Shown here in pieces: positions 1 through 9,362 of a stretch of DNA of 9,362 bases; positions within the stretch are counted from its first letter, which is position 1, and every line of letters begins with the position of its first letter. The stretch lies in the IMG/VR virus record IMGVR_UViG_2663762627_000002; one strand, written 5' to 3'. The translations under genes and the position numbers were made by a program. The stretch comes from a virus (lineage: Duplodnaviria > Heunggongvirae > Uroviricota > Caudoviricetes). A model generated the notes under the pieces. That model saw only the letters and a list, made by a program, of their open reading frames with translations. It had not been told where the DNA came from and did not search any database.

Positions 1-84
1 GAAGACGCGACAGTTCAACCTGATAAAAAAGAAGAGAAAAAAGACGATACAAATACCGCTGGCACCATTGATATTTACGTCTAA
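1..84 (+). CDS. 3' end of an upstream gene (partial; C-terminal 27 aa ...EDATVQPDKKEEKKDDTNTAGTIDIYV, stop TAA 82-84)
   Basis: Open frame runs from the window edge to TAA at 82-84 and is followed by a terminator hairpin. Product not recognised. Confidence 0.4.
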   Translation, partial: EDATVQPDKKEEKKDDTNTAGTIDIYV

Positions 85-98
85 GTGACAGCCGTATT

Positions 99-121
99 GT
101 GGCCCTCATCGGGCCACTTTT
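99..121 (+). terminator. Rho-independent terminator-like hairpin (GTGGCCC-tcatc-GGGCCAC + TTTT)
   Basis: Perfect 7-bp GC-rich stem (99-105 / 111-117), 5-nt loop, then a T4 run at 118-121, placed 15 bp after the stop of the upstream gene. Confidence 0.6.
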
Positions 122-162
122 CGCCATCAGCCTTTTCTTTAAAGACATATTATCTTTGTATC

Positions 163-212
163 ATTTCTGATAGTTAACATTACAAGAATTTCTGATAGTT
201 AACATTACAAGA
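163..212. repeat. Perfect tandem duplication of a 25-bp unit (ATTTCTGATAGTTAACATTACAAGA x2); putative subterminal transposase-binding repeats of the IS
   Basis: Units at 163-187 and 188-212 are identical. The core AGTTAACATTAC recurs in inverted orientation at 2034-2045, and TTAACATTA at 2009-2017. Confidence 0.85.
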
Positions 213-545
213 TATAAGTAATGGACGCACTCCCAATTAGTCTATTTAAATCGCCACGAGTTTAACTGACAACCCATGATCAATTATGAATTGCAACTAT
301 TTCTGTAGTCACTTTTGTGGGGACAGTCCACAAAACTGCCAACTTCCGCTTCTTGCTCTTAGCGGACATTAGCATAGGCTATTTACCATAACGCCTCATT
401 ACGCGCACCGCCCAGACTGACTCAGCGCGTTTCTGGCATATCCCCGGTAAAACAAGTAACAAACCACCCGAAAATGAACACCAGAAACGCGACTTAAGAA
501 TCTACCCTATGAATGGATATGCACTCAACCGAATCGATCTTGGTT

Positions 546-1859
546 TCAATCTTTTTTATCGGGATCAGGCTTCTTTTTAGGTAACTTCGGGGGCTTAACT
601 TGCTGATGACTTTGCGTTCGGCGCGTAAGCCAGGGATGGTCAGCTTTAGGTTTAACATAGTATTTTGAGCGTAAATCAATACGGGCATTATCCACTCGTT
701 CATGGACACTCTTTTCATCATCCAGTGGTATAGGCTCCGGGCCATCAACATACTTTTCCCAGCCCAGCGCTTTCCCGTCATACAGAACGTTAATTTCACC
801 GTCAAAGTTCTCGCATACAGTAACAACCGAATGCCTAAGTCGATATCCCCGGCCCTCACTGCGTACCTGAAACGCACTGCTTTTGTACTGGAAAGTGAGA
901 TTTTTAGACAGAACGCGCTTCGCCTGTAGGCTGAAGATATAACCCAGTTCCTCTTCAGAATGGTGCACATCAAGATGAGCATTATCAGTAGTACGAGGCG
1001 ACGTAGCGAACCGGTTGTTATAGGCTTCAATAAAGGTCGGCAACCATGCATTTGCTGTTTCAATATCACTGATATTCTGAAGCCGCATTTCTTTGACCAG
1101 CCTGTCCTGTAGTGTCTGATTGGCGCGCTCTACCCGCCCTTTTGCCTGCGGGCTGTTGGCATGGATTGGCTCGATGCCCAGTGTCTTTATCGCACGAGTG
1201 AACTGGGTCAGCTCACCTTCCCGCTCTGGGTTATTTACCCTGAATATACTGTGTCTATCAGAGTAGAGAGCGAGCGGTACGCCATGATCATTAAGGTAAC
1301 CCCGGAGGGTTTCCATGTAAGCCCGGGTTGTTTCAGCAGGCACAAAACGCAACGCCATCAACGCACTGGTGGCATCATCAATGAAAACGATCAGTGTACA
1401 TCTGGGGCCTCGATTTTCAAACCAGTCATGAGGTGAGCCATCAATCTGGATCAGTTCACCGTAAGATGGTCGTCGCATGCGGCGTTGATATATACGGGCA
1501 ATTTTACGACGGCGTTCACGCCATAACCCCTCTTCTATCATCCACTTTCTGAGAGTTTCAACGGATAAAGATAAACCGTGTATCTCGCGCAATTTTTCGC
1601 ACGCAAACGTAGGTCCAAAATCAGCGTAACGGCCTTTGAGGAGTGAAATTACTGTTGCTCTGAATTCAGTAGAAAAGGAATTATTAGGACGCTTTCCACG
1701 TCGGTGGGAAACCAGACCAGAAGGCCCTTCATTTCTATACCGTTGCACCAGACGTTTAACCTGCCGAATAGAAATGCCAATGCGTGCCGCAGCTTGTTCC
1801 TGAATAATCTGAAGTCGGTGGAGTTCCTTATGACTCATCGTAACAGTCTCTTTGATCAT
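546..1859 (-). CDS. DDE transposase with integrase (rve) catalytic core and N-terminal helix-turn-helix, 437 aa
   Basis: ATG start at 1859 with a G-rich stretch upstream. N-terminal HTH-like segment (ARIGISIRQVKRLVQRY). Catalytic motifs ...FIDDATS..., ...LYSDRHSIF..., ...NSPQAKGRVERANQTL... match the D, D, E pattern of retroviral-integrase-type transposases. Family assignment is from memory. Confidence 0.9.
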   Translation of the reverse strand: MIKETVTMSHKELHRLQIIQEQAAARIGISIRQVKRLVQRYRNEGPSGLVSHRRGKRPNNSFSTEFRATVISLLKGRYADFGPTFACEKLREIHGLSLSVETLRKWMIEEGLWRERRRKIARIYQRRMRRPSYGELIQIDGSPHDWFENRGPRCTLIVFIDDATSALMALRFVPAETTRAYMETLRGYLNDHGVPLALYSDRHSIFRVNNPEREGELTQFTRAIKTLGIEPIHANSPQAKGRVERANQTLQDRLVKEMRLQNISDIETANAWLPTFIEAYNNRFATSPRTTDNAHLDVHHSEEELGYIFSLQAKRVLSKNLTFQYKSSAFQVRSEGRGYRLRHSVVTVCENFDGEINVLYDGKALGWEKYVDGPEPIPLDDEKSVHERVDNARIDLRSKYYVKPKADHPWLTRRTQSHQQVKPPKLPKKKPDPDKKD

Positions 1860-2008
1860 GAAAAATCCCCCAGAGAATTGTCTGGGGACATTTTAGAATG
1901 GTTCAAAGGGGACATTACAGCTTGGTGTTAACAATAGCCTGCTTCTCCGTGCCTTTCGGCACGTAAGAGGCTAACCTACATGTGTCTAGCATGAAATTGG
2001 CCTCAGAT

Positions 2009-2045
2009 TAATGTTAAGCGTCTTGCAGGACGCGTAATGTTAACT
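2009..2045. repeat. Right-end inverted copies of the IS subterminal motif (TAATGTTAA at 2009-2017; GTAATGTTAACT at 2034-2045)
   Basis: These are reverse complements of the core of the 25-bp tandem units at 163-212, with similar spacing. Confidence 0.65.
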
Positions 2046-2193
2046 GGGGCTTTTCTCTATCTGCCGTTGGTGTCCATGCCCGAGGCAGATAGCCTCAAGC
2101 ACCCGCAGTCATTCTACTTAACTAAGATTTCCCCGCAAACCGTTTTTGTCCAGCACAGTAAATATCCAACTAAACCAATGGAGTTCGCTGTAT

Positions 2194-2373
2194 TTACCGC
2201 CAGTATTCAATGCACATGACCGCCATGAACACCCCTAAAAAAAGGGCATTTATATATCCAAATATTAATATCAAAACATCAACTTTTTCCATATACCTTG
2301 CTGTGAAGATGATGGGCATACATGATGCGAACAACCAGAACGCAACAAACAAAAACTGCAATGCGTTTTTCAT
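2194..2373 (-). CDS. Small hydrophobic membrane protein, 59 aa, two predicted TM helices (MKNALQFLFVAFWLFASCMPIIFTARYMEKVDVLILIFGYINALFLGVFMAVMCIEYWR)
   Basis: ATG at 2373 is preceded by a consensus Shine-Dalgarno AGGAGG with a 5-nt spacer (plus-strand CCTCCT at 2379-2384). Two hydrophobic stretches; stop TAA at 2194-2196. The ORF-track entry 2194-2412 begins at an upstream GTG. Confidence 0.5.
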   Translation of the reverse strand: MKNALQFLFVAFWLFASCMPIIFTARYMEKVDVLILIFGYINALFLGVFMAVMCIEYWR

Positions 2374-2627
2374 TATTCCTCCTACAATCAATGTGCAATT
2401 ACATTTAAACACACCTCAATTTGGCCGGACATATAAATATCTAAACCAGAAAAAATCACTTACATAGCGTTACAAACTCTTTAGTCTAAAGGTTCATCGT
2501 AAAACATTCCCCATACTTATCAGTCCGTTCCGCGCCAGGTAGCTCATTGCCTTATCTGGCAACCTGTAATCAGGTTTCCGCTTTTTCAGTTGGCTGGTCG
2601 TTTAACCGACATAGTTAATCCATTAAT

Positions 2628-2915
2628 CTAGTTGCCGGATGTTGGTGGATTTTCGCGTTTTAGTTGTTCATAAAAGTGCACAGCTTTAACCAGTTCTTCT
2701 GATGTAACTGGGACTGGTGAGGCAGTGAATAAGGCCTGAATTTGATAGTTCGGCCTGTCGTTACAATCCTCTTTTTTCGGTACATATTTCCAGTCACCAG
2801 ACCACTACTTCCCCTGAAAGTCCGTAACGCCTTTTTTCACGTAGCGATATCGCCATGCCACTGGTTTTGCTTGCCCCGCCGTTTCATGCCCTTCCTGATA
2901 ATTAATCTCGCTCAT
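2628..2915 (-). pseudogene. Stop-interrupted ORF: 36 codons (MSEINYQEGHETAGQAKPVAWRYRYVKKGVTDFQGK), in-frame TAG, then 58 further in-frame codons (WSGDWKYVPKKEDCNDRPNYQIQALFTASPVPVTSEELVKAVHFYEQLKRENPPTSGN)
   Basis: Manual minus-strand translation. A single amber codon (plus 2805-2807) splits an otherwise continuous ~95-codon frame. Lies in a region where every ORF is very short, consistent with gene decay. Confidence 0.3.
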
Positions 2916-3525
2916 TCATCGCCCCACTCATCACAATATGCTTCGACCGGAGTTTTTCCCGCTTCATAGTCATCACGCTAGGATTCGACATCAGCAGCAC
3001 TTCCACCGCGTAACTCACCATAGTCCATTAATAGTTCATCCCGCTCTTCAAAACTGATGTTATATTTGGCTGAACAAAAATCAGCCACTTTGTTCTTCCT
3101 CATCGTCTTTTATTTCGTGGTATGAGTAATTGCAGTAGTTAAAGAAAATTTCTTATGCTCCGTCATGAATTTCCTCAGGTGTTGCGTCATCGTCCACTTC
3201 GAATACATCCTCAAAATCTCCACCAGCTATTCCCGTTTCAATAATAATTTTGAACTTTCGCATTTCACTACCGCCCTTTCGGGCGGCCTCCTGATGTTCT
3301 GAGGGTGCAGAAATCCATCCGGTTAAGGATTAAATTTTATTTACAGAACTGAATTTAATTATTCAGATATACGTATCTGTAGCCTTACGAATCTACTCAC
3401 TGGATGCCTCTTTCATAAAAATAATCCAGTGGGTTTTATCGTTTTTTCCCTGTTCGTTGACAGATAACAGGTTTTCTGTCTGTCAGTGCCAGAATCTGGC
3501 TTACCGGTATTTGCGTTTCATTCCA

Positions 3526-3882
3526 TTAAAAAATCAGAACGCCGTGCGGCCTCAACACCCGAAAGGCTTCTTTAAATCTCTGTCGCGAATCATCACGCCA
3601 GGCATCTTTATTCAGCCGTCCATATTTCTTTCCCATCCAGGCGTTATCACCAACACTCTCAAGATGCGGAGGGTCTAATACAACCATCGAAAAAGATGCG
3701 TCTGCAAATGATAATGCACGAAAATCTGCGATAATGTCAGGGCTGATAATCAAGCGTCTCCCATTGCGTAATGTGTATCCTTCTTTTCTGATATCGCTGA
3801 ATATCGCCCGTTCGTCAGACTTATCGAACCAGAACATGCGGCTGCCACAGCACATATCAAGAATGGTTGCCGGTGCACTCAC
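3526..3882 (-). CDS. Compact SAM-dependent DNA methyltransferase-like protein, 118 aa, possibly C-terminally truncated
   Basis: GTG start overlaps the stop of the upstream gene (GTGA at 3879-3882). Contains ILDMCCGS (motif I-like), VVLDPPH (DPPY/H-type motif of amino-methyltransferases) and LRPHGVLIF. Ends at TAA with no plausible continuation in any frame. Confidence 0.55.
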   Translation of the reverse strand: MSAPATILDMCCGSRMFWFDKSDERAIFSDIRKEGYTLRNGRRLIISPDIIADFRALSFADASFSMVVLDPPHLESVGDNAWMGKKYGRLNKDAWRDDSRQRFKEAFRVLRPHGVLIF

Positions 3883-4301
3883 TGCGCCACGTCCTGAAAA
3901 TTACCCTGATAGAAAGCCAGTATGCGCTGCATAACTTCGCTCTTCCGGCACTCGCGACAGATTATGTTTAGGCGACTGTCGTAGCGACGTATTTCTCCGT
4001 CAGGTGATGACCAGATAAGGTCCGGATCAACCACAGCAGGTTTCTTCACCTTTGCCCTCGAGAGTTTTTTGCGGGCGTTTTGCCAGTCCTTACGCGCCTG
4101 TTCAGAGGGGAATAACCCGTAGCCGGAGTTGTATACATCGCCACTGGCTACCAGCTCTCTGGCAAGAACGCTCATCAGATATCTAGTCGCACCTGTTTTA
4201 GCTTCCAGTTGCCGTAACGTCTCACGGCCGCTCTGGCGCACGAGTTCCACCACCTGCCATTTAATTTTTTCCCGCTCTTCTTGTGTAAAAACTTTTGCCA
4301 C
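3879..4301 (-). CDS. Hypothetical protein, 140 aa, translationally coupled to the downstream methyltransferase-like gene
   Basis: GTG start at 4301 preceded by AAGGGGGA. Its stop overlaps the start of the 3526-3882 gene. Basic C-terminal half; no recognisable motif. Confidence 0.6.
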   Translation of the reverse strand: MAKVFTQEEREKIKWQVVELVRQSGRETLRQLEAKTGATRYLMSVLARELVASGDVYNSGYGLFPSEQARKDWQNARKKLSRAKVKKPAVVDPDLIWSSPDGEIRRYDSRLNIICRECRKSEVMQRILAFYQGNFQDVAQ

Positions 4302-4341
4302 AAGTCCCCCTTAAAATTACCTCATGACCTGAAATCAACAC

Positions 4342-5361
4342 TTATCCTCTGAAACCAGGCGGAATTTCTGTATCCGGTTCAGAAATATGATTAACACAAC
4401 GCTGTACAGGTGAACGTCCCAGGCGGATGACCAGTTCGTCCCATTTTTCGCGGAGCTTTGACGGGCTCATGATGTTTTTTACCCAGAATGGATCTCGCTG
4501 AACCCGACCAAACATTTCGCAAATTTGTCTGTGGCTTCTGCCATCCAGCATCCGCATTGTGCGCACGTCATTGGCCCAGGCAGTCCAGTTAGGCTCTTTT
4601 GGTCGCATGATCTCGCCATCATCACTGGCTGCCTGTTCGTAGAGACCCACGATCCGCCCCCAGATCCACTGCGCACACGCCAAATCCTCCCTGCTACCCC
4701 ACTGGCGTTTTTTCGCACTAAACACAACCGCGTCGGAGTTCCGGGTTAAAAAATCCTGTTCAGTCGTCTGCGGGTCCGGTTGCGAAGCTTCCGGACGAAA
4801 AGTGTTTTTATTCTCTGTAGTAATCTCTGTTGTATTCTCTGTAAGATCATCAGGCCATTTTGACCCGATGACATTGGGTCGTTTTGAACCAATGGAGCGT
4901 TTCATTTTGACCTCTTCCATCGTGTCATTTTGACCTGATGGAGCGGCGCATTTTGAACCGATGGATTCGCTCAATTTGCCACCATCTAAAAGCTCGCTCC
5001 CATAGTTGATCGTGTAGAAATTGGTCATATCGCGCTTTGATTTATTGAGCTTTTCACAACGCAAAAGCCCCAGCGTTTTCAGACTTGCAAACGCGCGCTT
5101 TAACGTTGACTCTGACCAGAATGGGAACTGTTCCAGCCATTGTTCCGTTGTGTTATAAATCCAGCGAACACCATCACATTCCATGCCGGAGTTGGTATCT
5201 CTCAACCAGTAGTGCAGTTGTTGCAAAACAATGGCTTCGTTTAAGCCAATTTTCATTGCCAGCTGCGTGTTTATAACCAGTGGGCGTTCAGCAAAAAGAA
5301 GGCTCATAATTCCATCCAGCTTTTTGTTGGTATTGCTGTCGATACGCAAGTTTGAAAGCAA
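4342..5361 (-). CDS. Phage replication initiator (replisome-organiser / O-like) with an internal origin; 339 aa as listed, true start probably the ATG at 5307 (322 aa)
   Basis: N-terminal winged-helix-like domain (LNEAIVLQQLHYW...TLKRAFASLKTLGLLR). Central low-complexity linker encoded by DNA iterons. Sits in the lambda O position downstream of the cro-like gene. The track start at 5361 is TTG; ATG 5307 would overlap the upstream gene by 20 bp. Confidence 0.8.
   Translation of the reverse strand: MLSNLRIDSNTNKKLDGIMSLLFAERPLVINTQLAMKIGLNEAIVLQQLHYWLRDTNSGMECDGVRWIYNTTEQWLEQFPFWSESTLKRAFASLKTLGLLRCEKLNKSKRDMTNFYTINYGSELLDGGKLSESIGSKCAAPSGQNDTMEEVKMKRSIGSKRPNVIGSKWPDDLTENTTEITTENKNTFRPEASQPDPQTTEQDFLTRNSDAVVFSAKKRQWGSREDLACAQWIWGRIVGLYEQAASDDGEIMRPKEPNWTAWANDVRTMRMLDGRSHRQICEMFGRVQRDPFWVKNIMSPSKLREKWDELVIRLGRSPVQRCVNHISEPDTEIPPGFRG
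4809..4844. repeat. Three tandem 12-bp repeats (TATTCTCTGTAG / TAATCTCTGTTG / TATTCTCTGTAA) next to the iterons; candidate origin-flanking element
   Basis: Direct repeats with 12-bp period immediately downstream (in the gene's direction) of the iteron array. They encode TTENTTEITTEN in the protein. Confidence 0.7.
4855..4965. repeat. Five iterons, ~23-bp period, consensus CATTTTGA(A)CC-N-GATGG; putative replication origin inside the initiator gene
   Basis: Copies at about 4856-4870, 4879-4895, 4903-4917, 4926-4941 and 4948-4963. They encode the SIGSK-type repeats of the protein linker. The arrangement matches ori-lambda inside gene O. Confidence 0.8.
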
Positions 5362-5809
5362 TTGCTTTTTCTATAAGTTCGTCAGTTTCACGATCCACTA
5401 CGGCAGGATCAGCAAAAAGCAGTCCGGACTCCACCACATCGCCATATTCTTTGTTTAACCCGGCGATCATGCACGTGATGCTTTTTCCGTCAGTAATTTC
5501 ACGATACAACCTGAAATCATTAATCCGGATAGCCTCCATAATTGCAGGCACTAGCGCCGTGAACTTTTCACGCTTATCCCTGGTGTCGATAGCCTTCCAG
5601 CGTTCAAATATCTTCACTCGATTAACGCCAAGCGCTCGCTGATCAATCGCGCCACCTTCATATGTGACACGCTGAACATCGATGTTCGGGCGCTCTTTCA
5701 AAGCCCAGAATGCTTCAGTGATTAATATCGTCGCCTGCTCCTGTGTCATTCCTGGTCGACATATCCAGGCATCCAGAGCCTCACGAGCCTGTTCAGGAGT
5801 GATTTTCAT
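5288..5809 (-). CDS. Hypothetical early protein, 173 aa, in the CII/YdaT position downstream of the cro-like gene
   Basis: ATG at 5809; overlaps the 3' end of the cro-like gene by 17 bp and the track start of the initiator. Function inferred only from position. Confidence 0.65.
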   Translation of the reverse strand: MKITPEQAREALDAWICRPGMTQEQATILITEAFWALKERPNIDVQRVTYEGGAIDQRALGVNRVKIFERWKAIDTRDKREKFTALVPAIMEAIRINDFRLYREITDGKSITCMIAGLNKEYGDVVESGLLFADPAVVDRETDELIEKAIAFKLAYRQQYQQKAGWNYEPSFC

Positions 5810-6023
5810 TGTTCAACCGCCCCGCCCGCTTCGTCTTACGATATTCATCATAAACTTTGGGATCATACTGAAGCTCCCCGCCAGATGCCTCCTGTAGACG
5901 CATCGCGCGACCTTCGGGAACTAAATCCCCTTTCCAGCTATAAAGCGAAGCCAAACGAATACCTGCTGCTTGTGCAAGTTTTGTTTTTGAACCGAAATAC
6001 AAAAGAGCGTCAGTTTTAAGCAT
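5793..6023 (-). CDS. Cro-like small HTH DNA-binding protein, 76 aa (YdaS-like)
   Basis: ATG at 6023 with AAAGGTG 8 nt upstream. HTH-like segment GSKTKLAQAAGIRLASLYSWKG. Divergent from the repressor gene across an operator-bearing intergenic region. Confidence 0.8.
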   Translation of the reverse strand: MLKTDALLYFGSKTKLAQAAGIRLASLYSWKGDLVPEGRAMRLQEASGGELQYDPKVYDEYRKTKRAGRLNNENHS

Positions 6024-6106
6024 TTAAAACACCTTTATTGTTAGTCATAACTAACAAGATAGATGTTAACAAAAACATAGTCAATACGATTTAGCATTAG
6101 CTAACT
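6024..6106. promoter_or_regulatory. Divergent promoter/operator region (OR-like) between the cro-like and repressor genes
   Basis: Perfect palindrome TTGTTAGT-cata-ACTAACAA (6038-6057), palindromic 8-mer TGTTAACA (6064-6071), palindrome TTAGC-atta-GCTAA (6091-6104). On the minus strand, TTGACT, a 17-bp spacer and TATCTT form a PR-like promoter reading into the cro-like gene, with the 6038-6057 operator over the start region. Confidence 0.6.
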
Positions 6107-6514
6107 ATGGAAACAAAAAATTTAACTATCGGCGAACGCATCAGGTATCGTCGGAAAAACCTCAAACACACCCAAAGGTCTCTTGCTAAAGCCCTGAAAA
6201 TCTCCCATGTGTCTGTATCACAATGGGAACGGGGTGATAGTGAACCTACAGGGAAGAACCTTTTTGCCCTCAGCAAAGTATTGCAATGCTCACCAACATG
6301 GATTCTATTTGGCGATGAAGACAAGCAACCAACACCACCTGTTGAGAAGCCAGTTGCCTTATCCCCCAAAGAACTAGAGCTCCTTGAGCTGTTTAATGCA
6401 CTGCCAGAATCAGAACAGGATACCCAGCTCGCCGAAATGCGAGCTCGAGTAAAAAACTTCAATAAACTCTTTGAAGAATTACTAAAAGCCCGTCAGCGGA
6501 CAAATAAAAGATAA
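6107..6514 (+). CDS. XRE-family (CI-like) prophage repressor, 135 aa, without a peptidase/autocleavage domain
   Basis: N-terminal HTH (LKHTQRSLAKALKISHVSVSQWERG). No Shine-Dalgarno and an operator palindrome ends 3 bp before the ATG, suggesting a leaderless transcript. C-terminal half is short and coiled-coil-like, as in RacR-type repressors. Confidence 0.85.
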   Translation: METKNLTIGERIRYRRKNLKHTQRSLAKALKISHVSVSQWERGDSEPTGKNLFALSKVLQCSPTWILFGDEDKQPTPPVEKPVALSPKELELLELFNALPESEQDTQLAEMRARVKNFNKLFEELLKARQRTNKR

Positions 6515-6536
6515 CATCATCAATGAGTTATCTTTT
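6507..6536 (+). terminator. Weak AT-rich terminator-like hairpin after the repressor gene (AAAGATAAC-11 nt-GTTATCTTT then T)
   Basis: 9-bp inverted repeat 6507-6515 / 6527-6535 overlapping the stop codon. The stem is AT-rich, so stability is low. Confidence 0.3.
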
Positions 6537-6552
6537 ACCACATCAATTATGT

Positions 6553-6610
6553 TAGCTATAGCATACAAAATCACTTGACCGATATGTTAGTCATGGCTAA
6601 TCTTGTTTGC
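6553..6610 (+). promoter_or_regulatory. OL/PL-like operator-promoter downstream of the repressor gene
   Basis: Operator-like sites TGTTAGCTATAGCA (6553-6566) and near-palindrome TTAGTCATGGCTAA (6587-6600) share half-sites with the 6024-6106 operators. TTGACC (6575-6580), a 17-bp spacer and TAATCT (6598-6603) form a rightward promoter overlapped by the second site. Confidence 0.45.
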
Positions 6611-6680
6611 ATCAACACACCGCACGGTGTTCTCAGCAAACAGTTCCGCTACCCCAGCGTTAAGGGGAAATGAGGTCAGC

Positions 6681-6836
6681 ATGGATACTATCGATCTTGG
6701 CAACAACGAATCTCTGGTGTACGGCGTGTTTCCAAACCAGGACGGCACGTTCACCGCAATGACGTATACCAAAAGCAAAACGTTTAAAACCGAAAATGGT
6801 GCCCGTCGCTGGCTGGAAAGAAACTCAGGTGAGTGA
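6681..6836 (+). CDS. Small early-left protein, 51 aa (MDTIDLGNNESLVYGVFPNQDGTFTAMTYTKSKTFKTENGARRWLERNSGE); resembles YdaF-type prophage proteins (from memory)
   Basis: ATG at 6681 with GAGG 5 nt upstream. The track ORF 6603-6836 starts at an upstream TTG. Confidence 0.6.
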   Translation: MDTIDLGNNESLVYGVFPNQDGTFTAMTYTKSKTFKTENGARRWLERNSGE

Positions 6837-6837
6837 T

Positions 6838-6966
6838 ATGGATTTCGACACAATCATGGAAAAGGCTTACGAAGAATACTTCGAAGGCCTTGCCGAAGGC
6901 GAAGAAGCTCTCAGCTTCAGTGAGTTTAAACAGGCGCTTTCCAGTTCGGCAAAATCTAACGGCTGA
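6838..6966 (+). CDS. Small acidic early-left protein, 42 aa (MDFDTIMEKAYEEYFEGLAEGEEALSFSEFKQALSSSAKSNG); YdaG-like by position
   Basis: ATG at 6838 lies 1 nt after the stop of the preceding gene, with AGGTGAG upstream. Below the size cutoff of the ORF track. Confidence 0.5.
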   Translation: MDFDTIMEKAYEEYFEGLAEGEEALSFSEFKQALSSSAKSNG

Positions 6967-6995
6967 TAAGCGAAACAGCACCGCGAGGAATCAGT

Positions 6996-7214
6996 ATGCA
7001 GAAACGAGAACCCGTCATCATCGCGCCAGACTATACCGATGATGAACTTTATGAGTGGATGCGCCAGAAAATTAATGCAGCGCAGGATCTGAAATGGGCT
7101 AATGAAGCCAGGGCTAAGCAGGCTGAAAATCTGTCCGCTCTGGAGCAGGATATCACCAATCTGGAAAAAGCAGCGGCATTAAGCATTGCCAGAATGATTA
7201 CATACCCGCGTTAG
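6996..7214 (+). CDS. Hypothetical early-left protein, 72 aa (possible Kil-like by position only)
   Basis: ATG at 6996 with GAGGAA 5 nt upstream. Helical, charged sequence with no recognised motif. Confidence 0.6.
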   Translation: MQKREPVIIAPDYTDDELYEWMRQKINAAQDLKWANEARAKQAENLSALEQDITNLEKAAALSIARMITYPR

Positions 7215-7239
7215 TAGCTAATCAACAAAGCTAAGGTTA

Positions 7240-7612
7240 GTAATTAAGGAGTTCTCCACGGGTGAGGTGGAGTGCGTGCGCCGGACACGGGTGCGCATCC
7301 GGAACTGACAGTTTACTGAAAGGATATTTCCCTGAAAAGTCAGACCATAACGCGAAAGCGCACGGCGAGGTAGCTGGTTCATAGATAGCCTGTCGTTAAA
7401 TTTTCGTCGACCGTGCGCTTCCGGTTGTGGCAACCCGCGAAATGGCGCGGCGGTAAGTATGGCGGGGTTATTCCTTCCCCGTTGAGGACACCGGGTTGTC
7501 AGGTTGACCATACGCTTAAGTGACAACCCCGCTGCAACGCCCTCTGTTATCAATTTTCTGGTGACGTTTGGCGGTATCAGTTTTACTCCGTGACTGCTCT
7601 GCCGCCCTTTTT
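7240..7612. other. GC-rich, ORF-poor, hairpin-dense segment; candidate structured ncRNA or unrecognised element
   Basis: No plus-strand ORF of 60 aa or more across ~400 bp. Many stems, including CTCCAC/GTGGAG (7254-7272), CGC-GAAA-GCG (7351-7360), GCGCACGG/CCGTGCGC (7358-7365 / 7411-7418) and GGGTTGTCA/TGACAACCC (7493-7529). Visibly higher GC than the flanks. Confidence 0.3.
7570..7612 (+). terminator. Terminator-like structure (GGCGG ... CCGCC followed by CTTTTT)
   Basis: Stem 7570-7574 / 7602-7606 encloses a sub-hairpin and is followed by a T5 run at 7608-7612. The large internal loop makes this uncertain. Confidence 0.35.
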
Positions 7613-7617
7613 AAAGT

Positions 7618-7763
7618 GAATTTTGTGATGTGGTGAATGCGGCTGAGCGCACGCGGAACAGTTAAAACCAAAAACAGTGTTATGGGTGGATTCTCTGTAT
7701 CCGGCGTTAATTGTTAACTGGTTAACGTCACCTGGAGGCACCAGGCACTGCATCACAAAATTC
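7618..7763. promoter_or_regulatory. Control region bracketed by a perfect 13-bp inverted repeat (GAATTTTGTGATG 7618-7630 / CATCACAAAATTC 7751-7763), with nested dyads
   Basis: Inside are the dyads ACGTTAA/TTAACGT and CCTGG/CCAGG, two GTTAAC hexamers, and a copy of TTCTCTGTA (7691-7699) that also occurs in the origin-adjacent 12-bp repeats. Ends 19 bp before the ATG at 7782. Confidence 0.4.
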
Positions 7764-7781
7764 ATTGTTGAGGACGCGATA

Positions 7782-7970
7782 ATGAAAACGTTATTACCAA
7801 ACGTTAATACGTCTGAAGGTTGTTTTGAAATTGGTGTCACTATCAGTAACCCAGTATTTACTGAAGATGCCATTAACAAGAGAAAACAAGAACGGGAGCT
7901 ATTAAATAAAATATGCATTGTTTCAATGCTGGCTCGTTTACGTCTGATGCCAAAAGGATGTGCACAATGA
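7782..7970 (+). CDS. Small hypothetical protein, 62 aa (MKTLLPNVNTSEGCFEIGVTISNPVFTEDAINKRKQERELLNKICIVSMLARLRLMPKGCAQ)
   Basis: ATG at 7782 with GAGGA 7 nt upstream. Stop TGA overlaps the start of the next gene (ATGA at 7967-7970). Confidence 0.6.
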   Translation: MKTLLPNVNTSEGCFEIGVTISNPVFTEDAINKRKQERELLNKICIVSMLARLRLMPKGCAQ

Positions 7971-8158
7971 ATTCAGCATTTGTGCTTGTTCTGACAGTTT
8001 TTCTTGTTTCCGGAGAGCCAGTTGATATTGCAGTCAGTGTTCACAGGACAATGCAGGAGTGTATGACTGCAGCAACCGAACAGAAAATTCCCGGTAACTG
8101 TTACCCGGTCGATAAAGTTATTCACCAGGATAATATCGAAATCCCGGCAGGTCTTTAA
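7967..8158 (+). CDS. Small exported or membrane-anchored protein, 63 aa, with N-terminal signal-peptide-like segment and three Cys (MNSAFVLVLTVFLVSGEPVDIAVSVHRTMQECMTAATEQKIPGNCYPVDKVIHQDNIEIPAGL)
   Basis: ATG at 7967 with AAGGA upstream; translationally coupled to the preceding gene. Hydrophobic N-terminus followed by a hydrophilic, Cys-containing domain. Confidence 0.6.
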   Translation: MNSAFVLVLTVFLVSGEPVDIAVSVHRTMQECMTAATEQKIPGNCYPVDKVIHQDNIEIPAGL

Positions 8159-8250
8159 AACAGTTCCGTAATAAATATCCGGTTTCATTCTTATATGCCA
8201 GCAATGGCAGGGATTTGTTCATCCTTAAATCTGTCATGAGGTTAAAACAA

Positions 8251-8838
8251 ATGAGTAAAGTCTTTATTTGCGCCGCTATTCCTGACGAACTGGCAACAAG
8301 GGAAGAAGGCGCTGTGGCTGTAGCCACAGCCATTGAAGCTGGCGACGAACGCCGTGCTCGAGCAAAATTTCACTGGCAATTCCTGGAACATTATCCGGCT
8401 GCTCAGGACTGCGCTTATAAATTTATTGTCTGCGAGGATAAACCTGGCATACCCCGCCCTGCCCTCGATTCATGGGATGCTGAATATATGCAGGAAAACC
8501 GCTGGGATGAGGAGTCTGCTTCTTTTGTCCCGGTTGAGACTGAATCCGATCCGATGAACGTCACTTTTGACAAGCTGGCCCCTGAAGTACAGAACGCTGT
8601 CATGGTTAAGTTCGACACATGTGAAAACATCACCGTTGATATGGTTATTAGCGCACAGGAATTGTTGCAGGAAGACATGGCAACATTCGACGGACATATC
8701 GTTGAAGCGTTGATGAAAATGCCAGAAGTTAACGCCATGTATCCGGAGCTTAAGTTGCACGCCATTGGGTGGGTTAAGCATAAATGTATTCCTGGTGCTA
8801 AATGGCAAGAAAGCTGGTTTACTCGACCTGTACCTTAA
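8251..8838 (+). CDS. Acidic hypothetical protein, 195 aa, no recognised domain
   Basis: ATG at 8251 with GAGG 9 nt upstream; the track ORF starts at TTG 8215. Rich in Asp/Glu. Last gene before the att/int remnant. Confidence 0.75.
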
Positions 8839-8951
8839 ACCAGGAAGAAAACGAAGCCGTTTGCCTGTGGCTGAAAGAGACTTACCCCGACGCAGTAGAG
8901 TTTTTACCACTTGGCGATCTCTTCCCTGGTGCAAACAAAGCGCTGACCGAA
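8814..8951 (+). pseudogene. ~140 bp fragment encoding [46 protein letters not shown], resembling an internal segment of the rRNA m5C methyltransferase RsmF (NOL1/NOP2/Sun family)
   Basis: The frame opens just after a TAA and closes after divergent sequence. The STC...EENE motif is characteristic of the family. Near-identity to E. coli RsmF is recalled from memory, not computed. Overlaps the 3' end of the 195-aa gene in another frame. Confidence 0.45.
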
Positions 8952-9028
8952 CCATCATGTAACCCTCTGTTTTCGTGCATTGAAACGGCGGTGATACAAC
9001 TTTCGTGTATCACTTAGGACGCTAATCA

Positions 9029-9170
9029 ATGTCGCATCTTATGCTTTCCCGTCACGGGATCTGGTACTACCGTAGGGTCTACCTGACACCTCGGAAACGC
9101 CGTGAAATTCGTATTTCTCTTCGCACACGTTCCAAACGTGAAGCCTTGCTCCGTGTGGAGAAATATCTCA
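9029..9170 (+). pseudogene. Truncated tyrosine-integrase gene: N-terminal arm-binding-type domain only (MSHLMLSRHGIWYYRRVYLTPRKRREIRISLRTRSKREALLRVEKYL...)
   Basis: Pattern R-x-G-x-W-Y...SLRTRSKREA matches the N-termini of lambdoid and Rac-type integrases (for example ...GETWYASF...SLGTKDKRQA..., from memory). The reading frame continues to 9274 but is overlapped from ~9168 by a convergent gene, so the integrase is cut after about 47 codons. Confidence 0.5.
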
Positions 9171-9362
9171 CCTCACAACCTTTCCACTGCGTTCCGCAGT
9201 CCATCCCGGCACACACTGCAACTCCGTCTGGTCAGAAAACGGTAACAGCTTCTCCTGCTGGCGTGGCCCGTTGAGACAGACGGCGACCAGCACACCACCC
9301 GGACGCAACAGGGAAAAAGCCCGCAGGATATGCCGGATATCCTGCCCGTGGCTGAACGGCGG
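9168..9362 (-). CDS. 3' end of a convergent gene (partial; C-terminal 64 aa ...PPFSHGQDIRHILRAFSLLRPGGVLVAVCLNGPRQQEKLLPFSDQTELQCVPGWTAERSGKVVR); putative SAM-dependent methyltransferase C-terminus
   Basis: Manual minus-strand translation from the window edge to TGA (plus 9168-9170). PPF and LRPGGVLV resemble motifs of small class-I methyltransferases. Absent from the ORF track because it has no start codon in the window. Confidence 0.4.
   Translation of the reverse strand, partial: PPFSHGQDIRHILRAFSLLRPGGVLVAVCLNGPRQQEKLLPFSDQTELQCVPGWTAERSGKVVR

Follow-up and report, generated by a model that had tools for sequence, protein, structure and literature searches.

ISEsa1 is listed (ISfinder; PMC10132070) in the IS1202 group as an element of 1,609 bp with a 439-amino-acid transposase, terminal inverted repeats (TIR) of 15/22, no target site duplication (TSD) and no known target. 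In the IS1202 family, two transposase-binding repeats lie near each end and the transposase is TnsB-like (PMC10132070). Members of the ISTde1 subgroup (bioRxiv 2022.12.17.520857) share with the element studied here the TGT/ACA termini, imperfect inverted repeats of about 26 bp with a block near position 20, a DDE transposase having Q at E+7, and duplications of about 15–17 bp. However, they are single-gene insertion sequences (ISs) of 1.3–2 kb with no reported target preference, whereas the present element combines a conserved toxin-antitoxin (TA) arm with cargo that varies, and strongly prefers hok. The ISAjo2/ISAba32 subgroup belongs to the same family and inserts 5 bp from XerC/D pdif sites (PMC10132070). 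It resembles the present element in its oriented, position-specific insertion by a short conserved plasmid site, in having a second internal repeat and in having no accessory targeting proteins, but its target is pdif/dif with a 5-bp duplication, while here the target is the hok translation-initiation region with a 15-bp duplication, and cargo is carried.

The tIS elements ISKpn21 and ISKpn65 also combine an IS-type transposase with passenger genes in one inverted-repeat pair. They have one hypothetical passenger, whereas the present elements carry modular cargo (metal resistance, transporters, flxA/ydfV) and relBE forms a constant arm in the ISEsa1-type enterobacterial members. Some Tn3-family transposons reportedly carry type II TA pairs beside the transposition module. 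In both cases the pair is conserved and integral to the transposon rather than incidental, but the transposase family and mechanism differ, and the TA pair here reads outward over the right inverted repeat (IRR) into the target gene. Tn7, at attTn7 downstream of glmS, is similar in its TnsB-like transposase (PMC10132070), multiple end repeats and oriented one-site insertion; the element here differs in having no TnsA/C/D/E homologues and in targeting a multi-copy mobile gene family, the regulation of which is disrupted.

Few TA systems have been studied as much as relBE; hokD (relF), which shares its operon, has been characterized as a hok locus that underwent rearrangement. Co-transcription of relBE and hokD is reported in the literature. 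relBE "integrated into hokD" is held to have been acquired horizontally from plasmids and to truncate an ancestral hok locus (Ramisetty and Santhosh 2016, cited in PMC6379469); the account, as cited there, is silent on vehicle, ends, target duplication and transposase and leaves flxA/ydfV out of the unit. Our literature search yielded no description of a unit joining ISEsa1/ISNCY with relBE, hok, flxA or ncr.

Results and Discussion

Extent and parts of the element

The window, i.e. the whole stretch of 9,362 nucleotides that was analysed, very probably starts within an IS1202-family transposon of about 3.3 kb lying in the Qin hok/sok locus, and holds its transposase arm and part of its cargo. 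The right-hand 1,933 bp of the element (about 1.9 of 3.3 kb) fall in the window. The other 1,366 bp, with the rest of flxA, ydfV, relB, relE and IRR, lie to the left of it. The window thus holds one end only, and the far end was read from the 99.9%-identical genome L001, which puts IRR between relE and hokD, at 1,366 bp to the left of the window. The order on the minus strand is the left inverted repeat (IRL, ending at 1933), transposase, decayed inner IRR, flxA/ydfV, relB-relE and IRR. The features of the window are as follows.

1–1933, minus strand: predicted right part of the IS1202-family (ISEsa1-type) cargo transposon (IRL/IRR pair and 15-bp TSD in L001)
1–84, plus strand: 3′ end of the cargo gene flxA, stop codon 82–84 (RefSeq annotation of identical DNA; sequence)
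99–121, plus strand: flxA terminator hairpin GTGGCCC-TCATC-GGGCCAC followed by TTTT (read from sequence)
163–212, no strand: tandem duplication of 25 bp in the non-coding cargo; polymorphic, rare and lineage-specific
313–335, no strand: palindrome TTTTGTGG-N7-CCACAAAA, by the boundary of the transposase module
341–370, no strand: inverted pair of degenerate transposase-motif copies, AACTTCCGC ... GCGGACATT
546–1859, minus strand: transposase of 437 amino acids with a D..DD..D..E signature and Q at E+7 (NF033594)
1867–1888, minus strand: terminator-like hairpin and T run that overlap the inner end repeat, directly ahead of the transposase ATG (consensus match)
1884–1892, plus strand: inner subterminal repeat GGGGACATT, reading AATGTCCCC on the transposase strand; all relatives retain it, those of Hahella included
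1908–1933, minus strand: IRL, 26 bp, TGTTAACACCAAGCTGTAATGTCCCC, holding the outer repeat (1908–1916) and the terminal ACA (1931–1933)
1934–1948, no strand: right copy of the TSD, ATAGCCTGCTTCTCC, made up on the minus strand of the Shine-Dalgarno sequence of hok and the first two start-codon bases, "AT"
1934–2104, minus strand: orphaned 5′ hokD mRNA leader with the sok antisense region, target DNA (Rfam RF01794)
2009–2045, no strand: two direct TTAACATTA copies (minus strand) around a 16-nt insertion in the sok-target hairpin, first taken as inverted copies (Rfam alignment)

The flxA terminator was missed by the consensus scan because the scan requires at least five T. flxA and its terminator, which the initial annotation had treated as neighbours of the element, belong to its cargo. 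A simple IS would have no passenger genes between its inverted repeats and would be shorter than 2.5 kb; here flxA, ydfV, relB and relE lie between IRL and IRR, and the passengers amount to 2–11 kb in other members. The same element was found with other TSDs in L005, L006 and L017. Mobility and ends were read from sequence comparison of copies, and at this level the comparison established where the element ends, which target bases it duplicated, that empty sites exist, that its cargo is modular and that insertion recurred at the same position in many hok genes.

Insertion into the Qin hok/sok locus

The 15-bp duplication around the Qin element is perfect; its left copy adjoins hokD outside the window. 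The Rfam sok model (RF01794) matched positions 1933–2104 over its full length (104.1 bits, E 2e-23). In a hok/sok locus, a Hok ORF of about 50 amino acids comes after the mRNA leader and its sok antisense region, and here the HokD ORF follows IRR. When the element and one TSD copy were removed in silico, an intact hokD locus resulted; of 5,426 E. coli genomes, 1,146 have this sequence without interruption. In one such empty site, a Qin-like prophage, rem-hokD lies beside nin/replication genes without relBE, flxA or the transposase. Because of the perfect duplication and the natural empty sites, the event is read as a simple insertion that deleted no prophage DNA, which removes the earlier suggestion that it had caused loss of the late region. 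E. coli K-12 could not reveal the insertion because it has lost the other end. The 4.8-kb deletion of K-12 starts inside the transposase gene and not at an end of the element.

The element very probably entered the hok/sok locus by ordinary DDE transposition, duplicating 15 bp from the Shine-Dalgarno sequence of hok up to the second base of its start codon. Stranded to the right of IRL (1934–2104) are the promoter of hok, the mok/tac leader and sok, while the hok coding sequence, with its own ribosome-binding site kept, is now placed directly downstream of relE. The relB-relE-hokD operon is created by the insertion itself, and from that time hok would be driven by the relBE promoter. The origin of the operon thereby gains a concrete mechanism in a single transposition event with a 15-bp duplication.

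A reading of TAATGTTAA, to the right of IRL, as a XerD-arm-like or dif-like site was considered because some IS1202 members target pdif. It was rejected: Rfam places the motif in the sok-target hairpin, and the junction is the hok Shine-Dalgarno sequence. A XerCD/dif target would be a 28-bp site (XerC arm, 6-bp spacer, XerD arm) located 5–6 bp from IRL, whereas the hok Shine-Dalgarno sequence with its 15-bp duplication is what lies there.

Transposase

The 437-amino-acid product scored 456 bits against the NCBIfam model ISNCY_2 (NF033594; cut-off 250) and contains the motifs IQIDGS ... FIDDATS ... YSDRHS ... VERANQTLQ. It has the two extra conserved D residues between D1 and D2 and the Q, in place of K/R, seven residues after E by which IS1202 transposases are recognized (PMC10132070; bioRxiv 2022.12.17.520857). 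Its DNA is about 98% identical to RefSeq genes annotated as "IS1202-like element ISEsa1 family transposase". Compared with plasmid copies of 446 amino acids, the transposase in the window has an in-frame deletion of 27 bp (9 amino acids), which was found in 528 of 796 genomes, and the element is essentially single-copy per genome. For these two reasons the Qin copy may be inactive, and it now appears to be immobile. A PDB sequence search with the transposase gave only a marginal match to a retroviral-integrase core (E 0.0098).

Ends and subterminal repeats

The inverted repeats TGTTAACACCAAGCTGTAATGTCCCCTTTGA and TGTCAACGCAAAGCAGAAGTGTCACCTTCGG are identical at 22 of 31 positions and have the termini TGT...ACA. 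Counted from either end, a TGTC core lies at positions 20–23, in the arrangement TGTTAACACC...TGTC versus TGTCAACGCA...TGTC that is expected of IS1202 ends, and again at about 44–48. Inverted repeats of that family are imperfect, measure about 24–26 bp and have a conserved block near position 20. The paired subterminal repeats GGGGACATT of the window are at 1884–1892 and 1908–1916, so that IRL has AATGTCCCC at element positions 18–26 and 42–50; the corresponding IRR motifs, AAGTGTCACC and AGATGTCATG, are spaced 25 nt apart. By sequence, each end thus has the second internal repeat of transposase-binding type that is known from IS1202. The putative transposase-binding repeats are probably these AATGTCCCC-like motifs, two at each true end with a spacing of about 24 bp, which the transposase would bind. 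The paired-site end architecture of the initial annotation is retained for an IS1202-family element with a DDE transposase, but not for the units that it named (the 25-bp repeat and TAATGTTAA). IRL had 147 exact copies in metagenome and viral contigs.

Cargo variants part ways just past the inverted pair at 341–370, at about 330–351, and the pair is probably a vestigial inner IRR. The hairpin at 1867–1888 probably blocks read-through from the hok promoter. The promoter/terminator scan of 1–2300 gave counts at chance level and was therefore used only to note this hairpin.

An IRL at 1919 (TGTAATGTCCCC) with a left end at about 338 had first been placed from the limits of homology with plasmids. 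This placement was rejected because the outer 14 bp are invariant, because no duplication fits, and because the "ncrY context" of L003 and L004 proved, when the locus was extended, to be cargo of a 12.8-kb element.

Related elements and their cargo

The related elements share a common plan: IRL and transposase, variable cargo of 1–11 kb, and relB-relE-IRR, with duplications of 13–16 bp. Their lengths are 3.3, 4.5, 4.6, 5.8, 6.1, 7.7 and 12.8 kb. The constant arms, about 1.6 kb for the transposase and 713 bp for relBE-IRR, are 96–99% identical, and the cargo between them varies, ncrABCY plus chrBA being one example. On plasmids the same vehicle carries nickel and chromate resistance genes. Perfect 15-bp TSDs of the same 3.3-kb element were ATAGCCTGCTTCTCC in Qin, ATGGCCTTCTTCTCC in an Enterobacter IncF plasmid and ATCATAGCCCCTCCA in a Salmonella IncI plasmid. 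The TSD was 15 bp in Qin, L005, L006, L086, L008 and L011, and 13–16 bp in L014, L025, L091 and L163. Some copies have no duplication: none was assigned for L007, L010, L016, L021, L035 and L039, and junctions of the L003/L004 type were settled only by extending the locus.

The diverged relative L038 has a GNAT/RHH pair in place of relBE. Relatives in Hahella are simple elements of 1,448–1,449 bp with duplications of 15–17 bp in 12 copies. Together with the duplications listed above, these match the 15–17 bp of the ISTde1-type subgroup. The ORF lists of six element variants contained none of the TnsA, TnsC or target-selector genes that a Tn7-like element would have.

Preference for hok genes

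hok leaders were found at 36 of 52 unique IRL junctions, with insertion at the ribosome-binding site or start codon and always in one orientation; the 36 overstate the independent events because many of the hok contexts are homologues of each other. In the window, L007, L011, L014, L023, L025 and L039, the match to the Rfam sok model stops precisely at IRL. At the gathering threshold Rfam missed the hok leaders of L008, L016 and L022, and an nhmmer profile built from Rfam-confirmed leaders was used instead. On the other side, Hok ORFs of at least eight different homologues abut IRR. At least 12 distinct duplicated sequences were seen. Since about 30% of the junctions lie outside hok, targeting is a strong preference and not an absolute rule. 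The target would be chosen by the transposase through a GGCAA-type motif adjoining the duplicated stretch.

We tentatively propose that ISEsa1-type elements are an unrecognised family of cargo transposons with a constant relBE right arm, the transposase of which homes to the ribosome-binding site or start codon of hok genes through GGCAA and the leader hairpin. Each insertion would strip hok of sok/mok control, couple it to the outward-reading relBE promoter and build a relB-relE-hok addiction operon; relBEF of E. coli would be such a scar, and the ISEsa1 of ISfinder a mis-delimited arm. Taken as a whole this proposal is possible, and we do not yet regard it as the probable account. Under it, a type II TA transposon homing into type I systems would offer a testable case of interaction between addiction modules, and hok homing would be the second site-directed case in the IS1202 family, after pdif targeting.

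The most serious alternative, which we consider unlikely, is that insertion is essentially random and that the excess of hok reflects selection (hok being uncoupled from sok and placed under relBE) or over-sampling of hok plasmids and prophages. The many unrelated insertion sites of the Hahella relatives agree with random insertion, as do the non-hok junctions, about 30% of those in enterobacteria, and the databases are skewed to clinical plasmids, which are rich in hok. However, across almost all hok homologues the duplication has its left edge at the same nucleotide, directly following the GGCAA of the leader hairpin, and the orientation is always the same. GGCA(A/T) also adjoins the duplication at 4–5 of about 12 non-hok sites, CAA does so at 6 of 11 Hahella sites, and the same 15-mer has been hit by second elements in L022 and L158. 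These observations count against random insertion.

It is far less probable that the element spread among hok loci by homologous recombination, or by movement of hok-plus-element segments, with no target specificity. The 70–80% similarity of hok leaders and ORFs makes recombination conceivable, the Qin copy is inherited vertically within E. coli, and the viral contig L233 is a clear recombinant in which a pndA-type leader and a hokD-type ORF lie on opposite sides. Nevertheless, the 15-mer duplicated on either side of the element differs from one hok homologue to the next and matches the Shine-Dalgarno/ATG of the homologue concerned, where recombination predicts donor junctions. Elements in different hok genes carry different cargo, and insertions with duplications occur outside hok (L018 and L038).

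Limits of ISEsa1

The transposase gene of the window and ISEsa1 agree in DNA (about 98% identity), with the inner AATGTCC(C/G)C motifs corresponding to what are probably the ISfinder inverted repeats. In contrast to ISEsa1 as listed, the unit described here is 3.3–12.8 kb long, its IRL lies 14 bp further out, its IRR is kilobases off by relBE, and it makes TSDs of 13–16 bp. Measured in plasmid copies, the outer AATGTCCCC motif and the inner GCGGACNTT...GG delimit a stretch of exactly 1,609 bp. We infer that this interval is the ISEsa1 of ISfinder, matched by the listed length and not by sequence; by the same length arithmetic against PMC10132070, the pair at 341–370 is probably its "IRR".

It could be held that ISEsa1 is indeed a simple IS of 1.6 kb (about 338–1919, without TSD) beside an unrelated relBE-flxA island, the larger unit being immobile. 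The published values (1,609 bp, TIR 15/22, no TSD; PMC10132070), the 1,609-bp interval and a decayed IRR-like tip, TTGGTTGACG, visible in L086 are compatible with this, but we consider it very improbable. The 1.6-kb interval was without a duplication in every copy examined, and the 14 bp beyond it (GCTTGGTGTTAACA), which finish with the ACA of the family, show no variation between contexts. The large units, of seven lengths, are bounded by perfect duplications of 13–16 bp, and the empty sites lack the whole 3.3 kb. This suggests that the "ISEsa1, no TSD" of ISfinder is mis-delimited, and with the larger unit ISEsa1-type elements gain defined ends, a duplication length and a preferred target, which is of use in plasmid annotation.

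The 25-bp repeats

The initial annotation had proposed an IS of about 1.9 kb at 157–2047, whose transposase-binding ends would be the 25-bp units at the left and the inverted cores at the right. The repeats themselves were confirmed. ATTTCTGATAGTTAACATTACAAGA is perfectly duplicated at 163–187 and 188–212, and its core AGTTAACATTAC at 172–183 and 197–208 is the exact reverse complement of 2034–2045. A second right-hand core copy, TAATGTTAA, lies at 2009–2017, the right-hand copies being spaced 26 nt apart and the left-hand ones 25 nt. As ends of an element they are almost certainly wrong, since the real right end is at 1933, the left end lies about 1.37 kb beyond the start of the window, and no direct repeat surrounds 157–2047. 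The 25-bp units are a duplication in cargo DNA, and the TAATGTTAA copies are target DNA inside the full-length hok/sok leader, absent from other hok leaders adjoining the same element, including those beside the L005 and L006 elements, which lie in other hok loci with 98% identical cargo. Other copies of the transposase (L003, L004, L086, L008, L018 and L025) are without these repeats, the very outcome that the initial annotation had named as its refutation, and copies elsewhere have nothing in common left of about 330–351 or right of 1933.

The 25-bp unit is single in K-12 MG1655, in the plasmid copies L005 and L006 and in about 97% of the E. coli genomes having this region: the duplication junction was found in 30 of 5,426 genomes, and the adjacent sequence downstream of flxA in 1,192. 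By this comparison the repeat is a recent, simple duplication. Because one IS1202 subgroup makes duplications of 27–28 bp, it was also considered as the footprint of an excised IS with a long duplication. Nothing was found in favour of this; the repeat has a clean copy number of 2.0 and occurs in 30 genomes.

The 12-nt inverted match does not stand out clearly from random expectation. When the 2.4-kb region was shuffled 300 times, 21 of the shuffles (7%) yielded an exact inverted repeat of 12 nt or longer whose arms were over 1 kb apart; shuffling the flanks only gave 4 of 5,000, these two flanks having been chosen post hoc. The palindrome at 313–335, which was present as first described, is specific to the flxA-type cargo and is lacking in the other cargo variants.

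Limits of the element

The element belongs to a known transposase family and takes a new form, that of a cargo transposon armed with relBE that makes 15-bp duplications and strongly prefers the start regions of hok genes. Many E. coli chromosomes match the first 2.4 kb of the window at 100% identity; there it is annotated as flxA, 'ydfW' and 'ISNCY family transposase' within the Qin cryptic prophage. The features located were:

Window start: last 84 bp of flxA
341-370: inverted pair AATGTCCGC-N12-GCGGACNTT, downstream of the transposase gene
546-1859, minus strand: transposase ORF, 437 aa
1908-1916 and 1884-1892: subterminal repeats GGGGACATT
7556-7607: DicF sRNA (Rfam, 76.7 bits)

DicF is followed at 7605-7814 by an STnc100-like match of 34 bits, below the Rfam gathering score of 47.

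Plasmid copies of the transposase found elsewhere share the window sequence only over ~338 to 1935. The invariant tip on the transposase strand is TGTTAACACCAAGCTGTAATGTCCCC, whose first bases, TGT, are typical for the IS1202 family. In ATCC 8739, which is 99.9% identical, 71 bp separate relE and hokD, and directly after the hokD Shine-Dalgarno comes TGTCAACGCAAAGCAGAAGTGTCACC, an inverted copy of the tip with 22 of 31 positions identical. The same 15 bp, ATAGCCTGCTTCTCC, stand outside both element ends there. The element is 3,299 bp long, in the order IRL, transposase, flxA, ydfV, relB, relE, IRR, and only its right 1,933 bp lie inside the window. A TGTC core stands at positions 20-23 of each end and again ~24-25 bp further inward; the GGGGACATT pair is a putative 'second internal binding site' as described for the IS1202 family.

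The initial annotation had placed an IS at 157-2047, with 25-bp subterminal repeats at both ends. Its palindrome at 313-335 and 437-aa minus-strand ORF were both found in the sequence. The repeats are present as described: the 25-bp unit ATTTCTGATAGTTAACATTACAAGA forms two perfect tandem copies (163-212), its core AGTTAACATTAC has an exact inverted copy at 2034-2045, and TAATGTTAA is found again at 2009-2017. They are incidental, not element ends; paired subterminal sites were proposed correctly in kind and assigned to the wrong repeats. The unit is single in K-12 MG1655 and in two plasmids that carry this DNA. A junction probe detected the tandem duplication in 30 of 5,426 complete E. coli genomes, and the flxA-downstream sequence adjoining it was present in 1,192 genomes of this set. 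The 25-bp duplication is no conserved feature. The 12-nt inverted match is not clearly significant: 7% of shuffled 2.4-kb regions contained one of that length, as did 0.08% of shuffles when only the two flanks, picked after the fact, were compared. The copies on the right are a pair of TTAACATTA stretches on either side of 16 nt inserted into the sok-target hairpin of the window's hok leader; they are target DNA, not part of the element.

Insertion into hok genes

The minus strand at 1933-2104 matches the full length of the Rfam sok model RF01794, a model of the hok leader/sok region (104 bits; gathering score 59); the model's final AUG aligns with 1935-1933. This 3.3-kb element recurs, at 98% identity, in three other places: an Enterobacter IncF plasmid, bracketed by ATGGCCTTCTTCTCC, a Salmonella IncI plasmid, bracketed by ATCATAGCCCCTCCA, and Shigella. 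At each of them it separates a different hok leader from its Hok ORF.

A 600-nt query in which the Qin flanks were joined with a single 15-mer represented the empty site. It was recovered unbroken, as one piece with 99% identity, in 1,146 of 5,426 E. coli genomes. In one of these the prophage order is rem-hokD followed by nin/replication genes, and none of relBE, ydfV, flxA and the transposase was present in that prophage. Because the empty sites are uninterrupted, the insertion was simple and removed nothing, contrary to the proposal that it had caused loss of the late region.

K-12 MG1655 lacks window 731-5529 (4.8 kb), and with it IRL, the leader of hok and the genes for prophage replication. 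The K-12 copy of the element has been damaged secondarily. K-12 'ydfW' is a C-terminal fragment of the ISEsa1-type transposase, and 'ydfX' is the remnant of a ydaT-like gene.

Target preference

With an nhmmer profile of leaders confirmed by Rfam, 36 of 52 distinct 40-nt IRL-side contexts were identified as hok leaders, and several further contexts keep a hok-type Shine-Dalgarno. The insertions comprise 12 or more different duplicated sequences and involve at least eight Hok homologues, including HokD-, R1 Hok-, PndA-, HokE- and HokC-like proteins. Orientation is constant, with the leader on the IRL side and the Hok ORF on the side of IRR and the outward-reading relBE. The duplication starts directly after GGCAA of the hairpin preceding the hok Shine-Dalgarno. 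GGCA(A/T) also adjoins it at 4-5 of ~12 non-hok sites, and CAA at 6 of 11 sites in Hahella. Two loci have IRR-15 bp-IRL, with a second element on the same 15-mer. We lean towards a site preference directed by the transposase; the main alternative is that selection or sampling, not the transposase, produced the preference for hok.

The double-element loci (L022 at ~6527 and L158 at ~11700) show IRR, 10-15 bp and IRL of the second element, for example ...GCGTTGACA GGAGAAAAAGGCTAT TGTTAAC..., and represent either repeated insertion into the same 15-mer or a tandem dimer. At a non-hok insertion in Kluyvera (L018, 4837-4950), the IRL-side DNA matches Rfam isrO at 58.8 bits (gathering score 42), and the match extends 24 nt into IRL.

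Transposase family

The transposase matches NCBIfam ISNCY_2 and has the IS1202-family signature (PMC10132070; bioRxiv 2022.12.17.520857): D1 and D2 have two further aspartates between them, and the seventh residue after E is Q. By the length of its duplications, the clade groups with the ISTde1-type subgroup (15-17 bp). PMC10132070 gives ISEsa1 a length of 1,609 bp and records neither a duplication nor a known target for it. This length equals the span from the outer AATGTCCCC motif to the conserved inverted pair at 341-370, right after which the divergence of cargo variants begins. We infer that the pair is a decayed inner IRR, on which the ISEsa1 database entry would have been delimited.

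The N-terminal region of the transposase has lost 27 bp in frame (window ~1797/1798), nine residues (ESINRHITQ) between TCCTGA direct repeats. The junction of this deletion occurs in 528 of 796 E. coli genomes with IRL, all chromosomal. The element is single-copy in E. coli chromosomes, and the Qin copy is probably a fossil.

Cargo variants

Relatives were collected by a transposase search of one genome per species and an IRL-sequence search of metagenome and viral contigs. Enterobacterial elements measure 3.3, 4.5, 4.6, 5.8, 6.1, 7.7 and 12.8 kb on a common plan: a ~1.6-kb IRL-transposase arm, a variable middle and a 713-bp relB-relE-IRR arm, the last 96-99% identical among them. Among the variable middles are:

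flxA and ydfV
cytochrome b561 and a cation-diffusion transporter, with or without an IS110 or IS30 insertion
two DMT-type genes and a LysR regulator
ncrABCY, chrBA and hupE

In the largest member (plasmid pMRY16-398_1, 716-13558), ncrABCY (nickel), chrBA (chromate) and hupE separate the transposase arm from relBE. The element's 12,843 bp are bracketed by GGAGAAGTCAGCTAT, in yet another hok gene, and the ncr locus found on Enterobacter and Klebsiella plasmids may be mobilized by it. Reading the plasmid 'ISEsa1' adjoining ncrY as a 1.6-kb IS without duplication was rejected, since the longer locus shows it to be an arm of this element.

A diverged relative in Scandinavium hiltneri (4,275 bp, 15-bp duplication, 70% nucleotide identity in the transposase gene) has a GNAT-toxin/RHH-antitoxin pair adjoining IRR in place of relBE; a toxin-antitoxin module at that end may therefore be a general feature. 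Hahella sp. SMD15-11 has at least 12 copies of a simple IS of 1,448-1,449 bp with 62% amino-acid identity to the ISEsa1-type transposase and 15-17-bp duplications, often after CAA. At one Hahella locus (L027), two tandem copies have one duplication in common. The 3.3-kb element of an IMG/VR contig (L233) has a pndA-type hok leader at IRL, a hokD-type ORF at IRR and no duplication at its ends. It is a recombinant between two copies and shows how copies without direct repeats originate.

Predicted consequences for hok and relBE

After insertion, the hok promoter, the tac/mok elements and sok would remain on the IRL side, with a terminator-like hairpin (1867-1888) before the transposase start. 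The Hok ORF, with its duplicated ribosome-binding site, would lie behind relE, which fits the reported relB-relE-relF co-transcription (Gotfredsen and Gerdes 1998, as cited in PMC5120126). Ramisetty and Santhosh (2016), as cited in the review PMC6379469, reported that relBE integrated into hokD from plasmids; as cited there, vehicle, ends and duplication go unmentioned. In the literature searched on ISEsa1/ISNCY combined with relBE, hok, flxA or ncr, no description of the relBE-armed unit was found, and its novelty is provisional.

One 12-mer is common to the flxA-downstream cargo (172-183) and the sok-target hairpin (2034-2045). Sok RNA would be complementary there to a read-through flxA transcript; the match is probably due to chance.

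Follow-up and report, generated by a model that had tools for sequence, protein, structure and literature searches.

A probable lambda-like replication origin within the initiator gene of a Qin-type prophage of Escherichia coli

The prophage locus

The 9362 nucleotides analysed here, referred to throughout as ‘the window’, come from a Qin-like (dicA/dicC) lambdoid prophage of Escherichia coli and make up its immunity and replication region. The RefSeq annotation of E. coli ATCC 8739 places the locus within a Qin-type prophage. One flank comprises hokD, relBE and flxA. The centre comprises, on the minus strand and in this order, dicC, a ‘YdaT-family’ gene, a gene for a ‘hypothetical protein’, a DUF977 gene and a methyltransferase gene; the other flank comprises dicA, ydfABC, dicB, an exonuclease and an integrase. 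In profile searches the product of dicC is Cro-like, that of dicA is a repressor of CI type and the YdaT-family protein resembles cII, and Rfam locates DicF and sok (Table 1). A promoter scan predicts a pR-like promoter upstream of the cro-like gene, and no internal promoter within the proposed origin described below. Judging from gene order, transcripts from the predicted promoter would cover dicC, the cII-like gene and the gene for the hypothetical protein—the initiator gene of this report—by way of that origin.

The Qin region of ATCC 8739, W and other E. coli strains is 100% identical to the window, and the 1020-bp open reading frame stretch occurs with 100% identity in these and many other strains. 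It is matched in 2797 of 5426 complete E. coli genomes (about half), and in 1749 of the 5426 at a coverage of at least 80%. Deposited phage genomes with the same module are PhiR42_1, mEp460_ev081, HannyBb and mEp460_4F5; with mEp460_ev081 the identity over the origin DNA is 99.5%. In ATCC 8739 the neighbouring prophage region has decayed, and contains pseudogenes and a fragment of an insertion sequence (IS), so the proposed origin might be intact in sequence and yet idle.

Table 1. Features of the window, with the evidence on which each is based
Feature	Positions	Strand	Evidence
O-like replication initiator gene, 321 aa (RefSeq WP_000054512.1, ‘hypothetical protein’)	4342–5307	minus	ORF, translation, RefSeq CDS in ATCC 8739
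N-terminal winged-helix-like domain, codons 1–104, presumed iteron-binding module	4996–5307	minus	AlphaFold model, Foldseek
Array of six iterons, imperfect palindromes phased at 23 bp, of which five are good and one is degenerate	4848–4987	minus	Repeat detection, core positions
Three tandem 12-mers, ACAGAGAwTAC, and A-run; presumed DNA-unwinding element	4800–4844	minus	Repeat detection, GC, stability
G+C-rich palindrome, GTCCGG-N11-CCGGAC, just past the A-rich block	4774–4796		Inverted repeat
Helical C-terminal domain, codons 183–296, homologous to the lambda O C-terminal domain	4420–4761	minus	BLASTP, tblastn, model helices
Final 21 codons, copying the C-terminal end of DnaT, a host primosomal protein (SEPDTEIPPGFRG)	4345–4407	minus	phmmer versus PDB, NCBIfam
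pR-like sigma-70 promoter upstream of dicC (cro-like)	6056–6084	minus	Promoter scan, 9/12 consensus positions; consensus match only
DicF	7556–7607		Rfam
sok	1933–2104		Rfam

The initiator protein

The PHROG family 391, ‘replication initiation O-like’, matches residues 17–321 of the protein over positions 11–298 of a 298-position profile (E 1.1e-91), and PhiR42_1 carries an identical protein annotated ‘DNA replication protein O’. Searches with tblastn matched the O proteins of lambda and of Stx phages. By BLASTP, residues 147–294 align with residues 135–270 of lambda O (34% identity; E 1e-26), and similarity between the N-terminal parts is absent. Pfam searches (E ≤ 0.01) returned no family, and so neither Phage_rep_O nor RepA_N (PF06970); NCBIfam also returned no family, the match to DnaT there being confined to the tail. 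A match to YteR in the PDB sequence search was spurious.

The AlphaFold model of the initiator is poor (mean pLDDT 52, from a shallow alignment of 12 sequences) and was used for domain boundaries only. At this low confidence it has helix and strand at residues 13–100, no secondary structure at residues 101–180, and beyond these the helical C-terminal domain. The best PDB matches to the model in Foldseek were chains of Rep–DNA complexes (4pql_B and 5kbj_H, which we take to be RepA_N structures) and generic winged-helix proteins, at E values of 0.04–0.07; with a model of such low confidence as the query, nothing appeared at E ≤ 0.001. In sequence, the N-terminal domain is 43–73% identical to its counterparts in the initiators of phages or prophages of enterobacteria, Bacillus and Staphylococcus.

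The C-terminal end of the protein, VQRCVNHISEPDTEIPPGFRG, resembles that of the host primosomal protein DnaT: phmmer against the PDB matched DnaT chains 2ru8, 6aep and 9zbt, with 14 of 21 residues identical. The motif IPxGFRG is conserved in variants of the initiator despite differences in the residues that precede it. The idea of a DnaT-like C-terminal domain was dropped because hhalign, comparing the initiator family with DnaT, aligned the tail only (residues 293–321), leaving the N-terminal domain and the three-helix, single-strand DNA-binding C-terminal domain of DnaT unmatched. (In its tail, the DnaT sequence used for that comparison is consistent with the alignment to the PDB chains.) No gene for a helicase or its loader (P, DnaC-like or DnaB-like) lies downstream of the initiator gene, this place being taken by the DUF977/Ren-like gene and the methyltransferase gene, and no loader gene is annotated downstream in PhiR42_1 and mEp460_4F5, the two records inspected. 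The tail may recruit the host primosome or DnaB–DnaC; the papers on DnaT that were consulted name no binding partner for the extreme C-terminal tail, so this role is one that we infer.

Repeats within the initiator gene

Two sets of repeats, iterons and 12-mers, occupy the middle of the initiator gene, and Tandem Repeats Finder and a repeat search agree in placing both where the first-pass annotation had them (4809–4965). That annotation also set them wholly inside the coding sequence, in the linker between two domains, and this is borne out: they span codons about 108–167, within the residues that the model, low in confidence as it is, leaves unstructured. Tandem Repeats Finder detects a period of 23 with 3.7 copies at 4882–4965, and the repeat search finds 23-nt units starting at 4848, 4872, 4895, 4918 and 4941. 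On the minus strand, which is the coding strand, the unit reads CCATCrGGTCAAAATGAcaCGATGG, each being an imperfect 23-bp palindrome of the form CATCnGGTCA-AAA-TGACnnGATG. The core, GGTCAAAATGA (minus strand), lies at 4855–65, 4879–89, 4902–12, 4925–35 and 4948–58, with spacings of 24, 23, 23 and 23 bp. Five good iterons had been recognized from the first; a sixth, in register at about 4965–4987 (core 4971–81), had been missed. It is degenerate here, with mismatches at 3 of the 11 core positions, and well formed in relatives.

Next to the iterons are the 12-mers, detected by Tandem Repeats Finder as a period of 12 with 2.7 copies at 4812–4843 and by the repeat search as three units at 4809–4844. 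In order along the coding strand (4842–4807), these are ACAGAGAATACA, ACAGAGATTACT and ACAGAGAATAAA, followed by the A-tract. The GC content of the block (0.30) is the minimum for the gene, although this is merely moderate AT-richness. Within the gene, duplex stability is lowest in the 30-bp segments that start at 4797–4807, at −32.7 kcal/mol versus a gene mean of −40.9 ± 3.0 kcal/mol. In the BLASTP alignment with lambda O, the peptide encoded by the 12-mers, LTENTTEITTENKNTF, lies opposite the peptide encoded by the lambda AT-rich tract, DTKDTITKEKRKDYS. The block is presumed from this position to be the counterpart of that tract, and a putative unwinding element.

Clustering is what sets these repeats apart; over the window as a whole, the motif counts alone are non-significant. 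Five iteron cores fall within 100 bp, versus a maximum of two in 1000 Markov-1 simulations, and three 12-mers fall within 30 bp, versus a maximum of one. These simulations reused motifs derived from this very sequence, and the independent support is therefore comparative, from other genomes. Tandem Repeats Finder reports no other repeat clusters in the window besides two short, two-copy repeats. No DnaA box was found in the origin, and GATC sites are not enriched. The 9-mer TTCTCTGTA of the 12-mers does recur at 7691–7699, between DicF and dicB, as the first-pass annotation observed. Its suggestion that the recurrence hints at a shared DNA-binding factor finds no support, because recurrence is at chance level: 14 occurrences of 9-mers of the repeat region elsewhere in the window, versus 10.2 ± 4.2 expected.

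Conservation of the repeats as DNA

The first-pass annotation held that the DNA repeats produce matching repeats in the protein. This is true of the 12-mers, which encode TENT, TEIT and TENK, and only partly true of the iterons. Since 23 is not a multiple of three, successive iterons are read in frames 2, 1, 0, 2, 1 and 1, so that all three are used, and one DNA core is translated five times over as GSK, GQN, VKM, GSK and GSK.

Comparison with the Trabulsiella and Edwardsiella homologues, which are full-length and have N-terminal domains 61–66% identical to that of the window, points in the same direction. In the two folded domains, 0.77 of first and second codon positions are identical, versus 0.38–0.40 of third positions, the usual signature of protein-coding sequence. 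In the iteron array the corresponding values are 0.63–0.66 and 0.60–0.64, and codon periodicity is gone; here, the 9-nt cores are 0.83 identical, versus 0.48–0.54 for the DNA between them. In the 12-mers, 0.83–0.92 of third positions are identical. Differing reading frames cannot serve as proof of selection on the DNA of the 12-mers, as was once considered, because their frame is constant; the argument rests instead on which positions vary and which are fixed. Among the fixed positions are synonymous ones, in ACA, in GAG and at the last T of AnT. The free position is the second base of codon 3, where A occurs 16 times, T 16, C 7 and G 7, giving N, I, S or T. By these comparisons, selection on the repeats acts at the level of DNA rather than protein.

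Relatives of the initiator and their iterons

Counting iterons among homologous initiators was a check proposed at the outset; the number of copies varies, from three to six. Enterobacterial relatives with N-terminal domains 61–73% identical to that of the window have the same iteron core. A Bacillus prophage (L020; N-terminal domain 55% identical) has iterons of the form GTTCAAAATGAAC, and Staphylococcus aureus phage fPfSau02 (50% identical) has three units, CATCAGGTCAAAATGACCCGA, at 22–23 bp. The iterons are unrelated in a Citrobacter relative (L008; 29% identical), in which the 23-bp phasing is kept, in Stx1_14040 (L028; 19% identical) and in Bacillus phage BtCS33 (L029; 16% identical). The same core, then, accompanies N-terminal domains that are 50–73% identical, and different iterons accompany those that are 16–29% identical. 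Iterons thus co-vary with the N-terminal domain, the classic argument that this domain reads them. Two further relatives, perhaps Rac-like (L016 and L017), have other iterons and no 12-mers.

Variants with parts exchanged or missing bear on the same point. In three relatives (L009, L011 and L012), the N-terminal domain and the origin match the window; beyond the palindrome the sequence diverges completely, and an unrelated C-terminal domain is encoded. Relatives retain a palindrome akin to that of the window, and it is the mosaic junction at which alternative C-terminal domains are joined. Because only the C-terminal domain is swapped in these relatives, past the palindrome, the origin can be said to travel with the N-terminal domain. 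In the E. coli variant P0018 (290 aa), an in-frame deletion has removed exactly 31 codons, which at 93 nt equals 23 + 23 + 23 + 24, as would be expected from recombination between iterons in the same frame. It resembles the ori-minus deletions of lambda, which are likewise in-frame.

The 12-mer block in other phages

The 12-mer block is not peculiar to this module. When IMG/VR was scanned for an exact pattern of two units side by side, the block was found in at least 120 contigs, where, by a rough estimate, a few would be expected by chance. It lies directly behind unrelated iterons in Stx1_14040, in BtCS33 and in the Citrobacter relative, and 8 of 10 sampled 12-mer loci have, immediately upstream, repeats with a phasing of about 23 or 46 bp. 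Among 73 aligned loci, these upstream repeats are many and different in sequence. The 12-mers themselves vary in number from two to five across viral loci, and are read as T-E-x-T in 50 of 56. GC content of the flanks ranges from 31% to 56%, and the block is AT-rich even in flanks of 56% GC. All of the genes tested that host 12-mers (10/10) match PHROG families of phage replication initiators; they are related to one another in their N-terminal parts and diverse in the C-terminal ones. We found no paper that describes the 12-mer block, and a full-text search for the 12-mer sequence returned unrelated primers only. Nor did we find, in the literature on the Qin origin, PhiR42 and mEp460, a description of this origin.

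One speculative reading of this distribution, to which we give well under even chances, is that the tandem 12-mer ACAGAGAnTAC may be more than a generic AT-rich tract and have a sequence-specific role in unwinding or helicase loading, as an element common to a large family of phage initiators in Gram-negative and Gram-positive hosts. The winged-helix N-terminal domain, with a variable recognition surface, would then read the iterons specific to each family, and a conserved feature of the initiators, or a universal protein of the host replisome, might read one strand of the 12-mers. Initiators of the Qin/mEp460 group might do without a phage loader because their IPPGFRG tail mimics host DnaT and so recruits the primosome or DnaB–DnaC. 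A single block that accompanies numerous distinct sets of iterons, each with a 23-bp phasing, in phages of distant hosts is a simple marker for phage origins, and it may indicate a common step in origin opening or helicase loading.

What the repeats are likely to do

We consider it highly probable that the repeats are the vegetative replication origin of the Qin-type lambdoid prophage, an origin resembling ori-lambda and situated inside its own initiator gene. The first-pass annotation had proposed an origin embedded in the initiator gene and mirroring ori-lambda, and each computational test applied bears that proposal out. The support is computational: the match to PHROG 391, the anatomy of the repeats, their position in linker codons, homology of the C-terminal domain, conservation at the level of DNA, co-variation of iterons and N-terminal domain, and low duplex stability. 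The definition of a lambdoid origin within O as an iteron array with an adjacent AT-rich tract, mid-initiator gene, is taken from PMC7466680, and this is the layout found here. The origin is of a well-known kind, ordinary in principle, and previously unannotated.

By analogy with lambda and with RepA_N plasmids, the origin might work as follows. Upon loss of repression by DicA, the pR-like promoter would transcribe the dicC, cII-like and O-like genes. Dimers of the initiator would bind the five or six palindromic iterons through their winged-helix N-terminal domains, and form a wrapped complex similar to the O-some. The stress of wrapping would open the least stable stretch—the three 12-mers and the A-run—and the C-terminal domain and DnaT-like tail would bring in the helicase machinery of the host, the phage having no P, DnaC or DnaB of its own. 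Replication in situ upon derepression, a possibility raised in the first-pass annotation, is plausible, because the initiator is intact and identical to that of PhiR42_1, and because the pR-like promoter reads across the origin.

Of the other explanations, the one that we take most seriously, while thinking it unlikely, is that the repeats are an origin by descent that no longer functions in this copy, the relic of a decaying element. The distal iteron is degenerate here and well formed in relatives, pseudogenes and an IS remnant lie nearby in ATCC 8739, and some E. coli copies have lost four iterons by in-frame deletion. On the other side, the initiator gene is intact and its product is the same as that of PhiR42_1, and the origin DNA differs by only 0.5% from that of mEp460_ev081. 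Five iterons are left, where for lambda two beside the AT-rich tract suffice in vitro (PMC7466680), and the gene persists at a coverage of at least 80% in 1749 of 5426 complete E. coli genomes. Less likely again, and in our opinion improbable, is that the iterons are mainly control sites—for autoregulation by roadblock, for titration or handcuffing, or for exclusion of related phages—and that initiation takes place elsewhere. Plasmid iterons do function in copy control as well, and PMC3349717 and PMC4488673 describe inhibition of related phages by ectopic lambda origin DNA. An iteron-derived 11-mer occurs again at 5985–5995, near the pR-like promoter, but that recurrence is at chance level, and apart from the two short, two-copy repeats the window has no other repeat cluster. 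The array, moreover, adjoins the stretch of lowest stability in the gene, in exactly the order of lambda, and the pairing of iterons with 12-mers is conserved in many initiator genes.

Least probable of all, and hardly credible to us, is that the repeats are a low-complexity protein linker born of slippage, with no function as DNA. The stretch does encode a disordered, hydrophilic linker, and the near-constant T-E-x-T frame of the 12-mers (50 of 56 viral loci) is what such an explanation would predict. Against this, iteron DNA is conserved across three reading frames while its peptides differ, and conservation tracks the 9-nt cores regardless of codon position. In the 12-mers, synonymous third positions are fixed while the second position of codon 3 is free, and the block stays AT-rich within flanks of up to 56% GC.

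If the repeats are an origin, a protein listed by RefSeq as ‘hypothetical’ in about half of complete E. coli genomes can be named as an initiator with an internal origin, correcting the annotation. An intact origin would also explain possible local over-replication of Qin, seen as coverage artefacts, upon failure of DicA repression, and the module is a candidate for a compact, one-gene replicon for tool building. Two features are notable: the widely shared 12-mer block, and the mimic of the DnaT tail in a module that lacks a loader.

Comparison with known origins

Iterons and an AT-rich tract at the centre of O make up ori-lambda, and the iterons number four in lambda itself and six in Stx phages (PMC7466680). 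The origin proposed here resembles ori-lambda, and the six-iteron origins of the Stx phages 933W and P27, in its location mid-initiator gene, in linker codons, and in its dyad-symmetric iterons phased at about 23 bp. It also shares with them an AT-rich tract that is purine-rich on the sense strand and is followed by a palindrome, a homologous C-terminal domain, pR-type transcription across the origin, and in-frame deletions between iterons. The order of parts—N-terminal domain, iterons, A-rich block, palindrome, C-terminal domain—is that of ori-lambda, since the 12-mer peptide aligns opposite that of the AT-rich tract. It differs in that the N-terminal domain has no detectable sequence relation to that of lambda O, and the iteron is GGTCAAAATGAC rather than the TCCCTCAAAACGAGGGA of lambda, the central TCAAAAyG alone being alike. 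It differs, too, in that the AT-rich tract is composed of tandem 12-mers, there is no P gene, and the initiator ends in a DnaT-like tail.

The RepA_N plasmids provide a second point of reference. In these, the repeats lie within the initiator gene and are bound by the winged-helix N-terminal domain (~120 aa) of its product; the origin encodes the linker, and the C-terminal domain is host-specific and exchangeable (PMC5703833). The initiator of the window shares with RepA_N proteins such as pSK41 Rep this three-part plan, the central placement of the repeats and weak fold matches to the Rep–DNA complex, and its close N-terminal relatives occur in Staphylococcus and Bacillus phages. It has no match to the Pfam family RepA_N, however, and the Foldseek matches (E 0.04–0.07) are to a low-confidence model; it belongs to a phage rather than a plasmid, and its C-terminal domain is like that of lambda O, in contrast to the DnaG-binding domain of pSK41.

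Iterons adjoining an AT-rich element of short tandem repeats are also found in oriV of RK2, with its initiator TrfA, and in F, with RepE, where the repeats are 13-mers. In plasmids of this type, according to PMC10602881, Rep contacts one strand of the opened repeats, which by analogy is a possible model for the 12-mers. The RK2 and F origins differ in lying outside the rep gene and in using DnaA boxes, of which there is none here. A final parallel is oriJ of Rac, an origin of a cryptic lambdoid prophage in E. coli that can fire in situ when derepressed. The origin proposed here would likewise be that of a cryptic lambdoid prophage of E. coli, although the prophage is another one, and so is the initiator.

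Conservation and variation of the probable origin

Tandem 12-mers of the form ACAGAGAnTAC, at 4800-4844 in the window, are present in two to five copies in at least 120 viral contigs. They occur inside initiator genes and, at the loci inspected (L028, L029 and L033-L112), lie directly behind iterons that have a phasing of ~23 bp and fall into many sequence types unrelated to one another. The GC content of the flanks ranges from 31 to 56% across hosts, and Bacillus and Staphylococcus phages are among the carriers. In the relatives L009 and L011-L015, the N-terminal domain and origin are common with the window and the C-terminal domain is unrelated; the junction falls right behind the 12-mers and the adjoining palindrome. 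Many enterobacterial relatives also retain the GATC that separates iterons from 12-mers. There is no overall enrichment of GATC. A methyltransferase gene (3526-3882) lies just downstream.

The E. coli variant P0018 (290 aa) carries an in-frame deletion of 31 codons, corresponding to window codons 116-146. These 93 nt are exactly four iteron spacings, leaving two iterons at most, and the variant is probably a dead origin within an intact reading frame. Three further loci (L003, L005 and L022) are near-identical copies (96-100%) of the E. coli prophage gene in metagenome bins that bear the names Bacillota, Veillonella parvula and Collinsella, placements that most likely reflect binning contamination.

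The 11-mer TTTTGAACCGA within dicC is identical to a portion of one iteron. This recurrence is compatible with chance; the site could also be autoregulatory, and it lies close to the pR-like promoter.

Features of the window, with positions and strands
Feature	Position	Strand	Remarks
25-bp tandem duplication, perfect	163-212		ATTTCTGATAGTTAACATTACAAGA x2; Tandem Repeats Finder
sok antitoxin RNA	1933-2104	minus	Rfam; hok/sok type I toxin-antitoxin system; hokD annotated
DnaT-like tail of initiator	4345-4407	minus	C-terminal end
Mosaic junction	~4770-4800		behind 12-mers and palindrome
Single GATC	4845-4848		exactly between last iteron and first 12-mer
11-mer	5985-5995		within dicC
DicF small RNA	7556-7607	plus	Rfam

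The initiator tail and the genes downstream

Neither in the window prophage nor in mEp460_4F5, a phage record carrying the same module, was a helicase or loader gene found downstream of the initiator. The C-terminal tail of the initiator, SEPDTEIPPGFRG, is a near copy of that of the host DnaT, with 14 of 21 residues identical, and the likeness between the two proteins is confined to this tail.

Follow-up and report, generated by a model that had tools for sequence, protein, structure and literature searches.

The segment at positions 7215-7615 of the window, the whole 9,362-nucleotide stretch of viral DNA that was analysed, is very probably the untranslated ydfC-dicB spacer of the dicBF operon (early-left, PL-like) in a Qin-type cryptic lambdoid prophage, and carries the gene of the Hfq-binding small RNA DicF. 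The DicF precursor region is already known and is not a new RNA. DicF was among the first bacterial small RNAs described. Comparison of the homologous sequences indicated that the best conserved part of the locus is not DicF itself; a module of about 115 nt lying upstream of it (7424-7538), which is pseudoknotted and without an Rfam family, surpasses DicF in conservation among lambdoid and P1-type phages.

The gene order was established against annotated genomes. It runs dicC, dicA (6107-6514), ydfA (6681-6836), ydfB (6838-6966), ydfC (6996-7214), the non-coding spacer containing DicF (7215-7615), dicB (7782-7970) and ydfD (7967-8158), which is the order of a Qin-type prophage. The segment is identical to Escherichia coli K-12 MG1655 at 400 of 401 bases, the sole difference being C7363 versus T, so that results published for K-12 can be transferred to it directly. 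A match to the segment was found in 4328 of the 5426 complete E. coli genomes. A first-pass annotation made from the letters alone had considered the region atypical intergenic DNA for such an operon; this view was not upheld, the region being normal for the dicBF operon. ARAGORN found no tRNA or tmRNA gene in the window. No known RNA family was placed by cmscan in 7215-7555, either at the gathering threshold or at E<=10, and over 7200-7800 the matches at E<=10 were DicF, a sub-threshold STnc100 match and a chance ftsZ-DE match. A likeness to 5S rRNA spotted by eye was rejected, the local alignment score being 16 against a shuffle mean of 15.

The GC content of the segment is 0.52, while that of ydfABC is 0.48, that of the downstream DNA 0.42 and that of the whole window 0.46. 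The earlier description of a GC-rich, ORF-free and hairpin-dense stretch was borne out: it is non-coding and holds many hairpins, and the GC enrichment is real though modest. The motifs listed at that stage were all found in place, namely CTCCAC at 7254 with GTGGAG at 7267; CCGGA at 7281 and 7299 with TCCGG at 7298 and 7420; the complementary pair GCGCACGG at 7358 and CCGTGCGC at 7411, which is the core of a long hairpin; the 9-bp stem GGGTTGTCA at 7493 and TGACAACCC at 7521; and the four hexamers, GTGCGC at 7276, 7291 and 7413 and GCGCAC at 7358. The proposed GNRA hairpin GCGAAAGC is present at 7352-7359, but it is unformed in the minimum-energy fold and lies inside the 5' arm of the long hairpin.

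The minimum free energy was compared with shuffled controls, as had been suggested. The fold of the whole 401 nt was better than the shuffles (z = -2.5, 0/100); the folding statistic alone cannot identify the strand, since the opposite strand folds about equally well (z = -2.6). By sub-region, the z values were -3.9 for the hairpin at 7345-7431, -2.3 for DicF and only -1.4 for the core element, for which the evidence is comparative, from aligned homologues, and not thermodynamic.

A decayed protein gene or a hidden small-protein gene would be an alternative account of the segment, and several features point that way. An AAGGAG motif (7246-7251) lies 10 nt ahead of the GTG at 7262 that opens a 40-codon frame (7262-7384). 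The antisense strand has a stop-free stretch of 130 codons, enclosing a 111-aa ORF, which is also stop-free in the closest relatives, and 'hypothetical proteins' are annotated across the region in some phage records. However, about 90% of the homologues interrupt the 40-codon frame by an in-frame TGA, and the antisense stretch is shortened in 17 of 32 close homologues, 14 of these by a 1-nt indel. Length changes in the hairpin H1 of the conserved module come in steps not divisible by three, substitutions track base pairing, and Pfam gave no match for any of the four ORFs. Coding by the 40-aa, 36-aa and antisense ORFs was rejected on the TGA codons, the indels and the lack of a Pfam match. No decayed coding gene was found, in accordance with the first-pass statement that the segment has no credible coding frame, and a coding origin is regarded as extremely improbable.

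The Rfam search, which had also been suggested, returned DicF (RF00039) above its gathering score. The model matched 7556-7607 with 76.7 bits against a gathering score of 48 (E = 5e-16, model positions 1-52 of 52). The dicF gene of MG1655 (1649382-1649434), annotated as an ncRNA at the syntenic place in NC_000913.3, corresponds to window positions 7555-7607, which gives the 53-nt DicF sRNA on the plus strand. The DicF intrinsic terminator, which is also its Hfq-binding module, occupies 7570-7612 of the same strand and consists of GGCGGUAUCAG and CUGCUCUGCCGCC (stem 7570-7580/7594-7606) followed by U5; the fold of 7555-7612 has an energy of -15.9 kcal/mol (z = -2.3). The terminator-like end noticed earlier, TTTTT at 7608-7612, is this terminator. 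A small hairpin, GUUAUCA/UGGUGAC (7546-7565, plus strand), holds in its AU-rich loop the DicF 5' end at 7554/7555, which is the RNase E site. DicF is described in the literature as pairing with the ftsZ, xylR, pykA and manX mRNAs, the pairing with ftsZ mRNA inhibiting division; as the DicF sequence is identical, the division-inhibition function is safe to transfer.

Ragunathan et al. 2023 (PMC10448788) reported that DicF is processed out of the polycistronic dicBp transcript, that the 53-nt species is RNase E-dependent and that a 190-nt species builds up in stationary-phase cells and in an rne-ts strain. An RNase III cut between +813 and +814 of the dicBp transcript forms the 5' end of the 190-nt species, and no transcript beyond ydfABC-dicF-dicB-ydfD was detected in K-12 (PMC10448788). 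According to published work, the 3' end of DicF arises by intrinsic termination or through RNase III acting on read-through transcripts; the read-through transcripts include dicB and ydfD.

These published ends were placed on the structures of the segment. Next to the ydfC stop lies a variable spacer (7215-7344, plus strand), non-coding and with a fold z of -2.05, whose local hairpins are CTCCAC/GTGGAG at 7254-7272, GUGCGC/GCGCAC-CCGGA/UCCGG at 7273-7302 and a third at 7305-7343. Its homologues are mosaic, and many share sequence only from about 7275 or about 7335 onward. It is followed by the long imperfect hairpin of about 25 bp (7345-7431, plus strand; core 7357-7365/7411-7419), with a minimum free energy of -36.7 kcal/mol and z = -3.86, equalled by 0 of 200 shuffles. 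The stem of this hairpin is kept in 14 of 14 sequence variants, while its apical part varies and includes a 3-nt indel.

The long hairpin is probably the RNase III substrate. The dicBp promoter was read as TTGACC (6576) and TAATCT (6599), giving a transcription start at about 6611. Together with the published +813/+814 site, this start places the RNase III cut at about 7423/7424, at the foot of the long hairpin. The interval 7424-7612 measures 189 nt, compared with 190 nt for the published species. By the same numbering, the published 3' end of a 72-nt DicF falls at about 7626 and the end of a 1,146-nt species at about 7756; these two ends sit on opposite arms of another long duplex, the one closing the dicF-dicB leader, and this agreement supports the coordinate mapping.

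In the resulting scheme, transcription from dicBp starts at about 6611 and proceeds through ydfA, ydfB and ydfC into the spacer. RNase III cuts the base of the hairpin 7345-7431 to release the 190-nt RNA, and RNase E cuts the AU-rich loop at 7554/7555 to give the 53-nt DicF. The 3' end comes from the terminator U5, or from RNase III acting on read-through RNA. We have high confidence that the segment is the DicF precursor region working as published. The suggestion of a structured ncRNA was right as far as the structure goes; the RNA is one already known, comprising DicF, its terminator and the published 190-nt precursor from about 7424. Nothing substantive counts against the locus identity or DicF processing, and published Northern blots show that a DicF transcript is made from this locus.

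The sequences suggest that the 5' two-thirds of the 190-nt RNA is formed by a separate, highly conserved and pseudoknotted module (7424-7538, plus strand), predicted as a four-helix junction with a pseudoknot. The four helices are Pa (7424-7431/7531-7538), P0 (7435-7439/7446-7450), H1 (7463-7467/7477-7481), which has a CU-rich loop, and P2 (7493-7501/7521-7529), which has a near-invariant loop of 19 nt. The pseudoknot would join GUAUGG in the P0-H1 linker (7457-7462, plus strand) to CCAUAC within the P2 loop (7508-7513, plus strand). The same four helices were recovered by the single-sequence minimum-energy fold of 7424-7546. The structure was derived by hand and tested by pair counts, with per-sequence folds used for H1. 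RNAalifold run on a MAFFT alignment gave an uninformative consensus because H1 was misaligned, and it was replaced.

Among 72 distinct sequences, 95.2% of the cells of the proposed helices were paired, compared with 33-57% in slid controls, and nine pairs had changed on both sides. No shuffle matched the observed paired fraction, the doubly changed cells or the covariation score, in the model-based alignment or in the MAFFT alignment. Among the 39 sequence variants of H1, at least six stems can be told apart (for example CGGGG/CCCCG, CUGGGG/CUCCAG, CAGGGG/CUCCUG, CAGGUG/CACCUG, CUGGG/CCCAG and GGGU/ACCC), and the H1 loop keeps a UCCU motif. In the P1 lineage, P2 has U-A replaced by C-G and G-C by A-U. 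For the pseudoknot 99.1% of the cells were paired and one position carries a compensatory change: phage P1 has GCAUGG/CCAUGC, and its close relative P7 and all the lambdoids have GUAUGG/CCAUAC, with U-G intermediates in two lineages. The compensatory changes support the fold and its pseudoknot in a suggestive rather than conclusive manner, most of the exchanges coming from few lineages.

Scans of 2.9 million viral contigs at four positions of the P2 loop yielded only two true variants, both C to A and uncompensated; the remaining matches of this substitution scan were chance. An extension of the pseudoknot (alignment A3, 35-37 with 107-109) is 100% paired with only G-U/G-C variation, and it conflicts with P0, which is longer in P1. 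The 5' strand of Pa (7424-7431) also pairs with 7345-7351 in the long hairpin, and Pa is absent from the copies in P1, P7 and a phage recorded as infecting Actinobacillus. No Rfam family was assigned to the module by cmscan at E<=10. A full-text literature search with conserved sequence strings gave no match, and early DicF and P1 genome papers may note conservation upstream.

The distribution of the module was followed by distant BLAST and in phage genomes. What is conserved outside Qin-type prophages is the stretch of about 7424-7546 just upstream of DicF, not DicF. The identity of the module is 89% in cdtI and Stx2c phages, 82-86% in a Salmonella phage and the 'Actinobacillus' phage, and 77-82% in P1 and P7. 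The 'Actinobacillus' record resembles an E. coli-type lambdoid, and its host label is to be treated cautiously. About 130 copies were collected from viral contigs, phage records and P1-like plasmids, the 72 distinct ones entering the final alignment, and the taxonomic range covered comprised Escherichia, Shigella, Salmonella and Klebsiella plasmids. A 16-mer scan of genome contigs returned almost only chance matches, the pattern being too short.

The covariance model built for the module (R1) found exactly one copy per genome searched. In the complete cdtI phage, in the 30 kb at the start of the Stx2c phage, in the window and in L001, this single copy belongs to the PL side alone, and R1 detected no second copy in the rightward operon of the genomes searched. 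The P1 copy sits in the ban-operon leader and directly follows the C1-controlled Pban promoter, and the copies of the cdtI, Salmonella and 'Actinobacillus' phages come after the repressor gene and a promoter of PL type.

An intrinsic terminator was found 3' of the module in 122 of 125 scorable loci by an automatic test. The other three loci, of one sequence type, have a longer hairpin with U5, so that the module is followed by a terminator in 125 of 125. The terminator U-run lies 31-133 nt downstream, and the terminators themselves differ: they include DicF, several DicF-like hairpins and GCCCAUCUUCGGGUGGGCG-U6 in P1, the relatives joining the same module to different sRNA/terminator modules.

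In 136 module-bearing loci, 94 of them with at least 2.5 kb upstream, tblastn found no lambda N, 933W/P22-type N or HK022 Nun; N proteins are diverse and this search could miss some. All four controls scored, with N in L258-L260 and Nun in HK022. Among the genes adjoining the module, PHROGs gave only families of unknown function and no N-like protein, and an arginine-rich-motif screen gave only DicA-like repressors.

Two N-encoding phages keep the DicF-like terminator, the leader and kil, and have only remnants of the module, with different breakpoints. In phiSTEC1589-Stx1c, as in about 100 E. coli genomes, the long hairpin is kept and about 7431-7518 is missing. Set against the window, phiSTEC1589-Stx1c differs by a discrete block of roughly 92 nt, flanked by GGTTGTG and ACAAC, that is either there or not. 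Shigella phage 75/02 Stx retains only the part from about 7508 onward. As remnants of the 3' strands persist, the module appears to have been lost in the N-encoding phages rather than inserted elsewhere. The two phages share one N module, so the exclusivity of N and the module rests on few independent events.

The present/absent block, and the occurrence of the module on unrelated phage backbones (lambdoid and P1), could also be read as the scar or cargo of an unrecognised mobile insertion, as the first-pass annotation had proposed for the segment. This reading is very unlikely. The segment has no flanking or terminal repeats, no target duplication and no mobile-element or otherwise associated genes, and the module-less forms, with their remnants and differing breakpoints, indicate deletion in the N-encoding phages. 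Orientation and position in the early operons are constant, and the model found a single copy in every genome searched. The coding and the mobile-element readings are both considered excluded.

For the role of the module, our best guess, held tentatively, is that of a cis-acting, N-independent read-through RNA that may resemble put of HK022 in function, with unrelated sequence, and may modify RNA polymerase or antagonise the terminator or Rho. It would work in cis, either on the polymerase while it transcribes or on the choice of terminator, and some polymerases would pass the following terminator to reach the distal early-left genes in phages without N. Such a role fits the intrinsic terminator that always lies downstream, the location in early operons, where the module closely follows repressor-controlled promoters in lambdoids and P1, the lack of N or Nun matches in the module-bearing loci, and the two different truncations in N-encoding phages with the neighbouring modules kept. 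That the loops hardly vary among phages whose regulators are unrelated agrees with a target in the host, RNA polymerase for instance.

Against this, the module is present once per genome and never on the PR side, unlike HK022 put; it has no sequence or model similarity to putL or putR; and Pa is missing in the P1/P7 and 'Actinobacillus' versions. A long read-through transcript is also unseen in K-12, so that processive antitermination across the entire operon is not evident. The evidence is moreover correlative, from phylogenetically linked lineages. The earlier idea of an antitermination-type RNA element survives as the best guess for 7424-7538, on evidence from context only.

The fuller proposal is more doubtful. 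Under it 7424-7538 would represent a new class of protein-independent, cis-acting read-through RNA, a put analogue with an unrelated fold, absent from Rfam and occurring in P1/P7 as well as in E. coli prophages by the thousand. With its help, lambdoid phages without N, and P1, would extend early transcription beyond the DicF-type terminator and through long untranslated leaders. The terminator would then be at once the sRNA 3' end and a checkpoint.

In a different reading, the 190-nt 'long DicF' and its relatives may be bipartite RNAs in which the module forms the 5' domain, functional or stabilising, and acts as a scaffold, a processing guide or a trans host-factor binder, with the variable 3' part supplying both terminator and antisense seed. 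In favour of this, the 190-nt species builds up under the two conditions named above, its RNase III-made 5' end is also where the module begins, and the RNase E site lies a short way beyond the 3' end of the module. The same module is joined to different seed/terminator modules in the relatives, and the UCCU of the CU-rich H1 loop resembles anti-Shine-Dalgarno seeds. However, DicF-like sRNA modules persist without it in the N-encoding phages, which means that the module is not needed to make a DicF-like sRNA. The part proposed as the seed varies more than the scaffold does, an unusual pattern for an sRNA, and no trans target is known. The bipartite RNA is a possible but uncertain explanation.

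A sensor, either a riboswitch-like aptamer or a thermosensor that sets termination efficiency by a signal, is unlikely. The architecture itself is aptamer-like, with a four-way junction, a loop-linker pseudoknot, invariant junctions and loops and variable helices, and a terminator always follows. The Pa strands have competing partners (7424-7431 with 7345-7351), and the 3' strand can form an alternative small hairpin in some variants. The distance to the terminator U-run is nevertheless variable over the range given above, and no anti-terminator pairing common to the variants was found: candidate module/terminator pairings of the Qin type do not recur in the cdtI, Salmonella and P1 types, and P1 has none. 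The downstream genes share no common metabolic theme, and cmscan at E<=10 over 7200-7800 matched no known Rfam aptamer family.

The structural cues of the first-pass annotation were sound, and following them led to the rediscovery of DicF. If the read-through role is true, it accounts for the constant downstream terminator, the early-operon position, the invariance across regulators and the apparent redundancy with N. An antiterminator here would explain early-left expression in lambdoid prophages without N, including that of the toxic division inhibitors DicB and Kil, and would add a control point at a locus implicated in EHEC virulence and phage exclusion. If the module acts in trans or as a stabiliser instead, the 190-nt 'long DicF' would not be just an intermediate of processing.

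The closest known system is DicF with its 190-nt precursor in the dicBF operon of K-12 Qin, which agrees with the segment in locus, flanking genes and full-length match, and whose processing sites fall on the structures described here. The last 52-53 nt are all that the DicF Rfam model and the genome annotation take in; for the 5' 115-nt module of the precursor no family exists and no function is described in the accessible literature. STnc100 (RF02076) gave a sub-threshold match of 34 bits against a gathering score of 47 in the dicF-dicB leader (7619-7759), outside the segment and off the conserved module. In P1, a 'dicF-like region' is recorded as a misc_feature (AF234172, 68791-68892) in the ban-operon leader, its annotators having seen the similarity to the dicF region. 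The conserved part there, however, is the upstream module (R1, 68721-68851) and not the 53-nt DicF, and the P1 terminator hairpin is unrelated to DicF.

Lambda nutL with N shares the map position, on the early-left transcript between PL and kil/exo, and the module is apparently mutually exclusive with N. It differs from nut in that no N gene was found and no boxB-like hairpin occurs at the module; a boxA-like UGCUCUC precedes the cdtI- and Salmonella-type copies alone and is not seen in Qin or P1.

The putL and putR elements of HK022 are structured RNAs for processive antitermination that work with no protein factor and have conserved unpaired nucleotides and tertiary contacts (PMC9378689). 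A put RNA suppresses termination in cis and does so by binding the zinc-binding domain of the RNA polymerase beta-prime subunit. No homology to putL or putR was detected in HK022 20-32 kb by nhmmer or blastn, which gave only chance 9-mers; among these GCGCGGCGG, shared with putL, was rejected as being at chance level. Model R1 had no match in HK022 at E<=5. The module would have four helices and a pseudoknot, whereas put has two stem-loops with a triplex, and it is present in one copy per genome, whereas put is present once in each early operon; a put-like activity of the module would be by analogy. The likeness lies in a structured RNA of about 70-115 nt, downstream of an early promoter, in a lambdoid without N and ahead of terminators, with conserved unpaired nucleotides and, in the module, a predicted tertiary contact. 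Should the module prove to be an RNA antiterminator, put would be its sole phage precedent.

The dicF-dicB leader, the stretch downstream of DicF at 7613-7781, was predicted to fold as a single multibranch domain, its closing duplex of about 28 bp being formed by 7613-7635 and 7748-7770. The predicted fold showed a minimum free energy of -62.9 kcal/mol with a z-score of -4.6. It matched the Rfam family STnc100 at 34 bits, below the gathering score of 47 for that family. The sequence of this leader is almost unchanged among Qin-type, Rac-type and N-encoding phages, and in the N-encoding phages it is kil, not dicB, that lies downstream of it. Mapping of the published RNA ends revealed that the two arms of the duplex receive the 3' end of the 72-nt DicF and the end of the 1,146-nt species, and the leader is therefore probably a second RNase III substrate.

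The 9-mer GTTGAGGAC was found to be present twice, directly 3' of the module hairpin H1 with its CU-rich loop (7479-7487) and at the ribosome-binding site of dicB (7767-7775). The H1 loop may possibly be linked to dicB translation. In the long hairpin, the probable RNase III substrate, position 7363 is the sole mismatch to MG1655 in 401 nt; the C of the window forms a C-G pair, and the corresponding pair in K-12 is a U-G wobble.

Natural variants without the conserved module were observed in two phages, both encoding an N antiterminator. In phiSTEC1589-Stx1c (PQ600364.1, 6886-7163) about 92 nt are deleted and the long hairpin is retained, a form also carried by approximately 102 complete E. 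coli genomes. In Shigella phage 75/02 Stx (KF766125.2, locus 2990-3140) the 3' third alone of the module is retained. Another collected locus is that of 'Actinobacillus phage vB_Apl-pPE4' (PP818812.1). Its early region comprises DicA, YdaT, Kil and exonuclease VIII and, together with the terminator after the module, is nearly identical to that of an E. coli plasmid-prophage (CP100067); the recorded host is possibly incorrect, or the phage may be there through a recent transfer.

Elsewhere in the same window as the DicF region, the sok antitoxin family (Rfam RF01794) was matched over its full length at 1933-2104 on the minus strand, with 104 bits where the gathering score is 59. This is a hok/sok-type locus, the counterpart of Qin hokD.

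The copy in phage P1 (AF234172) matched the module at locus 2483-2613, corresponding to record positions 68721-68851. The annotated 'dicF-like region' of P1 (68791-68892) is out of register with the truly conserved stretch, namely the upstream module; this begins about 45 nt 3' of Pban, the C1-controlled promoter of the ban operon. The module is followed in P1 by a P1-specific terminator and then by two tRNA genes.

Follow-up and report, generated by a model that had tools for sequence, protein, structure and literature searches.

The two small overlapping genes at 7782-8158 of the window, the whole 9,362-nt stretch of DNA that was analysed, are almost certainly dicB and ydfD, the pair of small genes that ends the dicBF operon (ydfABC-dicF-dicB-ydfD) of a Qin-type Escherichia coli lambdoid prophage. 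A 1,001-nt query around the pair (7400-8400) shows 100% nucleotide identity with E. coli K-12 MG1655, C600, J53, and many other strains, and the K-12 annotation names the two products 'cell division inhibition protein DicB' (WP_000854559.1) and 'lysis protein YdfD' (WP_001083297.1). Genetic definition of dicB dates from the 1980s and that of ydfD from 2016. The pair is already known, and the copy described here has the same sequence as the K-12 type genes. A previous reading made from the sequence alone (the sequence-only reading) had left the product unrecognised and its function open. Both genes are named and characterised, and the novelty of the pair is refuted because the DNA is 100% identical to K-12 dicB-ydfD, which is clear homology to characterised phage proteins.

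Identity of the gene pair

Family models support the assignment of both genes. DicB matches Pfam PF05358 with 136.8 bits (cut-off 27), its residues 1-62 aligning with model positions 1-62, and NCBIfam NF049927 with 132.8 bits (cut-off 100). YdfD matches Pfam PF07358 (DUF1482) with 91.1 bits (cut-off 25), residues 4-61 aligning with model positions 1-57. NCBIfam holds no model naming YdfD, and a sequence search of solved structures returned no match for either DicB or YdfD at E <= 1. The limits of the two ORFs given by the sequence-only reading are exact, as are the four-base overlap between them and the ribosome-binding site assigned to each gene (Table 1).

A longer ydfD of 81 aa, starting at ATG 7913, was considered and rejected, as the Pfam match then begins at residue 22 and the 18 added residues fall outside it. 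This longer product would carry a third and a fourth cysteine. The supported start is therefore the one at 7967.

Table 1. Positions of the annotated features in the window
Feature	Position	Strand	Description	Evidence or remark
Small SAM methyltransferase gene	3526-3882	-		Lost in K-12 Qin
DUF977 gene	3879-4301	-		Lost in K-12 Qin
Replication-protein-like gene	4342-5361	-	339 aa	Lost in K-12 Qin
YdaT-family gene	5288-5809	-		Lost in K-12 Qin
dicC	5793-6023	-	Cro-like regulator	Annotated WP_000920568.1
dicA	6107-6514	+	CI-like repressor of dicBp	WP_000448564.1 in K-12, ATCC 8739
ydfA	6681-6836	+		Transferred from K-12 / ATCC 8739 annotation; DUF1391 match
ydfB	6838-6966	+		Transferred from K-12 / ATCC 8739 annotation
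ydfC	6996-7214	+		Transferred from K-12 / ATCC 8739 annotation
DicF sRNA	7556-7607	+	Antisense regulator of ftsZ	Rfam RF00039, 76.7 bits (gathering score 48), full model 1-52
Shine-Dalgarno-like GAGGA	7770-7774	+		8 nt 5' of dicB ATG
dicB	7782-7970	+	62 aa, cell-division inhibitor DicB	K-12 identity, WP_000854559.1, PF05358, NF049927
Shine-Dalgarno-like AAGGA	7954-7958	+	Inside dicB 3' end	8 nt 5' of ydfD ATG
ATGA start/stop overlap	7967-7970	+	ydfD ATG and dicB TGA	Read from sequence
ydfD	7967-8158	+	63 aa, lysis protein YdfD, DUF1482 / YebW family	K-12 identity, WP_001083297.1, PF07358
RecE-like exonuclease gene, 5' part (ydfE region)	8251-8812	+	About 187 codons	Annotated 825 aa in ATCC 8739
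rsmF, internal fragment	8813-8951			100% identity
Integrase upstream region and first ~67 codons	8952-9230		Normally beside ffs	99.3% identity
Class I SAM methyltransferase gene fragment	9231-9362		On thousands of F-type plasmids	98.5% identity

Conservation and translational coupling

Of the 5,426 complete E. coli genomes, 3,982 carry the 377-nt pair at a coverage of at least 80%, with a maximum of six places per genome. It is also carried by isolated, viable lambdoid phages including Tritos, mEp460_ev081, HannyBb, and PhiR42_1. The search for YdfD homologues gave 226 clusters, and the named ones among the matches listed belong to Escherichia or Shigella. A divergent version is present in phage PPompW_132418: its DicB homologue shares 61% identity with DicB, and the 62-aa product of the next gene shares 48% with YdfD. 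This pair also overlaps by 4 nt, in the form GTGA, the start codon having changed. The arrangement of dicB and ydfD is more than chance, since the unit is conserved in genomes and the overlap is kept in the divergent phage. Moreover, the persistence of the overlap through the change of start codon, from ATGA to GTGA, speaks for selection on the overlap itself.

The ATGA overlap would couple the translation of ydfD to that of dicB, so that synthesis of the lysis protein would always be accompanied by the division block that keeps lysis in check. The presence of a Shine-Dalgarno-like sequence of its own (AAGGA) in front of ydfD weakens the case for coupling.

Operon context and control

The pair forms the distal end of the dicBF operon, which DicA represses, and is not a stand-alone cassette. 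The genes dicC, dicA, ydfA, ydfB, and ydfC are colinear with those of K-12 and ATCC 8739. The small RNA DicF lies 175 nt 5' of dicB, and the same relative position is annotated for it in phage Tritos. The sequence-only reading had seen a two-gene, host-modulating unit in the early-left lambdoid region; the tight overlapping pair is real, but it forms the distal part of a longer operon and not a cassette of its own.

The promoter dicBp, which sits 5' of ydfA and is similar to lambda PL, is kept off by the CI-like repressor DicA (PMC10448788). Its derepression is attributed to the Qin-encoded antirepressor Rem, urea, high temperature, and stochastic switching in a subpopulation. In the same study, DicF is processed out of the polycistronic transcript that also carries dicB, and a ydfABC-dicFB-ydfD transcript was detected with none reaching into ydfE (PMC10448788).

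Promoter scanning of the window gave 3 promoters against 4.5±2.3 in shuffled controls, and dicBp was not picked out. The terminator scan gave 7 against 3.3±2.0 in shuffled sequence, rated no higher than the controls, and the DicF terminator was not picked out. A weak terminator-like hairpin, TGCCAGCAATGGCA, with a T-rich tail is seen at 8196-8209 (+), 38 nt past the ydfD stop. This hairpin would be consistent with the published result that no transcript into ydfE was detected (PMC10448788), and is only a hint because the scan counts are no higher than those of the shuffled controls.

DicB protein and function

DicB is a basic protein (pI 9.0, net charge +2.5) with three cysteines (C14, C45, and C60). 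The single-sequence AF2 model consists of one long helix at residues 28-55, and is weak (mean pLDDT 71.9, with residues 1-14 below 50). A small product, basic or helical, had been expected from the first gene; the basic character is confirmed, and the helical one is half supported, for residues 28-55 in this weak model.

DicB, the same protein as the one encoded here, binds MinC, and its inhibition of ManYZ is MinC-dependent (PMC6832061, PMC4967827). The DicB complex reaches the septal ring via ZipA, where MinC depolymerises FtsZ and filaments are formed (PMC6832061, PMC4967827). Through the same interaction with MinC, DicB inhibits the ManYZ inner-membrane proteins and blocks infection by lambda and other ManYZ-dependent phages; the efficiency of plating is 0.04, described as about 100-fold resistance, and deletion of ydfD has a minimal effect on this phenotype (PMC6832061). 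DicB cannot do without its N-terminal segment, whereas its C-terminal tail matters less (PMC4967827). The comparison with the homologue of PPompW_132418 agrees with this, as conservation is seen over residues 1-35 and divergence at the C-terminus.

Two of the three functions offered by the sequence-only reading therefore describe DicB. The division inhibitor corresponds to the MinC- and ZipA-dependent loss of the FtsZ ring, and superinfection exclusion corresponds to the action of DicB on phages using ManYZ (PMC6832061, PMC10448788). The interpretation was thus partly right, by luck.

YdfD protein and function

YdfD is acidic (pI 4.7) and contains two cysteines, C32 and C45. Three cysteines had been ascribed to this second product, but it is DicB that has the three. 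In the alignment of 77 sequences, comprising the protein of the window and 76 near-full-length homologues, C32, C45, and the motif EQKIPGNCYPVDKVI are nearly invariant.

Expression of YdfD leads to rapid, near-complete lysis, which needs ongoing division and is prevented by co-expressed DicB or SulA (PMC8835842). In the same single study, YdfD binds the MEP-pathway enzyme IspG directly, and ispG overexpression or HMBPP rescues the cells (PMC8835842).

Published mechanism

In published experiments on the identical proteins, the operon is silent under DicA repression of dicBp and is released by Rem, by some stresses, or stochastically. Once made, DicB is targeted in its complex through ZipA to the septal ring, where the FtsZ ring is stripped and filaments result. 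By the same MinC interaction, ManYZ is inhibited and the DNA entry of lambda-like phages falls about 25- to 100-fold. YdfD causes dividing cells to lyse; it reportedly binds the cytoplasmic enzyme IspG and starves the cell of the isoprenoid (undecaprenyl) carrier. Co-expression of DicB or SulA stops this lysis since active division is required.

Alternative readings of the pair

The least probable alternative, to which hardly any weight is given, is that the two ORFs are chance frames or that the true gene is encoded on the other strand. ORFs of 111 aa (7583-7918) and 71 aa (7973-8188) are indeed present on the minus strand. However, they were rejected as real genes, because neither has a Pfam match and no gene is annotated at either of them in the records examined (K-12, ATCC 8739, and phage Tritos), whereas the plus-strand products belong to curated families and their phenotypes have been published. 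A toxin/antitoxin or toxin/immunity module, in which one partner, DicB or YdfD, would serve specifically to neutralise the other, is very unlikely, even though two overlapping small genes encode products of opposite charge (pI 9.0 and 4.7) and co-expression of DicB abolishes YdfD lysis (PMC8835842). The unrelated division inhibitor SulA protects equally (PMC8835842), and protection therefore runs via the block of division and not via binding of YdfD. Moreover, DicB acts on a host target of its own, MinC, and is strongly toxic (PMC4967827), direct interaction of DicB with YdfD is not reported in the literature, and Pfam and NCBIfam returned only DicB and DUF1482. A type II toxin-antitoxin pair was rejected from the literature on the same grounds, as SulA replaces DicB and DicB is not harmless (PMC8835842, PMC4967827). 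The toxin/immunity proposal of the sequence-only reading holds in so far as DicB cancels YdfD lysis, but the effect is indirect and the supposed immunity partner is toxic.

Export or membrane anchoring of YdfD is unlikely but carries more weight than the preceding two readings. YdfD would then attack the envelope from the membrane or periplasm, in the manner of a holin-like peptide or a single-gene lysis protein, and its target would not be a cytoplasmic enzyme. The N-terminus is very hydrophobic (AFVLVLTVFLV, 11 aa; Kyte-Doolittle 3.17 over residues 4-14) and is followed by S-G. Read by eye, this region is compatible with a hydrophobic core of 7-15 residues and a small-x-small motif, and the V-S-G after the run would meet the -3/-1 requirement of signal peptidase. 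In addition, the near-invariant C32 and C45 could make a periplasmic disulfide, and the phenotype is lysis (PMC8835842). Against this stands the composition of the N-terminus in the family, M-N-(S/T)-(A/T). None of the 77 aligned sequences has a basic n-region, that is, Lys or Arg, ahead of the run, the protein of the window has no K or R before residue 27, and neither is among the common residues of the alignment there, so that the positively charged n-region sought in a test for a Sec signal peptide is absent. The run is only about 10-11 residues long, which is too short for a membrane-spanning helix, and is shortened further by Asn14 in many members; it is also rich in beta-branched residues (Val, Thr). 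A single-pass anchor would call for some 18-20 apolar residues in a row in a helix, and the best 19-residue segment (5-23) holds E17, P18, and D20 and has a Kyte-Doolittle value of only 2.0.

The AF2 model of YdfD, built on a 30-sequence alignment, is compact (mean pLDDT 85.1, pTM 0.62). It places a strand at residues 4-12 paired with a strand at 18-26, so that the best anchor segment is modelled as two strands and not as a helix, followed by a helix at 29-38 and three short strands. The N-terminal strand is modelled with confidence (block pLDDT 83-91) within a beta-beta-alpha-beta fold, by a method that ignores membranes and from an alignment that is shallow (at least 70% identity). A stable, soluble complex of YdfD with cytoplasmic IspG has also been purified, and the rescue by ispG overexpression or HMBPP points the same way (PMC8835842). 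YdfD is accordingly predicted to be a small soluble domain in the cytoplasm, with the hydrophobic N-terminus buried as a beta-strand and not serving as an export signal, and such a domain fits a cytoplasmic target. The signal-peptide-like N-terminus of the sequence-only reading is hydrophobic, but the likeness is superficial, and the exported or membrane location derived from it is unsupported by the alignment and the model.

Two further points concern the N-terminus. Masuda et al. in 2016 reportedly called it a transmembrane domain, and the C-terminal 42 residues alone are said to have been still toxic in their hands. The 2016 data may disagree with PMC8835842, in which every N- or C-terminal truncation of YdfD weakens lysis. 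The AF2 model, with the N-terminal strand in the core, fits the truncation data of PMC8835842 better.

Comparison with known systems

The K-12 Qin (Kim) cryptic prophage has the same order of dicC, dicA, ydfA, ydfB, ydfC, dicF, dicB, ydfD, and exonuclease, and its DNA is identical over 7400-8400. It differs in the genes lying at 3526-5809, of which K-12 Qin retains only a ydfX remnant. The window is of the ATCC 8739 type of Qin and not of the K-12 type because the YdaT-family, replication-protein-like, DUF977, and methyltransferase genes lost in K-12 are still present. In contrast to K-12, which has an IS2 fragment and intQ at the corresponding place, the exonuclease gene of the window breaks off at 8812, where foreign fragments follow.

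The phages Tritos, mEp460_ev081, HannyBb, and PhiR42_1 show 93-100% nucleotide identity over the pair and the order dicF-dicB-ydfD-exonuclease-xis-int. In Tritos, the full order is cI, three small genes, DicF, dicB, ydfD, exonuclease, xis, and int. These phages are complete, and in them the pair is flanked by the early-left small genes on one side and by a full exonuclease gene on the other (2,472 nt in Tritos), whereas the window lacks the downstream part.

Lambda Kil is also a small PL-operon peptide that blocks cytokinesis via FtsZ assembly in a ZipA-dependent manner (PMC3961180). No sequence relationship between DicB and Kil was found, DicB matching only PF05358, and DicB acts through MinC. 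Kil is reported to work without a need for MinC. Moreover, lambda has no partner corresponding to YdfD.

YdfD is small, phage-borne, and lytic like the single-gene lysis proteins, which include E of phiX174 (target MraY), A2 of Qbeta (MurA), and Lys of phage M (MurJ). As with those proteins, the supply of cell-wall precursor is blocked and murein is not degraded, and growing, dividing cells are needed (PMC8835842). The likenesses of DicB to Kil and of YdfD to the lysis proteins are functional, and neither is a family relationship.

YebW, the chromosomal paralogue in K-12, belongs to the same DUF1482 family and is encoded by a 192-nt gene, and some sources name YdfD homologues 'YebW family'. 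Unlike ydfD, yebW has no adjoining dicB; it is flanked by yebV and pphA and sits two genes past rsmF (E. coli E2865, L005 5177-5368). To our knowledge, no function has been published for yebW.

Downstream tail and decay of the prophage copy

Colinearity with any Qin-type prophage stops at 8812, where the homology to ATCC 8739 ends. The three pieces of the tail (8813-9362) abut without gap or overlap, and the integrase fragment at about 9029, in the second piece, comes from an unrelated island. Among complete E. coli genomes, none is colinear with the tail, and scans of 185,579 representative genomes for two of its junctions gave no exact match. The mosaic is either an unusual rearrangement or an artefact of assembly or construction, and the prophage copy in the window is decayed and rearranged. 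The pair had been placed in an accessory slot directly before the integrase. This placement fails, as intact relatives have the exonuclease (about 825 aa) and xis between ydfD and int, and the integrase fragment of the window is foreign.

At the other end of the window, a full-length match to the sok/hok-leader RNA (RF01794, 104.1 bits) lies at 1933-2104 (-) with no hok-like ORF after it. A gene for an ISNCY-family transposase (437 aa, 546-1859 (-)) begins about 75 nt downstream of this match, and the insertion sequence may have removed the toxin gene that followed it.

Significance

The discovery value of dicB-ydfD here is low, as both genes have published mechanisms. The useful result is the correct label, namely the immunity and early-left region of a Qin-type prophage, encoding DicF, DicB, and YdfD. 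In addition, the placement of the YdfD N-terminus, as a soluble strand or as a membrane segment, bears on IspG as the direct target.
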